Virus record (IMG/VR): IMGVR_UViG_3300029922_000015
Span: 64,001-128,000 of that record
Source of the DNA: a virus
Length of the DNA: 64,000 nt
Direction: 5' to 3' (one strand)
In this document: piece after piece, positions 1 through 64,000 of the stretch
How positions within the stretch are numbered: position 1 is the stretch's first letter
Layout of the letters: each line of letters opens with the position of its first letter
Translations under genes and position numbers: made by a program
The notes under the pieces: model-generated
Seen by the model: the letters and a program-made list of their open reading frames with translations, nothing else
Database searches by the model: none
Told to the model about the DNA's origin: nothing

Positions 1-120
1 GAAATATTCATAGCCCAAGTGCCAGAATCGCTAGATTCCTCGCACATGGAAATGATAGCTTGTTTGGCATTTTGGAAACCAATCGGCTCCCAATTGCCAT
101 TTAACTTCAAGACTACGGGT

Positions 121-381
121 TTAAGTATGTTGCTCATCTCTCTTCTTATCTTTCTGAGTATTTGTTCTTTTTTCTGTTAGTTCTTTTGTTATCTCCTCGC
201 TTGAACGAGAGAACCACTTTAATAAATTTTCTTTTACAGCCGTTTCAACGGCTTGTAATCCAGCTATTTCAAATTGATGAACTTGCTCTGAGGTTGCCCA
301 TTGATCTTCATCGGGCAACGCTTCAACGACGGCTTTCGTTTTCGCCTTAAAATAAATTTTCCATAGCTCTTCGCCACTCAT
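121..381 (-). CDS. hypothetical protein
   Basis: 86 aa ORF co-oriented with neighbours. Confidence 0.6.
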   Translation of the reverse strand: MSGEELWKIYFKAKTKAVVEALPDEDQWATSEQVHQFEIAGLQAVETAVKENLLKWFSRSSEEITKELTEKRTNTQKDKKRDEQHT

Positions 382-694
382 ATATCCTCTTTTCCCGTAT
401 CATAAAAACTGGCATGTTCTTTGCAATTCCGGCACATGCCTATCCAAATTCCTAAAGTATCATCCCAAAGCACATCGAAATACGATGGCGCGTCGCAGCA
501 TTCCGATAGTAATTCTTTATAATCGGGTTCTGGCAATGGGACTTTATTTGGCATGTTGATGAATCATATTGTACCCAACATAATAATCCCTAGCAGCAGA
601 GAGCGGGCTCATTTTTGGATCATAGGTAATTCTTTCAATATTAAAAGAAGACGGAAGTTTGCCATCAAACAATCGTTCAACCTCTGCAAAGAAT

Positions 695-904
695 TCATGC
701 AACCATTGTTTTTCGTCGGGCATATTTGCGCTTTCTTTTCTTTTTTGGCTTGTTTATCTTAGCCATTTCTAATATAAAAAATGGTTCTCGTTGTTGAGGG
801 GGAAGCTTCATAGCTTCTTCCAAAATCTTTTTGAGTTTATCGGCTTTGGTTAAACGTCTCTTTTTCACGGAGGAAGCACGGCGGGCGAGCCATTTTGATA
901 CCAA
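695..904 (-). CDS. small basic hypothetical protein
   Basis: 69 aa Lys/Arg-rich ORF overlapping the end of the upstream gene. Confidence 0.55.
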   Translation of the reverse strand: MVSKWLARRASSVKKRRLTKADKLKKILEEAMKLPPQQREPFFILEMAKINKPKKKRKRKYARRKTMVA

Positions 905-1389
905 AGGAAAATGGAAGCGGCGAGATTACTCACTTCGGGCGTGGTTAATGTCGCGGCGGCGTCCTCATAATTAATAGAGTCTTCTAACTTGGTGTGTTCA
1001 CCAATAAATTTGCAAATCTCGATGATGTTTTTATCACGACGGTCATATTCAACCCAATCCCGATAAAACCAATCGTTTCCTTGATTTTCGTATATCTCGT
1101 AAAATATGGCGTCAATTTGTTTAGCCAAATCTTCCGGCGTAATCTCAGGAAAGTTATAAAGAAGATGCAAAAACAAACGCATTAGCCTTTTGAAAGGCGC
1201 TCCATATCTTTTGGCGCGAGCCCCGCAGATTTCTAACATGAGTTTAATATCTTCGAAGTCGGACTTTTTCTTCGAAATGACTCTTACTCCATTAAAAGGC
1301 TTTTCTGTGGTTGTTTCCATAGGTTTACAACTTTTCCATTTCTCGTAAGCCCCATCGGCTGCTTCCGTAAAGGCGGAAATAGGTATCAT
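865..1389 (-). CDS. hypothetical protein
   Basis: 174 aa ORF downstream of a TTGACT-N17-TATTAT promoter (~1403-1431). Confidence 0.7.
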   Translation of the reverse strand: MIPISAFTEAADGAYEKWKSCKPMETTTEKPFNGVRVISKKKSDFEDIKLMLEICGARAKRYGAPFKRLMRLFLHLLYNFPEITPEDLAKQIDAIFYEIYENQGNDWFYRDWVEYDRRDKNIIEICKFIGEHTKLEDSINYEDAAATLTTPEVSNLAASIFLWYQNGSPAVLPP

Positions 1390-1439
1390 AAGTGTATTGC
1401 TGATAATACCCTAAGATGAGGGTCTAGTCAAGCTTAAAA

Positions 1440-1531
1440 TGGAAGAGAAAAAGGGATTCGAACCCTTGGAGGACATTTCTGCCCTCGACTCTTTAGCAAA
1501 GAGTTCCGTTAAACCGCTCCGGCATTTCTCC
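1440..1531 (-). tRNA. tRNA-Ser(GCT)
   Basis: cloverleaf, ACTCT-tt-GCT-aa-AGAGT arm, long variable arm, encoded CCA. Confidence 0.93.
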
Positions 1532-1539
1532 ATAAAATT

Positions 1540-1725
1540 TTAATATGAGGTTGGATATTCATCAAATTCCTTTGTGTTTCTCCAAACCATCGTTGTTGAA
1601 TGTACTAACTCTTTTTTGACATCTAAATTAGGCGGAGGGGTTTCGAAATAAGAACCTATATAAGTATCTCCTAACTTATTGTTTCGTATAGAACTTACTA
1701 CCCTATAAGCATAAATATTTGACAT
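1540..1725 (-). CDS. small hypothetical protein
   Basis: 61 aa ORF filling the gap between two tRNAs. Confidence 0.55.
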   Translation of the reverse strand: MSNIYAYRVVSSIRNNKLGDTYIGSYFETPPPNLDVKKELVHSTTMVWRNTKEFDEYPTSY

Positions 1726-1730
1726 AAAAA

Positions 1731-1823
1731 TGGCGGTAACGGTAGGATTCTAACCCACGATGGTTTTTTGGGCCATACCAAGGTTCAAGCTTGGCGCAAT
1801 CAAACGGGCTCTGCCACGTTACC
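1731..1823 (-). tRNA. tRNA-Ser(TGA)
   Basis: CCAAG-ct-TGA-ac-CTTGG arm, long variable arm, CCA. Confidence 0.92.
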
Positions 1824-1827
1824 AAAG

Positions 1828-1915
1828 AGGATAATTGAGGATTCGAACCTCTACCCCGCTCACGCGCGGTCTGTTGTTTTCGAGGCAACTGTGCGGCCTT
1901 TGCACTTAATTATCC
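1828..1915 (-). tRNA. tRNA-Ser(CGA), probable 8/4 fold
   Basis: GGATAATT/AATTATCC 8-bp acceptor, GAGG/CCTC 4-bp T-stem, ct-CGA-aa loop, long variable arm, no CCA. Confidence 0.85.
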
Positions 1916-1918
1916 GTG

Positions 1919-2006
1919 AGGAGACGACAGGATTTCAACCTGCGAAGGCTGTTTAGACCTTGATCGATTTCCAATCGATTCCATTCGGGCGCTCTGGCAC
2001 GTCTCC
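1919..2006 (-). tRNA. tRNA-Ser(GGA)
   Basis: ATCGA-tt-GGA-aa-TCGAT arm, long variable arm, no CCA. Confidence 0.9.
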
Positions 2007-2007
2007 A

Positions 2008-2511
2008 TTAAATTCTATCAGGAAAAGGCATTTCAGTAGCTTTTTCCGTAAACTTACAAATCTTCAAAGTCTTTCGAGACGAACTTTCAAAATTCGCTTT
2101 CAAAATCCCCAAAATCGTATTCCAATCGCCGCCGCCATAACCGCATCCTATTTTATAAGGAATAGTAAAAATTCTTCGGCTAGGCAAATCCTGCAATACT
2201 CGGGTTATACATAGACTAAAAGCCGCGTAATTAGTATAACATTTTCCGCGCCCATAATCAAATTGCGCGTACATATTTGCCACATATTTAATGTGCGAAT
2301 ATCTATCGCTAATTACTTCGGCATAGGAAACGGTTCCCAACTTGCTATCGTCGCCCTTGCGACCGTTACGCGCATCGATTCTATAAGCTTCGGGAATGCG
2401 CCGCTTTATCTCGCGAGCCAACCCCGCGCCCATCGTGCAAAAACAGTTACATTGATGCATCAAACAATCGCTTGGCGTTTTAAAAATGTCAGCTTCGATT
2501 TCTTGAATCAT
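2008..2511 (-). CDS. macro domain (ADP-ribose binding/processing) protein
   Basis: DIF..HQCNC..MGAGLA and PYKIGCGYGGGDW motifs. Confidence 0.9.
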   Translation of the reverse strand: MIQEIEADIFKTPSDCLMHQCNCFCTMGAGLAREIKRRIPEAYRIDARNGRKGDDSKLGTVSYAEVISDRYSHIKYVANMYAQFDYGRGKCYTNYAAFSLCITRVLQDLPSRRIFTIPYKIGCGYGGGDWNTILGILKANFESSSRKTLKICKFTEKATEMPFPDRI

Positions 2512-2520
2512 ATAAAAAAA

Positions 2521-2769
2521 TTAAAAGAAAGTATCGGGAGAAATTAATTCTCCTTTTCTCGGGGTAGTTAAATCTACTAAAATATCATTAGCAATATCTT
2601 CTGGCAATGGCTCTATGTTAAATTTTAGAAGATCATCGCCCTCTCTTTTATGATAAACAATCGGGCCGCTTTTTTTCCACGAAACTCCAGAAAGATCGTG
2701 AAGAGTTGCATGATATAAAGTCATACCGCTTTGTTCTAGGTAAGCTAAAAGTTCTTCTGTTTTTGTCAT
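2521..2769 (-). CDS. hypothetical protein
   Basis: 82 aa ORF between tRNA-Arg and the macrodomain gene. Confidence 0.6.
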   Translation of the reverse strand: MTKTEELLAYLEQSGMTLYHATLHDLSGVSWKKSGPIVYHKREGDDLLKFNIEPLPEDIANDILVDLTTPRKGELISPDTFF

Positions 2770-2773
2770 AAAG

Positions 2774-2851
2774 TGGTGTCCCGAGAGGGAATCGAACCCC
2801 CAATCTCAACCGTTAGAAGCGGCGCATGTACATCCGTTACACCTTCGGGAC
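2774..2851 (-). tRNA. tRNA-Arg(TCT)
   Basis: GTCCCGA acceptor, ct-TCT-aa loop, TTCGATT T-loop, CCA. Confidence 0.9.
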
Positions 2852-2883
2852 TTAAATTATTGTATTATGCAATTTATATTTTG

Positions 2884-3753
2884 TCAAGAACTATGTATAA
2901 AATCAAAAGCTTTTTTTATCCAAATTTTGGGCTCCCGATAACAGTCTTTCCAAGGAATCCTAAGTGTTTCCCACCCTAAATCTTTTAGTATTTTATCTCG
3001 TTGTATATCCGAATCAATTTGTTTTTGAAATCGTTGGTGTTGTTCTCCGTCCATTTCAATACATTTTTTTAAATTAATCCATGCGAAATCTAAGGAAAAA
3101 CGATGTAATATATGCTCTCTTGTATAATTTTTATTTTTAAATTCGTTATAAATTACTTTTTCGAACCATTGTTCGGGATATGAGGACTTACCCTTATTTT
3201 GATTATGCCCTAAAGTATAAGCTAATCCCTTTGAGTGTCTTTCCTTCATTATCAAGGACAGTTTTAATTTAGCGGAATCCGAAAGTTTTGGAAAGTTATT
3301 TTTTGTTTTCTGCCATTGACTTAAACTTTTAATTTTGAAAGTTCCTTTTTTAATAGATTTTCTAATATAGTTTAAGGGAATACCCGTTCTAAAAGATAGG
3401 CTTTTTATATTTATTAATTCGGAATTATATATTTTCTGAGCTTCTTCAAGATTATATTCTTTGGTTTTAGGGCGATGTCTAGAAATTTTCTTTTCCGATA
3501 AAATTTTACTGACCGTCATAAAAGATACGGAGTATTTTTTAGATAGCAATCGCCACGACAATCCTAATAAATAATCTCTAACAATATTGTTTCGGTCTTG
3601 CTCTGAAACCGCTTTCTTTTTTCTATTATTAAATCGGCCACTTCCGATAGCTTTACGAATTGTTCCTATGGGTATATTTAAATCAGATAAATATAAATTA
3701 GGATTGTCATCATAAAATTTTTGAATTTCCGGCCAATTATATTTACATTTCAT
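2884..3753 (-). CDS. DUF559/Vsr-like endonuclease with N-terminal HTH repeats (homing-endonuclease-like)
   Basis: C-terminal SYPE..LDFAW..IEMDGEQH..D..RD..L...GW..LRIPW. Confidence 0.85.
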   Translation of the reverse strand: MKCKYNWPEIQKFYDDNPNLYLSDLNIPIGTIRKAIGSGRFNNRKKKAVSEQDRNNIVRDYLLGLSWRLLSKKYSVSFMTVSKILSEKKISRHRPKTKEYNLEEAQKIYNSELINIKSLSFRTGIPLNYIRKSIKKGTFKIKSLSQWQKTKNNFPKLSDSAKLKLSLIMKERHSKGLAYTLGHNQNKGKSSYPEQWFEKVIYNEFKNKNYTREHILHRFSLDFAWINLKKCIEMDGEQHQRFQKQIDSDIQRDKILKDLGWETLRIPWKDCYREPKIWIKKAFDFIHSS

Positions 3754-3801
3754 GGTATAGGTAATTACACCATAATTGCCTTATTGTCTTTTAAAAGAGC
3801 G

Positions 3802-3886
3802 GGCGATAGACCCGGCTCGAACGGGCAATGTCTTTCGACGCGAATTTCACAAATTCGAGGGTTTATCCATTTCTCCTACTACCGCC
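3802..3886 (-). tRNA. tRNA-His(GTG) with long variable arm
   Basis: G-1:C73 pair, CGAAT-tt-GTG-aa-ATTCG arm, GTC-GAAA-GAC variable hairpin. Confidence 0.88.
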
Positions 3887-3887
3887 A

Positions 3888-4088
3888 TTAAATTGTTCGA
3901 ACGGTTCTAACGTTTCTTTCGTACCATTCTTTCTTAAGATTTTCCATGAGACTTTTATCACCTTTACCGTAAGCGATTAGCGCCTCGCGCGTTCGAGGGG
4001 CCATTTCTGTTTCCTCTAGATCGTCTTCGGTTCGGGGATTGTTTTTAATCGTCTCATCCCAAAGCTGGCTGAATCGTTCGAAAGTCAT
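3888..4088 (-). CDS. hypothetical protein
   Basis: 66 aa ORF, TTGACT-N17-TAAAAT promoter 5 nt before ATG. Confidence 0.65.
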   Translation of the reverse strand: MTFERFSQLWDETIKNNPRTEDDLEETEMAPRTREALIAYGKGDKSLMENLKKEWYERNVRTVRTI

Positions 4089-4695
4089 ATTCTATTTTAC
4101 TACAAGTTTTATCTGAAGTCAAGTTTTTTCTTACTAAAACTATCGAATCAATGAATTGTCTAATTTCCGCATCAGAAAAAATTCCCTTGGCTAAATTAAT
4201 TCCCATGCAAACAAACTGGACATTTCCTTGAATATATCCTAATTGCGAATCAATTCTATCTAAACTAGCGGAGTTAATTTTATTTTTCTGCGTCGGTTTA
4301 AAAGGAACTAGGGATATATAAGTGATAGAACACTTTCCTTGTTGCTTCTCCCATAAATCGAAAAGATATTCTAAGGTTAAATTGGTTTCTCCGTGTTTTT
4401 TTCTTTCTTTTGCTTTTCGTAAAAAATATCTAAAAGGAGAAAACTTATCATTTCTATTCAGTAAGCCTTGTTCCGATAGTTCTTTAATTCTAATTCGGGC
4501 CTTAACAAGATTTTGTTCTCTAAACTCAGGGGTTTGATATTGTTTTAAATGTCTGTAATTATCTTGACCAGAGCACTCGGGGGAACAATACGTTCGTCGT
4601 TTCTTTTTTAAATTTCTTTTATGCTCGCTAGGATTTCTAAAAAAATTATTTCCACAATTTTCACATTTTAATTCTATCAGGCTATTATGTCTCAT
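4054..4695 (-). CDS. HNH-type homing endonuclease with N-terminal zinc finger
   Basis: CENC..YCSPEC; QQGKC..SASLDRIDSQLGYIQGNVQFVC..IN.AK; start reassigned to the ATG after GTGTAA-N8. Confidence 0.85.
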   Translation of the reverse strand: MRHNSLIELKCENCGNNFFRNPSEHKRNLKKKRRTYCSPECSGQDNYRHLKQYQTPEFREQNLVKARIRIKELSEQGLLNRNDKFSPFRYFLRKAKERKKHGETNLTLEYLFDLWEKQQGKCSITYISLVPFKPTQKNKINSASLDRIDSQLGYIQGNVQFVCMGINLAKGIFSDAEIRQFIDSIVLVRKNLTSDKTCSKIEYDFRTIQPALG

Positions 4696-4739
4696 ACGGA
4701 GAATTACACCGTGGAGACGAAGGAGAGAAACTAAAAAAG

Positions 4740-5120
4740 TGGACACGAGCGGAGTCGAACCGCTGTCTTAGAAGTATTTAATACACAATGACTTACAAGC
4801 TTTTCCCATTTTGATTCCTTGTGAAGTTAAAAAGGAAAATGACTTCACACATAATCTAATTGTTAATAATAAAATTCAAGTACAATACGATAAAAACTTG
4901 ATTTTATTCAGATTAAACACATCGCAATCCATTATCTGAGTCCTAAACCGCGACGAAAGCTCCCTTTAAGAAGCTAAGGCTATGTCAGCAACGTTTCCGT
5001 TACGTCCATAGCTGGAACGAGTTTTATTGTCGTTTATTTTTTGATTGCTTTCACAACATTCAATCATAGTTGGCTTGCACTATATATCTTCGACTTCCAA
5101 TCGAAGCCTTTTACGTGCCC
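4740..5120 (-). ncRNA. ssrA: tmRNA
   Basis: GGGCACG/CGTGTCC-A acceptor with G3.U70, GCGG-TTCGACT-CCGC T-arm, tag frame DNKTRSSYGRNGNVADIALAS* at 5031-4966. Confidence 0.92.
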
Positions 5121-5326
5121 TAAATTAGTTCTTTCTTTAATCTTTCAACAGAATCATTAATTCCTAACGCCTCAGACATCGTTGAGGGAGTTTTCGAATA
5201 AAAAGTTCGCCCGTTAAAAACAAATTCCGCCGCCGTCCCGTAGCAGCTTTGATAAATATGACCTTTTCCTGTATATTTAACTGGAAACCAGTTAGCCGGA
5301 TTAATGATATGAAGCTCGGCGCTCAT
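5120..5326 (-). CDS. hypothetical protein
   Basis: 68 aa ORF, start overlaps the upstream stop. Confidence 0.6.
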   Translation of the reverse strand: MSAELHIINPANWFPVKYTGKGHIYQSCYGTAAEFVFNGRTFYSKTPSTMSEALGINDSVERLKKELI

Positions 5327-5586
5327 TTTGTTATTTCTTCCTTCGCCATACTATGAATCTCGGCTAGTTGATCAGCCAACTCGCGCAGAACGCGAGGATT
5401 CAATTGAATTCCATGCAAAGCAATTACCGTAGCATTGAACAATCCTTTAGATTTCAAAAAGATCATTTGATTGCCAATTAGCTTTCCCTCCTTAGATTTC
5501 ATAAAATGCGTGTCGATCATTAGACCTACATTTTTATCCTCTTGAGGGGAAAAAGAGAAAGTGTGTTTTTGAAGGAGTTTGCTCAT
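5323..5586 (-). CDS. hypothetical protein
   Basis: 87 aa ORF after a TTGACA promoter (~5624). Confidence 0.65.
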   Translation of the reverse strand: MSKLLQKHTFSFSPQEDKNVGLMIDTHFMKSKEGKLIGNQMIFLKSKGLFNATVIALHGIQLNPRVLRELADQLAEIHSMAKEEITK

Positions 5587-5636
5587 ACTTCTACTACAAT
5601 ACTACAAGATAAGCTCTTTGTCAAGAGAAAAGAGAG

Positions 5637-5708
5637 AGGTAGCGGTCGGAGTCGAACCGACGATAATGAATTTTGCAGATTCATGCCTTGCCGCTTGGCG
5701 ACGCTACC
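5637..5708 (-). tRNA. tRNA-Cys(GCA)
   Basis: TGAAT-ct-GCA-aa-ATTCA arm, U73, no CCA. Confidence 0.93.
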
Positions 5709-5750
5709 AATGATGCAAGTTATCGCCTTTAAAGGTGGTTCGATGCATTA

Positions 5751-5945
5751 TTAAAGAATATCGAAATCACTAAAACTATGCGCAATCGCATTACGCTCAA
5801 ATGAGTAGAAATAAGATTTTCGGTTTGTCATGGGTTGTTTAAGCTTAACCTTGATAAACCTTTTACCGTTGTAAATATGTATCTTACCGACAAAATTAAA
5901 TTGGCCAAAAAACTCAACGGCGTCTCTTGGAGCGTGTACGTTCAC
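5751..5945 (-). CDS. hypothetical protein
   Basis: 64 aa ORF. Confidence 0.5.
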   Translation of the reverse strand: MNVHAPRDAVEFFGQFNFVGKIHIYNGKRFIKVKLKQPMTNRKSYFYSFERNAIAHSFSDFDIL

Positions 5946-6035
5946 TTTGTTTGATACTTTCTTTGAATTCGGGAGTACAAGGTGTACCTCGCACGATTTC
6001 TACCAATCGAATTTTTTGTTCTGCTGTTAATCTTT

Positions 6036-6317
6036 TCATTTTTCTTTTCTGTAAGACTCACATTTGAAATCTATAATTTTAGAGGCTTGGGCGTGTTGGG
6101 CTAACAACAAATAAACCAATTTCGCGCAAGGGGTAACATCGTCTATCTCGGCTAGCTCCATTCTTGATTCGTGTTGAATTTGATTCCAGCAATTTTTAAG
6201 TAACTCCGCAGAAATATCTACTTGCCCCTGAATCGTTCTCAAGCCAGCCGGAAAGAATAAGACGGTATTATGAGAAGAATCTTCTGGCGTAATCGATTTA
6301 AGTATATCAGAGTCCAT
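6036..6317 (-). CDS. hypothetical protein
   Basis: 93 aa ORF, TTGACT-N17-TATGAT promoter immediately upstream. Confidence 0.65.
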   Translation of the reverse strand: MDSDILKSITPEDSSHNTVLFFPAGLRTIQGQVDISAELLKNCWNQIQHESRMELAEIDDVTPCAKLVYLLLAQHAQASKIIDFKCESYRKEK

Positions 6318-6361
6318 GATCTAGAATCATACCACACTTATTCATTTAAGTCAAGAAAATT

Positions 6362-6557
6362 TTGTTGTAGCCGTAGCCGCGTTTCTGTTTTATCTCTTCA
6401 TTTATCTATGCCTCAACCCGAATATGATCGCGTAACCGACACGCTAATTCTGTTTGAGTTGCTGGTTCCGTGGTAATCGAAATGAATTTCTCCCACGTTA
6501 GGTTATCCAGACGCGAACTTCCTCCAGATTACTCCAGCGAAGAGTCGCTTGCAACAA
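6362..6557 (-). ncRNA. rnpB: minimal RNase P RNA (catalytic domain with vestigial S-domain)
   Basis: GAGGAAGTTCGCG and ACAGAAACGCGGCT (P4), AGCAA, AGATAAATGA; P1, P2 CTCTTC/GAAGAG, P5 CTGG/CCAG, P6 TAACC/GGTTA and P15 CTCAA/TTGAG all pair. Confidence 0.88.
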
Positions 6558-6564
6558 AAAATTT

Positions 6565-6825
6565 TTAACCGTTCGTTGACGGCGCGGGCGTTGGTGCGCT
6601 TTTAGGATTCGGAAAAGCCTTACCCTTTTTCTTCTTAGCGGGATAAGGATATTTTCCTACATTATTAGGATCAACATTATTATTGTTTGTGCTCGGGACG
6701 TTGTAACTATAGCCACTAGTAGGCCAAACATAACCCGCTTTACAAATCGGGCAAATCTTTTTGGGATTTTTCTTGTCCGCCTCGGACATCTTATTTTTTG
6801 ATCCGCAAATGCAATAAGTAAACAT
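6565..6825 (-). CDS. small zinc-ribbon protein
   Basis: CICG...CPIC motifs; GTGTAA-N8-ATG start. Confidence 0.7.
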   Translation of the reverse strand: MFTYCICGSKNKMSEADKKNPKKICPICKAGYVWPTSGYSYNVPSTNNNNVDPNNVGKYPYPAKKKKGKAFPNPKSAPTPAPSTNG

Positions 6826-6844
6826 AATAATATTTACACTAAAA

Positions 6845-6923
6845 TGGTGGGGATAGTCGGGATCAAACCGACGCCGAAGCTTTGAGAGAGCTACATCCTA
6901 ATCAACTATTAGACGATATCCCC
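6845..6923 (-). tRNA. tRNA-Glu(CTC)
   Basis: AGCT-ct-CTC-aa-AGCT arm, CCA. Confidence 0.9.
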
Positions 6924-6929
6924 GTAAAG

Positions 6930-7004
6930 TGGTAGCCCATGACGGTTACGATCCGTCTTTCGAAGCTTGAAAGGCTTCTGAATTAACCATTATTCGAATG
7001 GGCC
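6930..7004 (-). tRNA. tRNA-Glu(TTC)
   Basis: GAAGC-ct-TTC-aa-GCTTC arm, CCA. Confidence 0.9.
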
Positions 7005-7011
7005 AATTAAA

Positions 7012-8097
7012 TTATCTACCTAACAAATCTTTCCAATGCTCTAAACCGACTCTAACATAACTACGAAGAGCTTGTCTTCCGTCTTCGACGGCGTTGTCGT
7101 CGTTTAACAAATATAATCCTGTACGAGCTATGCTTGTCGGGTCTTCACAATTACACCACCAGTCTCGCGGCGTCCATTCAATAGAGCTTCCCACTACGGA
7201 AGGAACTCCCATAGAAATTCCATCGGCGGTTACAACATTGAAGGTTTCATCGAAACTTGGTTGAAGAAGTAAATGCATGTGGGCGACAGTATTCTTAAAA
7301 GTCGGCCAAGACTCCCAAGGCACGTCGATTAACTTCGCATCTCTTTCCCCTACAAATAAATCTAATCTAGATTGAAATAAAAGCCTTTCATAATCCCGAC
7401 GAGAGTTAACGTATAACTCTAAATTTACGCCTAATTGTCTAGAAAGTTGATAAGCGCCCATTGCGGCGGTTAATTGATTCTTCCAAGGGCGAGGAGCGCC
7501 GAAGGAGCCAATACGAATCGTATCTCCTATCTTTCTTTTTCGAGGATATGGATTAACAAAAGAATGGGTATCATAAAGATTTGGAAGATACAAGCATTCG
7601 CAACGATATGTCTTTCTTAGCCATTCGACAAAGCGCGTGTTATTGCCACTCACTTTAACATTAGAAGTTGCTTTTTGTAATTCAATTATTTTTTTATTGC
7701 AAAGAATTCCTGATTCATCTCTATTTCTGTCAATAGAAAGATAGGCGCAACCCGTATGATTCTGGAGAATAAACTCAATATGAGGGAAAGCGTAGGCAAG
7801 CTCTGCCATTTGTTTCGCCGTAATCCAGCTAGGGGAATTAATAATAACGTGACTAGGACGGATAGAATTAAATTGAATAGCGTGATCGTTCGCCGCTTTG
7901 ATTTGAGAATAAACTTCTTCAAAATTTTGTCCCGACCAAATTTCAGCGAAATAACCTTCTCGTCTTAAAACGTTAATATTGTTTTGATTAGTTACCCCAA
8001 GTCCAATATTGGAAATCCCCGGCCCACCGAAGTTTTTAGCGAAGAAAATAACGCGGGCTGTTTCTTTCTTCGGATTTAAATGATGAGGACGATGCAT
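7012..8097 (-). CDS. GT-B (GT4-like) glycosyltransferase
   Basis: FGAPRPWKN and LQPSFDETFNVVTADGISMGVPSV motifs. Confidence 0.8.
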   Translation of the reverse strand: MHRPHHLNPKKETARVIFFAKNFGGPGISNIGLGVTNQNNINVLRREGYFAEIWSGQNFEEVYSQIKAANDHAIQFNSIRPSHVIINSPSWITAKQMAELAYAFPHIEFILQNHTGCAYLSIDRNRDESGILCNKKIIELQKATSNVKVSGNNTRFVEWLRKTYRCECLYLPNLYDTHSFVNPYPRKRKIGDTIRIGSFGAPRPWKNQLTAAMGAYQLSRQLGVNLELYVNSRRDYERLLFQSRLDLFVGERDAKLIDVPWESWPTFKNTVAHMHLLLQPSFDETFNVVTADGISMGVPSVVGSSIEWTPRDWWCNCEDPTSIARTGLYLLNDDNAVEDGRQALRSYVRVGLEHWKDLLGR

Positions 8098-8181
8098 AGC
8101 GTATAATAGATTCTATAATTTTTACACGCCTTTGTCTACTAATATTTAAATTAGTTATTATTAATATTTTCTTAACAAAAA

Positions 8182-8257
8182 TGGTGGCGCAACACAGAAT
8201 CGAACTGTGAATCTGGCCTTATGAGAGCCGCGTGATAACCTCTTTCACCATAGCGCC
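8182..8257 (-). tRNA. tRNA-Met(CAT), elongator-like (Ile2 not excluded)
   Basis: ct-CAT-aa loop, G1-C72 pair, CCA. Confidence 0.85.
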
Positions 8258-8260
8258 GAA

Positions 8261-8334
8261 TGGCAGGACAGCACGGAATCGAGCCGTGACCAAGAGATTT
8301 GGAGTTTCTTGTGCTACCTTTACACTACTGTCCT
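8261..8334 (-). tRNA. tRNA-Trp(CCA)
   Basis: ct-CCA-aa loop, AGGACAG acceptor, G73, CCA. Confidence 0.92.
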
Positions 8335-8340
8335 ATAAAT

Positions 8341-9537
8341 TTATTGCCAAACGTGAACCCAATCAACATTGATTGGCTGATTTGGGCCACCCTGTAGTAA
8401 CAAGAACATTGACTGGATTTCTTGGGCGGTCAACTTGCTTCCCGTTCCGGTTGCAAAACGGGTTACACCACCCGCATGAACAACTAACTTATTATCATAA
8501 TAAAATTCAATATATCCCGTTCCGGTTCCAGTTGAAACCCACAAGCCGCCATAAGTATGCCAAGCCCCATCCGTAGGAGATGGAGATTCGCTCGATCCCT
8601 GCAAGCTCATCATTTGGTTTTCATTATCCGTATTAGCTATATCTGAGTCGTTATAACTATTAGCGGGATAATTCCAAGTATGGATTGTATTGATTGGATC
8701 AAACGTTGTTGAACTTAGGGGATAAGCTTCAAAAAAGTCTAATTCGCTTACCAAAGTAGCAGGGTGAGTTGCGGGATTCGTTGCGAAGAAGTTAGTTCCC
8801 CAAGCCCAAAATCCGGGCCAAGTTGCCGCGCTAGGATCATCAGGAGTTGAATTAAATTGAATACGAGCTTCAAAATAACCATGTTCCCAAGAACCGGCTG
8901 TCGTTCCGGGTGCGGAATTAGGTGGCATTGTTTCTACGTTGCCGCCTACTACGTTTAAAATACCATTCGCGCCCGCTAACGCGCCAGTTCCGGCTCCTGT
9001 ATTAACGGTTGCTTTGGTTGCTGGAGCCCAAAAAGAAGGATACCAATTAAATCCATTCGTAGCAGAACCTAATGTTACAGTGTCGGATGTAAAATCATCA
9101 TTAAAAATTAAATTGTGAAACCCCGCCGCGCTAGCTTGAGAAGGAACGGTAACTCCAGAAGGCGTTACGCCCGTTGGAGATGTTCCGCTAGTACCAGTGG
9201 GTTGAACGTTAACTCCTGATAGTTGAGCTTCGAGCGAAGTAATTTCGCTATTTAATCCAACAATTTGTGTCTTTAAACTAGACACTTGGGAATTAAGTCC
9301 GCTATTAACCGTTGTTAGAGAAGCATTAGAACTTTGTAGCGAGACGATTTGGCCGCTGGCTGTCACTAATTGACCGTTAAGGCTTGAAATTTGTGAGACG
9401 TAATTTCCTGTGGTATTAGCTAATCCACTATAATTAGAAATTACCGTTGAAAGTCCGCCTGTTTGATTGGCTAAAATAGCAATTTCGCCAATGGTTGAAA
9501 GTAATACACTTAAATCGTTTTGTTGTGCCGTAGTCAT
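8341..9537 (-). CDS. GH16/LamG-like glycoside hydrolase with N-terminal coiled coil and Thr/Ser/Pro linker
   Basis: LIFNDDF, GYFEARI, WPGFW, ELDFFE catalytic motif, WHTYG, VDWVHVWQ. Confidence 0.8.
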   Translation of the reverse strand: MTTAQQNDLSVLLSTIGEIAILANQTGGLSTVISNYSGLANTTGNYVSQISSLNGQLVTASGQIVSLQSSNASLTTVNSGLNSQVSSLKTQIVGLNSEITSLEAQLSGVNVQPTGTSGTSPTGVTPSGVTVPSQASAAGFHNLIFNDDFTSDTVTLGSATNGFNWYPSFWAPATKATVNTGAGTGALAGANGILNVVGGNVETMPPNSAPGTTAGSWEHGYFEARIQFNSTPDDPSAATWPGFWAWGTNFFATNPATHPATLVSELDFFEAYPLSSTTFDPINTIHTWNYPANSYNDSDIANTDNENQMMSLQGSSESPSPTDGAWHTYGGLWVSTGTGTGYIEFYYDNKLVVHAGGVTRFATGTGSKLTAQEIQSMFLLLQGGPNQPINVDWVHVWQ

Positions 9538-9581
9538 ACTGACCATTACACCCCTTAGCATCTTTGGGAATAACTATAAAT

Positions 9582-9669
9582 TGGTGCGGCTAGCGAGAAT
9601 CGGACTCGCAATCCCTCGCGGGCGACAGATTTTAAGTCTGTTGTGTATACCTAGTTCCACCATAACCGC
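9582..9669 (-). tRNA. tRNA-Leu(TAA)
   Basis: ACAGA-ct-TAA-aa-TCTGT arm, long variable arm, CCA. Confidence 0.93.
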
Positions 9670-9672
9670 AAA

Positions 9673-9858
9673 TTATCTTAAATGTGGATTATAATCCACT
9701 ATCGAAAATCCAAAAACTATTTGAAGAAGCCAAAGAACAACCAAGACAATTACTACAATATTAATTATCTTTTTAATGGTAGCGTCCATCGGAATGTAGG
9801 TATTCGCTAACCAAAGCAAAAATCCGATAAGAATAAGAGTTATTACTATACTAATCAT
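9673..9858 (-). CDS. two-TM small membrane protein (Thivi_2564-like)
   Basis: LILIGFLLWLANTYIPMDATIKKIINIVVIVLVVLWLL; GTGTAA-N8-ATG start. Confidence 0.75.
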   Translation of the reverse strand: MISIVITLILIGFLLWLANTYIPMDATIKKIINIVVIVLVVLWLLQIVFGFSIVDYNPHLR

Positions 9859-9886
9859 ATCTATATTTACACTAGAATGACAAAAA

Positions 9887-9960
9887 TGGTATCCCGCCCC
9901 GGAATCGAACCGAGAAATCCGCTTTGGAAGAGCGGCATTATGCCGTTTAACTAGCGAGAT
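9887..9960 (-). tRNA. tRNA-Gly(TCC)
   Basis: CCGCT-ct-TCC-aa-AGCGG arm, CCA. Confidence 0.9.
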
Positions 9961-9970
9961 ATAAATTAAA

Positions 9971-10065
9971 TCATACAACGGCGCTTCGCCTCTCCAAGCC
10001 ACCCCACTAAGCCCGAATCGAACGGGAATGCTAGAACGCGCGTATGGCTGCTTTTCGTTATATGA
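9971..10065 (-). ncRNA. circularly permuted tRNA-like (YrlA-like) RNA
   Basis: 10-bp terminal stem TCATATAACG/CGTTGTATGA enclosing a CCCG-TTCGATT-CGGG T-arm, then a GCTT/AAGC D-like arm. Confidence 0.6.
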
Positions 10066-10068
10066 AAA

Positions 10069-10151
10069 TGGTGCAAGTAACAGGACTCGAACCTGTGAAG
10101 CCGAAGCAGTGAATTTACAGTTCACCGGATTTGCCGCTCTCCAATACTTGC
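10069..10151 (-). tRNA. tRNA-Tyr(GTA)
   Basis: GTGAA-ct-GTA-aa-TTCAC arm, variable arm, CCA. Confidence 0.93.
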
Positions 10152-10157
10152 ATAAAG

Positions 10158-10246
10158 TGGCTCCTGCCGGATTCGAACCGGCGATTCGCGCCTATCTGGC
10201 GCTTGCAGGATATAAATCTGCTGTTTTGCCGCTAAACTAAGGAGCT
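10158..10246 (-). tRNA. tRNA-Ile(TAT) with long variable arm
   Basis: tt-TAT-at loop, GCGCC/GGCGC variable stem, unpaired 1:72. Confidence 0.8.
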
Positions 10247-10249
10247 AAA

Positions 10250-10326
10250 TGGTTGCGCAGGATGGATTCGAACCACCGATTTCGACCTTATGAGGATCGC
10301 GAGATAGGCCACTTCTCTACCGCACT
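10250..10326 (-). tRNA. tRNA-Met(CAT), initiator-like
   Basis: ct-CAT-aa loop, A1xA72 mismatch, CCA. Confidence 0.85.
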
Positions 10327-10332
10327 ATTAAA

Positions 10333-10394
10333 TGGTTGCAGAGATTGGAGTTTCACCAATTTTCGAGGCTCATGAGACTTCGGTAAACTCTGCA
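10333..10394 (-). tRNA. D-armless tRNA-like RNA (CAT)
   Basis: TGCAGAG/CTCTGCA acceptor, 5-nt linker instead of a D-arm, ct-CAT-ga loop, ATTGG/CCAAT T-stem, ACCA. Confidence 0.7.
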
Positions 10395-10399
10395 TTAAA

Positions 10400-10476
10400 T
10401 GGTAACGGGGAAAGGATTTGAACCTCTGACCTTTTGGTTATGAGCCAAACGAGCTACCAGACTGCTCCACCCCGCA
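10400..10476 (-). tRNA. tRNA-Met(CAT), initiator-like
   Basis: TGCGGGGTGGAGCAGTCTGGTAGCTCG fMet-type 5' half, U1xU72 mismatch, CCA. Confidence 0.9.
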
Positions 10477-10481
10477 ATTAA

Positions 10482-10546
10482 ATCAAACGAACTAAGGTAA
10501 GTGCATACTTTTTCAGGTCGGGCTTTACGACTGCTCCCTAGTTCTC
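10482..10546 (-). ncRNA. unidentified small structured RNA
   Basis: GAACTAGGG/CCTTAGTTC terminal stem with two internal hairpins, occupying a tRNA-sized slot. Confidence 0.4.
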
Positions 10547-10549
10547 AAA

Positions 10550-10629
10550 TGGTAGCCCAAATAGGATTCGAACCTACATATTATTCCGTTATGCTCCCAT
10601 CGCTTCGAAGGCGCGGTCAATATTGGGCT
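10550..10629 (-). tRNA. rearranged/D-armless tRNA-Arg(TCG)-like RNA
   Basis: AGCCCAA/TTGGGCT acceptor, ct-TCG-aa loop right after a short linker, canonical T-arm, ACCA. Confidence 0.7.
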
Positions 10630-11179
10630 ATAAAATTTTATAAAATCTACACCATTTTCTTACGGCATTATCAGAAACTCCATATTTCTTTCCCGCCGCC
10701 ACAAAACTATGATCTACTAAAAATAATTGTAATTCTTCTTTAGAAGGCCATAAAACTTTTCTTCGTTTTTCATCATAAATTTTAGTAAATTTATTTTTAT
10801 AACGCTTACGAAATTCTATATTATTTTCTCTAAGAATTTTTTTTATCCTATAATAACTATAACTAGATTGATTAATTTCGAGCTTAATCAAAATTTCATT
10901 TATAGAAATTCCGCTATTATATAAATCTAATACTATATTATAATCTATTTTCTTAGAGGACTTTTGATTATTGACATTCGTTGTTGGTTCTTGACTGTGG
11001 CAATTAGGACATAGAAATTCAACATTTTCTATCCTATGATCTTCTGATTGCCCATTTTTATGATGTAATTCTAAAGTTAGTGTTTTACCTTGCCACTCCC
11101 CTTTATTCCCGCATCGGCAAATATACGGAATCAAATTTTCCCGTAATATTTTCTTTTTAAAAGTGCATCTCGAACTCAT
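10628..11179 (-). CDS. HNH endonuclease with C-terminal HTH
   Basis: LELHHKNG...DHRIENVEFLCPNCHSQ; GKKYGVSDNAVRKW. Confidence 0.9.
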   Translation of the reverse strand: MSSRCTFKKKILRENLIPYICRCGNKGEWQGKTLTLELHHKNGQSEDHRIENVEFLCPNCHSQEPTTNVNNQKSSKKIDYNIVLDLYNSGISINEILIKLEINQSSYSYYRIKKILRENNIEFRKRYKNKFTKIYDEKRRKVLWPSKEELQLFLVDHSFVAAGKKYGVSDNAVRKWCRFYKIL

Positions 11180-11229
11180 AATATGTATTACATATTATAT
11201 GTTCTAAAGAGAAATTTATCTAATAAAAA

Positions 11230-11306
11230 TGGTGAACCATGCCCGATTTGAACGGGCAATCTCAAATTTCGTAGATTTGTGCTGTATCCAGTTTAGCTAA
11301 TGGTTC
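11230..11306 (-). tRNA. tRNA-Arg(ACG)
   Basis: CAAAT-ct-ACG-aa-ATTTG arm, CCA. Confidence 0.92.
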
Positions 11307-11313
11307 GTGAAAT

Positions 11314-11495
11314 TGGTGGCCCGATTGCTATTGACATTCTTTCGATAATATAATCAATAACTAACTAATAGACCGCTCCTGAGCCAACACGCCAATCTAG
11401 GTTCCAAGTTATCGACTTAGTTTAACCAGACTTGTCTATTAGTTTATTAAATATTGTCCCTACAGGTTCTAGACCCTTCAAGACTTTTCAATAAT
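11314..11495 (-). ncRNA. unidentified structured RNA
   Basis: ORF-free slot; AACTAATAGAC/GTCTATTAGTT stem with nested hairpin; ends in ACCA. Confidence 0.4.
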
Positions 11496-11499
11496 AAAA

Positions 11500-11576
11500 T
11501 GGTGGAGCATATCGGTATTGCGCCGATCTGATTCGAAGGTGCAAGCTTCGCGACCACCCTTGCAGTCCCATGCCCC
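11500..11576 (-). tRNA. tRNA-Ala(TGC)
   Basis: G3.U70, CGAAG-ct-TGC-ac-CTTCG arm, CCA. Confidence 0.9.
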
Positions 11577-11585
11577 ATTTAAAAT

Positions 11586-11659
11586 TGGTACGCCCAAATC
11601 GAATCGAACGATTATCTAAGCTTTCAGAGAGCTTCGTCCTACCATTAGACGACAGGCGT
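11586..11659 (-). tRNA. tRNA-Gln(CTG)
   Basis: AAGCT-ct-CTG-aa-AGCTT arm, CCA. Confidence 0.9.
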
Positions 11660-11875
11660 GTTTACTAAAAAATTGCCTCCCATATGTGGCCCCGAATTAA
11701 TATGGGCCGTGTGCATATCGGAAGAAAAATTATCATTAGTCCCGATACGAGGCCAGAATTGATAATCGTAACTATCTTTTCGCACCGCTAATATCCTAAC
11801 ATCCCAAAAACCTTTAGGATCGGAATCGCGCCAAATTTGATTAGGTTTAAGTTTCTTCATAAATTTCCCTAACAT
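11645..11875 (-). CDS. hypothetical protein
   Basis: ORF in a chain of overlapping small genes. Confidence 0.55.
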   Translation of the reverse strand: MLGKFMKKLKPNQIWRDSDPKGFWDVRILAVRKDSYDYQFWPRIGTNDNFSSDMHTAHINSGPHMGGNFLVNTPVV

Positions 11876-12089
11876 CCTTTTCAGGATTCCAGAATACTTT
11901 ATCTGGATTCTTCATATAAAATTCAATCTTGGCCCGCACGGCTTTAGAATCGTGGAACGCGCACAAAGCGCCGAAAAACTGAGGCGGCATATTCGCCGTT
12001 ACCCATTCTCGACACTCCGCTGGAATATTCAGCAAAATATTCGCGCATTCCTTGGAAATCGTTTTTTGATTATCGTTCATTTTTGCCAT
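11847..12089 (-). CDS. hypothetical protein
   Basis: 80 aa ORF in an overlapping chain. Confidence 0.6.
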   Translation of the reverse strand: MAKMNDNQKTISKECANILLNIPAECREWVTANMPPQFFGALCAFHDSKAVRAKIEFYMKNPDKVFWNPEKDVREIYEET

Positions 12090-12409
12090 GTAAAACCTCT
12101 ACCCTTACAAGACGAACAAGTTACTTGACTCCAACCTCTAGAATGATGAACGGTATTCCAACCGCCGTGTTCGCACTTAGTACAAGTAATTTTTTTATAT
12201 CCTCGTTCTTCCATGCTTTTAACATTTTCGGGAAGAACCATCGCTTGAGTATAATGAGAATATGAAATACCTTGAACGCTTCCGTTTTTTATTTGCATCG
12301 GGCCATTGACTTGCCAGCCTTGTTCTAACAAATTTTGAACGGCGTATTCTAAAGTTTGACAACCTTCGCAACTTAATACTCTATAATCTTTAGCTTGCAT
12401 AGAATTCAT
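12077..12409 (-). CDS. DUF1737-like domain plus CxxC zinc-finger protein
   Basis: VQNLLEQGWQVNGP...YTQAMV; CTKC..CSSCKGRG. Confidence 0.65.
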   Translation of the reverse strand: MNSMQAKDYRVLSCEGCQTLEYAVQNLLEQGWQVNGPMQIKNGSVQGISYSHYTQAMVLPENVKSMEERGYKKITCTKCEHGGWNTVHHSRGWSQVTCSSCKGRGFTWQK

Positions 12410-12866
12410 CCAAAAACTTAAACAATTCTTTATTTTCTGTCATAAATACCCAACCGGACGTTCTATCTAAAGTGTCCGCGTATAAATCAACAAATCCCTG
12501 TCTAGTGCCATGAGGCTGTTCATTCTCTTGCAAATCTCTTCGAATAGCGGGAACAATATCGTCTCCGCGCATCGCCCAACTATCTCCATCTTTATGGGTT
12601 CGTCTGTCCGATAAATTTATATTGTCGGGCAACTGTCCAACTTTTTCTAAAGGAAAAACAGTCCCATAAGGAGCGCCTTGATCGTGATGATATTCAGTGA
12701 ATAAATATCGTTCGTTGAATTTCAATCTGATACCTATAAATCCTTCGTTTCCATCATAGGCACCTAAATCTAAATTTCTGCTACGGAGTTTATAAACGCC
12801 GCCCCTGACGCATTCCTTAAGGGGAATATAAGATTGATTATTCATCGCATTAAGGGGACTTTCCAT
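12390..12866 (-). CDS. hypothetical protein
   Basis: 158 aa ORF. Confidence 0.7.
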   Translation of the reverse strand: MESPLNAMNNQSYIPLKECVRGGVYKLRSRNLDLGAYDGNEGFIGIRLKFNERYLFTEYHHDQGAPYGTVFPLEKVGQLPDNINLSDRRTHKDGDSWAMRGDDIVPAIRRDLQENEQPHGTRQGFVDLYADTLDRTSGWVFMTENKELFKFLDEFYAS

Positions 12867-13054
12867 TTAAATCCTTTTCCCTCACAAGTCAAACAGGGTA
12901 TTAGAACGGGAAATTTTGGTTGATTCTCTTCGTGAACCCATTTTTCTTGTCTGCCTGTACCCTTACAAGCAAGACACTTATCTCTCGTATATCCACGAGC
13001 AATCAATCCTTCTTGCGCTTGAATTTCTTCTAGGAATTCTTTATCTGATTTCAT
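12842..13054 (-). CDS. DnaJ-type CxxCxGxG zinc-finger protein
   Basis: CLACKGTG and CLTCEGKG; start moved downstream of tRNA-Asp. Confidence 0.7.
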   Translation of the reverse strand: MKSDKEFLEEIQAQEGLIARGYTRDKCLACKGTGRQEKWVHEENQPKFPVLIPCLTCEGKGFKWKVPLMR

Positions 13055-13060
13055 AAAAAG

Positions 13061-13138
13061 TGGCGGAAACAACGGGACTCGAACCCGCAAACCTTCCGCG
13101 TGACAAGCGGACGCTCTAACCAATTGAGCTATGCTTCC
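13061..13138 (-). tRNA. tRNA-Asp(GTC)
   Basis: TCCGC-tt-GTC-ac-GCGGA arm, G73, CCA. Confidence 0.95.
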
Positions 13139-13142
13139 AAAG

Positions 13143-13217
13143 TGGTACGCCGTGAGAATTTTGAAATCCCGGCCTGAGCTGTGTAAAAGCCCTGCTCTGC
13201 CTCTGAGCTAACGGCGC
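13143..13217 (-). tRNA. tRNA-Val(TAC)
   Basis: tt-TAC-ac loop, CCA. Confidence 0.88.
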
Positions 13218-13222
13218 GTAAA

Positions 13223-13558
13223 TTAATCTAAAAAAGGTTCAATGACAATCGCTCTATAAGTAATAGAGCCCGCATCTCTTCGAACCTCGCTAAAATGTTG
13301 AAGATATGGTTCCATCCCGTTCTTTACGTCGTCAACAAAATTATGAACCATTAATTTAACGTAACGTTTAGCCAAATCTGGCCCAAGGTTTCCACCTATT
13401 ACAATCGTCGTTTTCTCTGGCTTTGTTGAAATATTCTTTCCGGTAAAAGTAATTTCTGACTCATAAACGCCATCGGCGTAAGGACGTGGCTGGCCTTGAC
13501 GAATGTGCTTAACTAACACACAAAAATTGTATTCTGTCTTATTTGGATCGATTTCCAT
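13223..13558 (-). CDS. hypothetical protein
   Basis: ORF of about 111 aa from MEIDPNK. Confidence 0.65.
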   Translation of the reverse strand: MEIDPNKTEYNFCVLVKHIRQGQPRPYADGVYESEITFTGKNISTKPEKTTIVIGGNLGPDLAKRYVKLMVHNFVDDVKNGMEPYLQHFSEVRRDAGSITYRAIVIEPFLD

Positions 13559-13736
13559 TTTTTTTACCAGTACACTTGACACGAAGATAACAGGCTACGG
13601 CTAATGCGACGTAAACCCACGGCATTGTGATAATGATGACTTCGGATGGAGGCATATTAATTAAAGTTAACTAAATTGTATTTCATCTTGTTGCGGTTTT
13701 TCATTAAAAGAATGATAATTCTTTTTGATCAAAATG

Positions 13737-13943
13737 TCAAACTAAAAATGTACAAAGACCGCTATCTTGAATATGCCAAGAAACGGGCTCGCCGTGGGAA
13801 GTCTTCTTTCGGCGTTGATATTGGCTCGCGCAAACGCGCTGCTTTTTATCTTCCGAAAACTTCTCGACAGCGTAAGACTGTAAGCAACCACACATAAACT
13901 CATCTTGTTCCGCGTTATATTCGGAATCTTTATTAGGCTTCAT
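13737..13943 (-). CDS. small hypothetical protein
   Basis: MKPNKDSE...; GTGTAA-N8-ATG start. Confidence 0.65.
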   Translation of the reverse strand: MKPNKDSEYNAEQDEFMCGCLQSYAVEKFSEDKKQRVCASQYQRRKKTSHGEPVSWHIQDSGLCTFLV

Positions 13944-13965
13944 GTAAACTATTACACTTCGAAAG

Positions 13966-14044
13966 TGGCCGCTTCCCTCAGAATCGAACTGAGGCTTCAA
14001 GTTTTTCAGACTCGTGTGCAAAGACCAAACTACACTAGGAAGCG
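13966..14044 (-). tRNA. tRNA-Phe(GAA)
   Basis: CGAGT-ct-GAA-aa-ACTTG arm, CCA. Confidence 0.88.
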
Positions 14045-14048
14045 AAAA

Positions 14049-14131
14049 TGGAGCCGAGTGAGAGACTCTAACTCTCGATGTTTGTATGGCACATTACAAG
14101 TATGCTGGAATCGACGCTATCCGAACTCGGC
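14049..14131 (-). tRNA. tRNA-Thr(TGT) with enlarged variable region
   Basis: GCATA-ct-TGT-aa-TGTGC arm, 12-nt variable region, CCA. Confidence 0.82.
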
Positions 14132-14841
14132 TTAAAATTTTTTTTAAAATCTTCAAATTGTTTTTTTGTATTATTTCCATATCCATATTTATTATGAAAT
14201 TGTCTATGAACTTTAATAGACAAAGTAATACCATTCTCTTCAATGAAACGTAAATCTGGATTATTATTATAACTTTCTAAATGATGAGCTACTATTTTTG
14301 TATTAACACCACTTATTTGACACGTAAAATTATCTCTTTCCCAAACGGCTTTACGCCATTTTATGTTACGGGGATCATGTCTATTTCTAATACGTTTCTC
14401 GTCTGATATATTCGAATTCTTTTTAAATCTTCCTCTATTAGTATTATTTATACATCCGCAAGACTTAGTGTTTCCGCTTTCCAGATTAAAAGCGGGAACT
14501 TCGATTTCTTTTCCGCAAGAGCACAAACACTTGCAATAACTTCTTCTACTCTGTTTAGTAAAAACTTCTTTCACTAAAAGATTAGAAAAATTTTTACCTA
14601 AAACCCTATTTCGAAGATCGGTTTTTCTCCGTTCTGTAAATAATTTTATTTTATTAAATTGCTTACATTTGCAAGAAGTAGTCAAGCCTCTTAAAACACT
14701 AGAAACTCTAACTTCTACAGCATTACCACAATCACATAAAAATAATCCTAATACATGAATATTTCGACTATCTTTACCTATTATTTTATTCAATGTCAAA
14801 TTACCGAATTTTTTATTAATAAGACGATCATATTTAGTCAT
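14068..14841 (-). CDS. HNH endonuclease with two CxCG...SCGC repeats
   Basis: WRKAVWERDNFTCQISG..AHHLESY..NGITL...HRQFH; 3' end reads into tRNA-Thr. Confidence 0.88.
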   Translation of the reverse strand: MTKYDRLINKKFGNLTLNKIIGKDSRNIHVLGLFLCDCGNAVEVRVSSVLRGLTTSCKCKQFNKIKLFTERRKTDLRNRVLGKNFSNLLVKEVFTKQSRRSYCKCLCSCGKEIEVPAFNLESGNTKSCGCINNTNRGRFKKNSNISDEKRIRNRHDPRNIKWRKAVWERDNFTCQISGVNTKIVAHHLESYNNNPDLRFIEENGITLSIKVHRQFHNKYGYGNNTKKQFEDFKKNFKPSSDSVDSSILVMCHTNIES

Positions 14842-14898
14842 CTATATATTATAGATTTCTAAGTACAAAACGTCTACATTATCTTAAATTACAAAAAA

Positions 14899-14976
14899 TG
14901 GAGGCCCGCATCGGACTCGAACCGATGACCTTCCCCATACCAAGGGGATGTTCTAACCAGACTGAACTAGCAGGCC
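14899..14976 (-). tRNA. tRNA-Thr(GGT)
   Basis: TCCCC-tt-GGT-at-GGGGA arm, CCA. Confidence 0.93.
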
Positions 14977-14981
14977 AAAAG

Positions 14982-15058
14982 TGGAGGCCCATATCAGATT
15001 TAAACTGATAACCTGAAATGTACGAAATTTCCGCTCTAATCATTGGAGCTAATGGGCC
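14982..15058 (-). tRNA. tRNA-Thr(CGT)
   Basis: GAAAT-tt-CGT-ac-ATTTC arm, CCA. Confidence 0.88.
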
Positions 15059-15063
15059 AAATA

Positions 15064-15137
15064 TTCGAGTGTGCGTCCGTACACCAAACGGGCAATCGCG
15101 TATTACCCTCGCCTGAATTGAACAGTTCCCTCTCGAA
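15064..15137 (-). ncRNA. probable permuted tRNA-like RNA
   Basis: TTCGAG/CTCGAA terminal stem, CTG-TTCAATT-CAG T-arm, GGGTAAT/ATTGCCC hairpin, GG-containing D-like loop. Confidence 0.5.
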
Positions 15138-15139
15138 AG

Positions 15140-15213
15140 TGGTACTCCTACCAAGAGTCGAACTTGGGTAGCGCGCTTATCGGGCGTGTGCTCTACCATT
15201 GAGCTATAGGAGT
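15140..15213 (-). tRNA. tRNA-Ile(GAT)
   Basis: cc-GAT-aa loop, CCA. Confidence 0.9.
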
Positions 15214-15220
15214 AATAAAG

Positions 15221-15294
15221 TGGTTCCCTCGTGTCGATTCGGACGACAAATAAACGGGCCAAAACCGTTTGTGATACCATTTCACTACAAGAGA
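15221..15294 (-). tRNA. tRNA-Gln(TTG)
   Basis: AACGG-tt-TTG-gc-CCGTT arm, U1-A72, CCA. Confidence 0.88.
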
Positions 15295-15300
15295 GTAAAT

Positions 15301-15380
15301 CAACAAGAAATATCCTAAACCACTAGAAGACTCTTACTCCATGAGTAAGAGGATGGATTCGAACCACCGTCTTTTCTTTT
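15301..15380 (-). ncRNA. circularly permuted, anticodon-less tRNA-like RNA
   Basis: AAGAAA-agac-GGTGG-TTCGAAT-CCATC-CTCTTACTC-atg-GAGTAAGAG-tc-TTCT-AGTGGTTTA-GGAT-a-TTTCTT. Confidence 0.8.
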
Positions 15381-15388
15381 AAATCAAA

Positions 15389-15457
15389 ATCGTCAAGTGT
15401 TTTACTATTAAACTATGGCATCTAACCACCAAGGATTTGCACCTAGAACTCCTGACT
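15389..15457 (-). ncRNA. circularly permuted, anticodon-less tRNA-like RNA
   Basis: GTCAGG..T-arm (TGCAAAT)..TGGT/GCCA closed acceptor-TA-GTTT/AAAC D-arm-a-CTTGAC. Confidence 0.75.
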
Positions 15458-15462
15458 TTAAA

Positions 15463-15537
15463 TGGCACCCAAGCTTCGATTCGAACGAAGAACAGCCGTG
15501 TTAACAGCACGGAACTCTACCATTGAGCTACTCGGGT
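15463..15537 (-). tRNA. tRNA-Asn(GTT)
   Basis: CCGTG-ct-GTT-aa-CACGG arm, G73, CCA. Confidence 0.93.
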
Positions 15538-15548
15538 ATAAAATTTTT

Positions 15549-15695
15549 CCTTATCCGCGACAATTTAATTGCACCTTGTACCATTAGAATATGATAATAA
15601 CGCAGAACAATGCGTTCAACTTGAATAACTATTTGCAATCCTCGTCAAATGACGCGCCGACGCCAATGACTACTCCACTGTTTCACGGATAAGAA
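15549..15695 (-). ncRNA. unidentified structured RNA
   Basis: 11-bp terminal stem CTTATCCGTGA/TCGCGGATAAG filling an inter-tRNA slot; internal hairpins. Confidence 0.5.
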
Positions 15696-15697
15696 AG

Positions 15698-15774
15698 TGG
15701 TGCGCCTAGCAGGAGTCGAACCTGCAAAACCAAAGCTCTCGACCTTGTATGTATGCCAATTCCATCATAGGCGC
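15698..15774 (-). tRNA. tRNA-Leu(GAG), short variable loop
   Basis: Leu-type D-arm, tc-GAG-ag loop, 4-nt variable loop, A73, CCA. Confidence 0.85.
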
Positions 15775-15780
15775 GTAAAA

Positions 15781-15899
15781 CGATAAGCAAGTCAATATAC
15801 CCTCTCCTTGATCCTATATCTCCATCACAAACGCCTTACCGTTTGTACCGACGTAATAATATAGTCATGTTATGACTTATCAGAGCGATTAGCTTATCT
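15781..15899 (-). ncRNA. unidentified structured RNA
   Basis: GATAAGC/GCTTATC terminal stem; GTCAT/ATGAC and ACAAACG/CGTTTGT hairpins. Confidence 0.45.
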
Positions 15900-15903
15900 A
15901 AAA

Positions 15904-15989
15904 TGGTGCACCTAGAGGGAATCGAACCCCCACGCCTTGCGGCATACGATCCTAAGTCGTAAGCGTCTGCCTAGTTCCGCCACAGGTGC
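15904..15989 (-). tRNA. tRNA-Leu(TAG)
   Basis: TACGA-ct-TAG-ga-TCGTA arm, long variable arm, CCA. Confidence 0.93.
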
Positions 15990-15997
15990 ATTAAATT

Positions 15998-16075
15998 TGG
16001 TCGGGCTGGTGGGACTCAAACCCACGGTAATACTTGATCCCAAATCAAGCGCCATCGTCACTAGGCGACAGCCCG
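15998..16075 (-). tRNA. tRNA-Pro(TGG)
   Basis: C1-G72, CTTGA-tt-TGG-ga-TCAAG arm, CCA. Confidence 0.92.
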
Positions 16076-16085
16076 ATAAAATTAA

Positions 16086-16148
16086 TCCCGGTAAGACTGG
16101 AACTTACATATTTGGCTTTGTGGGCTTGCCTCTAATTGGGCTACGGGA
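16086..16148 (-). pseudogene. degenerate tRNA-like element
   Basis: 5-bp TCCCG/CGGGA acceptor, GCC/GGC D-arm, GTAAG-TTCCAGT-CTTAC T-arm, collapsed anticodon arm. Confidence 0.5.
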
Positions 16149-16151
16149 AAA

Positions 16152-16277
16152 TTACTTATAAAACAAACTAATCGCAATGTAAATTGCGACGAAATATTCG
16201 AAATTGGTATGACAGGATAACACTATCAAAAACCACAGTCCAATCTTGAACCAATGTAAAAATTTATTTTTGTCCAT
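16152..16277 (-). CDS. 41 aa membrane peptide (below the ORF-track cutoff)
   Basis: MDKNKFLHWFKIGLWFLIVL...; TTGACT-N17-TATAAT-N6-ATG. Confidence 0.65.
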   Translation of the reverse strand: MDKNKFLHWFKIGLWFLIVLSCHTNFEYFVAIYIAISLFYK

Positions 16278-16332
16278 TCTCTAATTATACGGTTTCCCCG
16301 ATAAAAAGTCAACTCGAAGTGTAATAAGAGTT

Positions 16333-16467
16333 ATGAACTCATTCGAACGTTGTGTTATCTATATCTGCTTGACTGTCTTGATGTTATCTATCCTACATAT
16401 CGCCGCCAGCGTTGGGCTTATGTATTTTCTAGCGTCTAATCAAATTCCGATTCCTACCGGACAATAA
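16333..16467 (+). CDS. 44 aa membrane peptide antisense to the tRNA array
   Basis: MNSFERCVIYICLTVLMLSILHIAASVGLMYFLASNQIPIPTGQ; GTGTAA-N8-ATG start. Confidence 0.6.
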   Translation: MNSFERCVIYICLTVLMLSILHIAASVGLMYFLASNQIPIPTGQ

Positions 16468-16469
16468 AT

Positions 16470-16544
16470 TGGTGGGCCATGACAATTACGATATGTCAAC
16501 TTACGGGTTAAGAATCCGTTACTCTTCCTTTGAGTTAATGGCCC
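16470..16544 (-). tRNA. tRNA-Lys(CTT)
   Basis: tt-CTT-aa loop, CCA. Confidence 0.88.
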
Positions 16545-16548
16545 AAAA

Positions 16549-16636
16549 TGGAGGACGCGACAGGATTCGAACCTGTGATGGCATTTACGCACGAGGTTAA
16601 AAGTCTCGTCTATTCGACCGCTATAGTAACGCATCC
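16549..16636 (-). tRNA. tRNA-Lys(TTT) with long variable arm
   Basis: ct-TTT-aa loop, 15-nt variable region, U73, CCA. Confidence 0.82.
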
Positions 16637-16641
16637 AAAAA

Positions 16642-16718
16642 TGGTAGCCGAAAAGGGAGTCGAACCCTTAAAATCGAAGATTTGAATTTCGCACGTATGC
16701 CAATTCCGTCATTCGGCC
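16642..16718 (-). tRNA. tRNA-Leu(CAA), short variable loop
   Basis: Leu-type D-arm, tt-CAA-at loop, 4-nt variable loop, CCA. Confidence 0.85.
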
Positions 16719-16724
16719 AATAAA

Positions 16725-16811
16725 TCGGAGCAAGTGTTTTGTTATTAAACTACCTCGGTTCACCATTTAAGGCGCAGGGGTGAGGAATAGATTCGGACTA
16801 TTATTTCTTGC
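16725..16811 (-). ncRNA. circularly permuted, anticodon-less tRNA-like RNA
   Basis: GCAAG-aaat-AATAG-TCCGAAT-CTATT-CCTC..GAGG-TA-GTTT/AAAC-a-CTTGC. Confidence 0.75.
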
Positions 16812-16815
16812 AAAA

Positions 16816-16886
16816 TCATCGTCAAGCATTTTACTATTAAACTATGGCATATAGCCACTAAGGATTTGCACCTAGAACTCCTGACT
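16816..16886 (-). ncRNA. circularly permuted tRNA-like RNA (paralog of 15389-15457)
   Basis: near-identical copy with TGGC/GCCA closed acceptor; overlaps the end of an HNH gene. Confidence 0.75.
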
Positions 16887-17424
16887 GAAAATTATTCGCT
16901 ACTAATATACAGAATCTAACAAATTCCTCTTGAGATTGAGCCATCTTCATTTCATTAATCTGTTTATGTACCCACTGGACATTATCTAATGTGTAGCCTT
17001 TGGAAGAATCCTTTCTATCTAAAGAGGCCGTTCTATCAAAAGCGGTACGCTTGGTTCCAAAAATCAAAGGCAATCCTGTTAAAGCACATTTTCCATCTTG
17101 TTTTAAAAATAAATTCCAAACTTGTTCTATAGAAATATCTAATTCTAAATTTCTAGATACTGCACCTCGTTTTAATACTGTCCAAAATGATTGGGATATT
17201 TCTTCGTATCCTTTCCAATCTTTGTGATTCTTACCTGTACGCTTAACTATACATCCACAACTTTTGGTTCTACATAACGAATCACTTCTAATATTTTTTT
17301 CAGACTTGCAAAAATTACATTTGCAGTTCCAAATCAAATGGCCTCTTGGACTTTTTCCGACGCACTCTAAAACAGTAATCGATCCGTACTGTTTACCTAT
17401 CAAATGAGTTTTATAATCTATCAT
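16858..17424 (-). CDS. HNH-type homing endonuclease
   Basis: QDGKCALTG..TASLDRKDSSKGYTLDNVQWVHKQINEMK. Confidence 0.88.
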   Translation of the reverse strand: MIDYKTHLIGKQYGSITVLECVGKSPRGHLIWNCKCNFCKSEKNIRSDSLCRTKSCGCIVKRTGKNHKDWKGYEEISQSFWTVLKRGAVSRNLELDISIEQVWNLFLKQDGKCALTGLPLIFGTKRTAFDRTASLDRKDSSKGYTLDNVQWVHKQINEMKMAQSQEEFVRFCILVANNFQSGVLGANP

Positions 17425-17467
17425 AAAAAGGATTACACCTTATTGCCGACTTAGAGAGTTTTAAAAG

Positions 17468-17542
17468 TGGTGCAAGTAGGCAGAAGTCGAACTGCCGATT
17501 CAGCTTTGGCAAAGCCGTAGGATACCATTTCCTCATACTTGC
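17468..17542 (-). tRNA. tRNA-Gly(GCC)
   Basis: CGGCT-tt-GCC-aa-AGCTG arm, CCA. Confidence 0.92.
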
Positions 17543-17545
17543 GAA

Positions 17546-17900
17546 ATCATAAGGCTGCTAATCCAATTACGGACGCTTTACTTAGCTTCTCCATAGAAGC
17601 ACCTATAAATTGTGGGAAGCTGCTATAAGTAAACTTCTCTCGAAGTTCGCTGTTGTAACAGCCTCCCTAACTAACATAGGACTATCAGCGTCTCACGATT
17701 TCATTCGATTTTGACACTTTCCTATATAAAAGAACAAATTCTCATGGGGTAAGCCAAAATTTGTTACACTTTCTAGCGAGACTCGCTCGCCTTAACCCAA
17801 GTCCGCCTTACCGCGCTCGGATAGTGCTTTCTCGTTGCATCCCACTCTTTCGAAGTAGTCCGCGTGCGCCATTAAGCCGGGGCACGGAGGCAAATCTGTA
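17546..17900 (-). ncRNA. unidentified multi-domain structured RNA(s) at the head of the array
   Basis: ORF-free; stems GGGAGGCTGTTA/TAGCAGCTTCCC, TTTGCCT/AGGCGGA, CCGTGC/GCGCGG, ATAGGA/TCCTAT. Confidence 0.5.
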
Positions 17901-17905
17901 AAACT

Positions 17906-17938
17906 AAAAAACCCTTAAAAGCTTTTGCTTCTAAGGGT
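17906..17938 (-). terminator. intrinsic terminator of a putative attenuator
   Basis: ACCCTTAGAAGC-AAAA-GCTTTTAAGGGT followed by a T run. Confidence 0.85.
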
Positions 17939-17972
17939 GTAAATCACTAACTCTAAACACTTTACACCCTTA
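17932..17972 (-). promoter_or_regulatory. antiterminator hairpin, mutually exclusive with the terminator
   Basis: perfect 12-bp inverted repeat TAAGGGTGTAAA/TTTACACCCTTA sharing ACCCTTA with the terminator stem. Confidence 0.75.
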
Positions 17973-18092
17973 TAGTCTATCTCCGGTATTAAAGGCCCAT
18001 TGATAACTTGGGCGCAATGAGAAGGAGACAGAGGATTCCGTAATCGGGCAACCCTTTTTCGCTTCTGCTTTAATATTTTTCAGTGTCTTCAT
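17970..18092 (-). CDS. putative attenuator leader peptide (40 aa)
   Basis: MKTLKNIKAEAKKGCPITESSVSFSLRPSYQWAFNTGDRL*; stop codon is the first 3 nt of the antiterminator. Confidence 0.7.
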   Translation of the reverse strand: MKTLKNIKAEAKKGCPITESSVSFSLRPSYQWAFNTGDRL

Positions 18093-18123
18093 CTAAAATC
18101 TTTTCTCTTCTTACTATTCCACC

Positions 18124-18151
18124 ATTATTCACACTTTGGGAAATTTGTCAA
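18124..18151 (-). promoter_or_regulatory. sigma70-type promoter of the leader/tRNA operon
   Basis: TTGACA-N16-AATAAT with TG extension. Confidence 0.65.
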
Positions 18152-18237
18152 CTACTTTTTTCAACTTTCTTTTTCGTGAGCGGCGGAACGTCTGCTTAAA
18201 CCATCTACTATCATCTTATGCTTTTTTGATCGGTTTG

Positions 18238-18459
18238 TCAATTCTTTTTTCGATTTTCTTCAAGACGCTCGAAGGGAACGTTCTCTTCCAGAGCTATTCC
18301 ATCGCGTCCGACTCTCATAATATGACAACGCGGGCGAGAAACCTCTAAGTCAATTTCCAATGGCTTAATTTGTTTAATTAACGTTTTCTCAAAATATTCG
18401 AGTAAACGTTCCGTAATCCTAACTAATTGGATGAGTACAGCAATTTTTAATCGTCTCAT
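18238..18459 (-). CDS. hypothetical protein
   Basis: 73 aa ORF. Confidence 0.55.
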   Translation of the reverse strand: MRRLKIAVLIQLVRITERLLEYFEKTLIKQIKPLEIDLEVSRPRCHIMRVGRDGIALEENVPFERLEENRKKN

Positions 18460-18461
18460 GG

Positions 18462-18881
18462 TTATCCGTGGAATGCGTTGAATGTTGTATTGTAACTATC
18501 AAATAAATTCTTGATCTTCTCTGAACCGACAGGATTCATCGAGTGAACGTGAATCTCTGGAAGCTTCAAGCGATGGTGAAGACAATACTCGAAAAGGAAT
18601 TGGGCGCAGTGATAGCCAGTCTTTTCTTTGACCGAATCGTAAAACTTGTCTTCTCCTGTATAAAGAACGCGCCCACTAACATAAGCTTGATAATGCTCGT
18701 CGGCCAAATCGTGATCGAAGGAAACCTTTTCAGGAACTCCCTTATCCATGATCGTTTTACAAAAATCGTGGTAGTTCCGAACCACAAGAATATTCGTAAG
18801 GGGGAAGAACTTGTCTTCAAAGTCTCCCCACTTTACGTTCTTAGGTTCTCTAACGTCGTCAAGAAATAACTTATAAGACAT
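18462..18881 (-). CDS. cyclic-phosphate-processing receiver-like domain protein
   Basis: LFLDDVREP, SFDHDLAD, TGYHCA, HSMNPVG motifs. Confidence 0.8.
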   Translation of the reverse strand: MSYKLFLDDVREPKNVKWGDFEDKFFPLTNILVVRNYHDFCKTIMDKGVPEKVSFDHDLADEHYQAYVSGRVLYTGEDKFYDSVKEKTGYHCAQFLFEYCLHHRLKLPEIHVHSMNPVGSEKIKNLFDSYNTTFNAFHG

Positions 18882-19036
18882 CGGGTTTTTTTAATCCCTT
18901 TAAATAACTAATTAAACATTCGGCTTGCTCTTGAGATTGTTTATCTAAGTCTTCTTCAAGCATCTTATTAGGAAGCACGCTGTCAATATTCCATTGACGA
19001 TAAGCCTGAATCAGGTCTTTCTTTTTAATTTTCACG

Positions 19037-19348
19037 TTAAGCCTTTGGATTTCGTTTACGTTTCTTAGGAGCTTCTAATAGAGTTTTCTCGTATTGTACT
19101 TTGATATCGGTAAGCGCCGCCACTTGATCTTGAAGTTCTTTATTTTTGACAACTAGAATATCAGCCTCTCTAGATTTAGCGGCCCATTGCGCCTCTTGCC
19201 CTTTAATCCACTCGGAGGTTTTCTTATCGTCTTGAACGTAAGTTTCTATACTAGCTTTTAAATAGTTAGTGTTGCTTTCATAAACCCTACTACTTCTTAA
19301 AATAACAAATAACAAAATACCAATAATAACTAATAATACTATAATCAT
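19037..19348 (-). CDS. N-terminally anchored coiled-coil membrane protein
   Basis: hydrophobic N-terminus followed by a coiled coil. Confidence 0.65.
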   Translation of the reverse strand: MIIVLLVIIGILLFVILRSSRVYESNTNYLKASIETYVQDDKKTSEWIKGQEAQWAAKSREADILVVKNKELQDQVAALTDIKVQYEKTLLEAPKKRKRNPKA

Positions 19349-19351
19349 AAT

Positions 19352-19555
19352 TTAAAATCCCTCAAATTCCGGTAGAGCTTCAAGCTCTTCCTCTGTCATT
19401 TCTACAACTTCCATGTTTATTTTAACTTCTCCCTCAACATCAGACAAGAAATCGTCTCGCCCAAGCCCGTCTTGGATAATATCCAACATTTCCTCGTAGC
19501 TAGTTGCTACAACGAATCCCGAACTTTCATCCAAACTAATTTTTAAAACTTTCAT
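19352..19555 (-). CDS. small acidic hypothetical protein
   Basis: C-terminal EMTEEELEALPEFEGF. Confidence 0.65.
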   Translation of the reverse strand: MKVLKISLDESSGFVVATSYEEMLDIIQDGLGRDDFLSDVEGEVKINMEVVEMTEEELEALPEFEGF

Positions 19556-19718
19556 ATCTTCTTTCTTTTTACTAGCTCCATGTATGCCATAAACGCCTCC
19601 GTACAGTTATCGGCATATTCTTTAATTTCTTCTTCAGAACTTTCTTTATTTAACCAATGAATATCATAATCCATAAACCAATTACGATATACTTTTCGCA
19701 CTTCTCTTTTGGTTATAT

Positions 19719-20795
19719 TCATAGCTTTGCCAAAATTTGATCTGTAGTTTTCTCCCAAGTAAATTCAGTTTGAAGATTAAGGCCCGCTTCGTTGATCGGA
19801 TTCTTTTTAAATTTTTCTTCCGCTATTTCACAGGCGGTTAGAAAATCATTTTCATTCCAAGTAAAATAAGAGCCTTGATTGAAGGGTTGATTGGGATGAA
19901 AGAACACTCCATCATAAACATTGTCTTTGCCCGTAGGATCGACCAAGACAGCGTTACTTTCGTCGGCCCAAGCCTTATACCCGCTTACATTATGAATGAC
20001 AGCGTGCTTTCCTAAAGCCACGCATTGAAATTCGGGCAAACCGAACCCTTCACTTTTGGACATCCCCAAAATAATATCAATCGCATTCAGAACTTGATTG
20101 TATTCCGAGTTTGTCTTAACGAAAGGTAGGAAATTGATATTATTATAAACCTTGCCTTCTAATGCTTGAGCGATCAGCGCCTTATTTTGTTCTGGATTGA
20201 AGAAGGGGTTATAGACCGCTGCCTGAAGCATGTAATTTGGGTTGTTACCATATTTCTTAGCCCAAAGTTTCAAAACCTCAGTAGTCGATTTGCGCTTCTC
20301 CCACTTGCCAAGTAATCCAAAGGAAATAATGTTTTCAGGTACGAGTCGCTTGTTTAAGCGATGAAAATGCAGGCTATCGAATCCGAGTGGGACGTAAGTA
20401 ACGTTTTTAACACCGCTCGTTTCAAAAACTTCCTTGGCGTATGGACTGGAAACGAAAACGTTCTTTTGATTATTAAGAATGTTTACTTCGGTTTCAGTTA
20501 GGCCATCGCATTCATTGAAGGTAAATAAACTTTGCTCGTCGCTTACCTTATCTTGAGATTGACCAATATGCCAAATGCGAAAACCCTTATCTTTGGAGGA
20601 GTATCGGGCTAACGCGCGGCCAGAATTTTCCTGTAACCAAGTTGCGAATTCGGGCGATACTTTATCAAAAGCGGACAAATCGAATTGGGTGGGAAATAGA
20701 TTTACTTGGACGCCTTTATTAAAAAGGTCAAGCAAAATATTTACGGAAACATTTCCGAATGAAAGCTGATTGATTGGTGCTGAAAAATTAATCAT
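19719..20795 (-). CDS. GT4-like glycosyltransferase
   Basis: GKWEKRK and SKSEGFGLPEFQCVALGK motifs. Confidence 0.85.
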   Translation of the reverse strand: MINFSAPINQLSFGNVSVNILLDLFNKGVQVNLFPTQFDLSAFDKVSPEFATWLQENSGRALARYSSKDKGFRIWHIGQSQDKVSDEQSLFTFNECDGLTETEVNILNNQKNVFVSSPYAKEVFETSGVKNVTYVPLGFDSLHFHRLNKRLVPENIISFGLLGKWEKRKSTTEVLKLWAKKYGNNPNYMLQAAVYNPFFNPEQNKALIAQALEGKVYNNINFLPFVKTNSEYNQVLNAIDIILGMSKSEGFGLPEFQCVALGKHAVIHNVSGYKAWADESNAVLVDPTGKDNVYDGVFFHPNQPFNQGSYFTWNENDFLTACEIAEEKFKKNPINEAGLNLQTEFTWEKTTDQILAKL

Positions 20796-21045
20796 TCGAT
20801 TTATAAATAAAAATTACTCTTTGAATATCTGCGGTTTTAGCGTCTCTAATTAGAACTTCAATCGCCTTGGTAAGAACGTCTAATCGATTATCGGTATAAT
20901 ATTTGGTAAGATAAGTAACACTACTAACCACATTTCCTTCTAAATCAATTCCAGCAAATCCGATTCTTTCCATTTCAGAAAGTTTTGGCCAAATAAGAGG
21001 GGGTCTTTTAAATTTATTTTCGTTTAAAAATTGAGAGATGAGCAT
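20788..21045 (-). CDS. hypothetical protein
   Basis: 85 aa ORF. Confidence 0.55.
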   Translation of the reverse strand: MLISQFLNENKFKRPPLIWPKLSEMERIGFAGIDLEGNVVSSVTYLTKYYTDNRLDVLTKAIEVLIRDAKTADIQRVIFIYKSND

Positions 21046-21064
21046 ATTCTATTATAGCAAAAAG

Positions 21065-21667
21065 TTACTCTTTTATCCACTGATTAAGAGTGTGATGTTT
21101 TTGTAAATAACGTTTTCCCTTGTTATACAAATTAATACATCCTTGAACCGACAAACCTAAACTCTTTGCAATATTATTAAAGGAATTCTGTGGTTTCGGC
21201 AAAAAGAATTTCATGTAAAAAATCTTAGCTAATCTTTTATCGGAATGCTTATTAAGAACGTCAAACACCAAATTAATTTCTTCGGTATAAGAAGGGTCGG
21301 GCTCGTAATAAACAACCGTGTCTAAAAAAGACTCCAAAGATTCCGACTTCATTGGCTCGAACTTTCTTAGTTTATTCGTGATGTTGAGAACGTTCTTGCA
21401 ATAAAAATCTACCTTATTCCCAAACCAAGTATTGAATTGGGATTTTTCTTTATCGTAATCCAGCACGGCTTGATACAAAAGATCGGACTTTCGCTCCATC
21501 ACGTCTTGAAAACACACGCCCGAAACCTGCAAAAGATTAGGCGCGTATTTCTTTACTATCGTGGCAAATAATCCGTTGTGTCTATTTTCCAATTCCATAA
21601 AAGCATCGGAATCGCAATCCTTTCGGATTTTTTCTATTAGGATTTCGTCGGTAAGTTCTTGAGCCAT
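21065..21667 (-). CDS. ECF-like sigma-70 family RNA polymerase sigma factor
   Basis: TDEILIEKI..DAFMEL..., YDKEKSQFNTWF (region 2), SFNNIAKSLGLS (region 4 HTH). Confidence 0.75.
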   Translation of the reverse strand: MAQELTDEILIEKIRKDCDSDAFMELENRHNGLFATIVKKYAPNLLQVSGVCFQDVMERKSDLLYQAVLDYDKEKSQFNTWFGNKVDFYCKNVLNITNKLRKFEPMKSESLESFLDTVVYYEPDPSYTEEINLVFDVLNKHSDKRLAKIFYMKFFLPKPQNSFNNIAKSLGLSVQGCINLYNKGKRYLQKHHTLNQWIKE

Positions 21668-21673
21668 ACAATT

Positions 21674-22384
21674 TTAATGTTCTTCGTATTCTATTATTTT
21701 ATCTCTAAACTTTATTAAAGTCTTTTCTTTCGGTTTAACAGTTCTAATTCTATATTTTGCAACACTTTCAACATAAGCAGGTGTTAAATTATAAAATATA
21801 GCGATATCTACTATTCTCTTTTTTTTCTGTTCATATAAAACTCTAATTTCGTCTATAGTTTTCCAAGAAACGGTGTTTTTTTTATTTGAAGGAATTTCTT
21901 TTTCACATTCCTTTAAATGTTTTTTATAATTTTTGACATGTTCTTCTGAATGGCAATTTCTACACAATAAAATACATTTTTCCGCTTCTTCGATAACTTC
22001 TTCCCAAGGGGTATATAAATTACTCATCAATTGACTAATATTTTTATATTTATTATCTGGATTAACGTGATGAAAATCTAAAGCTTGAACGCATTTATTA
22101 TATCCACATTTACAACATTTATCTCCAAATAACTTAATTAAAAAACTTTTCCTTCTTTCTCTTTCTAGATGCGTTTTAATTTTAGTTTTGGGCGCTTTAC
22201 TTCTTTGATACTCTTGTCGTTTTTTTCTATCGCTAAAATTTTTGTCTAAATGATAAGCTACAAAATAACGAGGAAAATTTAATTCTTCGGATATTTCATT
22301 TATGGATTGATTAGGATGTTTTTTAACATAATTATCTATTATATCTTTTCTTTTATTAGCTTCTTCTATTGAAATTCTTTTCAT
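21674..22384 (-). CDS. HNH endonuclease
   Basis: CCKCGY..ALDFHHVNP..KCILLCRNCHSEEH. Confidence 0.9.
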   Translation of the reverse strand: MKRISIEEANKRKDIIDNYVKKHPNQSINEISEELNFPRYFVAYHLDKNFSDRKKRQEYQRSKAPKTKIKTHLERERRKSFLIKLFGDKCCKCGYNKCVQALDFHHVNPDNKYKNISQLMSNLYTPWEEVIEEAEKCILLCRNCHSEEHVKNYKKHLKECEKEIPSNKKNTVSWKTIDEIRVLYEQKKKRIVDIAIFYNLTPAYVESVAKYRIRTVKPKEKTLIKFRDKIIEYEEH

Positions 22385-22434
22385 AAATACTATTACACCA
22401 TAATTTTAAAAAAATATGGAAATTGTTATGGTAT

Positions 22435-22809
22435 TTATTGTATTTTATCAAGGTTCTTTAGCCAAAGGCTCCTTAATTCTAAAAATTGTGTGTGTTCCAT
22501 GATATCTCCGTCCGAAAACCAGAGGAAATACCAATCTTTATCCGCAAATAAACCAATCGTTCTGTTTATAAATCCAATCATCTCTCTTTTATCTTCCAAC
22601 ATAAAAGGCTCGGTTTTAATTACCGGCTGAAACTTCGGTCTTTGTGTTAAAACCGTTGTCCAATAAATGTTATGATGAAAAATCGCGCTGATATGAATAA
22701 AATACTTTGTGTCCTCTACTGTCATTCCTTTATTTTCATATACCTCCGGCTTAAACTTAGATGCTAAATTTACAGCTTCAAATAAGGGAATAACTTGGTC
22801 ATCGGTCAT
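22435..22809 (-). CDS. hypothetical protein
   Basis: 124 aa ORF. Confidence 0.65.
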   Translation of the reverse strand: MTDDQVIPLFEAVNLASKFKPEVYENKGMTVEDTKYFIHISAIFHHNIYWTTVLTQRPKFQPVIKTEPFMLEDKREMIGFINRTIGLFADKDWYFLWFSDGDIMEHTQFLELRSLWLKNLDKIQ

Positions 22810-23253
22810 TTAGCCTTTAAGACGATCTTCTCTATCTTTTTTAACTTCGTCCTTTACTTTTTCGTATGGTAGTTTTTGGTCATTACTATAGCCGGTTCTA
22901 ATTTCTCTTAAATCGTCTAAAGAGGAAGGAAGTTTTCCTTCATTTATCATTTCTTGAGTTTCTAATAAACAAAGAAAATTCCAGACACAGGAAATGTCAT
23001 GCCTTTCGTCTGTATCTCCGTTCAAATGTTTAAAAGCATGTCTCAATCCCGAATCTAAATAACGAGATAGCGGAATTCCTTTACGCCAATTTGCTTTAGA
23101 ATATTTTTTGGCTCCAAGTTGGAAATGTTTCGCTACTAGAGCTAGGGCTCTAGGAGGCAATAAACTATAGTCACCTTTTTCGGTATTTACATCGCGAACG
23201 GCTCCGGTTTCGAATTTTTGACGCTCTCCGCTATCTTTAATAGAATATTCCAT
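22810..23253 (-). CDS. dATP/dGTP diphosphohydrolase-like (DUF5664) protein
   Basis: FETGAVRD..KG.YSLLP..GAKKY...NWRKGIP.SRYLDS..RH. Confidence 0.85.
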   Translation of the reverse strand: MEYSIKDSGERQKFETGAVRDVNTEKGDYSLLPPRALALVAKHFQLGAKKYSKANWRKGIPLSRYLDSGLRHAFKHLNGDTDERHDISCVWNFLCLLETQEMINEGKLPSSLDDLREIRTGYSNDQKLPYEKVKDEVKKDREDRLKG

Positions 23254-23257
23254 ATTT

Positions 23258-23503
23258 TTATTTCCCGGTCGGTCTATTATTCAATCCTTTTTCGGTAAGA
23301 ATTGCGGCTAAATCATCTACGTGTAAACAATCACATATACAGGCCGCTTGGTTCTGTGCGGGAATAGCAATTGCTCCATTACAATAATCGTTTCCCGGGA
23401 TAGCATCATGCAATACTCCAAATGAAGTAATTTTTCCGTTAGAAAAATCTAACTGTACGATCTTATCCCCATTCTTAGCTTCCCGTCCATTTCTATAATG
23501 CAT
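23258..23503 (-). CDS. small Cys-containing hypothetical protein
   Basis: 81 aa ORF MHYRNGREAKNGD. Confidence 0.7.
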   Translation of the reverse strand: MHYRNGREAKNGDKIVQLDFSNGKITSFGVLHDAIPGNDYCNGAIAIPAQNQAACICDCLHVDDLAAILTEKGLNNRPTGK

Positions 23504-23531
23504 ATTTTCCTTTGGTTTAATTATCTTTCCT

Positions 23532-24176
23532 TTAATTTTTTGCCCCCGCTAGTCTTTGGGCTTCACGATCCGCGTCTCTAAATTTCAATCCTTGTTCGTC
23601 TCCTGCGCGATAAGAAGTCAAAGAATCATTTATAGCATTATAAGAGCAAGAAACTCCACTAGCATTTGCAGCAAATGTCATGGCATTAGCTGTATTGATA
23701 TTTAAGCTTCTAGCAACCAAGAAGGAATCTTGATTTGCGCCCAAGAATACAAATTGCCAATTATATTTTTCTTGTTGAAGCTTGATCATCTCGGCTATTT
23801 GTTCTCTTCGGAATTCCTTAGAAGAATTCTCACCACCATCGGTAATAACCAAAATAAGAACTCGCGCGGGGCGTTTATTCTCTGGAAGCTTGGACAAACG
23901 TTCTCCAACGTTATTGATGGTCTTACCAAGGGCGTCGTACAAAGCCGTCCAACCACGAGGAACAAGATTTAAATTAGGAACTAACGCTAAAGGTCTATTC
24001 TCATATTCAACATCATAACGATCATCAAATTGATAAAGATTTACCAAAACTTCGTCTGTTTTTACTTTGCGTTGTTCGGAAATAAAAGTATTAAATCCTC
24101 CCTCCATATCCGTTCTAATACTAGACATAGAACCAGAACGATCCAAGACTACACTGACTAATGTTTCATTTTTCAT
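23532..24176 (-). CDS. von Willebrand factor A domain protein
   Basis: MIDAS motif LDRSGSM, TALYDA, ITDGGENSS. Confidence 0.92.
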   Translation of the reverse strand: MKNETLVSVVLDRSGSMSSIRTDMEGGFNTFISEQRKVKTDEVLVNLYQFDDRYDVEYENRPLALVPNLNLVPRGWTALYDALGKTINNVGERLSKLPENKRPARVLILVITDGGENSSKEFRREQIAEMIKLQQEKYNWQFVFLGANQDSFLVARSLNINTANAMTFAANASGVSCSYNAINDSLTSYRAGDEQGLKFRDADREAQRLAGAKN

Positions 24177-24177
24177 A

Positions 24178-24456
24178 TTAAAACTCGCAAGGTTGATTTT
24201 TATCTTTATTCTGCCATCTTAAAACACATCCATTTTGTCCAACTGTAGGGACGCAATGAACAACGTTATTTTTATCTAAAATTCTATGGGTGGTTCCCGA
24301 TCCACGGCGAATAAATAATTTTAAAGGATTATCAATTCTATAAGTTCTACCTCCAAAATCATATTCACGCCATGCCTCTGTTCTTAGGTCAAATTCATCC
24401 AAAGAAGTCTCGGGACGAACGACTACTAATTTATTATTTTCTGTTTTGGTGCTCAT
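24178..24456 (-). CDS. hypothetical protein
   Basis: 92 aa ORF. Confidence 0.7.
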   Translation of the reverse strand: MSTKTENNKLVVVRPETSLDEFDLRTEAWREYDFGGRTYRIDNPLKLFIRRGSGTTHRILDKNNVVHCVPTVGQNGCVLRWQNKDKNQPCEF

Positions 24457-25181
24457 TTCTTTGCTTTCTTGTCTATTCTTCCAATTAAATCCAAAGCTTT
24501 AGCTAATGGAATGTCTATCAAAGATTCCCATTCTTCCGCGCTTTTATCACTTTTAACACAGGTTTTTTTTACCGTCTCAAAATCAAGATCAGCCGCTTGC
24601 ATTGATCTTTGAAGTTGGGCGTGAACTGAAACATTGCCCGCATCGACGGGTTTTTCTTCTTGGGGAATGGGCTTACTAGAAATTTCATCGCTACCAACGA
24701 TATTAATTCCCAAGAAATTTCTGACCGCACGAACGAAGGCGCGGTTGATTGCTATGGTAGTTAAAAAGGATTTACCGAATCCGGTTGTGTTTTCGATTGT
24801 GGCATCCGCACCGTCACCAAAAATAATGGATCGATTTTCTGTCTCGAAATTAGGAATCCATTCGATATGACAGGTAGCTGAGACGGCTCGTTCGCTCGCA
24901 GGAATTACCTTGTATTCGACAGAATGGAATCCGCGCAATCGGGCTAGCTCTTTGATTCCGCCCAACAAAATAAGAAGATATTTGTCATCTACTTCGGTTA
25001 TAGATAACTCGGTTAATGGCTTTCCGTAAGTTTTTTCAATTTGCTCTTGATTTCCAACGTTAAAAACTAAAAATTCCGGTCGAATCATTTTTCGCCAGTT
25101 AATTCGGCCAAACTCATCGTAAATATATTGAACTCCATCTAGGAGTCCTAAACCGTCTCTAATGATTTCTTTTGCGGCCAT
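24453..25181 (-). CDS. possible Rad52/Sak-like ssDNA-annealing protein
   Basis: FGDGADA...IAINRAFVRAVRNFLGI resembles the Rad52-fold signature; tentative. Confidence 0.5.
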   Translation of the reverse strand: MAAKEIIRDGLGLLDGVQYIYDEFGRINWRKMIRPEFLVFNVGNQEQIEKTYGKPLTELSITEVDDKYLLILLGGIKELARLRGFHSVEYKVIPASERAVSATCHIEWIPNFETENRSIIFGDGADATIENTTGFGKSFLTTIAINRAFVRAVRNFLGINIVGSDEISSKPIPQEEKPVDAGNVSVHAQLQRSMQAADLDFETVKKTCVKSDKSAEEWESLIDIPLAKALDLIGRIDKKAKK

Positions 25182-25226
25182 ATAAACATCATACGAGTTT
25201 TTGATCGCAAAGTCAAATATAAATAA

Positions 25227-25610
25227 TTACTTTTTTAAAGTGTTCTGAACAATAATAATTAAATTTTGAATGTCTCGTTCTTTCAAATTTAAAGGATCAA
25301 CTAAAAGTTCATCGTTTTTGTATTGAGTGGCTAGTTCATTCATTATTTCGCAAATTGCCTCAACAGTAGGTTTCGATACAAGAACGTTTTGAGTATAATT
25401 ACCGAGAGGTTGGACAAGGATAAACCAATCGCCGGATTGTCTAACGATATCCTGCTTAATTAAATCCTCCAAAGCAAGGAGGATGATGGATTGGTCTAGT
25501 TCGGGATTCGAGGACACTAAAACAATGTTCTTAAAATTATCTTTGATATTGAAAGCGTTATTCCTTACAAAAAAAAGAAATAGCAGACCTTTAGCTTCAA
25601 GAATAGTCAT
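25227..25610 (-). CDS. hypothetical protein
   Basis: 127 aa ORF with a leaderless sigma70 promoter. Confidence 0.65.
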   Translation of the reverse strand: MTILEAKGLLFLFFVRNNAFNIKDNFKNIVLVSSNPELDQSIILLALEDLIKQDIVRQSGDWFILVQPLGNYTQNVLVSKPTVEAICEIMNELATQYKNDELLVDPLNLKERDIQNLIIIVQNTLKK

Positions 25611-25649
25611 CTATAGATTATATGAAATCTATAGGATATTGTCTACTAT

Positions 25650-26555
25650 TTAAGGATTTACCGCATTAACGAGATTGCCCCAATTTATAGGCTGATTAAT
25701 AACATACGAACCTATCGGGTTTATCGTATTAGCAACGGTATTAGGAATAACCGATTGCGGATCAATAGAAGTACCCTGACCGCCAAAGACGGCGGTATAG
25801 GGGCAAGCCACGTTATCGGCTGGTTCTGATTGAAATTCTTGCTCGAATTCCATTTCAGGAGGGGAATTGTCGTCTTCGTCGCGCAAAGCGGATAAACGAT
25901 TTTCGAAAGCCGTTCGAGATAGCAATAAGGCTTGATAGCGCAACGAACCTCTCGGTTCATTATCCATGAAACAGCTAATATGATCAATAATTGTCTCTAG
26001 GTAAGAAGGAATTCTGTCTGACGTAGGGCAATTATCCATAGCTATTACCGTATTCGCAATTAAACGATTTTGATCGCCATCAAATCCGGTTGAAGAATCC
26101 CATTGCACTTCTTCGCGAATAGGCGCGGGAACATAGGTTGGAAGCGCATCTATAGAACCCAAAATACTCCTAACTCGGGGACTGCGAAGCCGTGGAGTTT
26201 CCATAGGAGGCGACAAATTTTTATTTTCAAGGGAATCCAAGGCTATACGTTGTCTCTTAAGAGATTCCTCGATATTTTTAGGCTCAAATTTTTTTCGGAG
26301 CATGGAGAGAAAAATTTCGTTCTCTTTAACAAAAATGGAACTAACAAAATAAACGTAATTGTTACGAGTATGTTTGATAATCTGATTGAGGATAACCGCA
26401 TTGCCATCGATTAATCCAATAATGTCATCTTTTCTAGACTTCTTTATACAAAGAAATTGATGATCGGAAACTAACTTAAACAGAAAACTATCGGGCTTCT
26501 TTTCGAGCAATTGAAATCGAAAAGGTTCAATTACAAAATCTTTCATTGTCTGCAT
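25650..26555 (-). CDS. hypothetical protein
   Basis: 301 aa ORF, TTGACA promoter immediately upstream. Confidence 0.7.
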   Translation of the reverse strand: MQTMKDFVIEPFRFQLLEKKPDSFLFKLVSDHQFLCIKKSRKDDIIGLIDGNAVILNQIIKHTRNNYVYFVSSIFVKENEIFLSMLRKKFEPKNIEESLKRQRIALDSLENKNLSPPMETPRLRSPRVRSILGSIDALPTYVPAPIREEVQWDSSTGFDGDQNRLIANTVIAMDNCPTSDRIPSYLETIIDHISCFMDNEPRGSLRYQALLLSRTAFENRLSALRDEDDNSPPEMEFEQEFQSEPADNVACPYTAVFGGQGTSIDPQSVIPNTVANTINPIGSYVINQPINWGNLVNAVNP

Positions 26556-26583
26556 TTATACCACAGGATTAGGGATTTGTCAA

Positions 26584-26796
26584 TCATTTTCTAAGTCTGA
26601 CCATCGTGCCATTACTGATTGTGTAGTTGAGGGATAACAGTTTCCACGTTTCCCCACGATCTTCGCTCCATTCACCTTTAATGCCCGTGCCTGATTCAGA
26701 AACGCGGACTACTTCTAAATTGCGCATGAATAAAAGCTCGGGAATCTCGAATTTATCTCCGATACTCAAACAACAAAGAGGAAAAATTTTAGACAT
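26584..26796 (-). CDS. hypothetical protein
   Basis: 70 aa ORF. Confidence 0.6.
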   Translation of the reverse strand: MSKIFPLCCLSIGDKFEIPELLFMRNLEVVRVSESGTGIKGEWSEDRGETWKLLSLNYTISNGTMVRLRK

Positions 26797-26833
26797 AAAA
26801 AAATAAGGGCAACGTATTTCTCGTTACCCTTAT
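26797..26833 (-). terminator. intrinsic terminator
   Basis: ATAAGGGTAACG/CGTTGCCCTTAT hairpin followed by a T run. Confidence 0.75.
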
Positions 26834-26852
26834 CATTTGATAATCCTAAGCT

Positions 26853-27074
26853 TTAGATTGTGCTAAAAAGCTTGGATGGTCTACCTTTATCGTTCTTGCG
26901 TAAACCGCTAACTCGCAAAGTATTTTGCTCTAGTTTTTGATTTACCTTGAATTGTAAGGTGACGCGACTGACATTTGGATTGAGTAGTTCCAGTTCAGTG
27001 ATGCCAAATTCTCCGCTAACCGGGAATGAGACATCCTTTGATGGGCGACCTACTCTTTTAATTGAGTCTGACAT
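26853..27074 (-). CDS. small winged-helix-like DNA-binding protein
   Basis: GRPSK motif at both ends, VSRVTLQFKV helix. Confidence 0.6.
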   Translation of the reverse strand: MSDSIKRVGRPSKDVSFPVSGEFGITELELLNPNVSRVTLQFKVNQKLEQNTLRVSGLRKNDKGRPSKLFSTI

Positions 27075-27169
27075 ATTTTTGACCTTTCTGGTTATTTAAC
27101 GAATAGCAAGTGTATTCGTTTTTGATCGAAAAGTCAATAACTTTTTACAGTATTTGTGTATTAGGTGTT

Positions 27170-27406
27170 TTAAGCATAAGGATTATTATTTACATCCACT
27201 AACCTTGTCCGCTTGATATGCGGCCCAAAAGGAGAAAGGGCCGGAATACGAATTCGTGCAATTTTACCTTCTGCTTCTAGCCGTTTGACAATACGAGTCA
27301 CATCTTCTCCGAAGATATAAATACGTTTTCCCGAAATACGCATTCGCTCTAAACTGGCAAGAACCGAAAGACGGTGTGTATGAAATCTGTTTTTACGCTG
27401 GCTCAT
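27170..27406 (-). CDS. small basic hypothetical protein
   Basis: 78 aa ORF. Confidence 0.55.
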   Translation of the reverse strand: MSQRKNRFHTHRLSVLASLERMRISGKRIYIFGEDVTRIVKRLEAEGKIARIRIPALSPFGPHIKRTRLVDVNNNPYA

Positions 27407-27410
27407 ATTT

Positions 27411-27677
27411 TTAAACGCCCTGCAAAAAATCCTCCCCTGTTAGAAATCCCATAGGAGCGATAACCTGCATAACGTCTTTAGAATCCATTCCGTAAAATAA
27501 GATGATATCCTTATAATCGCCGACATATTCCCGCGCGTCTTTTTTTGCCGCTTCAAGAGTTTTAAATCTATCTTTTCCAAAACAACCGACTTCATCGACG
27601 GTGACGTTTTCGGGCGCGTGTGAATCAAAAGTGATATAATAACCAAAATGGAGTATCTTAAGAGTAATGGGAGTCAT
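27411..27677 (-). CDS. hypothetical protein
   Basis: start reassigned downstream of a TTGACA-N17-TATGAT promoter. Confidence 0.6.
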   Translation of the reverse strand: MTPITLKILHFGYYITFDSHAPENVTVDEVGCFGKDRFKTLEAAKKDAREYVGDYKDIILFYGMDSKDVMQVIAPMGFLTGEDFLQGV

Positions 27678-28081
27678 ACTTTCTTTCATCATAAGGGATA
27701 TTATCTTTATTGTCAAGAAAAACTTAATCACCTCAATTATCCTCAACCTCTTTCTCCGCAAAACCCCCACCCCTTAAAACCTTGTAACATACTGAACAAG
27801 AAGGCTTTATGGTTTAATGTGGAGGCAACCTTAGACATTTAGTATTTATCCTCGCTGCCTAATTTAACCCAAACGAGTTGCGATGTTCTCAGCGTCGCTT
27901 ACGGCTTCTCAGTTCCGGTTTAATCGCTGTTTCGGGGCTCGCGCCTCACCGATACCCTTTGTTGGTCTGAGGAGGGTAGAAATCAGTATCTAATTGTATG
28001 TTTCCGAAGTCATTTCATCTACTTTTTTAAATCCGCGAACGATTTAGTGGACTTTTTACCCCTTTAAATGTATCATGTAAT

Positions 28082-28366
28082 ATGACACCAAGCTTACACG
28101 ACATAGTTCGAGATATTGTTCACTCTATCGCCATGATGGCCGTTCTGGCGCTCGTGTGCTCCCCTTTCTTGTGGACTCTTTGGAATAACATCCTTGTTTC
28201 CAAATTTCCGATTGGCTCAATTCAACCCATTTCTTTCCTCGACGGCTTCTCGATTAACTTTTTAGTTAATATACTTTGGTATCTAAAACTACAAAAACGG
28301 GATGTTATTATCGCGAATTCTGCGATACCAGAGGGAGAAGATGACAAAGAGCGAGAAAATTCATAA
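28082..28366 (+). CDS. membrane protein
   Basis: two hydrophobic segments, LWTLWN motif. Confidence 0.7.
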   Translation: MTPSLHDIVRDIVHSIAMMAVLALVCSPFLWTLWNNILVSKFPIGSIQPISFLDGFSINFLVNILWYLKLQKRDVIIANSAIPEGEDDKERENS

Positions 28367-28411
28367 AAATCTCCTTGACTTTCGCCTCATCTTCTGTTAA
28401 GCTGGGAGAAG

Positions 28412-28927
28412 ATGAACATTTTCGCCGTAGCCGATCAACCCGAAATTGCGGCTAACCAGCTATGTCTTAAGCATGTTTGCAAAATGGTTGTGGAAAGCAC
28501 CCAAATGCTTTGCTCGGCTTTTCCTGAAAATACGCCAAACCTTCCTTATGCAAGGACACATTATAATCATCCTTGCGCGGTTTGGACACGTCAAACCTTG
28601 GGTAATTTTAATTGGTTAATGATTCATGCCATGCATTTAGCTGATCGATTCGCTCGTGTTTATAATCACCAGCATAAATGTAAAGAAATGCTTTTTTCTT
28701 TGTCGAGCATCGCGAACAATCTAGATCGGAGTATTCTTGTTAATAGGGAGAAAACGCCCTTTCCATTAGTTATGCCAGATAGATATAAAATTCCCCTTAA
28801 TAGAATCGCTTCTTATAGGAATTATTATATTCACGAGAAAGCGTCTTTTGCGAAGTGGGAATCCCTAGAGAGAATTCCTCCGTGGTGGCCGTTCAGAACT
28901 AACGCTTTTGTAAGGATTTCCAGATAA
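28412..28927 (+). CDS. pyrimidine-dimer DNA glycosylase/endonuclease V-like protein
   Basis: MNIF..KHVCKMVVESTQML..THYNHPCAVW..YRNYY..K. Confidence 0.8.
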   Translation: MNIFAVADQPEIAANQLCLKHVCKMVVESTQMLCSAFPENTPNLPYARTHYNHPCAVWTRQTLGNFNWLMIHAMHLADRFARVYNHQHKCKEMLFSLSSIANNLDRSILVNREKTPFPLVMPDRYKIPLNRIASYRNYYIHEKASFAKWESLERIPPWWPFRTNAFVRISR

Positions 28928-29319
28928 AGTATTAACGAATAAATGAAGTCCGTAAAACTTCGGCTCTGCGGAGCTAGTTAGTTTATTATTTGGGAAATAA
29001 ATAGAGAGAAAATAAATGCACAAAAATGGAGTTCTTTAAAGGAAAAACCGTATTGCCTCTCTTCCTGAAAGGTAAGAAACCGCGCCATTAAAGCATTCAG
29101 TTAAGCTTGTGTGACCTTAACAGGAAACAAAAAAGATAATCTGTCGGATCGTTTCTCCGATATTTTGTTACAAGCGAAACTGTAAAAGTATTTCTACGCG
29201 CCCCATGCGTTAATTGAGGGATTTAGCTCGCGTAGCTATGGTCTGATAGTTGATTGAACCCTCCTATCAGACCAATCAATTTTCTTGACAGGAGATAAAT
29301 CAGATGGTAATATTAAAAT

Positions 29320-29820
29320 ATGAAGAATTTTGTCGATATACGTCGTAGCTTTGGAGAGGTGATAGTTACGGCTTGTCTTCCTAGCTTGGAAGATTTTGTC
29401 AAACAAGTAAGCAAAGATGATGTTGAGAATGTATTAGATCATTGCGATACGGCGGCTCGCGCTAAGTTTTATTCGCCCGCTTTGAATTATAGTTATCGTT
29501 TTGATTATAATCGAATTTTTGGAGATTTAGGTCAACGTATAGAAAGAGAGGGATGGTTGCGCCCTCGCTATCAATGGGGCGATGTGACTCTGTGTAACGA
29601 AGAGACGTTTAATGTTGTGCCTTTTGTTAGTCGCGGCATTGGAAAGGAACAAAAACTTAAGTTTCTAGGAGTATATTCCGAAGAGGATTTAACTCGACTG
29701 TCGAAATCTTTAAAAGCTGTTATTGAATTTGCTCGCGACTATCGCCGGGAAATAACAATTCGTTGCGAAGTTGGAGATGAAAAAGAAGAAGACAGCAAGG
29801 CGATAGAAATTCAGATTTAG
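29320..29820 (+). CDS. hypothetical protein, partner X of the amidoligase-GATase module
   Basis: shares SRGI..G.(Y/F)S pattern with 34892-35410. Confidence 0.7.
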   Translation: MKNFVDIRRSFGEVIVTACLPSLEDFVKQVSKDDVENVLDHCDTAARAKFYSPALNYSYRFDYNRIFGDLGQRIEREGWLRPRYQWGDVTLCNEETFNVVPFVSRGIGKEQKLKFLGVYSEEDLTRLSKSLKAVIEFARDYRREITIRCEVGDEKEEDSKAIEIQI

Positions 29821-29821
29821 C

Positions 29822-30493
29822 ATGAAATATATTTCTAAAATTGGCCTTGAAATCGAGGGAGGATGGTTTTCGACTGAAGACAAGCCGGAAAGTCTTACAA
29901 GCTGGCATCACGACGATAGCGTTCGTAACATCCGCAAAACCCAAAACGGAGTTCCTATTCGTTTTATTGGCGAGGCGGTTTCTATACCCCTCGCGAATTT
30001 GAGCGCAGTCCACGAATGGATTAACATTTATTGGCCCGACCGTAAAAATAAGAGTTGTGGTTTTCACATTCATACTTCGTTCGTTGATCCTAAATTTTAT
30101 TGGTATCTTGTTAATGAGGATTTTTATATTCAATTTTATAAGAAAATGAAAGCGGTAGGCAATAAGCTTCACCTGTCCGCTCATTTCTTTGATAGATTAA
30201 TGGGCAAGAATGTTCACTGTCAGAAATTATTCAAGGGCCGCGAACAACTTTACGCTCTAACCAAAACAAATAATCGGTATTCTCAGCTTAATTATTGCTA
30301 CTCCTTGCACGGCACACTCGAAAATCGTTTGCCTTGCGCCATTCTTCCCATAAGGAAGGCTCAGCAATACGTTGATGAGTATATTCAATTTATCGAAAAT
30401 TATTTAGAGGCTCATCCTAAACCCGAGATTACCGAGTTTAATTGGGAAACAAAAGTTGAAGTCGAAGATGAAAATGAGAAAATTTTGTCTTGA
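29822..30493 (+). CDS. putative amidoligase (COOH-NH2 ligase) paralog 1
   Basis: GLEIEGG, DDSV, GEAVS.P, CGFHIH, TLENR. Confidence 0.85.
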   Translation: MKYISKIGLEIEGGWFSTEDKPESLTSWHHDDSVRNIRKTQNGVPIRFIGEAVSIPLANLSAVHEWINIYWPDRKNKSCGFHIHTSFVDPKFYWYLVNEDFYIQFYKKMKAVGNKLHLSAHFFDRLMGKNVHCQKLFKGREQLYALTKTNNRYSQLNYCYSLHGTLENRLPCAILPIRKAQQYVDEYIQFIENYLEAHPKPEITEFNWETKVEVEDENEKILS

Positions 30494-30530
30494 CAATTAA
30501 CGAAACAAGTGATATAATCTTAAAAAATCT

Positions 30531-31235
30531 ATGTGCCTCATTATTTATTCAAAAAGCGGTCGTCCTAAGCAAGAGTATATCGAAAATGGAGAAGCCTCCA
30601 ATGACGATGGAACGGGTATCGCGTGGATTGAAAATGGTTACTTGCGATATATCAAAGGAATCGATTTGAAGGAAACGATTAAGCTTTCTCAAGAATTGCC
30701 GCTAGGATATATTATACATTTTCGGATGGCCTCCATTGGTGGAGTAGACCCACAACTTATTCATCCCTTTCCTGTGAATGTACACGTTCCTTTGCAACAA
30801 AAGGGCAAAGCTAACAAACTATTGTTTCATAACGGACATTGGCATTCGTGGAAACAACATTTGATGGATCATCTCAGCCCTAAAGTTATTCTTCCAGAGG
30901 GTAAATGGAGCGATACGCGGGCGATTGCTCTTTTGACGGCGATTCACGGAAAGAACTTTTTGCGGACTATTGCCGACGGACAAGCCGGATGGGCGGGTAA
31001 ATTCGCTTTGATGACGCCTAGCAAAACTACTTTAATCGGTCGTTGGGAAGAAGAAGAAGGAGTATTTTATTCCAATGCTAATTATAAATGGAGCTATCAT
31101 CGCTCTAATTATAATTATTCTGGATCGGCTAGCGATCATAGTTATCACAACGGACTTCGCACGACCCACCAAGATCGTAGTTTATCGCCTCACTCTCAAA
31201 GAGAGGCGGAATATTTGCAAGGATATGATCATTAA
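30531..31235 (+). CDS. class II glutamine amidotransferase (Ntn hydrolase)
   Basis: Cys2 nucleophile, NDDG.G, HFRMASIG, HPF, HNG, SDT. Confidence 0.9.
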   Translation: MCLIIYSKSGRPKQEYIENGEASNDDGTGIAWIENGYLRYIKGIDLKETIKLSQELPLGYIIHFRMASIGGVDPQLIHPFPVNVHVPLQQKGKANKLLFHNGHWHSWKQHLMDHLSPKVILPEGKWSDTRAIALLTAIHGKNFLRTIADGQAGWAGKFALMTPSKTTLIGRWEEEEGVFYSNANYKWSYHRSNYNYSGSASDHSYHNGLRTTHQDRSLSPHSQREAEYLQGYDH

Positions 31236-31324
31236 AAAAGATCAAAAAGTTCTTGACAAAATGAGCAATAAGTAGTATTATTGTTCAAGTCAGAAAACCA
31301 AACAAACAAAAAAGAAAGGCCAAA

Positions 31325-31567
31325 ATGGCACGTATTGTTAAACTCGCAGTTCACGACACCGATTCTTACCCTTCTCAGAAGGTTAAGTCGAAGATCGGTA
31401 AGACCCTCCTTAAGGGAGCGCAGACCGTCTTTGTTACCCGCAAAGACCTCGCTACCGTCTTGAAGAGCGGTGCCTTCAAGAAGGCTCCTAAGACCGAAGC
31501 GTTCCTTAAGGAACTCAAGGCTTCTGCAAAGAAGAACGGTGCTTACCACATCAAGCTTTCTGTCTAA
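31325..31567 (+). CDS. small basic protein, probably highly expressed
   Basis: own promoter, GAAAGG ribosome-binding site, biased codons, downstream terminator. Confidence 0.75.
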   Translation: MARIVKLAVHDTDSYPSQKVKSKIGKTLLKGAQTVFVTRKDLATVLKSGAFKKAPKTEAFLKELKASAKKNGAYHIKLSV

Positions 31568-31596
31568 TTGACAGATTGTTTGTAAGGTGAACCTTA

Positions 31597-31634
31597 AAAG
31601 AGAGTCAACTGATAAAACGGTTGGCTCTCTTTTT
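31597..31634 (+). terminator. intrinsic terminator
   Basis: AGAGAGTCAAC/GTTGGCTCTCT hairpin followed by a T run. Confidence 0.8.
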
Positions 31635-31650
31635 CCTTTAGTAGAAGGCT

Positions 31651-32319
31651 ATGAATAAAAGCTCTAAAATAGATCGGGTGGGGGTTGAATTAGAAGGAGG
31701 CTGGAAGCAAAACCGCCCTCAACAAAAGCACATGCATGGCGATAGTTCGGTGGAAATACCGAATTATGAGGAATTTTGTTACGATGAGGATGGGGATTTT
31801 GATATGTGCGGCGAAATAGCTAGCTCCCCATTTGCTAGTTTGCATCATCTTTCTAGATGGATTCGCGAATCTTATCCCGATACAACAAACGCTTCATGCG
31901 GTTTGCATATTCATATTAGTACCAAAAAGCAAGAAGACTATGCGCTGCTTATGCATAAGAAATTTTATAATATATTCCTTGTCGCAATGGAAAAATGGGG
32001 ACAACGGCATTGTTCCTCTAGATCGAGCGAGGATCGTTCCTTTTGGGCTCGTTTTAAAGGAAATAATGATTTTTGCGTAAGAGAACATTATCCTATCAGC
32101 CAAATTAAAGGTCAAGATGATAAATATACCCAATTAAATTTTTGCTCATGGCGAGAACATCGGACATTAGAATGTCGTTTGTTTCCAGCTTTTAAAACGG
32201 TGGATAAGAGTATTTCGGGCACGGCTTTCTTTATAAGACTTGTCGATAATTATCTTCGGACAATGAAACCTAACGATTACACAAAAAAATACTTGCAAAT
32301 TATTAATCCTAGAGTATAA
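31651..32319 (+). CDS. putative amidoligase paralog 2
   Basis: GVELEGG, DSSV, GEIASSP, CGLHIH, TLECR. Confidence 0.85.
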   Translation: MNKSSKIDRVGVELEGGWKQNRPQQKHMHGDSSVEIPNYEEFCYDEDGDFDMCGEIASSPFASLHHLSRWIRESYPDTTNASCGLHIHISTKKQEDYALLMHKKFYNIFLVAMEKWGQRHCSSRSSEDRSFWARFKGNNDFCVREHYPISQIKGQDDKYTQLNFCSWREHRTLECRLFPAFKTVDKSISGTAFFIRLVDNYLRTMKPNDYTKKYLQIINPRV

Positions 32320-32714
32320 TGAGTTGGATGAAATATCTAAACGAGAACGAAGACGAGATGATCGCCCGTTTATTGGACGAATCTATAGATAACGGATTCG
32401 AACATCCTCAGTATGCTTTTGAAGTAGAAGACGAAACGGATTTTCAAACAATTTTTCAAAATGCGTCCGATGAGACAATTATCGATGGGGAATATACTGT
32501 CATTGAAGATTCGGATGAAATAGAAATTTCGCCCGATATGGATTTAAGGCCGGAAAGAGAACGGCATCGTTGTAAACTTAAACTAGGGAAGATACCTTAT
32601 AATGTGGCTTGGACTAACGGGTTCTATCATAAAAGAGGAGGGAAAATCCTTTACAAAAAGGGCTCCCGTATGCGAAAAGCTTTCGAAGCGGGTAGAAGCG
32701 CGGGGAGCCAATAG
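32319..32714 (+). CDS. acidic hypothetical protein
   Basis: 131 aa ORF, start overlaps the upstream stop. Confidence 0.65.
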   Translation: MSWMKYLNENEDEMIARLLDESIDNGFEHPQYAFEVEDETDFQTIFQNASDETIIDGEYTVIEDSDEIEISPDMDLRPERERHRCKLKLGKIPYNVAWTNGFYHKRGGKILYKKGSRMRKAFEAGRSAGSQ

Positions 32715-32794
32715 ATATCGTATTCATTACGATAATAAGAAGAAAAAGAAGGAAGATCGTTTTCTTGAAATGAATTTTCTACTAAAAAATCCCC

Positions 32795-33037
32795 ATGTCG
32801 CCAAAAATTTTATTTGATAATACTAAAGACGTGGAAGCTATTTCCACCAAACTTTTAGAGCCAAGTTCTGATGATTTAAAATTCATGGCTTCGAGATTTT
32901 CTAAAGAACAATGGGAAATCCTTTGCGCTTCTTCTAATTTCATGGATATGCTTTATAATGATTTTAATCGTTCTCGGTTTTTGGCTGAAAAAATCCTAGC
33001 GGGAAGAGGAGACACGATAAACGCGCAAAATAAATGA
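32795..33037 (+). CDS. hypothetical protein
   Basis: 80 aa ORF. Confidence 0.6.
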   Translation: MSPKILFDNTKDVEAISTKLLEPSSDDLKFMASRFSKEQWEILCASSNFMDMLYNDFNRSRFLAEKILAGRGDTINAQNK

Positions 33038-33471
33038 AGTCTTTTAATATTATTCCCGTTTCTCTATTTTCCCTCTATTGTGATTATCTTTGCAATTGGA
33101 GTGAGGGCCATTTATGTCGGGCGACGATAGAATATATTAACTTGACTTGTTCTGATTATGCAATCGGCTATGCGGCTCACGACGAAACGGGGCCAGTTTC
33201 GATTTCTATAGCCTCCAAAACCTTTCCTTTCGCCGCCATCGCTACCAGACCGGATAAAAGAGGCCAAGGGCTTGCTAAAAAGGTTCTAAAACAAACGATT
33301 AATCACTTTCGTTTAGCTGGTTTGGTTTATGAAACTTGGGTAGCGGCGGATAATCCTAGTTCTATTGTCTTGTTAGAAAGCGTGGGCTTGAGAAAAGTAA
33401 GAGAAGAGACGAAAAACCGGAGAAGTACCGGAGAATATTTAGCTTTTAAATATTCTTCAAAAAACACTTGA
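33034..33471 (+). CDS. GNAT family N-acetyltransferase
   Basis: TRPDKRGQGLA acetyl-CoA motif; DNPSSIVLLESVG. Confidence 0.85.
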   Translation: MKSFNIIPVSLFSLYCDYLCNWSEGHLCRATIEYINLTCSDYAIGYAAHDETGPVSISIASKTFPFAAIATRPDKRGQGLAKKVLKQTINHFRLAGLVYETWVAADNPSSIVLLESVGLRKVREETKNRRSTGEYLAFKYSSKNT

Positions 33472-33529
33472 CTTTTGGTTAAAGATGAGTTATTATGTAT
33501 TCGAACAATAAAGGCGTAAATAAAATATT

Positions 33530-33730
33530 ATGAGAAGTCGCGAAATTAAAATGAATGCTCTCTATGATTGCGAGGGGGTTATCTGCCGAGCTAAGAAGCA
33601 ATTGAAGAATGGGCGTTTTTTGGTGACTCACCATAAGTCGTTTCATTCTATTGTTGAGCCTGTCAAGCTAAAGCGTATAGGTGCAAAACGTATCCAGTCT
33701 TATTTGAGAGAAGTCGGAGTAGATATTTAA
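33530..33730 (+). CDS. hypothetical protein
   Basis: 66 aa ORF with own promoter. Confidence 0.6.
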   Translation: MRSREIKMNALYDCEGVICRAKKQLKNGRFLVTHHKSFHSIVEPVKLKRIGAKRIQSYLREVGVDI

Positions 33731-33807
33731 TTTGTTAGTTAGCAAACTAACTGGTGGAGGCGGCGGGTTGACTCGCTCCTAGATGGGCTGCGCATATCTA
33801 AAACGCA

Positions 33808-34077
33808 ATGGAACGAATAATTAAACCTTCTCATGGAACTTACAGGGGATGTCCTATGTATCGGTTCTACGGAGACTATGTAAAAGGTCGTTGGATAGGC
33901 AGATATACTCGTCTTTATCCACAAGCTCTTGAGTCAATGCCTAACATTTATTTTCTTCCCGAAGTCGTTATTAAAGGTATTGCTATTTGTTGGCCGTTTA
34001 TAAAAGAAAACGGGGACAACTATACTCCCCTTAGATATGTAGAACCAAAAAATTCTATTTCTCTGTCTCCTAAATGA
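33808..34077 (+). CDS. hypothetical protein (paralog of next gene)
   Basis: FYGD..KG and WP......N..PL.Y motifs. Confidence 0.65.
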   Translation: MERIIKPSHGTYRGCPMYRFYGDYVKGRWIGRYTRLYPQALESMPNIYFLPEVVIKGIAICWPFIKENGDNYTPLRYVEPKNSISLSPK

Positions 34078-34361
34078 CTTTAACAAAGCTATTTATTAAA
34101 CCCCGGCGGATACCTTTACAAATGCATATCCATAATTTCTATGGAGATTTGGATAAGGGTTATTTTAAGCTTTATGAACGATATTTTTGCAAATCGTTTG
34201 CTTTAGAAAGAGAAGCGGAAGGATTTCGTTCGATTGTTTGGAAAATAGTTCCAATGGAGTTTAGAAATAATCCTAATTTAATTTTAGCGTGGCCTTATCA
34301 CAGAGATAAGCGAGGTAATTTTATTCCTTTACAATATTGCGAAACGATAATTAGTGCTTGA
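34074..34361 (+). CDS. hypothetical protein (paralog of previous gene)
   Basis: FYGD..KG and WP......N..PL.Y motifs. Confidence 0.65.
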   Translation: MTLTKLFIKPRRIPLQMHIHNFYGDLDKGYFKLYERYFCKSFALEREAEGFRSIVWKIVPMEFRNNPNLILAWPYHRDKRGNFIPLQYCETIISA

Positions 34362-34392
34362 CACGCGACGAATCCTTTGATAACATATTTTT

Positions 34393-34869
34393 ATGCGATA
34401 TATTGCCGACGTTCAGTATAAGTATGATCCGATTACTAATAAGGCGTCACTTTATCTTTATTCTCCGACAATAGCGGCGATGTATGAAGAAATCGGTTTC
34501 GACACTCGCAACTACGAGTCGGAAAGATATGAGCTTTTAGAATCTCTTTCTGCTTATTTAGTTAGAGGAATTTCAATTGAAAATGAACATCGATTCGAGC
34601 GGCGCGGCACGAAATACACAGTTTTTACGCAAAAATGCGCTAATTGTAATCTTTTGATTGAGTGTGATGGGGGATGGGGAGTAAATATTTCCCATATTCG
34701 AGGAGTTCTTATTGGTAAGGGTTTCAGTTATAAAATAAAGCCATTGCCCGTTGCGAAAACGGAAGCGGTTTTGATAGCTTATAGCGAAGGGGTTCGCGAG
34801 TATTATCGCGCTCTTAAAAGCCATTTAGATTTAAAAAGAAAATACGATAAAGTTCTTGACAAAGAATAA
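34393..34869 (+). CDS. hypothetical protein, possibly a remote partner-X paralog
   Basis: 158 aa leaderless ORF. Confidence 0.7.
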   Translation: MRYIADVQYKYDPITNKASLYLYSPTIAAMYEEIGFDTRNYESERYELLESLSAYLVRGISIENEHRFERRGTKYTVFTQKCANCNLLIECDGGWGVNISHIRGVLIGKGFSYKIKPLPVAKTEAVLIAYSEGVREYYRALKSHLDLKRKYDKVLDKE

Positions 34870-34891
34870 AACATAGAATAAGATCATAACA

Positions 34892-35410
34892 ATGAGTAAT
34901 AGCACTTTCGAGATTAAACGGACTCCCGATGGAACGTTGATTACGATTCAAGCCCCATCCGTGGAAAGAATTTTTCGATCCCTCGCTCGCGAAGCCCGAA
35001 ATCCTCTGGCCCTAAGCGGAATCAATGTCGATTGCTGGTGGGGCGATCAAACCGACCGATTCGTTCGTAACATGAGCGAAATTTTTGTTCACGAAGCGAC
35101 CGTTTTGAATAAAAGTAAAACGGGGGTGAAAGAGGAAGATTTGGTAGTTCCTACTTGTCGTTCTGATTATCTTTTTCAAAATAATAATGTCGGGGTTCGT
35201 TTACTAATGAGCCGAGGCATCTCTGAGAAAAAGCAATTTTTGATTCCCGGCATGTTTTCTACCGATACCATTCAAAAGGTGGCGTTGGGTTATAAAAAGG
35301 CCATGAGCTATCTTATTAAGGAAGCGGGTAAAGAAGTTGTTTATAAGTTTCAAATTGCTGAGCCCGATGACGCCGAAAAGACTCAGGTTCTTGAATTCAC
35401 TAATATCTAA
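34892..35410 (+). CDS. hypothetical protein, partner X of the amidoligase-GATase module
   Basis: similar to 29320-29820; translationally coupled to the ligase. Confidence 0.7.
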   Translation: MSNSTFEIKRTPDGTLITIQAPSVERIFRSLAREARNPLALSGINVDCWWGDQTDRFVRNMSEIFVHEATVLNKSKTGVKEEDLVVPTCRSDYLFQNNNVGVRLLMSRGISEKKQFLIPGMFSTDTIQKVALGYKKAMSYLIKEAGKEVVYKFQIAEPDDAEKTQVLEFTNI

Positions 35411-36120
35411 TGTTTCGTCATATCTCTAAAATTGGCCTTGAAATAGAAGGCGGATGGTTTACGGATAAGCGTCCCGTTGATTTTAAGCACGATAGTAGTG
35501 TGCGTTTTCATCGCCGAGACTTTAAAGTAAGAGGAAAAGAACAAACGCGCCGAATTGATTTGGGCGAAGTAGCTTCCCGTCCTTTGGAATCAATCGCGGA
35601 GTGTGCTAATTGGATTAAGACTTATTGGCCCGACAAGAAAAATGGAACGTGTGGCTTTCACATTCATATTTCGTTGAAGAATAAACTTCTTTATTCGTAT
35701 TTGATGGACAAAGAATTCAATGAAGCTTTTTTGCATTCCGCGCTTATGTTTGGACGAGCCCATAGGATGTCTCGCGATTTTTTCCATCGTTTAGAGGGTA
35801 AGAATCGTTATTGTAAGAAAATGTTTAAGCCGGAAGAACAATTGTACTTTCAGCATAATCACCAATATACCGAAAACAATCCTCGCTACGCTCAATTAAA
35901 TTATTGTTTTTCGACTCATGGAACGGTTGAAAATCGTCTTCCTACAGGAGCAATGCCGAAGGGAAAAGCTATTCGCACAGTAGAATGGTATGTAGATTTG
36001 GTAGAATCTTACCTTGATAAAAAAGAAGATAAGCCTATTTTGGTTCAAGTCGAAGGGTCTGACGAAGAAACCGAAGAAATAGACTTGACAAACTATGAAT
36101 TTGGAGTAAATAAATCTTGA
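35410..36120 (+). CDS. putative amidoligase paralog 3
   Basis: GLEIEGG, HDSSV, GEVASRP, CGFHIH, TVENR. Confidence 0.85.
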   Translation: MFRHISKIGLEIEGGWFTDKRPVDFKHDSSVRFHRRDFKVRGKEQTRRIDLGEVASRPLESIAECANWIKTYWPDKKNGTCGFHIHISLKNKLLYSYLMDKEFNEAFLHSALMFGRAHRMSRDFFHRLEGKNRYCKKMFKPEEQLYFQHNHQYTENNPRYAQLNYCFSTHGTVENRLPTGAMPKGKAIRTVEWYVDLVESYLDKKEDKPILVQVEGSDEETEEIDLTNYEFGVNKS

Positions 36121-36165
36121 CAAATTTTGGATTTTGGCTTATACTGTAGGAGAACTAAAAAATAT

Positions 36166-36981
36166 ATGTGTTTGATAATTGCAAGTAGAACTGGTCGTCC
36201 GAAAGAGGAATATATCCGAAACGGATTCGCGAATCATCCCGATGGAACTGGTATCGCGTGGTTCGAAAAAGACGGCGTTCATTATAAAAAGGGCTTGACC
36301 GTCGAAGAAACGATTACAATGTCCAAGGAATTGCCCGTTGGATACGTCATTCATTTTAGATGGGCGTCCGTAGGCGGAAAGGATAAGTCTTTGATCCACC
36401 CCTTTCCGATTTCAAAAGATGTTATTTTGCGTCCCGAAGGAACAGCGAAGTCTGTTTTGTTTCATAACGGTCATTGGGATAGTTGGAATAATGTTTTAGT
36501 TAATCACCTTTCATCCCGTTTGGTTTTGCCCACTGGAAAATGGAGCGATACGCGGGCGATTGCCTTTCTTGTATCTATTCACGGTACTCCATTCCTAAAT
36601 TTGCTAGACGTTGGCAAGTTTATTGTGATGGCGAATGGGAAGCAGTACGCTTTCGGAGATTTTCAGGAAGAAGATGGGGTTTATTACTCTAACAGTTCTC
36701 ACAAAAATTTTATCCGAGGGGGTTGCGGAACTGGATTGAACAATGGAACTTCGCGAGTCGGTACGGCATACGAGCCGATTACGCCTCGATCAACCAGACC
36801 GCCAATTTCTCAGCCGTCTCAACCTTTGTTAGGTGATACCCAAAGAATTACTCCACAAAGTAAGGTGGGCGCGGAAGAGCGCCGCGTTCTATCGGCGGAA
36901 GAGTTTCAAGAGCTTCGCGAATATTTTGAAAAGGATTTAAATAGTAATCCTATTTCCGTTTCCGCGACAGGGGGAGCTTAA
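36166..36981 (+). CDS. class II glutamine amidotransferase (Ntn hydrolase)
   Basis: start reassigned to MCLII; HPDGTG, HFRWASVG, HPF, HNG, SDT. Confidence 0.9.
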   Translation: MCLIIASRTGRPKEEYIRNGFANHPDGTGIAWFEKDGVHYKKGLTVEETITMSKELPVGYVIHFRWASVGGKDKSLIHPFPISKDVILRPEGTAKSVLFHNGHWDSWNNVLVNHLSSRLVLPTGKWSDTRAIAFLVSIHGTPFLNLLDVGKFIVMANGKQYAFGDFQEEDGVYYSNSSHKNFIRGGCGTGLNNGTSRVGTAYEPITPRSTRPPISQPSQPLLGDTQRITPQSKVGAEERRVLSAEEFQELREYFEKDLNSNPISVSATGGA

Positions 36982-37439
36982 TGGATAAGGACACGATTCA
37001 ATATATAGAGGGCAAGCACGAATCATTTAAAGATATGTTTAGCATACTTAAGTTTATTCATAATTTGCAGGATAACGATATCAAGATTATTAATAGTGAC
37101 GCCGAGGAACTTAATAAAGAGCGGCTGGAAAAAGTTCTAGATCGAGCGCAGGAATTTATGCCTTAATGTGTTTATCATATATAAGGTTTAAAACAGGAGA
37201 CAACAAAGGAGTTTATTCTAATAGAAGGGCAAAGCGAGACTTTAAAACAAGTCAATGAAGATGAGGACGTGGGAGCGAAACTCCATCGTATAAAAAATCC
37301 GTCTCTGGATACTCGTTTAGACCTTTGAAGGATTGAATGCCCTAGTGGGGCGCGAGCTTGCAACATAGTTCGGGCTTTTTAATACACGGAAAAGTAAAGA
37401 ATTTTCGAAAGGAAAAACTGACAAATTGTTTCGCTTGTA

Positions 37440-37865
37440 GTGATACAAGAAAGCGTAGCAACGCGAAAAAAATTTATGTCTAGAAGACCAACGAGAAGAA
37501 TCGCGGCTAGACCGATTAAACGAAGAAAAAAGATTGTGGCAAATACAAGCGATCCCTATGGATTTGGTTTTGATCCCTTTAAAGCGGGAATTATAGAACA
37601 TATTCCTATTAAACCAGTCGAGAGAAAGGTAAAACAAGAGGACTTATTTGAATCTGATGGATTTAGATTTTATCTGGAGATTGTAATAACATCTCCCTTT
37701 AATGATCCTTTTAGTTCGCCCCCGCATGAATATTATGTTGAAGAAATCGCTACGAAAAATCGAGTCGCGCTACCGATAGCTCTTAAAATCGGAGAGATTG
37801 AAGGAGTGGATATTCCAGTTAGAATGTTTGACTGGATTCACGAGTACGATGAAAGCTTGGATTAA
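37440..37865 (+). CDS. hypothetical protein
   Basis: 141 aa ORF. Confidence 0.6.
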   Translation: MIQESVATRKKFMSRRPTRRIAARPIKRRKKIVANTSDPYGFGFDPFKAGIIEHIPIKPVERKVKQEDLFESDGFRFYLEIVITSPFNDPFSSPPHEYYVEEIATKNRVALPIALKIGEIEGVDIPVRMFDWIHEYDESLD

Positions 37866-37868
37866 TTT

Positions 37869-38198
37869 ATGATCATAGAAAAACTATTGCCTATTACCCA
37901 CGTTGGCTGGGATTACTTGAACAAAGCTAAGGATTTTATTTTTTATAGGGTTCATTTTACCAGAGAATTCGGCCCTTGGCACGATAAAGAATTCTGTGCT
38001 GAAATTCACTTTTTGCTATCCGAAGGGCGAATTGAAGAATACAACGCTCAAGGCGGTCTAATTAAGAAATGTAATATTGGCATTCATCCTATTGTAGAGC
38101 AACCGAAAGTAGTTAGTCCTCCGGTGATAATTGATAATCACGCTAATGCGATGGAGGGAATTTCCGAAAGCGAAATGCAAGCTCAAATGGGAGTATAA
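37869..38198 (+). CDS. hypothetical protein
   Basis: 109 aa ORF. Confidence 0.65.
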   Translation: MIIEKLLPITHVGWDYLNKAKDFIFYRVHFTREFGPWHDKEFCAEIHFLLSEGRIEEYNAQGGLIKKCNIGIHPIVEQPKVVSPPVIIDNHANAMEGISESEMQAQMGV

Positions 38199-38630
38199 AG
38201 ATTTTAGGCTAGGCTCGAAACTAATTTGTTTCTTTACGGAAAAAGAAGGCGATTTAGAACTAGAGCCTCTACCTATGGAAAGAGAGTGACAAAGATTATT
38301 GCCTTGGAAACAAGGATAGGAGTATTCTGGATCATATTCTTCATTATGAAGATACCAGATATGCCGAAAGTAAGCACAAATCACTCTGCGGCGTTGGCCG
38401 AAATGCGCGCCAGAACCTCGCGCGAAAAGTTAACTGATAATGAAGAAAATCCAAGATATAATTGATCTTTTCGATTTGTATGGAATATCAGAGGAAGAAC
38501 TAGAACATTATGTTTATAAAATGTGCCGAACGGCGTTGCACGCTCTTCCTCCTAATGGGGTGGATTATATTTATAAGCGATCCGATCATATTTTGAGGTA
38601 TTTGATTTACGACAGGATACGATATTTAAA

Positions 38631-38993
38631 ATGAAACTAAAGTTATATATTCAAAAATATGGAAACGGAGTCGCGATTGGAATGCAAGGTCATAAGCCGG
38701 ATATCGAAAGACAATGTAATTCTTACTTTAACCACAAAGTAACGAACTGCGATCCTATTTGGATGAGTGATAAATTCGCCTACATCATTACAACCGAAGA
38801 TTTGTTGATGCGCGGATTGATATCTTGTGCTATGCTATCTTTACAAGGAACGAGGGCGGCGCTTCGAGTTATTCGGGGCGGCGAGCGAATCTCGCTACTT
38901 CCATTGTTGGCCGAACAAAAAGCCCTTAACCAACTTAAGAGAAATTTCACAAACGAAACGTTTCTAAACGAATTAGAACTATGCCACAATTAG
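38631..38993 (+). CDS. hypothetical protein
   Basis: 120 aa ORF. Confidence 0.65.
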   Translation: MKLKLYIQKYGNGVAIGMQGHKPDIERQCNSYFNHKVTNCDPIWMSDKFAYIITTEDLLMRGLISCAMLSLQGTRAALRVIRGGERISLLPLLAEQKALNQLKRNFTNETFLNELELCHN

Positions 38994-39304
38994 AAGAATA
39001 TCAAGCGACCTTGCAGGATTATTTGGGAACTCCCGAAGAGATTCAGCAACTTGATCTTCGCGCGGGTTCTCCTTACGTTCGTAATGGCAAATTTTACGGA
39101 GTCTATCGTGGGGGCGTTTGGGGTTATTGCGATCCAAAGGATGAGCTAGCGCCGTGGAAGTTCCTTGGCGGCGCTCCTCATTTGTTTCGCTTAGAGAAGA
39201 CGAGTATTATCGTTTGGTATCGGTTTGTTTTCAAATCTTCCAATCGATATCTTTATCTGCCTAAGTTTGACGGGCATAAACTTACTTTTATTTTTGATGT
39301 CTAA
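38981..39304 (+). CDS. hypothetical protein (first of three related genes)
   Basis: IVWYRF...LYLP...KL.F C-terminal pattern. Confidence 0.65.
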   Translation: MPQLEEYQATLQDYLGTPEEIQQLDLRAGSPYVRNGKFYGVYRGGVWGYCDPKDELAPWKFLGGAPHLFRLEKTSIIVWYRFVFKSSNRYLYLPKFDGHKLTFIFDV

Positions 39305-39521
39305 TGAATTGCCAAAATGGTATGGATCGTCTAGGGGAAAATGGTATTTCCCTTCAGAAACCGGCATGATTGTTCCTTTTGATTTTCCCGAAGGCTTAAT
39401 GAAAGAAGACGAGTCGGGCGTAATTGATTGGTATCATTTTATATTCAATTGTACGAAGGAGGGAATTCTTTTGCCAATATACGGAGGGCGCAAATTAATT
39501 TGGAAGGGTTGGGATAATTAA
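39297..39521 (+). CDS. hypothetical protein (second of three related genes)
   Basis: IDWYHF...ILLP...KLIW; start MSNELPKW. Confidence 0.65.
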   Translation: MSNELPKWYGSSRGKWYFPSETGMIVPFDFPEGLMKEDESGVIDWYHFIFNCTKEGILLPIYGGRKLIWKGWDN

Positions 39522-39791
39522 ATGAGGGATTTCGCTTTTACTATTAAAGACGATAAGGATCGTTTTAAGTTTTACGGGGTCGATGAACGGCGCGGTTCAA
39601 CTCATGCTTGGTTCGAGTGGTATCCCGAAACAAACACTTATAATTATTTTGGAACTTATTGGACGCTTCGAAAAGCTGACGAAGTTAACGAAATACTTTG
39701 GACTCCTCTTCTTTTGTCCTCGGGGCGTTCGATACACATTCCTATGACCCCTTATTGTGAATTGAAGTGGTGGAAGCTTAGTCAACCTTAA
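39522..39791 (+). CDS. hypothetical protein (third of three related genes)
   Basis: ILWTPL...IHIP...ELKW. Confidence 0.6.
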   Translation: MRDFAFTIKDDKDRFKFYGVDERRGSTHAWFEWYPETNTYNYFGTYWTLRKADEVNEILWTPLLLSSGRSIHIPMTPYCELKWWKLSQP

Positions 39792-40007
39792 ATATTTATG
39801 GCAAATAGAAATAGTATGGCGATGGCACAAATTCATCGCAAACGAACAAAGGGCCAACGAGTTGATTCTCGCTTTGGTTCTAAAACAAACAAAAACAAAC
39901 GCGCAAAAGACTATAATGCGGTCTTTCGTAAGTCTCAAAGTGGAGGCGGTTAAAATATTTTACAAAAATAGCTTGACGGGCCGCGAATCTAATGTTATCT
40001 TTGTTGT

Positions 40008-40244
40008 ATGAAGAATACATCACAGTCAGTTCAATCGGGTAAGGGTCAGTCGTCTAAGCCGGGTCGGGGTCGTCCTTTGAAGTACAAGGTGTTCGCGACT
40101 CTCGGCATCGGCCAATTTCGTCTCTTCCCTATGAAGGTGCGAAATAACGTTGTCACGAGCGCTTACCTTTTTGCCAAGCGCCACGGTCTGACGTTCAAGG
40201 CTAATAACCTCGAAAAGACGGTTAAGATCACCCGCATGGCTTAA
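40008..40244 (+). CDS. small basic DNA-binding-like protein
   Basis: GRGRPLKY.F..L.IG motif; leaderless promoter and downstream hairpin. Confidence 0.7.
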   Translation: MKNTSQSVQSGKGQSSKPGRGRPLKYKVFATLGIGQFRLFPMKVRNNVVTSAYLFAKRHGLTFKANNLEKTVKITRMA

Positions 40245-41305
40245 TAAGCCAAATTGAATGGGATAGGGAGACAGAAAAACCTCCCTATCCTAATTTGTTA
40301 TGGATCAAGATTTATATCAAGAATTGTTAGAGAAAACAAAGCGTGGGCTAGATTACGGCAAAATTAAGTCTCTTAAGATGTCTTTGCGGAATCCTTTGCC
40401 TAAAGGAGTTGAGGCGGTTCGTATTAACTATTATACTGAATATGATTCTCCTTATATGAGCGGCTCGGAATAAGAAAACAAACAATGAAAACAATCAAAG
40501 AATCGGCTATGGATTTGGCCGAGCATCTACATTTTATTAATTCGGCGACTACGTTCTCCGTTGGCGCGTCCGATAATTCGTTGCACGTTTATATTCACGC
40601 CGATGAAGGAACTCCCTTTTATTGTACTACTGTTTATGACAAGTATCCTGTTTTGACTCATTTTATCGGCGCGGTTAATCCTGTAAAAAGTTCTTGACTT
40701 TTATGTGAACTCGTACTATACTCGTAATTATGAAAGATTCTTGGAAACAGTCCACGGTAATTGAACCCGATCCCGGCTTTAAAGAGCTTTGTAACGATCC
40801 TTCACACAATCCGCCTAATATGATTGTGATTCCTCGCGGGCATCGTATGGTTCATACTTGTCCATCTTGCGGACAAAAATCGATTTTTTATCCTACTTGC
40901 GTAACACTTTAATTTTATGACTAGATCACAAAGTAGACAGCACTCTAAGAATGCGGGGCGTTATAAGATCGCATTCGAAACCACCGAAAAAAACAAGCGT
41001 CGTCGCGCAGCAACTCGTGAGCGCCGAATGAGGGTTCGCGCTAGCCTTCCTTCTCACGATACGCGCCATACGGCACGCAAGACGCGCCGAGCCGGAATTA
41101 AGAAAGCGTGAGTTGGGGTCTTTTTGTTCTTTTACTATTGGTCTGTGTAATGCACATTCGACCAAGATGATTTGCTAGTAGTTCGATATAAGTCTAACGT
41201 AGTTAGTCTTTACGGGATGGGTTTTGAATTCATCTTAACGAATATCGGCTGCAAAGTGAAACGAGGGGTGCGTCTCGTAGGCTACGTCAACGCGCACAAT
41301 TTTTT

Positions 41306-41914
41306 ATGGAAAATCATTTCTTTTGTTTAATTGACAAAATTATCTACAGTCATTCGCACGGAACTGACTTTCTCGATTTTTATACGAATCTGGAAATTCC
41401 TAACAATAAATTTAATGAACATTTCCATTTCATACTTCCGTTTCCGAAGTCGTCTGGAAGGGAATGGGTAAAAGAAAACTATCCTCATTTAGTTGATTTG
41501 ATAGAGGAGAGGAAGAAAGACGAAGCGCGGACAGAATCATCCTTTTCCTATGATGCCCCCGCTTATGTCCCTTCTTGGCGTCGCGAAACGGCGGAGATTT
41601 CTCCCCCTCCTCCTCGTCGTAATAGAGGCGGAATTTCTGCGGAGGTAATTTTAGATGAGCTAAGTAATGATGTTCCTAGACCCGCTCCCGCGCCAGTACA
41701 AGCTAATCAGGTTGAGGCGCAAATAGATTTACAATCTATCGGTCGGGAAATACAGGCAATGGCTAATAATCTTCAATTCTCTGTTCCGCTACCTACTCAA
41801 CCAATAGCGGAAGCGGCGGCAGAGGCGATACAGCCAGTCCGTCGAAGAATTGCCCGTCGCCCCCCTTCTTACTATAGTAATCACGCAGAAGATGGTCAAG
41901 ATTGCGATTTTTAA
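41306..41914 (+). CDS. hypothetical protein with Pro/Ala-rich C-terminus
   Basis: 202 aa ORF. Confidence 0.65.
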   Translation: MENHFFCLIDKIIYSHSHGTDFLDFYTNLEIPNNKFNEHFHFILPFPKSSGREWVKENYPHLVDLIEERKKDEARTESSFSYDAPAYVPSWRRETAEISPPPPRRNRGGISAEVILDELSNDVPRPAPAPVQANQVEAQIDLQSIGREIQAMANNLQFSVPLPTQPIAEAAAEAIQPVRRRIARRPPSYYSNHAEDGQDCDF

Positions 41915-41950
41915 CTTGACACGATAAGGATTGTTTATTACAATTCTTTA

Positions 41951-42466
41951 GTGAACATTGTAGCTCGTCTATCCAGAATTAAGAAATGCCGTCTTGTTTC
42001 TTTAGTCTATCGTACTAAGAAAAGCGATGAACTGTCAGTTTACCTGATAGCGTTAGGCGTTGACCTTCGCAGAGCTTACGCTCGCGATGAAAAAGTAATC
42101 CGCCTAATAAAAACGCGCGGGCGCGTTCAAACCCAAGCCAAACAGGAAATCCTCGATTCCTTGCGCGAAAGTCTTCGATACGGCTTGGGCAATAACTCTC
42201 GTTATACTTGCCGGGGCGTCTATAAAACGCTTTTCAATGGCTGCAAAATTCATAGGCGCGACAAGACCATTCATTTTTATGGTTTTATAATTCGTAAAAA
42301 GATTCTTGAAGAGGGAAGCTATCCCCTTGTTCGCCATAGTGCTTTGACTCTCGCCAAAATGAAAATTCGTAAGCACATGAAAATTAATCGTTTTCGTCAA
42401 TTTGAATTGAGTCATGTAAAAAAGATAGCTTTCGAAGGAAAAGTCTTGACTTTCTCTCAATTTTAG
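41951..42466 (+). CDS. basic hypothetical protein
   Basis: 171 aa leaderless GTG-start ORF. Confidence 0.7.
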   Translation: MNIVARLSRIKKCRLVSLVYRTKKSDELSVYLIALGVDLRRAYARDEKVIRLIKTRGRVQTQAKQEILDSLRESLRYGLGNNSRYTCRGVYKTLFNGCKIHRRDKTIHFYGFIIRKKILEEGSYPLVRHSALTLAKMKIRKHMKINRFRQFELSHVKKIAFEGKVLTFSQF

Positions 42467-42480
42467 GGTATTATCGCTTT

Positions 42481-43131
42481 ATGCTTAGCAATTTTAAATA
42501 CATTGATAAGGTCGGGTGCGAGCTTGAAGGGGCTTTTTTAAATATTCCCGATCCCGATAACAAATTCCTCGACCACGTAAAAGGAGAAGGAATGTCAATT
42601 TCTCCCGAGGAAAGGGCTATTATCAACGAAAAGAAACTTGTTGTTGGTGAGCGAAATAGCGAACCCTATAAAGCCCTTCTTCCCTTGCGCAAATGGGTGC
42701 GAAAGTTCTGGCCGGAAGTTGTAAATAATTCCAACGGCTTTCACGTTCACGTTTCGTTTAAAGACCCTTCCGTTCGCTCAACAATCGTTGCGTCCGCCGA
42801 CTTCCATCGAACCTTTATCGAAGAATGCAAGAAATTTGTTCTTTCGCCAAAGTATCGTTTTAGTAAGAGCGTAATTGATAGGGCGGCTCATAATATTTAT
42901 GGTCATCATTATCATTCCACCGGAGACAGGCGTTCGGGCGTGACTCCTTTTGCGGATTATGATACCAGTGAATTTCGTATTTTCTCCGGCGATATGACAG
43001 CGAAGCAAGCAAACCTTTGTTTGACTTGGCTTGTATCGTTTATTGAGAATTACTTTGAGGAACATGAACAAGCAACTGTTTGTGATAAGGCGCGGGTTGT
43101 TTATCACTCCTTCTCGGGACAACAAATCTAA
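42481..43131 (+). CDS. putative amidoligase paralog 4
   Basis: GCELEG, GERNSEP, GFHVHVS, TSEFRIF. Confidence 0.8.
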   Translation: MLSNFKYIDKVGCELEGAFLNIPDPDNKFLDHVKGEGMSISPEERAIINEKKLVVGERNSEPYKALLPLRKWVRKFWPEVVNNSNGFHVHVSFKDPSVRSTIVASADFHRTFIEECKKFVLSPKYRFSKSVIDRAAHNIYGHHYHSTGDRRSGVTPFADYDTSEFRIFSGDMTAKQANLCLTWLVSFIENYFEEHEQATVCDKARVVYHSFSGQQI

Positions 43132-43168
43132 TGCTTGACAAGCTCTAAATCTCGTGTCAAAATGAATT

Positions 43169-43417
43169 ATGGACAGACCTTTTAAAGTTGGCGATTACGT
43201 TCGAATCATCGCGCCGCATTCTGCGATCCAGAAGCACTATAATAAATTGAAGTTTACCGAGAAGGGCAAGATGCTCCTTTCTAAAGACGAAATAGCGGCA
43301 CAGATTGGTATCATCAAGAACAACGAGAGCGGCGAGCTAAGAATCGCGCCCATCATTCATGGCGTTTTGGCCGATTGGACTATCGGTTGTTATGATAATG
43401 AAATTACTTTGGTATGA
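43169..43417 (+). CDS. hypothetical protein (KOW/SH3-like FKVGD start)
   Basis: 82 aa leaderless ORF. Confidence 0.6.
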   Translation: MDRPFKVGDYVRIIAPHSAIQKHYNKLKFTEKGKMLLSKDEIAAQIGIIKNNESGELRIAPIIHGVLADWTIGCYDNEITLV

Positions 43418-43998
43418 GCAAATCTAGAAAAAGATACATTAATGCAATGGGCTGCGAAATGGAGGGTGGATTTCGTTATCCTCTAGGCTATCCTATTTAC
43501 GGGGAAGGCGTTGATGTACCCGAAGGAGAGATGTGCATTAATGGCGAAGAACTAGAAGTTAGAGTCGGAGAGGTTCAATCCAAGCCGTTCTTTCGTAAAG
43601 ATTTACTTAAGCATTGGGTAAAGAGATATTTCCCTGTTATAACTAACGATGATTGTGGATTTCACATTCACGTTTCCTTCAAACAGGATAATTGGCATGA
43701 CGCTTTAGCTAACGAAAAGTTTAATAACGATTTTCTTCGCGATTTGAAGCGTTGGCTTAAGAATAAAAAGGTCAGTAAAGCCTTTCAAGCGCGTCTAGAC
43801 GATGAAAACGATTATTGCCGACACGAATTTGAAGGTTTTGAGCGCGGCGCGGTGCATTGTCATTCGGAACACGGAACAATTGAATTTCGTATCTTTTCAA
43901 TGGTAATTACTCCCAAGCTCGCGCAACAATGCGTCGATTGGACTTTTAATTACGTTGAACGTTACTTGCATAAACTACTGAAAAATGGAAACTCCTAA
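43414..43998 (+). CDS. putative amidoligase paralog 5
   Basis: GCEMEGG, GEVQSKP, CGFHIHVS, GTIEFRIF. Confidence 0.82.
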   Translation: MSKSRKRYINAMGCEMEGGFRYPLGYPIYGEGVDVPEGEMCINGEELEVRVGEVQSKPFFRKDLLKHWVKRYFPVITNDDCGFHIHVSFKQDNWHDALANEKFNNDFLRDLKRWLKNKKVSKAFQARLDDENDYCRHEFEGFERGAVHCHSEHGTIEFRIFSMVITPKLAQQCVDWTFNYVERYLHKLLKNGNS

Positions 43999-44233
43999 AT
44001 ATCGTTTTCGTTCGCGTATCCAAAGAACGAATTTGAGTTTTCGCGAACCAGAGGAAACAGTTTACGAGATTGATGAGAAGCGTGGTGTTTTGGGCGTGCA
44101 TTATTGGAAGAGAATTTTTTACTCAGGACAACAAGCCAAGTCCTTACTTAGGTTTTATGAGTTGACCGAGCACGAGAAAGATAAAGAAATCGAAGAAGAT
44201 AGCGTCGGTATCCCTTATACTCCTATAAAATAA
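43985..44233 (+). CDS. hypothetical protein
   Basis: 82 aa ORF. Confidence 0.6.
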   Translation: METPKYRFRSRIQRTNLSFREPEETVYEIDEKRGVLGVHYWKRIFYSGQQAKSLLRFYELTEHEKDKEIEEDSVGIPYTPIK

Positions 44234-44311
44234 TGTCCCGGCGACACAGAAAAAGAATGGCGCGACAAATAAAGGAACAAGCTCGTTTGGCGGCGATGAA
44301 ACCCAAAGAGG

Positions 44312-44656
44312 TTGAATTCATTCAATGCGTTCCGAAAGGGCCAAGAATTTTATTTGATAGTTCTAACAATCCCTAATATGCCTAAAAATCGTTTAAAGCC
44401 GTATATTTCTCGACATGAATACTCCTATGTTCTATATCGGGACATCGAAGAATTTCACGGAGAGGAATGGTATAAAAAATTCACCGCTCAGATGAGAGGA
44501 TCGACCTGTCCTTGCGTTGACAAGGCGGACGCGGAAGAAAACGAACATGAGTTTGTGCCCGTTGAAGGATATCCGTGGATGAGCGCGGTTTATTCTTGGG
44601 ATTACGAACGATTTGCGGACGCGATTGATTATAATAGACCCACCTATTTCGATTAA
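44312..44656 (+). CDS. hypothetical protein
   Basis: ORF; true start probably MPKNRL. Confidence 0.6.
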   Translation: MNSFNAFRKGQEFYLIVLTIPNMPKNRLKPYISRHEYSYVLYRDIEEFHGEEWYKKFTAQMRGSTCPCVDKADAEENEHEFVPVEGYPWMSAVYSWDYERFADAIDYNRPTYFD

Positions 44657-45109
44657 ATTATATGGCTCGCAAACAAATCGATCCCGACAAGAAAGTCCCC
44701 TTCGTTTCAATGACGCTTTCCTCTTTATCTCCGAAGCGAATTGTAATGCCGCTTGACGAGTTAAGGTTGCGCCGAAAGATAAAGAATCTTCTACTTAGCG
44801 GTGAAAAGATTAAATTAGAGCGGGTGGATTTTTCTCCTAACGAATATGAAAATTTGGAAAGTCTGAGTTGATTATGGCAAATAAAAAGAAAATAACTAAT
44901 TCGGATTTGGCTGAGCGCGTGTCCGAATTGCAAAAGGAAGAAAGTTATACGGTCAAAATTCCTGCTTATGTTATGGCTTACATTCAAAGAGGATGGAGCG
45001 CGGAACTAAAGAAATATAAAGCCGCCTTTTCTCCCGAAGTAGCAATTCAGGCAATCGTGCGCGTGGAAGCTAATCGAATTTTGCAAGAAGAATTAAAATT
45101 GGAAAATGT

Positions 45110-45847
45110 TTAATTATATTGCCATTTAAATCCCATCGCGCTTCTAAGAATATAAGCACCTTGAGCGTTTTTACATATATAGCCTTTGCAGACTTTAGTA
45201 ATCGCGCTACATTGATTGAACTTTCCAAACGAATAAGCTGCTTCTTTAGCAGAGGGCCAGATTTTAATTATTTTCCCTGTTTTTTTATCAATTTGTTGGA
45301 CAGCCTTAGCCCCAATACCTTTATGAAGTTCGGATAATTTTTTCCTTGTTGCTTTAGTATGATGTCTACCGAACATTGGATTATTTTTTCCTGAAAATCT
45401 TTGTCGATTTAAATTTCCTATTAATATTTTTGTCTCCTCGGTGTGTGCTTTACCATAAAAGGGATTTTTTATTCCTTTCATACTTTCGGACATTCTTTGG
45501 CGTTCTTTTTTAGAGGCTTTTCTTCCGGTCGTATCGTTTGAGAAAGTACATATATTATATCCTATTTTTTGATTAGTAGAATTTAATTTCTTGATCCATT
45601 CGGTTTCTATTTTCAATAATTTTTCATTCTCAATTTGATCAAAGCTTTCCAAAATGGAAACCTCAAAATTTTCCCAACCATATTTATAAATAGCATAAGA
45701 TACTGGATGATTTTTTGTAGGAGTTTTTTCATAATGTCGATAGCAACGCATTCTTTCACGAATGCGAACCGACTTTCCAACATAAACTTTCCCATTAATT
45801 TTGTTAGTTAAAAGGTAGATTCCCGGTTTTGAAGTTATTTCGCTCAT
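45110..45847 (-). CDS. GIY-YIG homing endonuclease with NUMOD3/NUMOD1 repeats
   Basis: GIY..NKINGKVYVG; NPFYGKAHTEETK; IWPSAKEAA; inverted within a + strand block. Confidence 0.92.
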   Translation of the reverse strand: MSEITSKPGIYLLTNKINGKVYVGKSVRIRERMRCYRHYEKTPTKNHPVSYAIYKYGWENFEVSILESFDQIENEKLLKIETEWIKKLNSTNQKIGYNICTFSNDTTGRKASKKERQRMSESMKGIKNPFYGKAHTEETKILIGNLNRQRFSGKNNPMFGRHHTKATRKKLSELHKGIGAKAVQQIDKKTGKIIKIWPSAKEAAYSFGKFNQCSAITKVCKGYICKNAQGAYILRSAMGFKWQYN

Positions 45848-45927
45848 GTTAATGATTACACTCTTATTCTTGAATTAGAAGGATTTTTCTTGACTTAACA
45901 CAGATTTTAGGTTACTATAAGAAGGAT

Positions 45928-46584
45928 ATGATTGGGAATAATGTCGATAAAATCGGAGTCGAATTAGAGGGCTATTGGAAGCATAATCCAAGCGGTTTTC
46001 GCATTCATGGCGATAGCAGTATAGAGCTAAGCTCTATTCGCGAGCGCCGTCTTAGGCGAGACAATACCAATCCTCATCCTCGCGGCACCGTTGGCGAAAA
46101 ATCCAGTCCTGTTTTTGCAACTTTAAACGATCTTAAGGTTTGGCTATTTCGAGAATATCCTCATCGGCGCAATTTCTCTTGTGGGTTTCATATCAACATT
46201 TCACTGTCTAATCCCACTTTGTTGCAGGAGTGCAACGTTAGGTATATCCATGATGCAATGATTAAGGCTATTTTGCGTTATGGAAAGATCAAGCGTTTGG
46301 GCCGTGCCTTTAAACAACGGGCTACGCCAAGCGCAGAGTATTCTGATATTCGATACGATAGCCAAGATAAATATCGCGCTATTAATTGGTCTAAAACGTA
46401 TAATGATACTCCTTATTTGGAATTTAGGATTTTTTCTCAATCGATGCCGAAAGAAAAGGCGATGAACGCCGTATGTTTTTTGTGCGAGCTTATGAATTTG
46501 GTTGCGGAGTTAGTTAAAGATGTTAATATGTCTCGGGAAGATAGATCAAAGAAGATAATGTTATTTGGTAAGAATTTGCGCTAA
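45928..46584 (+). CDS. putative amidoligase paralog 6
   Basis: GVELEG, HGDSSI, GEKSSP, CGFHINIS, LEFRIF. Confidence 0.82.
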   Translation: MIGNNVDKIGVELEGYWKHNPSGFRIHGDSSIELSSIRERRLRRDNTNPHPRGTVGEKSSPVFATLNDLKVWLFREYPHRRNFSCGFHINISLSNPTLLQECNVRYIHDAMIKAILRYGKIKRLGRAFKQRATPSAEYSDIRYDSQDKYRAINWSKTYNDTPYLEFRIFSQSMPKEKAMNAVCFLCELMNLVAELVKDVNMSREDRSKKIMLFGKNLR

Positions 46585-46974
46585 TTAGAACGGAATCGTT
46601 ATAAACTAAAAGTAGAGAAGGTGCAAATCCTTCATAGCGTATAGAATAAAGACTAAGACGACAAAGCTGGCGGGCCAAAAAGCTCTCATCTATGGGTGAG
46701 ATGTCTTTCCGCTAAACAAATCGTCGGGCGGCGCAAGCTGCAAAGCGCATTCAGCGCGGAGCCGCAAGGCTTTCAATGATATTAATTATATGATGAATAA
46801 AATTAAAAGACAAATTGGATTTATTTTGGCGGATTTGGGTTTTCGTTCTTATCGCATGTATAGCTCTAAGTGGATTATTTATACCTTCTATGTGGCTCCT
46901 TTTGGGCTGTTTAAGCTTCCAGTATTCTTTTATCGAACTGAGTTTACCCCATATCAGTTTAATAAAATTATTGT

Positions 46975-47289
46975 ATGAAGTCACGCCGCTTTGATATTGT
47001 ACGCGGCGCGGTACATTTTTATGTTTTTCTTCTTTTTTGGCTTTGTTTAATCGCAATTATTGATTTGTTGTTTCATCGTTTAACGAGGGAGGGAGCGTTG
47101 GAATCGCTTGCGCTTCTCGTGCCCATGTTCCTTTCTGCGGTTGTTGTTGATGTAATTTTTTGGGAATATTATCGGATATATGCGGGTATTTCTTGTTATG
47201 CGGTTGAATTAAAAAGCGAATGTGAATTATTTGGTAATGAAAGAGATTCTAGGATTGGGAATAAACTAATTCGCATAATTGATAAATAA
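46975..47289 (+). CDS. membrane protein
   Basis: two hydrophobic segments. Confidence 0.6.
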   Translation: MKSRRFDIVRGAVHFYVFLLFWLCLIAIIDLLFHRLTREGALESLALLVPMFLSAVVVDVIFWEYYRIYAGISCYAVELKSECELFGNERDSRIGNKLIRIIDK

Positions 47290-47327
47290 TTCTTGACACG
47301 CCATAAATTCAATCATATCATTAATTT

Positions 47328-47591
47328 ATGAAGACGGTTTCTTTTCAAGTTACAATGGACGAAGATACAGATCGCCCATATATTCTTGATGTCATTGCCG
47401 AATATCAAAAAGGGAGAGATGGATTCTATTTTGATCCGGCTTATGGAAATTATGTGGGCGGCGCGGATTCCGAATTTAATATCCTGTCTACCAAACGGCA
47501 TGGCAAGGAAATTGAATCAGAGGGGCGAGTAGACGCCGAAATCGAAGATCAATTTTGGAAGATGCTTGAGGAAGGATTGATTTACGCATGA
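47328..47591 (+). CDS. hypothetical protein
   Basis: leaderless 87 aa ORF. Confidence 0.65.
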   Translation: MKTVSFQVTMDEDTDRPYILDVIAEYQKGRDGFYFDPAYGNYVGGADSEFNILSTKRHGKEIESEGRVDAEIEDQFWKMLEEGLIYA

Positions 47592-47992
47592 GGGCTAATA
47601 AAATTATTGATAGCGTCAGGAATAAACACAAAAGTCCCGAACTTCCTTTGACACTAAGCCAAATCATAATTAAAGGAAAACCCTTTCGTTGGGTTACTCT
47701 TGCGCATGATTTCTGTGGTGTGTCCGCTTATCCGCCCTTTTCCGCTGATCTTTATCGGGCCGAGGATGGATCGCAAATTTTAGATTTAGTAGGAGATTGG
47801 GAGTTCTACCTTACTCACGATGAAGATTTGCCAATTGATATAGCTATTCCTTATTACGTTGTCGGTAATAAATTAGTCGAGAGGCTTGTTCAGATGTTTA
47901 AGAATAACGAAATTGCCATTTTTATTGATTTGGTTAGGGATTATACTTTGAAGTTTAACGAACTTTCTAAAGGGGAAGCGGAAATCAAATGA
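47588..47992 (+). CDS. hypothetical protein
   Basis: 134 aa ORF. Confidence 0.65.
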   Translation: MRANKIIDSVRNKHKSPELPLTLSQIIIKGKPFRWVTLAHDFCGVSAYPPFSADLYRAEDGSQILDLVGDWEFYLTHDEDLPIDIAIPYYVVGNKLVERLVQMFKNNEIAIFIDLVRDYTLKFNELSKGEAEIK

Positions 47993-48175
47993 AACACGGA
48001 AGACCTATGGACGGCGGCGCGATGTTTCTTTTTATTCTCTGTGTCATTCTTGGATTACTTTGTGGATATCTATTGGTTACGCGCCCGATTCCGCAATCAA
48101 TCGATAGGGAAATAATTCAGTTTTAAATCTTGACTCGGAAGCAATCCTTTGTTATGATGATTAAAAGGAGGGGAA

Positions 48176-48490
48176 GTGGCACTTCATAAGCATGTAAAAA
48201 CCGTAAAAACTCGTTTGTTAAAGCACAAGCCCGCGTTGATCATCTTCGCCGATTGGACTTTGCACAATGGATTGGACGAAATTCGCGACCTTGGCCGAGA
48301 TGTATGGAAAGAGGGCTCCGTTGTGCTTTTTCACTCGTTAGCTGTTCCCTCTATTATTTTTGGTTTGGTAGTTGGTACGGAAATGTTTCATTGGCTTAAG
48401 AAGGATATTGAGGGGGAATTTCGAGACGATTGTAAACCCGTTGAAGAAGAAAAGCCCAAGTTTAAGAGAAAACCCGATTACGATATTTAA
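48176..48490 (+). CDS. hypothetical protein
   Basis: AGGAGG ribosome-binding site, GTG start. Confidence 0.65.
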   Translation: MALHKHVKTVKTRLLKHKPALIIFADWTLHNGLDEIRDLGRDVWKEGSVVLFHSLAVPSIIFGLVVGTEMFHWLKKDIEGEFRDDCKPVEEEKPKFKRKPDYDI

Positions 48491-48922
48491 TTTTATGTTT
48501 TATATTCAACGACTCGATAGAGTTTTTATTGGAATGCAGCGTATCCAAGACAAAATCGTTTATACCTCTTGCGATTACATTTGTAATGCCCATAAGTTTG
48601 ATATAGGTGAAGCGTTTGCTTTTCTAACCAGAAAAGGCGTAAATGTTGATGATTTTGAGCTAATAGAAACTTGACAAAAGTTGAATCTTCAAATATAATA
48701 CTTGCATGATTATTCTTAATACTCTTATTGTAATTCTTTGGTGGGCTTGCGGTGTGGCTTTTGTCCTCGCCGACCTACGGAACGATGGAATTTTAGAAGT
48801 TCGTGGCAATCATATATTTTTCGCTATGTTTTATGGTGCTGTGTATGGGGCTCTTTATCTATTCTGTCACGTTTTTTTGCGAAAGCCTATCATGGCTTTC
48901 ATGGATAGGGTTTTTATCAAAT

Positions 48923-49201
48923 ATGAACAAGGAGTATAAAGTAACAAGCAAGGGATGGTTTTATTTTTGTCCGATTTATCTAGAACAAGGGTGGGCTGAA
49001 AATCTCGCGCCGACTATTATTCCAAGGTTCCAAGGAACTGATTGGCTTTTGAATCTGGCTACGGAGTTTCAACAAGCCATGAATTTAGTTTTAAGTGTTT
49101 TTAATCCAGATGCGGGCGGATTCCTTATTCTAGAAACCGAACGATTTGACAAACCTAAGATTATCACAATATCCATAGACGATGAAAGCAACGATATCTG
49201 A
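48923..49201 (+). CDS. hypothetical protein
   Basis: start MNKEYKV. Confidence 0.6.
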   Translation: MNKEYKVTSKGWFYFCPIYLEQGWAENLAPTIIPRFQGTDWLLNLATEFQQAMNLVLSVFNPDAGGFLILETERFDKPKIITISIDDESNDI

Positions 49202-50090
49202 AGATAAACGAGTTTCTTTGATTCTAGAATCTCAATCGGAAGTGGATCAACTTTATGCCTTTTTCAATTCTCCTCGTATTACTCGCGTTCTTAAATTAGA
49301 CAGTCGGGCATATCAAACATTAGAAACATATACCAAATTAGACCTTTATAATTATTTATCGAGGATTTTAATAGCATGAAATCGATACAAGAAATTACAA
49401 TTAATCCGTTTAAGAGGGTGGCGCTTGTTTTTGAAAGCCCTGAAGAAGTTGATAAAATTTACGCGCTTCTCAATCACGAGAAAATGACGAAAGCGGTTGG
49501 CATGGACTTTTCTAAAGTAAAAGATGCCCTTGCTCCCTATGCGAATCCAACAGAAGCGGCGGCTTGGCACCAACGCTTAAACGTTTTGATAAAAAAATGA
49601 TTGGCGCGAAACAAAAGATAGCGGGCTCCGACTCTCCTCTTGTCGCTTTGATTCTGGAAACGCCAGAAGAAATCGAACAAATAGGCGCGTTGATTAGCCG
49701 TAAGGTGATTGTCGAAGCTCTCGATTTAAGAAAGCACGTTCGTTGCAAGGGCGACAATGGGAAATATTTGCCATATCTTTTGTTAGAGCCCTTTTTGCCC
49801 AAAGCTGATCTTTTTAATAAAGTTCAAAATAGACTCGAACCTTTATTTCAATAATGTTCGCAACTCAAGATTCTAAAACTAAACTTGTTTCTTTGATTTT
49901 AGAAAGTCAATCGGAAGTAGACACGATGGGGATGTTTTTTAATAATCTAAGAATAGCTCAAACACTCGGATTGCGAACAAGTGATGGCGTTTGGCTTTAC
50001 GGTAAATTATTTCATGCTTTTTGTACGGGGCGAGCTTATACTATAGCGGGGGATAGTCCAAGTTCAAGATTAAATAAACTTATTTACTAA
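49182..50090 (+). other. four tandem paralogous small genes (49182-49379, 49376-49600, 49597-49854, 49854-50090)
   Basis: shared V(S/A)L(I/V)(L/F)E(S/T)..E(V/I)(D/E) motif. Confidence 0.75.
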
Positions 50091-50310
50091 TTCTAATGAA
50101 TCTAAAAACTAAATTGAAATTAGGAATATTAGCACAAACCCTGTTAGACGCTCAGTATAATATTACTGACGCCGTACAAGAAGATATACCACAAGAATTA
50201 TTTAAGCCTCTATGCCAGATAGATGAGCATATACATAAATTTCGATCTTTAATCAAAGATTATACAGAAAAAGTCTTGACTTAAGACGAATATTAAGTTA
50301 CAATAAGCTC

Positions 50311-50799
50311 ATGAAGCTCACCCATCTTAGCTCTACTCAGCCGAGAGAGAAGATAGTTCGAATTGCTGAAAGTATCATTCAGGATTTGGAAATTAAGATT
50401 CCGGTTCACTTGATTTACCAAGATTGCTGGAGCGAGTTTGACAGTGATACGGGCGAGATTATTCCCAATACTGAGCGACATGATATCTCGCACGACGGTA
50501 TTGCGCAAGACGATGGAATAGTTAGGGTTTGTATTAATCCGTCTTTGATGGTTTTCCCGGCGTGGTGGGATATTAATTCGGAACTTAAGAATTTCTATTT
50601 GCGTCGTATTGGTACTTTTTACGATATTGACGAAATGATCCTTTATTATATTTCGCACGAGTTTCATCATCTCTTTGGGTATGAGCATCCGCGCGAAATT
50701 AAAACCATGTCCCGAATTGCTAAATGCGACGAGGAAACGTTGGCCGATTTTTATGCGCTTCGAAATCTGAGCAAGAAAAGGACAAATGACTCAAATTAA
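50311..50799 (+). CDS. putative zinc metallopeptidase (HExxH)
   Basis: ISHEFHH...EETLADFYA (ImmA/IrrE-like spacing). Confidence 0.7.
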   Translation: MKLTHLSSTQPREKIVRIAESIIQDLEIKIPVHLIYQDCWSEFDSDTGEIIPNTERHDISHDGIAQDDGIVRVCINPSLMVFPAWWDINSELKNFYLRRIGTFYDIDEMILYYISHEFHHLFGYEHPREIKTMSRIAKCDEETLADFYALRNLSKKRTNDSN

Positions 50800-51055
50800 T
50801 TATACCGCCGCCGTTGAAACGGCCATTAAAGATAGGCTGACTCATCTCGTAATGCTTATTACGAGTTATAGTTGCAATAGAAATTTTGATCCCGAATCTA
50901 AATATTTTGTTAGGTTGATCTTGGATTATAATGAATTGGCCGAAATTCTTAATATGAGCAAGGTTGACATCGCCTCTTTTGTTAAGATGAAAGAGTTGGC
51001 GCGTCCGAAAGAATCGGGCTTGGCGCAAGTGCGAGTTTTTTCTAATAAACAATGA
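50786..51055 (+). CDS. hypothetical protein
   Basis: 89 aa ORF. Confidence 0.6.
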   Translation: MTQINYTAAVETAIKDRLTHLVMLITSYSCNRNFDPESKYFVRLILDYNELAEILNMSKVDIASFVKMKELARPKESGLAQVRVFSNKQ

Positions 51056-52280
51056 ATACATCACTCGATTTTTTTGCTGTAATTTGGCCTAATATGACCG
51101 ATAATAGCATTCGGCATTTTCATGAAGATTGTCATGGGTGGACTACCGATATTCTTGCCGCGCGACGTTATAATACAGCCGAAGAAGCGGAAGCAATGAT
51201 GGCTGGTCTATACGGCGGCACATTTCGCCGCAAAGGTATGGAAATTCACAAAGTAACAATTAAAGTCGAATACGAATTGCAAAAGACACTATGAGATTTC
51301 GGGTTGAGTTCAATTCTCTTTGTTTTAGTTGGATTCCGATGAAGATCGCGCGTCCGTTTGGATGGGATTTGTGGTTCGCGTGGTTTGAAGTGCAATATCG
51401 CAACGAAAGAAAAAGGCGCTTGCAAAGAGATGTTGATGATGTATATTCGGGAGATGCGGGTTATTATTAAATTATGATTCATTCTTTAATTAAGAAGATG
51501 GTTATGTCTAAATGGTATTCGCCACGATTAATGACTATGGCGAACATTGACCCTTTTCATTTTACTCCAAAGGAAGTCGCCTATCCCCTTTTTATTCCCG
51601 TTTGGTTTGGAAAATTGATTTGTTGGATTGGAGTTCGGGAAGGTAAATTTCTAAAGAATAAAGACCATACCTATTCAATAGCAAAACATGAACTTTGATA
51701 TTATTAGAGTTAAAATTCAAGAACTTTCCGTAGAAATAAAGAAAGCGCGGCTTCCCTTTTGTTCTATTTTGATTGATTATTTATTGGAGGTTTTGGAAAT
51801 GGAAATTCAAGATAAGGAACTTAAATGCCCGACCAAATAGAAGAACGTTATATCATTCTGTATCACAAGTTCGAGATAGAAGGATGGTTTGCTATTAAAC
51901 AGTTTGGCGATTTTTCTAATCGGGTTTCGGCCCAGCAAGTAGCTAATCTTCTTATCGATGGAAAGGTTCCTTGTTATGATCGCGACGGTAAAACTTTGCC
52001 AAAAGGCTCGGAAATAAAAGTTGTTTTAAAACGATCTGAAATAACCTATCATTGGTTGGATGAAACGACTTGATAAAATTATGTTCGCTCTTGAGAAGGG
52101 CGATAGAATTTTTCCCGGCGATTACGTCAAGATATCAGAAAATCTCTTGATGCGTTCAAGCGATATAGGCGAGATTTATAATGGGAAAAGGCCAATGTTT
52201 AGATTCGCGGATAAAATTAAGACCGATTCCGCTGTTATTTAGTTCTTGACAAAAGATAAATCGCCGTATAAGCTTCGATT

Positions 52281-52631
52281 ATGAACTTCTCGAAGGCAAT
52301 CCATATCAGCGAAATTCCGCGCGAATGCGTCATCGCTTGTAGCAACGGCGGAGGCGACTTTACCATGCTGCAATTCTGGCGCGATAAGATCGATTTTCGT
52401 GTTGATCGTGAATCGGCGGTTGAATACCTCAAAAGCGAGCTTTGTTGGTACGATGAGGTAATGAAGGACGAAACCGACGAAACGCTTTCCTGCCGAATTC
52501 TTTGTGCAGCCGTGGGCGAGTTTCGTGAGTATATCAATGCTTGCGAGACAAAGGGCTTGAATCCCTATGATCCGCAAATTCATTATGAGCCCGCAACAGG
52601 TTCGAATATGTTTGTTTTTGCCAAGGGGTAA
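52281..52631 (+). CDS. hypothetical protein
   Basis: leaderless 116 aa ORF. Confidence 0.7.
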   Translation: MNFSKAIHISEIPRECVIACSNGGGDFTMLQFWRDKIDFRVDRESAVEYLKSELCWYDEVMKDETDETLSCRILCAAVGEFREYINACETKGLNPYDPQIHYEPATGSNMFVFAKG

Positions 52632-52838
52632 ACATGAATCGTAAAACCGTGGAGCGGGCGGTTTGTTTAATCGCCTGTTTATTCCTTAGTTTCGAGCATC
52701 ATTATATCGCGGCAACTATTTGTTTGATTTGTGCCATTTTTCCTATATGAAAATCTTTTTTGCAATTATTGATTTAATTACTGTGGGTTTGATTCGTTTT
52801 TGCTTATACCTTGACGGAGGGGAAGTTTAAGTAAAAAT

Positions 52839-53576
52839 TTAAAGATCATTCAAATCACTCAAAAGAGTCTGAGCGTCAAATCCGCTAGGAGATAGATTGT
52901 TCTTTTCAATCCAATCGGGAGAAAGTACGGCATAAGCTTCGTCCATATATACTTTTAGAAAAGTCCACGTAAGACGTAAAAGATTTCCCCACGAAACGCA
53001 AGTAAGACCGCTCGCATCGTAATCAATAATATTCACGCAATGTCCTCCTAACGATCCAATTGCACCATCTCCATGAGTTCCTTGAGAAGTAATATGCCAT
53101 TCTTCTTGATTCTCACAATTTTTAGGAAGCGCGAATCCAGCATAAACGCCTCCTAATAATGCAATACTTTGTTTAATTTGATTAATATTAGCAGGCTCAA
53201 TTTCCACAAAAGCAGAAATTTTATGAGCACCTATACCGTTATTTTTCCAGTATTTTAAAACCGTCAACAAATCGCATCCATCATCATTTTCGTGTGTTTG
53301 AGGATTATATCCGCTTACCGCTTCATAAGCAACTAAAGCATCATTATTTGTAGGAACAAAGATATTACCAGCGTTATCTGACCAAGTTTGGGTTTGATGC
53401 AACGCTCCCGCGATAGTACAATCCCCAATTTGATCGTTTAATAACATAGGAAAATTAGAAACAGAACCATCCCATTTACAAGATTTAGGAGGCTCAGGAA
53501 GTGCTTTTGCATATTTGCCGAAATAAAGAGTTCGATAATCGTGACGGGGCGGCTTTTTTCCTAAACATTTATGCAT
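52839..53576 (-). CDS. papain-like (C1-type) cysteine peptidase
   Basis: NDQIGDCTIAG, GGHCV..I.Y, VSWG; GTGTAA-N8-ATG start. Confidence 0.78.
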   Translation of the reverse strand: MHKCLGKKPPRHDYRTLYFGKYAKALPEPPKSCKWDGSVSNFPMLLNDQIGDCTIAGALHQTQTWSDNAGNIFVPTNNDALVAYEAVSGYNPQTHENDDGCDLLTVLKYWKNNGIGAHKISAFVEIEPANINQIKQSIALLGGVYAGFALPKNCENQEEWHITSQGTHGDGAIGSLGGHCVNIIDYDASGLTCVSWGNLLRLTWTFLKVYMDEAYAVLSPDWIEKNNLSPSGFDAQTLLSDLNDL

Positions 53577-53584
53577 ACTAATAA

Positions 53585-53722
53585 TTACACATATTCCCAT
53601 TTAAATCCGTGTGATTTATATTTAGGTTTGTCTAATCCCGCTTTTCTTCGATTACAGAATTCCGAAATACAACTTCTATCGAAACCTAAATTCCTACTTG
53701 CTTCGTGAGCCGAAGACCAAAT
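53585..53722 (-). pseudogene. NUMOD1-type homing endonuclease C-terminal remnant
   Basis: IWSSAHEASRNLG..SCISEFC..HGFKWEY, no start codon; resembles the C-terminus of 45110-45847. Confidence 0.7.
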
Positions 53723-53782
53723 TTACTATCAAATTTCAAAAAATTTCTTGACAATATGTAAACTTTCCTTAATAATTACACT

Positions 53783-54034
53783 ATGCGTCCAGAATTAGTT
53801 TATCCTTCCGAAGAAAATCCGGTTTATTGTCATGATTGCAAGGAACATATCAGGGAAAATGATTTGTTTGGACGTTTTCGCGGCCAATGGACTATTTTGT
53901 ATTGCGCTAAGTGTTTCGGTACTTATTGCGACAAAGAAATGGATTATAATCATCCAGAGATTGTTAAATTGATGGAAATGAAACTAAACTCTAATCGGCG
54001 TTACACAGAGGAAGATTTAATAAAGAAATATTAA
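53783..54034 (+). CDS. small zinc-finger protein
   Basis: CHDC...YCAKC. Confidence 0.65.
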   Translation: MRPELVYPSEENPVYCHDCKEHIRENDLFGRFRGQWTILYCAKCFGTYCDKEMDYNHPEIVKLMEMKLNSNRRYTEEDLIKKY

Positions 54035-54077
54035 AAAAAGATTTGACAAGGCGCGTATCCTGTGAGATCATTAACTC

Positions 54078-54830
54078 ATGAACTCGAAAATCCGCTTTGG
54101 AGTTGAAATTGAAGGGGGATGGAAAAACGCCTCTAAAATTACTTCTCTCATCAAAGATGACGGATCGGTTATTATACCGGAATACTCTTCCCTCTATTCC
54201 ATTTTCACGGGGCGCGGACATCTTACTCCAAGAGAAAAAGCCCAAATTATTAAAGCAAAACCTAGCAATCTTTGTGGTGAGGTAGCGAGTCCGGTTTTCA
54301 ATACGTTGCCTCAATTCAAACGGTGGACTCGGCGCGTTTATCCCGACGCCACAAACGCTACTTGTGGTTTGCATATCCATGTTTCTTTCCCCCGTCTTAT
54401 AGATTATGCGACATTAATGACACGCAGTTTTAATAGTCGCTTTTTGTCAGAAATAAATCGGTTTGGAGAGAATTTTGTTGATAAAGACGAAGCGATGGCC
54501 AAAATTTATTGGGATCGTTTCTTTAACAAAAATAGTTATTCTTTAAAAAAGTTCTGCCCTCTTGGAACTTTGCAAAACGATGCGGGACATAAATATCGTT
54601 TCATTAATTACGGAGCTTTTACTTATACTGATAGAAAGCGAACGTTCGAATGTCGGTCTTTTCCGGCTTTTAATCAGCGAGGATTGGCGGAAAAGGCCGT
54701 TGAATTGTTTTTGAAATTGTGTGAGGATTATATCGCGGAATTTGCTAATCCCGAAGACCCGGAAATCGTGTTGAATATGCAAGTCCTCAAAAGGTATCTT
54801 TCACCCGATGAGTCTTTAAATAAGGAATAA
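54078..54830 (+). CDS. putative amidoligase paralog 7
   Basis: FGVEIEGG, DDGSV, GEVASP, CGLHIHVS, TFECR. Confidence 0.87.
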   Translation: MNSKIRFGVEIEGGWKNASKITSLIKDDGSVIIPEYSSLYSIFTGRGHLTPREKAQIIKAKPSNLCGEVASPVFNTLPQFKRWTRRVYPDATNATCGLHIHVSFPRLIDYATLMTRSFNSRFLSEINRFGENFVDKDEAMAKIYWDRFFNKNSYSLKKFCPLGTLQNDAGHKYRFINYGAFTYTDRKRTFECRSFPAFNQRGLAEKAVELFLKLCEDYIAEFANPEDPEIVLNMQVLKRYLSPDESLNKE

Positions 54831-55582
54831 ACAAATGAAATTTAAGGTAAACGATATCGTTGTAATCAAAGCTTATCAAAACGACGAAATGAATGGTGAG
54901 GGGCGCGTTACTCAAATCCATTCCGATAAGCATGTTACGCATAGCATTCACGTATCTAACATGAATATGCCTTATTGCGGGGGCGTTTGTCAGTGGTTTA
55001 AACCGGACGAACTTATAAAGAAATAAACGTAATGGAAAACTCTTTTGTTATTCAATATCTTCCAATAGGAGAAAAGGAATGGTGCAATTTCGAAAGTGCG
55101 TTTGGAGCGGATGGTTTTTATTCCTACGAACGAGCCTGCCAACTTTTAGACGAATGGAACGCGCTATATGTTAATAAGCTAGTCCATGTTTATAAAAATA
55201 AAGAACTAAGAGCCTTAAAAGGTGTGTCGGGCTGGCGCGTTGTCGAAAAGATCGGAAATGAATATTTCCCTTTGAAAAAGAACTTGGAAGTATGATTGCG
55301 CAACTCACTCAAAACATTGTTGATATCGATGGCGAGCGATTTAATTTGCCGATTGATAATTTTGGATTGTCCGAATACTTCAAAAAGCCTAATAATCCCG
55401 ACAAAATTAAATTTAAAGATAGACTAACGGCGCGGGAACGATTGGCCGTCATTCAACGAAACAAACGAAATGGCACGTTTGGACTGCTTTATAATTTGTA
55501 AAATTTTTCTTGACATCGCGTAAATAGCGCGATATAATTATCTTGTGAGCCTTATCTGCAATCCCCTTCTCGCGAACTAAAC

Positions 55583-55996
55583 ATGAAAATCGAATCTAAT
55601 GTCTCGGATGAGATTATAAACAATGCGCTTATCGGCGCGCGGGAAGGGGCGACGTGCTATTGGGCTCAAAGTCGATTATTCGATCCGAATAAACGAAAGG
55701 ATATTAAACTCCATCTCAATCCCTTGGAAGGAAGATATTTTGTTGGCGAAGGTAAATATGATGGCGAGGAACTTTGGCTAAACTCCGAGTGCGGAAATAA
55801 AGCACTATCATTTTTTGAAGAGGAAAATCCTGAAATTGAACTTTTTGTGACTCATTGTAGGATTAGTCGCGGATTGCTTTTAATGTCCGAAAAGTATCCC
55901 AAGCATTTTGCGGATTTGATTGGCGAGAACGACGATGCAACGACCCACGATGTTTTCCTCCAATGCTGTCTTCTTAATAATGTAATTTATGGTTAA
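55583..55996 (+). CDS. hypothetical protein
   Basis: 137 aa; C-terminal DATTHDVFLQ..L...IYG. Confidence 0.7.
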   Translation: MKIESNVSDEIINNALIGAREGATCYWAQSRLFDPNKRKDIKLHLNPLEGRYFVGEGKYDGEELWLNSECGNKALSFFEEENPEIELFVTHCRISRGLLLMSEKYPKHFADLIGENDDATTHDVFLQCCLLNNVIYG

Positions 55997-56258
55997 ATAT
56001 AAAATTCGTCGTTCGGATGGTTTGTTTTATAATCCCGGCAAACCGGGAGTTAGATATCATCGTTTCGGCAAGGAATTTATCGAAAAGAATTTTGATAAAA
56101 CGGGCAAACTTTATTCTAAAATTGGCATGGCGCGTCGAGCGATTGAAGATATAGCGTTACCTGTAAATAAAAGTTGGGCCGGAGAATTTTGTCAAACTCC
56201 TTATAACTGTGATTTGATTGAAGTGACTTTTATTCAACATTGCCGAGTAATTAAATGA
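55989..56258 (+). CDS. hypothetical protein
   Basis: 89 aa ORF. Confidence 0.6.
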   Translation: MVKYKIRRSDGLFYNPGKPGVRYHRFGKEFIEKNFDKTGKLYSKIGMARRAIEDIALPVNKSWAGEFCQTPYNCDLIEVTFIQHCRVIK

Positions 56259-56714
56259 GCAAATCTAAAGTAAAATGTAAGACGCCATCAAAGGCTCAAG
56301 TCAATTTCAAGCACGAACAACGAAAGAAGATGAATCGCGAGATTCGTCATTCGGATCGACAACAAGAGGAATTTTTAGCGTATCGGCGCGAGGCTCAAGA
56401 TAGATGTGTTAGCGAGTCTTGCGGGCCAGAAATTTAAAACAATTTTTAACTCACTATCTATTAATTAGATAGCTATATAATCGAGTGAGAAGTACGGTAG
56501 CTCCCAAAAATCCAGTGATTATTTGAAGTTAAGAAGCAAAATGGATTAACAAAGATTCTAAAAGATAACAATTTTCCGAAACGACGGTTGCAAACGTTGT
56601 CACGTAAAGAGATTGTTATCGAGGTTGTAATCACTCTCAATTTTAGTTTACAAATTAATCGCCTCGCACGAGGAAAGCGCCGCCAGCGCGAAGACAGTGA
56701 AACTTAATTAATTT

Positions 56715-57011
56715 ATGATCATATTTTTATCCAAGGAACAAAAGGCTAAGTATAAAACTTGGCGGAAAACCATTCAAATCGATACGGAAGAAACCTGTGA
56801 TATTGGTTATGATGTTATAACGGTTACTCGCGGAAGTATCGGAGATTCGATTGTCGCTTCTTACGGAGACGATCAATGCAATCTTACAATTGACGACGAC
56901 GGTTTTCTAATTAATTATGGCGATACTTTTGTTTATCCAGAAATCGAGGTAGACATTCAAGAATATCATAAAAAACTAAAAGAATTCGAGAATTTGCTTG
57001 ACAGCCAATAA
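56715..57011 (+). CDS. hypothetical protein
   Basis: 98 aa ORF. Confidence 0.6.
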   Translation: MIIFLSKEQKAKYKTWRKTIQIDTEETCDIGYDVITVTRGSIGDSIVASYGDDQCNLTIDDDGFLINYGDTFVYPEIEVDIQEYHKKLKEFENLLDSQ

Positions 57012-57032
57012 ATCGCCGTTTATAATATTAGT

Positions 57033-57371
57033 ATGAACACTACTACCTTCACCGCCTCCTCAATGCGCAGTCCTCTCGCTTCCCTCGGCATGTTTAAGCG
57101 CACTAAGCGCAAGTCATGGGAGTTCGACGGACGCGCCGCTCGCCGGAAGCAGACTGGCGAGATTTACAACGGGCCTGAAATTGATATCTCTGAGTATCTT
57201 GTGCAGCAAAACGCAAAAACCGTTAAGATTAAGTTTATCGCTAAGAGCGGAGTTTACCTTTTCCCCGATCGTCGCGAATTCCCGAATAAGGATATCTCGG
57301 GCGCGAAGGAATATGCTCGACTTAAGGGCTTCTCGATTCTCAAGCTCGGAGGAATCAAGATTCGACTTTAA
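57033..57371 (+). CDS. basic hypothetical protein
   Basis: consensus TTGACA-N17-TATAAT-N6-ATG. Confidence 0.7.
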   Translation: MNTTTFTASSMRSPLASLGMFKRTKRKSWEFDGRAARRKQTGEIYNGPEIDISEYLVQQNAKTVKIKFIAKSGVYLFPDRREFPNKDISGAKEYARLKGFSILKLGGIKIRL

Positions 57372-57930
57372 TTTATAGGGTTAAAAACTGTCGAAATCCG
57401 CCATTGATTAAAGGGAATACGAACAGACATTAACCTTATAAAAATTTATAAACACTATGGAAACAAACAAAGACAAGCACGCATCGGTACAATACGTGAA
57501 CGCTCCTAATCTCGGGGCGCTCCAAACGCAAGTTAATCAACTTCTCCATGATTCGGCCACGAAGGCTGGATTGCAGGGTCGATTGGTTGGCTCGCCCGCC
57601 TCGATTACGGTTGATAATCAGCCCGCGCTGGTTCAGGCTATCGAATTTGCAGCGTAAGTTGGGATTGCTGTTCATGGGATATAGGCGGGAGTAACTAACG
57701 CCTATATTTTCCGTAAAATTACTTGATTTTTCGCTCAAGTAGTGCTATAATCTCTTCATGCGTAAAACTAAAAGTTTAGGCCGAATTACCGATTTGGGTT
57801 ATTCGGTTTACCAGAGCGATGATAGATGGTCGCTCGAAAAGAATGGTAAAGCCTGTGATGTCGCGCCTTGTGGCGCTACGCAATCCCAAGCCGTCAAACA
57901 GTTTATGGATTACCTTAGAATAAAATAATT

Positions 57931-58254
57931 ATGAAAGTTGAAATTGCAAATCGAGAGTTTTTTATTGATGCGTTGCGTAAGGCTCGGACAAAGGCTGTCG
58001 CGAAAGCTAAAAGTGATCTGAAATTCTATCAAGATAATCTAGCCGATAAAAAAGCTAAGGCGAAGAAATGGTTTTCGGGCGTTGGCGATTGGGAAGTTAG
58101 GTTTGGCGAGTCATACGTTCAAGACGCGGTTAATGCCGTTACGGACTCAGAAAAGCTTTTGTCGCATCTCGAAACCGTTTTGCTCAGCAAGAATACGGGA
58201 ACGGTTTACTTGGAAAACGAAGAAATTACCCTGCTAGCTCCATTTATTAAGTAA
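57931..58254 (+). CDS. hypothetical protein
   Basis: 107 aa ORF. Confidence 0.65.
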   Translation: MKVEIANREFFIDALRKARTKAVAKAKSDLKFYQDNLADKKAKAKKWFSGVGDWEVRFGESYVQDAVNAVTDSEKLLSHLETVLLSKNTGTVYLENEEITLLAPFIK

Positions 58255-58257
58255 CCT

Positions 58258-58590
58258 ATGGAGATTACAGGACGATATGCTCCCAATGAAAATAGTTTGC
58301 GCAATCAATCTATTTTCTATCTAAACAATGGGGTTAAAGCTACTGTCGAAGAAACGGCGGTGTTAGGTCGCATAATCGTTCAACTTGAAGACGGTTTGGG
58401 GTATTGGACTAATCTGAATGGGTTGAAAAATCTGCCCTTACGCTTTCAATTCGCTAGGGCTTGGGAAGATAAAGATAAGAATGTTTTGCGTCCATTGTTT
58501 TCAAGAATCTATCCTAATCCCGGTTGCGAAGGACTTATGCTCGCGGGCGAAGTGCGCGATTTGTATCGGGGTCGAGAATGGATTGAATAA
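58258..58590 (+). CDS. hypothetical protein
   Basis: 110 aa ORF. Confidence 0.65.
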   Translation: MEITGRYAPNENSLRNQSIFYLNNGVKATVEETAVLGRIIVQLEDGLGYWTNLNGLKNLPLRFQFARAWEDKDKNVLRPLFSRIYPNPGCEGLMLAGEVRDLYRGREWIE

Positions 58591-59568
58591 TGAATGTCGA
58601 ACCTCCTATAACAAAATCTATTTCCAAAAAACAGTTACTTAAGGAATCAATCGATAAAAGAGATTCCATTGCGCGTTTTAAGATCGGGCTGACTGTTATG
58701 TCTTTTCAAGAATTAGATGAATCGGAGATGAGTTTTCTGAAAATTCCTTTAATAATGAAAAGCTTGGACGATTGGCTGGATTTTTTGAACGAACAAGTCG
58801 AAAAAGGTATTGACAAGTCATAAACCGTATAATACAATTATCGCATGGCTAGAATTATAGTTTATATTATGATGACCGCCTCTTGGATTATGATCGTCGG
58901 CGGCGCGATTATAATGCTTGTCAGTTGTGGTTTTTGTATCAAAGATATTCTATATGTGCTCACCAGACTCTAAACAATTCTATCTGAATTATTGCGCGGG
59001 ATTGGTTGTTTTAGACCCGATTGGCGAAGATATTTACTTTTTTGAGCCTTGCATTAAGCATAAGAACGCAACAATCTTTAGTATCAATATGATTTTGGGA
59101 TTTTATGAGCGATGGAAAGGCGTGCCCGAGATAATCAATTCTCTTCGCGTTTTTAATATGCCAATTGAATTGTTTATTCAGCAATTAAAATAAATTTGAC
59201 AAACAAGAGTTGGTTTCCGATTAACGCTCGCAAAATCGTCTGTGATCAAGGAACATAGAGCAATCTATTAATCATTAAAAAGTGGCGTGGGAGAAAATTC
59301 GTAGCATTTTCGTTTGTACCACTAAACTCTGTAGATAAAGAATTCCTTTCATCCAAGAAAATAACAGGAATCGATATCAAAATGTCCAAAGTTGAGATGG
59401 AGATTCAATAATGACCGCGAGCCTTGTTTGTTCAGATTGCCAAGAAAAGGTTATTGAAACGATGGTCGGCAAGCCCGCATCTAAAGCTTTCTATTGTCCG
59501 TTTTGTGATGATTTTGTCAGACCTAAAAAGAGCTTGACATCGAACGAAACCGAACCTATAAAGGAATA

Positions 59569-59895
59569 ATGGCTGATAATTATTTTATGGTTTACCGAGC
59601 GAAACCTCCCTTTGAGGTATTTAAAGGGGTGCGGTTTGGGCGCGTTGATTACGCTGGTGCTTCGCACAATCAACAAGATTGCGAGCGATTAGTTACGGCT
59701 TTGAACGGCGGCAAACCTAGGGGTTTTAAAGCCAACGTCACTAGCGCGGCGCTCAAGATTCTCCAAAAGAACTTGGAGAACGTTTTGTTTGAGCCCGCGA
59801 AGGTATTTCCGCCCGATGGCATCGCAAAGATTCCCGATGTTTTTACCGTGACTTACGATTCGCTTATTGATGAATTGCAGGAGGTTTACACATGA
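59569..59895 (+). CDS. hypothetical protein
   Basis: leaderless 108 aa ORF. Confidence 0.65.
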   Translation: MADNYFMVYRAKPPFEVFKGVRFGRVDYAGASHNQQDCERLVTALNGGKPRGFKANVTSAALKILQKNLENVLFEPAKVFPPDGIAKIPDVFTVTYDSLIDELQEVYT

Positions 59896-61062
59896 TTATT
59901 GTTATAGTAATGTTGGTTATTATTAACATCGCATTCGTTTTGTTGGTAAGTGAAAGCCAGAGCGAGGTAAAGCATTTGAAGGCATTGAACGAATCTTATA
60001 AAGATTATAATCAAATTTGGCGCGATTTAGCTGAGCAACGATTAGATACCATCGCGAAAAGAAACTTTGAAATTGTTAAATTAATTAGAAAGTTGCAAAA
60101 ATATGGATTGGATAAAGAAAAGTGAAAATTTCTCTTGACACGACATAAATCGTATGCGATGATGTTATCCACACGCTAGACAAAAGGAGAATCCATCATG
60201 AAGTAAACTAACATCATTATAAGCAACGGTTAAGAGATTATGAGATTGTAGGCAGTAACTTAAAGAACTAGATAAGGATACAATGAAGCCTCCGTAGCTA
60301 TAAAACAAATTTAAGATTAAAGATAGAGTATAATGAAAAGTTAGTTGGTTAGTTGTTGAGACGCGCTGTTGGAATTCCGAGCCAATGGCGCGTCTCTTGT
60401 TAAAGAAATTTATGGATAGTGTTTATCAAATTTTAGACGTGGAATTTAATCGCAAGAATGGATTTCGCAAGGGGATAGGCCAATATTTTCGAGTCGCGCC
60501 TCAATATGCTCACGTTCTAGTGGTTCAAGCGCAATCGGCGCACGGTCGCATCTATAATGATTGGGCCGAATTTAAGGCGGATAACGAAAGTAGTTTTAAT
60601 TAAAATTTTATGCCCAAAACTTCGCTGTCCCTAATTAAAAGGATTGGCGAGTTTCGGGCTCTCTTTAGAAAACAATAATGAATAATCCAAACCCTCAATA
60701 TTATGTGGCTGTTGCTCAAGCGGATATCGGATTTACGTTGAAGATCATTGTAAATCTAACAACGAGAACTGCGAGGATTTTTTCTTTAGAACAAGCTGTC
60801 AAAGAATGTCGGGCGCAACAACGGTCGGGCGTTGTCGCAACTTATCTTCCGGTTGTATAATATGAATGATCTTGCTAAATCATTAGAGAAGCTAATCAAG
60901 ATGATAGGCGAAAAGACTTGGGTTGATGGATATGAACTTAGATCGGGAATTCACGGAGATGAAGTTTGGGCTAATAAACAAGAAGCCAGCGATTTCTTTG
61001 AAGCCGAAAAGAATTTAAAAGATTATCTTGACAATCAATAGATCGTATATTATTATAACGAT

Positions 61063-61386
61063 ATGGAAAATGCTTCCCTTCTTAATGCCAGCGATAAGAG
61101 ATGGCTTCCGTCTTTTCAAGAAACGGCTGAGCGTTTGGGCGTCGAATATCAAATCTCAATCGAGCCTTACGAGGATAATTATAATCTAACTATTCGTTTT
61201 GAGTTGAATGGTATGAAGCACACAGAAGTTAATTTCAAGCAGGCTACCGAAGAACTGGAAGATTGGGCCGATGGATATCATTCGCGTAAGATTGAAGCAG
61301 AAGCCTATCGGCGAGATGAGCTAGAAGCGTTTGGCGATATGGCAAGCGAATTCGCTGAGCCCGAACCAGAACATCCCGAATTTTAA
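61063..61386 (+). CDS. acidic hypothetical protein
   Basis: leaderless 107 aa ORF. Confidence 0.65.
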   Translation: MENASLLNASDKRWLPSFQETAERLGVEYQISIEPYEDNYNLTIRFELNGMKHTEVNFKQATEELEDWADGYHSRKIEAEAYRRDELEAFGDMASEFAEPEPEHPEF

Positions 61387-61912
61387 TTTATGAGCTTAAA
61401 AAGAGACATAAAAAAAGTTTATCGCAAGGTAAAACGCGCAATAAAAAAGGTAGATAATCAAAACTCTTTGGAGTTTGCTTTGCTGAAACTTCAATTGCGT
61501 AATTTGGAAAGGATGATGTAATGCGAAACATTCCCCGATTTGTTTGTAGTTTGCTTAATCACGATTATATACGGATAGACTACAATTCTAAACATCATCG
61601 TCATATCGAGCTTTGTAAATGTTGCGGCGATAGGCGCATCTCCATGAATTTCAGCGAGTTAATTAAAATGGATTTGACGCCAAAGAATTAGCTTGACATC
61701 TTCTTAATTTAAGGTTATTCTAATTTTAACATGAATCTTATTGTTTGGCTTTGTCTGTTTCCGATTTGTTGGTCGCTTTGTAATTTTATTGACGCTCTTC
61801 GTTATACAATTATAGGCGTCGAAGTGGATAATAAAAGCACCTATGCTATAGCGGTCGGAATTGACGTGTTGATTTTTTTCGTAATTTATTTCACTGTGGC
61901 TTTTCATCTAGC

Positions 61913-62224
61913 ATGAAACAATTTCTAGTCATTCAAAACAAGGAAAAGTATCCTTGGCTCAAGGGACATAAATCGCCGCCGGACGAATACCAAACGCCTT
62001 CGATTGGCGTTTACGTTCCTCAGTGGAAAGAATATTTGCTTAGAGTTGACGGCTCGGACGAAGAATATCGCACGCAGGAACAAATTGAAGAGAAATACGG
62101 GGAAACACATACTGTTTTTTATTTTGATTCCCTAACGGAATTAGCCAAAGAATTTATAACGCAAGGTTGGAAAGAATACGTTGACGATAAAGCAAACGAT
62201 TTTAATATTACGCATCAAGATTAA
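61913..62224 (+). CDS. hypothetical protein
   Basis: 103 aa ORF. Confidence 0.65.
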   Translation: MKQFLVIQNKEKYPWLKGHKSPPDEYQTPSIGVYVPQWKEYLLRVDGSDEEYRTQEQIEEKYGETHTVFYFDSLTELAKEFITQGWKEYVDDKANDFNITHQD

Positions 62225-62230
62225 TAAAAT

Positions 62231-62953
62231 ATGAGCACATTCAAAGCCGTGGGAATTGAAATTGAAGGGGGATGGAAGAACGTAGAACGAGTAGCTAAAT
62301 GGTTTAAAAGCGATTCGAGCGCCGTTGTGCCGGGGTATCAACATGTTCATAATCTTCATAAAGGGGATTACTTGATCAATCCTCCTAAAACGCCTGTTAG
62401 CGGAGAAGTTAATAGCGAGCCTTATGCTCAAACAGGCTCATTACACAGTTGGATTGAACGCGCTCATCCCGATGGCGTAGCCGACACTTGCGGCGTTCAC
62501 ATTCATACTTCTTTTAATACTTTGACGGATTATGCTAAGATTATGACGGAAACGTTTTATAATCGCCTAACTGCCCGTATGATGCGTTTTGGGAATGAAG
62601 AGGTAAACGGTAAGGATGCGGCGGAAACATCGTTCTGGCGGCGTTTTTGGGGTTTTAACGGCTATTCTCAGCGCGGGTTCGTCCATGTTCTTTATGGAAA
62701 TAAGAATTGGGGCGTTAATTACGGAGCTTTTAGAGGGGATAACGAAGGGCTTCGTAAATATAAAACGTTTGAAATGAGAATCTTTCCTTCGTTTGCGCGG
62801 GCCGAAACAACGCACAAAGGGGTCGAAGCTTATCTCGAAGTGATTAACGAAACCTTAAACGAGCACCCGCCTTTTCAGCCAGAGATTGAAGTGGCTTTGA
62901 AAAATCTAAAAGGTTTACATTCCGATGTAGCTAGGTTGATTCCCGAAAAATAA
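62231..62953 (+). CDS. putative amidoligase paralog 8
   Basis: GIEIEGG, SDSS, GEVNSEP, CGVHIHTS, TFEMRIF. Confidence 0.85.
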   Translation: MSTFKAVGIEIEGGWKNVERVAKWFKSDSSAVVPGYQHVHNLHKGDYLINPPKTPVSGEVNSEPYAQTGSLHSWIERAHPDGVADTCGVHIHTSFNTLTDYAKIMTETFYNRLTARMMRFGNEEVNGKDAAETSFWRRFWGFNGYSQRGFVHVLYGNKNWGVNYGAFRGDNEGLRKYKTFEMRIFPSFARAETTHKGVEAYLEVINETLNEHPPFQPEIEVALKNLKGLHSDVARLIPEK

Positions 62954-63147
62954 ACAAATGAACGTACTAATTAATATCGAGCGTAATAAACAAACTATCG
63001 AAGTCTCTGTTGAATATTACAGGGATAGCGATAAGGTTGACGATTACGGCTACGATAAGGACGGAAAAGATTACGAATTAACGACGGCGGAAAAGTATCG
63101 CGCGGTTAATGCTATTTATATGGGGAAATAATAATTAATCTCAATCA

Positions 63148-63513
63148 ATGAAACTCAAGTATGGTTTAAAGAAACTCGATAAGAAAATAGAGTTTCAAAT
63201 TTTTGAGCAAACGGAATTGTTTCGTAAAACAAAAGATACTAATACTCTTATATTTAATGCATCTAACGGACTTCAAATCATGTCGGCGAGCCATGTCGAA
63301 ATGGCGTCTGGCGCAATCTGTTTGCGCGGCCAAGAAAAATGTTACGATAATACAGTGGCCATGCGCCCTTTTAATAATAATGTAGAACGGGATATATATT
63401 ATCTAAAGATGCAGTACGCTTTGCTTGAATGGGCGCGAAGTGCGCCAGCGTTACGAGCTATTCCAGAAAATTCCGCCGAAGTTGAAAGCGGTGATATTTT
63501 TATACTAAAATGA
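63148..63513 (+). CDS. hypothetical protein
   Basis: 121 aa ORF. Confidence 0.65.
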   Translation: MKLKYGLKKLDKKIEFQIFEQTELFRKTKDTNTLIFNASNGLQIMSASHVEMASGAICLRGQEKCYDNTVAMRPFNNNVERDIYYLKMQYALLEWARSAPALRAIPENSAEVESGDIFILK

Positions 63514-64000
63514 AATACAAAGAGACAGGCGAAAATCTCCTAGATCGACTAGAACGGGAAAAGCGCGAACGTAAGTTTGTTAAGACCGAAAAGAAACGGC
63601 GCAAGAAAGCAGGATTGCCAACGTCGTTTTTTTATTGCTAAAATGAAATCTAAATACAGAATTGTCCCTAAACTTGATCTTTGGGGAGCTGAAGCTTGGA
63701 TTATTCAAAGACGCGTTTTAGGTTTCTTTTGGATAGAGATTAGCGACTCTCATTATCTCAGCAAAGCCCGCGAAACTATTCGACATCTTTTGCAGAAGCC
63801 GGAATATTTCAAATAATTTGATTGACAAGCCATGAATCATAATATATTATGATATCGTGATTACCACTACTTATAATTTCCTCGCCCGATGGGCGGACAA
63901 AGACAATCGCTATATCGCTAAACGTTGGTGGAAGTTCAGCGAGCGCAATTGGATTCGAACCTGTTGGAATATGCGTCATATTTCTTATCCTCGTAATAAG

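Follow-up and report, generated by a model that had tools for sequence, protein, structure and literature searches.

Closest described systems

Gene pairs of an amidoligase and a GATase have figured in the annotations of many phages since 2009, therapy candidates and abundant marine phages among them, and we know of no product or target for these pairs. Outside the phages, the ergothioneine Ntn amidohydrolase EgtC removes the gamma-glutamyl group that is installed earlier by the glutamate-cysteine ligase EgtA, an enzyme of the same superfamily as the phage ligases described below. Characterized stand-alone class II GATase-like proteins, e.g., EgtC, are hydrolases, while class II domains that donate ammonia are fused to a synthase.

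The phage module of the so-called phiEco32/LUZ24 type was, as cited in PMC10580990, predicted by Iyer, Abhiman, Burroughs & Aravind (2009, Mol Biosyst 5:1636). In the gene table of LUZ24-like phages (PMC3890496), a protein of approximately 186-205 aa is encoded upstream of, and overlapping, the amidoligase, and the phiEco32 record exhibits a protein of this size directly upstream of its amidoligase, likewise overlapping.

Organization of the locus

The window analyzed here, i.e., a whole stretch of 64,000 nucleotides (positions 64,001 to 128,000 of IMG/VR record IMGVR_UViG_3300029922_000015), derives from a large uncultured phage and contains two modules in which an unnamed protein, designated X, is followed by a ligase (L) and a GATase (G). 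The modules occupy positions 29320-31235 and 34892-36981, and both the order and the coordinates given in an earlier sequence-only reading of this DNA are correct. The features under study are the following:

29320..29820, + strand: X1, 166 aa, assigned to the new X family and leading the two-gene unit X1-L1
29822..30493, + strand: L1, 223 aa, predicted minimal Amidoligase_2-like carboxylate-amine ligase
30531..31235, + strand: G1, 234 aa, predicted stand-alone class II (Ntn) GATase-fold amidohydrolase
31651..32319, + strand: L3, 222 aa, stand-alone paralog of the module ligases, located between the modules
34393..34869, + strand: X3, 158 aa, probably a strongly diverged X paralog
34892..35410, + strand: X2, 172 aa, X family, leading the unit X2-L2
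35410..36120, + strand: L2, 236 aa, predicted Amidoligase_2-like ligase
36166..36981, + strand: G2, 271 aa when read from the corrected start, predicted class II GATase-fold amidohydrolase

The X genes do abut the ligase start as had been claimed, with a gap of 1 nt between X1 and L1 and a TAATG overlap between X2 and L2, while overlaps of 4 nt are seen at the X-L junction of three related contigs (L001, L002 and L006). A predicted promoter (TTGACA-17-TAATAT) ends 6 nt ahead of the X1 ATG, that of X2 spans 34856-34884, and X3 also has its own. Predicted promoters likewise precede G1 (a perfect TTGACA-17-TATAAT, 30490-30518) and G2 (36117-36145), and the GATases are thus not strictly co-translated with X-L. 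For G2, a longer reading from the TTG at 36127 was rejected: it contains a predicted TTGACA-17-TATACT promoter, and the ATG at 36166, which is preceded by AGGAG, gives the N-terminus MCLII as in all 21 homologs.

Compared to modules of the phiEco32/LUZ24 type, the source phage shares the succession of an Amidoligase_2-type ligase and a class II GATase in an early/DNA-metabolism region, and phiEco32 gp84 matches the ligase profile built in the current study at 2.6e-7. The proteins of the X modules are, however, considerably smaller, with ligases of 194-250 aa as opposed to 367-385 aa and GATases that consist of a bare domain and a tail (234-271 aa) as opposed to 486-676 aa; furthermore, the trio has been duplicated and the ligase expanded to eight copies in the source phage. 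The protein upstream of the phiEco32 amidoligase was considered as a possible X and rejected, its position being analogous: gp85-family and X profiles align with an hhalign probability of just 0.3%, HMMER finds nothing, and a scan of 14 phiEco32 genes (gp77-gp89 and gp92) detected no X. Modules of the phiEco32 type are accompanied by an ATP-grasp ligase, a PF14395 ligase and a GGCT/AIG2 enzyme; a Pfam scan of 12 genes in the 28.4-37 kb region, a set which excludes the small ORFs 31325-31567, 32795-33037, 33808-34077 and 34074-34361, returned none of these. The X-L-G trio thus varies the amidoligase-GATase theme that had been predicted for phages in 2009, and the X family is new.

X represents a new protein family

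The homology of X1 and X2 is not apparent from BLASTP, which returns no significant alignment (E 0.10); their identity is ~15%. Profiles built from the orthologs of each nevertheless align over their full length (hhalign 87%, E 4e-6, 151 columns), and the X of a related contig (L005) bridges both, matching X1 and X2 at 1.7e-5 and 2.3e-5, which establishes the two as homologs. The shared SRGI...G.(Y/F)S pattern, originally noticed by eye, turns out to be the core motif of the family, with the consensus NLxFLRxxGxxxGVTFxxxGxYS. X1 and X2 score 4.2e-28 and 6.3e-31, respectively, with the family HMM, and the X1 orthologs of L001, L002 and L006 are 35-44% identical to it. The family comprises about 200 sequence clusters and is represented in neither Pfam, PHROGs nor NCBIfam; no fusion of X to a ligase was found among the best 149 of 199 X matches.

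The structure model of X2 is of high confidence (pLDDT 91.6, pTM 0.83), and no clear match was returned from the solved or predicted viral structures searched, the best neighbors, which include secretion chaperones, being at noise level (Z about 3 against a background of 7-8). In the monomer model, neither the last conserved strand nor the acidic tail is packed (pLDDT 52-81), and so both may be exposed. High conservation is limited to an Arg, a Glu, a Tyr, an Asn and three Gly residues; the Glu is kept in 89% of members, no Lys, Glu or Asp is invariant, and the C-terminus varies in both length and sequence. X is a new, fast-evolving alpha/beta protein family. Being compact, predicted in its fold with confidence and devoid of detectable relatives, it offers a concrete handle for experiments.

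The proposal that 34393-34869 encodes a third X is probable and not certain. X3, which adjoins X2 on its upstream side without a ligase of its own, matches the family weakly when the window copy is used alone (HMMER E 0.11; hhalign E 0.007). Its ortholog in L001, which is 46% identical, by itself reaches 6.9e-7 against the X HMM (HMMER), and a profile of X3 and its ortholog aligns with a 105-sequence X profile at 95% (hhalign, E 2e-8). X3 is probably a third, very diverged X.

Ligases and GATases of the modules

Eight ligase paralogs are encoded in the window (starts at 29822, 31651, 35410, 42481, 43414, 45928, 54078 and 62231), among which L1 and L2 are each other's best match (45% identity, E 7e-57); the earlier count of six stand-alone ligases is therefore correct. 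Their identity as ligases is supported by Pfam in the case of L2 (24.9 bits to PF12224, cut-off 22; also a match to the amidoligase phrog_7469) and by paralogy for the others, L3 falling just under the cut-off (21.5 bits) and L1 lacking a direct PF12224 match. A profile of the eight paralogs aligns with a canonical phage Amidoligase_2, itself assigned to PF12224 at 3.5e-30, with 87% probability (hhalign, E 4e-6), while a sequence-profile search against the PDB returned nothing meaningful. Conserved columns comprise G-x-E-x-E, GE, H-x-H, R and E-x-R, and all eight paralogs share E11, E13, E53, H84, R127, E174 and R176 (numbered as in L2) without exception, residues which, by analogy to the superfamily, presumably contribute to the metal and ATP sites. 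Judging from sequence, L is a minimal (194-250 aa) ATP-dependent carboxylate-amine ligase of the Amidoligase_2/glutamate-cysteine-ligase-like superfamily. No X was detectable for the six other paralogs, indicating that X is not generally required by this type of ligase.

The two GATases, the only copies in the 150-kb contig, are 54% identical (E 3e-73), in line with the long identical stretches first noted. Among the homologs, M1-C2 is invariant (21/21), as are R65, N101-G102 and D128, which align to the HVR, HNG and SDT motifs of B. subtilis PurF. By analogy to PurF, GlmS and EgtC, the Asn-Gly presumably forms the oxyanion site, and the Arg and Asp presumably hold the alpha-carboxylate and alpha-amino group of glutamine or a gamma-glutamyl substrate. 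No Pfam GATase model is matched above threshold, the sole hit being that of G2 to GATase_4 (E 0.17, 11 bits), while some relatives of G reach E 1e-4 to 3e-4. The G1 model (pLDDT 84.6, with residues 191-234 forming a disordered tail) hits GlmS in Foldseek at E 5e-6, and VIA Z scores are 14.5 to EgtC, 14.4 to the GlmS glutaminase domain and 13.2 to PurF, compared to ~5 for proteasome subunits. The predicted four-layer Ntn fold and the conserved residues thus confirm the class II Ntn GATase assignment made from sequence.

The best structural match, EgtC (PDB 4zfj, 4zfk and 4zfl; rmsd 3.0 over 164 residues), resembles G in being a stand-alone class II GATase fold of similar size with a Cys1 nucleophile, although sequence identity is only 16%, GlmS is tied as a match, and the sulfoxide synthase and other ergothioneine genes are absent here. 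We therefore regard EgtA-EgtC as a model of mechanism and not as evidence of shared function. The glutaminase domains of GlmS (1xff), PurF (1ecf/1ao0) and AsnB (1ct9) exhibit the same fold (Z 11-14) and the same Cys1, Arg, Asn-Gly, Asp pattern, yet class II amidotransferases carry a fused synthase, whereas G (234-271 aa) possesses a glutaminase-type domain and a disordered tail, long and of low complexity in G2, with sub-threshold Pfam GATase matches. G is therefore classed by fold, and not as a proven amidotransferase: it is predicted to be a stand-alone Cys-Ntn enzyme of the class II GATase fold that has kept its nucleophile. Members of the G family also adjoin a PF14395 ligase, and one phage (C75C1) encodes a fusion of the G domain with a gamma-glutamyl cyclotransferase domain, both of which point to gamma-glutamyl chemistry.

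Conservation and duplication of the trio

An analysis of gene neighborhoods in related and distant phages placed X with a ligase, and then a GATase, in every contig examined. The earlier reading would have been refuted had the X proteins failed to align or to co-occur with ligases in other genomes, and neither is the case. X-ligase adjacency holds in all 11 other contigs, X usually overlaps the ligase start, and the GATase is next wherever the contig runs on. The X-L-G order is present in the close relatives L001 (in two copies), L002, L005 and L006. Six distant contigs were found only via the X profile, and in all six, as in all close relatives, the gene that immediately follows X encodes a minimal Amidoligase_2-like ligase: L007, L009 and L012 encode the complete trio, L010 and L013 end after the ligase, and L014 is arranged as X-L-X-L-G, where each X has its own ligase and one G is common. 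Because the trio recurs in many phages, the unnamed X looks like a real third part of the phage enzyme pair, which would make it an obligate component in one large uncultured branch of these modules.

Ligase and GATase trees group the module-1 and module-2 clades to the exclusion of distant phages (SH-aLRT 99 for G and 92 for L), indicating a block duplication of the trio in the lineage of the source phage. Measured along the trees, modules 1 and 2 are about 3.7 apart for X compared to 1.8 for L and G, i.e., X has evolved approximately twice as fast as its neighbors, in agreement with the respective identities given above.

Working model and alternatives

Our preferred reading, to which we assign a probability of roughly 0.4, is that of a conserved, block-duplicated trio in which X is the non-catalytic partner of its own ligase and G acts on a glutamine-type amide. 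X, made in step with its ligase, would select or present the substrate, or complete the small enzyme. The X-L pair would then spend ATP to link an amine on a host or phage target to a carboxylate, most probably that at the gamma position of glutamate (the use of glutamate being assumed from the ligase superfamily). Once X-L has acted, G would process the resulting amide, preferably as an EgtC-like gamma-glutamyl amidohydrolase in a write-then-trim or protect-deprotect scheme rather than as an ammonia donor. Each diverged X-L pair may have its own target, G being the common partner, and we infer that X is ligase-specific.

Given the structural tie between EgtC and GlmS, a hydrolase and an ammonia donor cannot be told apart by fold, and an alternative, which we judge rather unlikely, is a three-subunit glutamine-dependent amidotransferase in which ammonia from G attacks an acyl-phosphate formed by L on the target to yield a carboxamide. 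X would here be either a small scaffold bridging G and L or a substrate binder, an arrangement comparable in function to GatC in GatCAB, or to MurT-GatD. G indeed retains every residue needed to bind and hydrolyze free L-glutamine, its fold matches the GlmS and PurF glutaminase domains as well as it does EgtC, L belongs to a glutamine-synthetase-like superfamily whose founding member uses ammonia, and the gene order, with a small protein ahead of the activating enzyme and the glutaminase last, is conserved. The cyclotransferase fusion of C75C1 can also be read in the opposite sense, as two different steps, which suggests that G does something other than gamma-glutamyl removal and is a glutaminase. 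To our knowledge, however, no stand-alone class II GATase domain delivers ammonia in trans, such domains being fused to their synthase, and G carries only a disordered tail. G moreover has its own predicted promoter in the source phage, and ratios of one G to two X-L pairs in L014 and of two G to eight ligases here would be odd for a fixed channel complex.

It is also conceivable, if improbable, that X is itself the dedicated substrate or carrier: its ligase would modify a side chain of X with a gamma-glutamyl group or a short peptide, and G as an Ntn hydrolase would trim, mature or recycle this modification, in a self-contained phage protein-tagging or carrier-protein pathway. The pairing of each module ligase with its own X on the same message, made in step, the co-diversification of X and L, the widely kept Glu and the unpacked strand and tail are all consistent with such a role. 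Against it, no Lys, Glu or Asp of X is invariant, the variable C-terminus makes LysW- or Pup-like terminal attachment unlikely, and one-to-one synthesis of substrate and enzyme would be wasteful. A function outside the catalytic cycle, in which X would inhibit, chaperone or regulate the ligase in the way of an antitoxin whose gene comes first in the operon, has the least to recommend it and appears very improbable: the small, fast-evolving upstream gene is translationally coupled to the enzyme gene and secretion chaperones are among its sole, noise-level structural neighbors, yet their Z score lies far under background, and the retention of X-less paralogous ligases by this phage speaks against intrinsic toxicity.

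The combination of fast-diverging X-L and a more conserved G suggests that X-L sets the target while G provides a shared step. If true, this division of roles would explain why large phages multiply ligases more than GATases. Were X instead the substrate or carrier, the locus would represent a new phage-encoded tagging or carrier-protein pathway on a novel fold, in which duplicated and diverged X-L pairs make different products. Of the ligases outside the modules, L3 overlaps a gene for a 131-aa protein (32319-32714) by 1 nt, and this pair is conserved in L001 and L006.

Duplicated X-ligase-GATase modules

The window (bases 64001-128000) is part of a 149,934-bp contig and is characterized by a GC content of ~39% and small, tightly packed genes. 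A sequence-only reading had recognized in it a duplicated three-gene module, composed of a protein designated X, an amidoligase-type ligase (L) and a class II GATase (G); this observation as a whole is confirmed, and the interpretation attached to it is supported in part. The gene order and coordinates of both modules are the same in the ORF list:

29320-31235: module 1, with X1, ligase L1 (29822-30493) and GATase G1 (30531-31235)
31651-32319: lone ligase L3
34393-34869: X3, proposed third X gene
34892-36981: module 2, with X2, ligase L2 (35410-36120) and GATase G2

L1 and L2 are mutual best matches (45% identity, E 7e-57) and the likeness observed between G1 and G2 is evident too (54% identity, E 3e-73). 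A search of all contig ORFs returned eight ligase paralogs, all located inside the window (starting at positions 29822, 31651, 35410, 42481, 43414, 45928, 54078 and 62231), and only two GATases. The X genes were correctly described as abutting the ligase start, with a 1-nt separation or a TAATG overlap in the window modules and a 4-nt overlap in the related phage contigs L001, L002 and L006.

The X protein family

BLASTP searches returned nothing significant between X1 and X2 or between X3 and X2 (E 0.10 and 0.46, respectively), nor any significant match of the X proteins among the ORFs of the genome. X orthologs were gathered from the gene neighbourhoods of G homologs, and the X protein of contig L005 represents an intermediate that matches both X1 (1.7e-5) and X2 (2.3e-5) over their full length; a further match, at 2.4e-5, joins the L001 ortholog of X2 to an X1-type protein, that of L006 (E-values for a 14-sequence database). 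The suggested relatedness of X1 and X2 is borne out by the profiles of the two groups, which align over 151 columns with 87% probability (E 4e-6), and by the intermediates that link both.

When 1.84 billion cluster representatives were searched exhaustively by profile, 199 X family proteins were identified at E <= 0.001, with a median length of 162 aa among the best 149 of the 199; relatives of X2 were found by this search alone, a word-indexed search having returned none. The SRGI...G.(Y/F)S pattern noticed previously corresponds to the core motif NLxFLRxxGxxxGVTFxxxGxYS of a 105-sequence alignment, and 82-94% of members share Arg10, Gly14, Glu25, one Tyr, one Asn and two other Gly. Hits of more than 200 aa owe their length to an extended N-terminus or to repeat artefacts (P0039, P0095), and there is no sign of an X-ligase fusion, as no ligase or GATase domain was detected in the best 149 of the 199 hits. 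The ORFs 41951-42466 and 61913-62224, which precede other ligases, do not resemble X. The assignment of X3 as a third X copy holds for the profile built with its L001 ortholog (95%, E 2e-8, 105 columns against the X family profile), and the L001 ortholog by itself matches the X profile (HMMER 6.9e-7), but the window copy alone gives a weak match; X3 is probably a very diverged member of the family.

The X family is absent from Pfam, PHROGs and NCBIfam, and no related loci were found in IMG/VR for X2, G1 or the G alignment. As judged by sequence searches, X and this ligase clade have no relative among 50,697 cultured phage records (megablast of the region; tblastn of X2, of the central X member P0050 and of L2).

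The structural model of X is confident (pLDDT 91.6, pTM 0.83) and exhibits a core of beta-hairpins and three helices, with the final strand, which is conserved in sequence, and the acidic tail unpacked. The best matches to this model were at noise level in Foldseek searches of the PDB (E 0.5), in VIA comparisons with 48,161 chains (Z 3.4) and against BFVD (E 0.15), an absence of match that would not prove a new fold. A lead from the ESM Atlas (score 0.89) towards an NRPS condensation-domain fragment was rejected, with only 82 of 256 features shared and a poor Atlas model.

Association of X with ligase and GATase

The association of X with ligases extends to every other genome examined. The close relatives L001, L002, L005 and L006 possess X-L-G; synteny with L001 (a 171.5-kb contig) runs through the region in full and includes both modules and X3, and L003 (85 kb) carries X-L-G twice in tandem. 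Six distant X members were picked from the profile search blind to gene context, and the next gene was a ligase in all six. The ligase is followed by a GATase in the distant contigs L007, L009 and L012, while L010 and L013 stop within the ligase gene; the distant phage contig L014 (2425-5537) has the order X-L-X-L-G, i.e., one GATase for two X-ligase pairs. X does not look like an enzyme, and its tie to the ligase makes it a putative partner. The first X of L014 (P0118) and its relatives P0068 and P0152 have an N-terminal extension of ~100 aa that by eye resembles a ribosomal L7/L12 C-terminal motif.

Ligase and GATase

Against the Pfam Amidoligase_2 model, L2 scores above threshold and L3 slightly below, and a profile of the eight paralogs, which in 8/8 cases share conserved Glu, His and Arg positions, matches both canonical phage Amidoligase_2 and the amidoligase gp84 of phage phiEco32. 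L is an ATP-dependent carboxylate-amine type ligase. The L3 gene overlaps by 1 nt the gene of a 131-aa protein (window 31651-32714) whose N-terminal half is acidic and C-terminal half basic, without a family match; this pair is retained in L001 (11146-12164) and L006 (5353-6394), and the 131-aa protein is a possible ligase partner or substrate of another kind.

Sequence searches of Pfam and the PDB with G by itself returned nothing significant, and among the 50,697 cultured phage records G1 gave only weak partial matches. The start of G2 was moved to the ATG at 36166, because the resulting MCLII N-terminus is common to all 21 aligned homologs; a TTGACA-17-TATACT promoter and an AGGAG fall within the longer TTG reading. 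The class II Ntn identity proposed for G is substantiated by fold and conserved residues alike. A 21-sequence G profile aligns with Bacillus subtilis PurF at HVR/HNG/SDT, and the AlphaFold model (pLDDT 84.6; tail disordered from residue 191) matches GlmS in Foldseek (E 5e-6), with VIA-align Z-scores of 14.5 for the ergothioneine amidohydrolase EgtC, and 14.4 and 13.2 for the class II amidotransferases GlmS and PurF. Cys2, Arg65, Asn101-Gly102 and Asp128 are invariant in the 21-sequence alignment, and G has the make-up of an intact Cys-Ntn enzyme, with a residue pattern for binding glutamine or a gamma-glutamyl group.

No SSB-like acidic tail was visible on the G tails. The otherwise low-complexity G2-type tail (window 36730-36981) ends in a conserved motif, ER..L(T/S)..E(Y/F)..(L/V)..Y(F/Y)E, which is also present in P0009, P0012, P0013 and L001:15521-16351 and absent from G1-type tails, and which may be a docking peptide. 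Phage C75C1 (OQ984151.1), where X is absent, encodes a fusion of a G-family domain with a GGACT/AIG2 gamma-glutamyl cyclotransferase domain (L011:3001-3897); a canonical Amidoligase_2 gene is located ~850 bases upstream of it.

Proposed function

X would be the ligase's own partner, giving specificity or completing the small ligase, and the X-L pair would produce a glutamate-type amide on a target. X might instead be the ligase's substrate, but this is less likely, since X has no invariant Lys, Glu or Asp and its C-terminus is variable.

G would then act on the amide made by the X-L pair, and is preferably viewed as an EgtC-like amidohydrolase because the stand-alone class II domains characterised so far are known to be hydrolases, because G family members pair with differing ligase types, and because one phage carries G in fusion with a gamma-glutamyl cyclotransferase. 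Nearly as good is the reading of G as part of a glutamine-dependent amidotransferase: every glutamine-binding residue is retained, and the cyclotransferase fusion may also be read as two distinct steps.

Comparison with known phage modules

Phage amidoligase and GATase pairs are widely annotated (PMC10580990, PMC3890496, PMC3517423, PMC6209634), an annotation which, as far as it is traced in these citing papers, originates from a 2009 comparative-genomics prediction. In phiEco32 and related phages an unknown protein of ~186-205 aa overlaps the amidoligase start, as X does, and the same applies to LUZ24-like phages (gene table, PMC3890496). The phiEco32 gp85 family was considered as a remote X homolog and discarded, as profile-profile comparison shows no detectable kinship. 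The window module differs from the known pairs in its minimal ligase, bare Ntn domain and different, previously unnamed partner family, and is therefore a variant not known before of the long-predicted, uncharacterised phage amidoligase-GATase module; it is also duplicated, amid a ligase expansion.

Duplication history and transcription

The module-1 and module-2 clades of this phage group are united in the G tree with an SH-aLRT of 99, and L003, L007, L009 and L012 fall outside. In the L tree, L005 groups with the module-1 clade and the module-2 clade is the sister of both (support 92), whereas the six lone ligases are placed elsewhere. The X tree retains the same two clades without resolving the relation between them, with path lengths ~2x longer. 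Duplication of the trio as one block, prior to the split between the window phage and L001, is therefore the most likely history, with X as the fastest-changing member thereafter.

Consensus sigma-70-type promoters are positioned upstream of X1, G1, X3, X2 and G2, and the units here are therefore X1-L1, G1, X3, X2-L2 and G2; L and G overlap in several distant relatives. Across the window, 35 TTGAC[AT]-N16-18-TAnnnT sites were found vs ~7.7 in shuffles. An ATG lies 3-12 nt past the -10 hexamer at 25 of the 35 (~1 expected), most commonly at exactly 6 nt, and most ATGs following such sites start a called ORF (examples of promoter-ATG sites: 29285-29322, 34358-34395, 34856-34894, 42446-42483, 50276-50313, 56998-57035 and 61028-61065). 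Given this spacing, many early genes of the window phage look to be transcribed from host-type promoters with little or no leader.

Neighbouring genes

Upstream of X1, a gene at 28412-28927 encodes a protein of 171 aa that carries the motif HYNHPC..W and has no Pfam or NCBIfam match; size-matched proteins occupy this position in L001, L002 and L006, and the motif, compared in L006 only, is present there. Between the modules lie a GNAT acetyltransferase gene (PF00583/PF08445; 33034-33471), found at the same place in L001, and two overlapping small genes (33808-34361; 89 and 95 aa), which by eye look like tandem paralogs, both with a YGD..KG stretch and ending in an (L/P)LRY/PLQY-type motif. NADAR-domain genes (PF08719) are located a few kb from the modules in two related phages (L001:18026-18646 and L005:4295-4801), which suggests an early, counter-defence type of neighbourhood.
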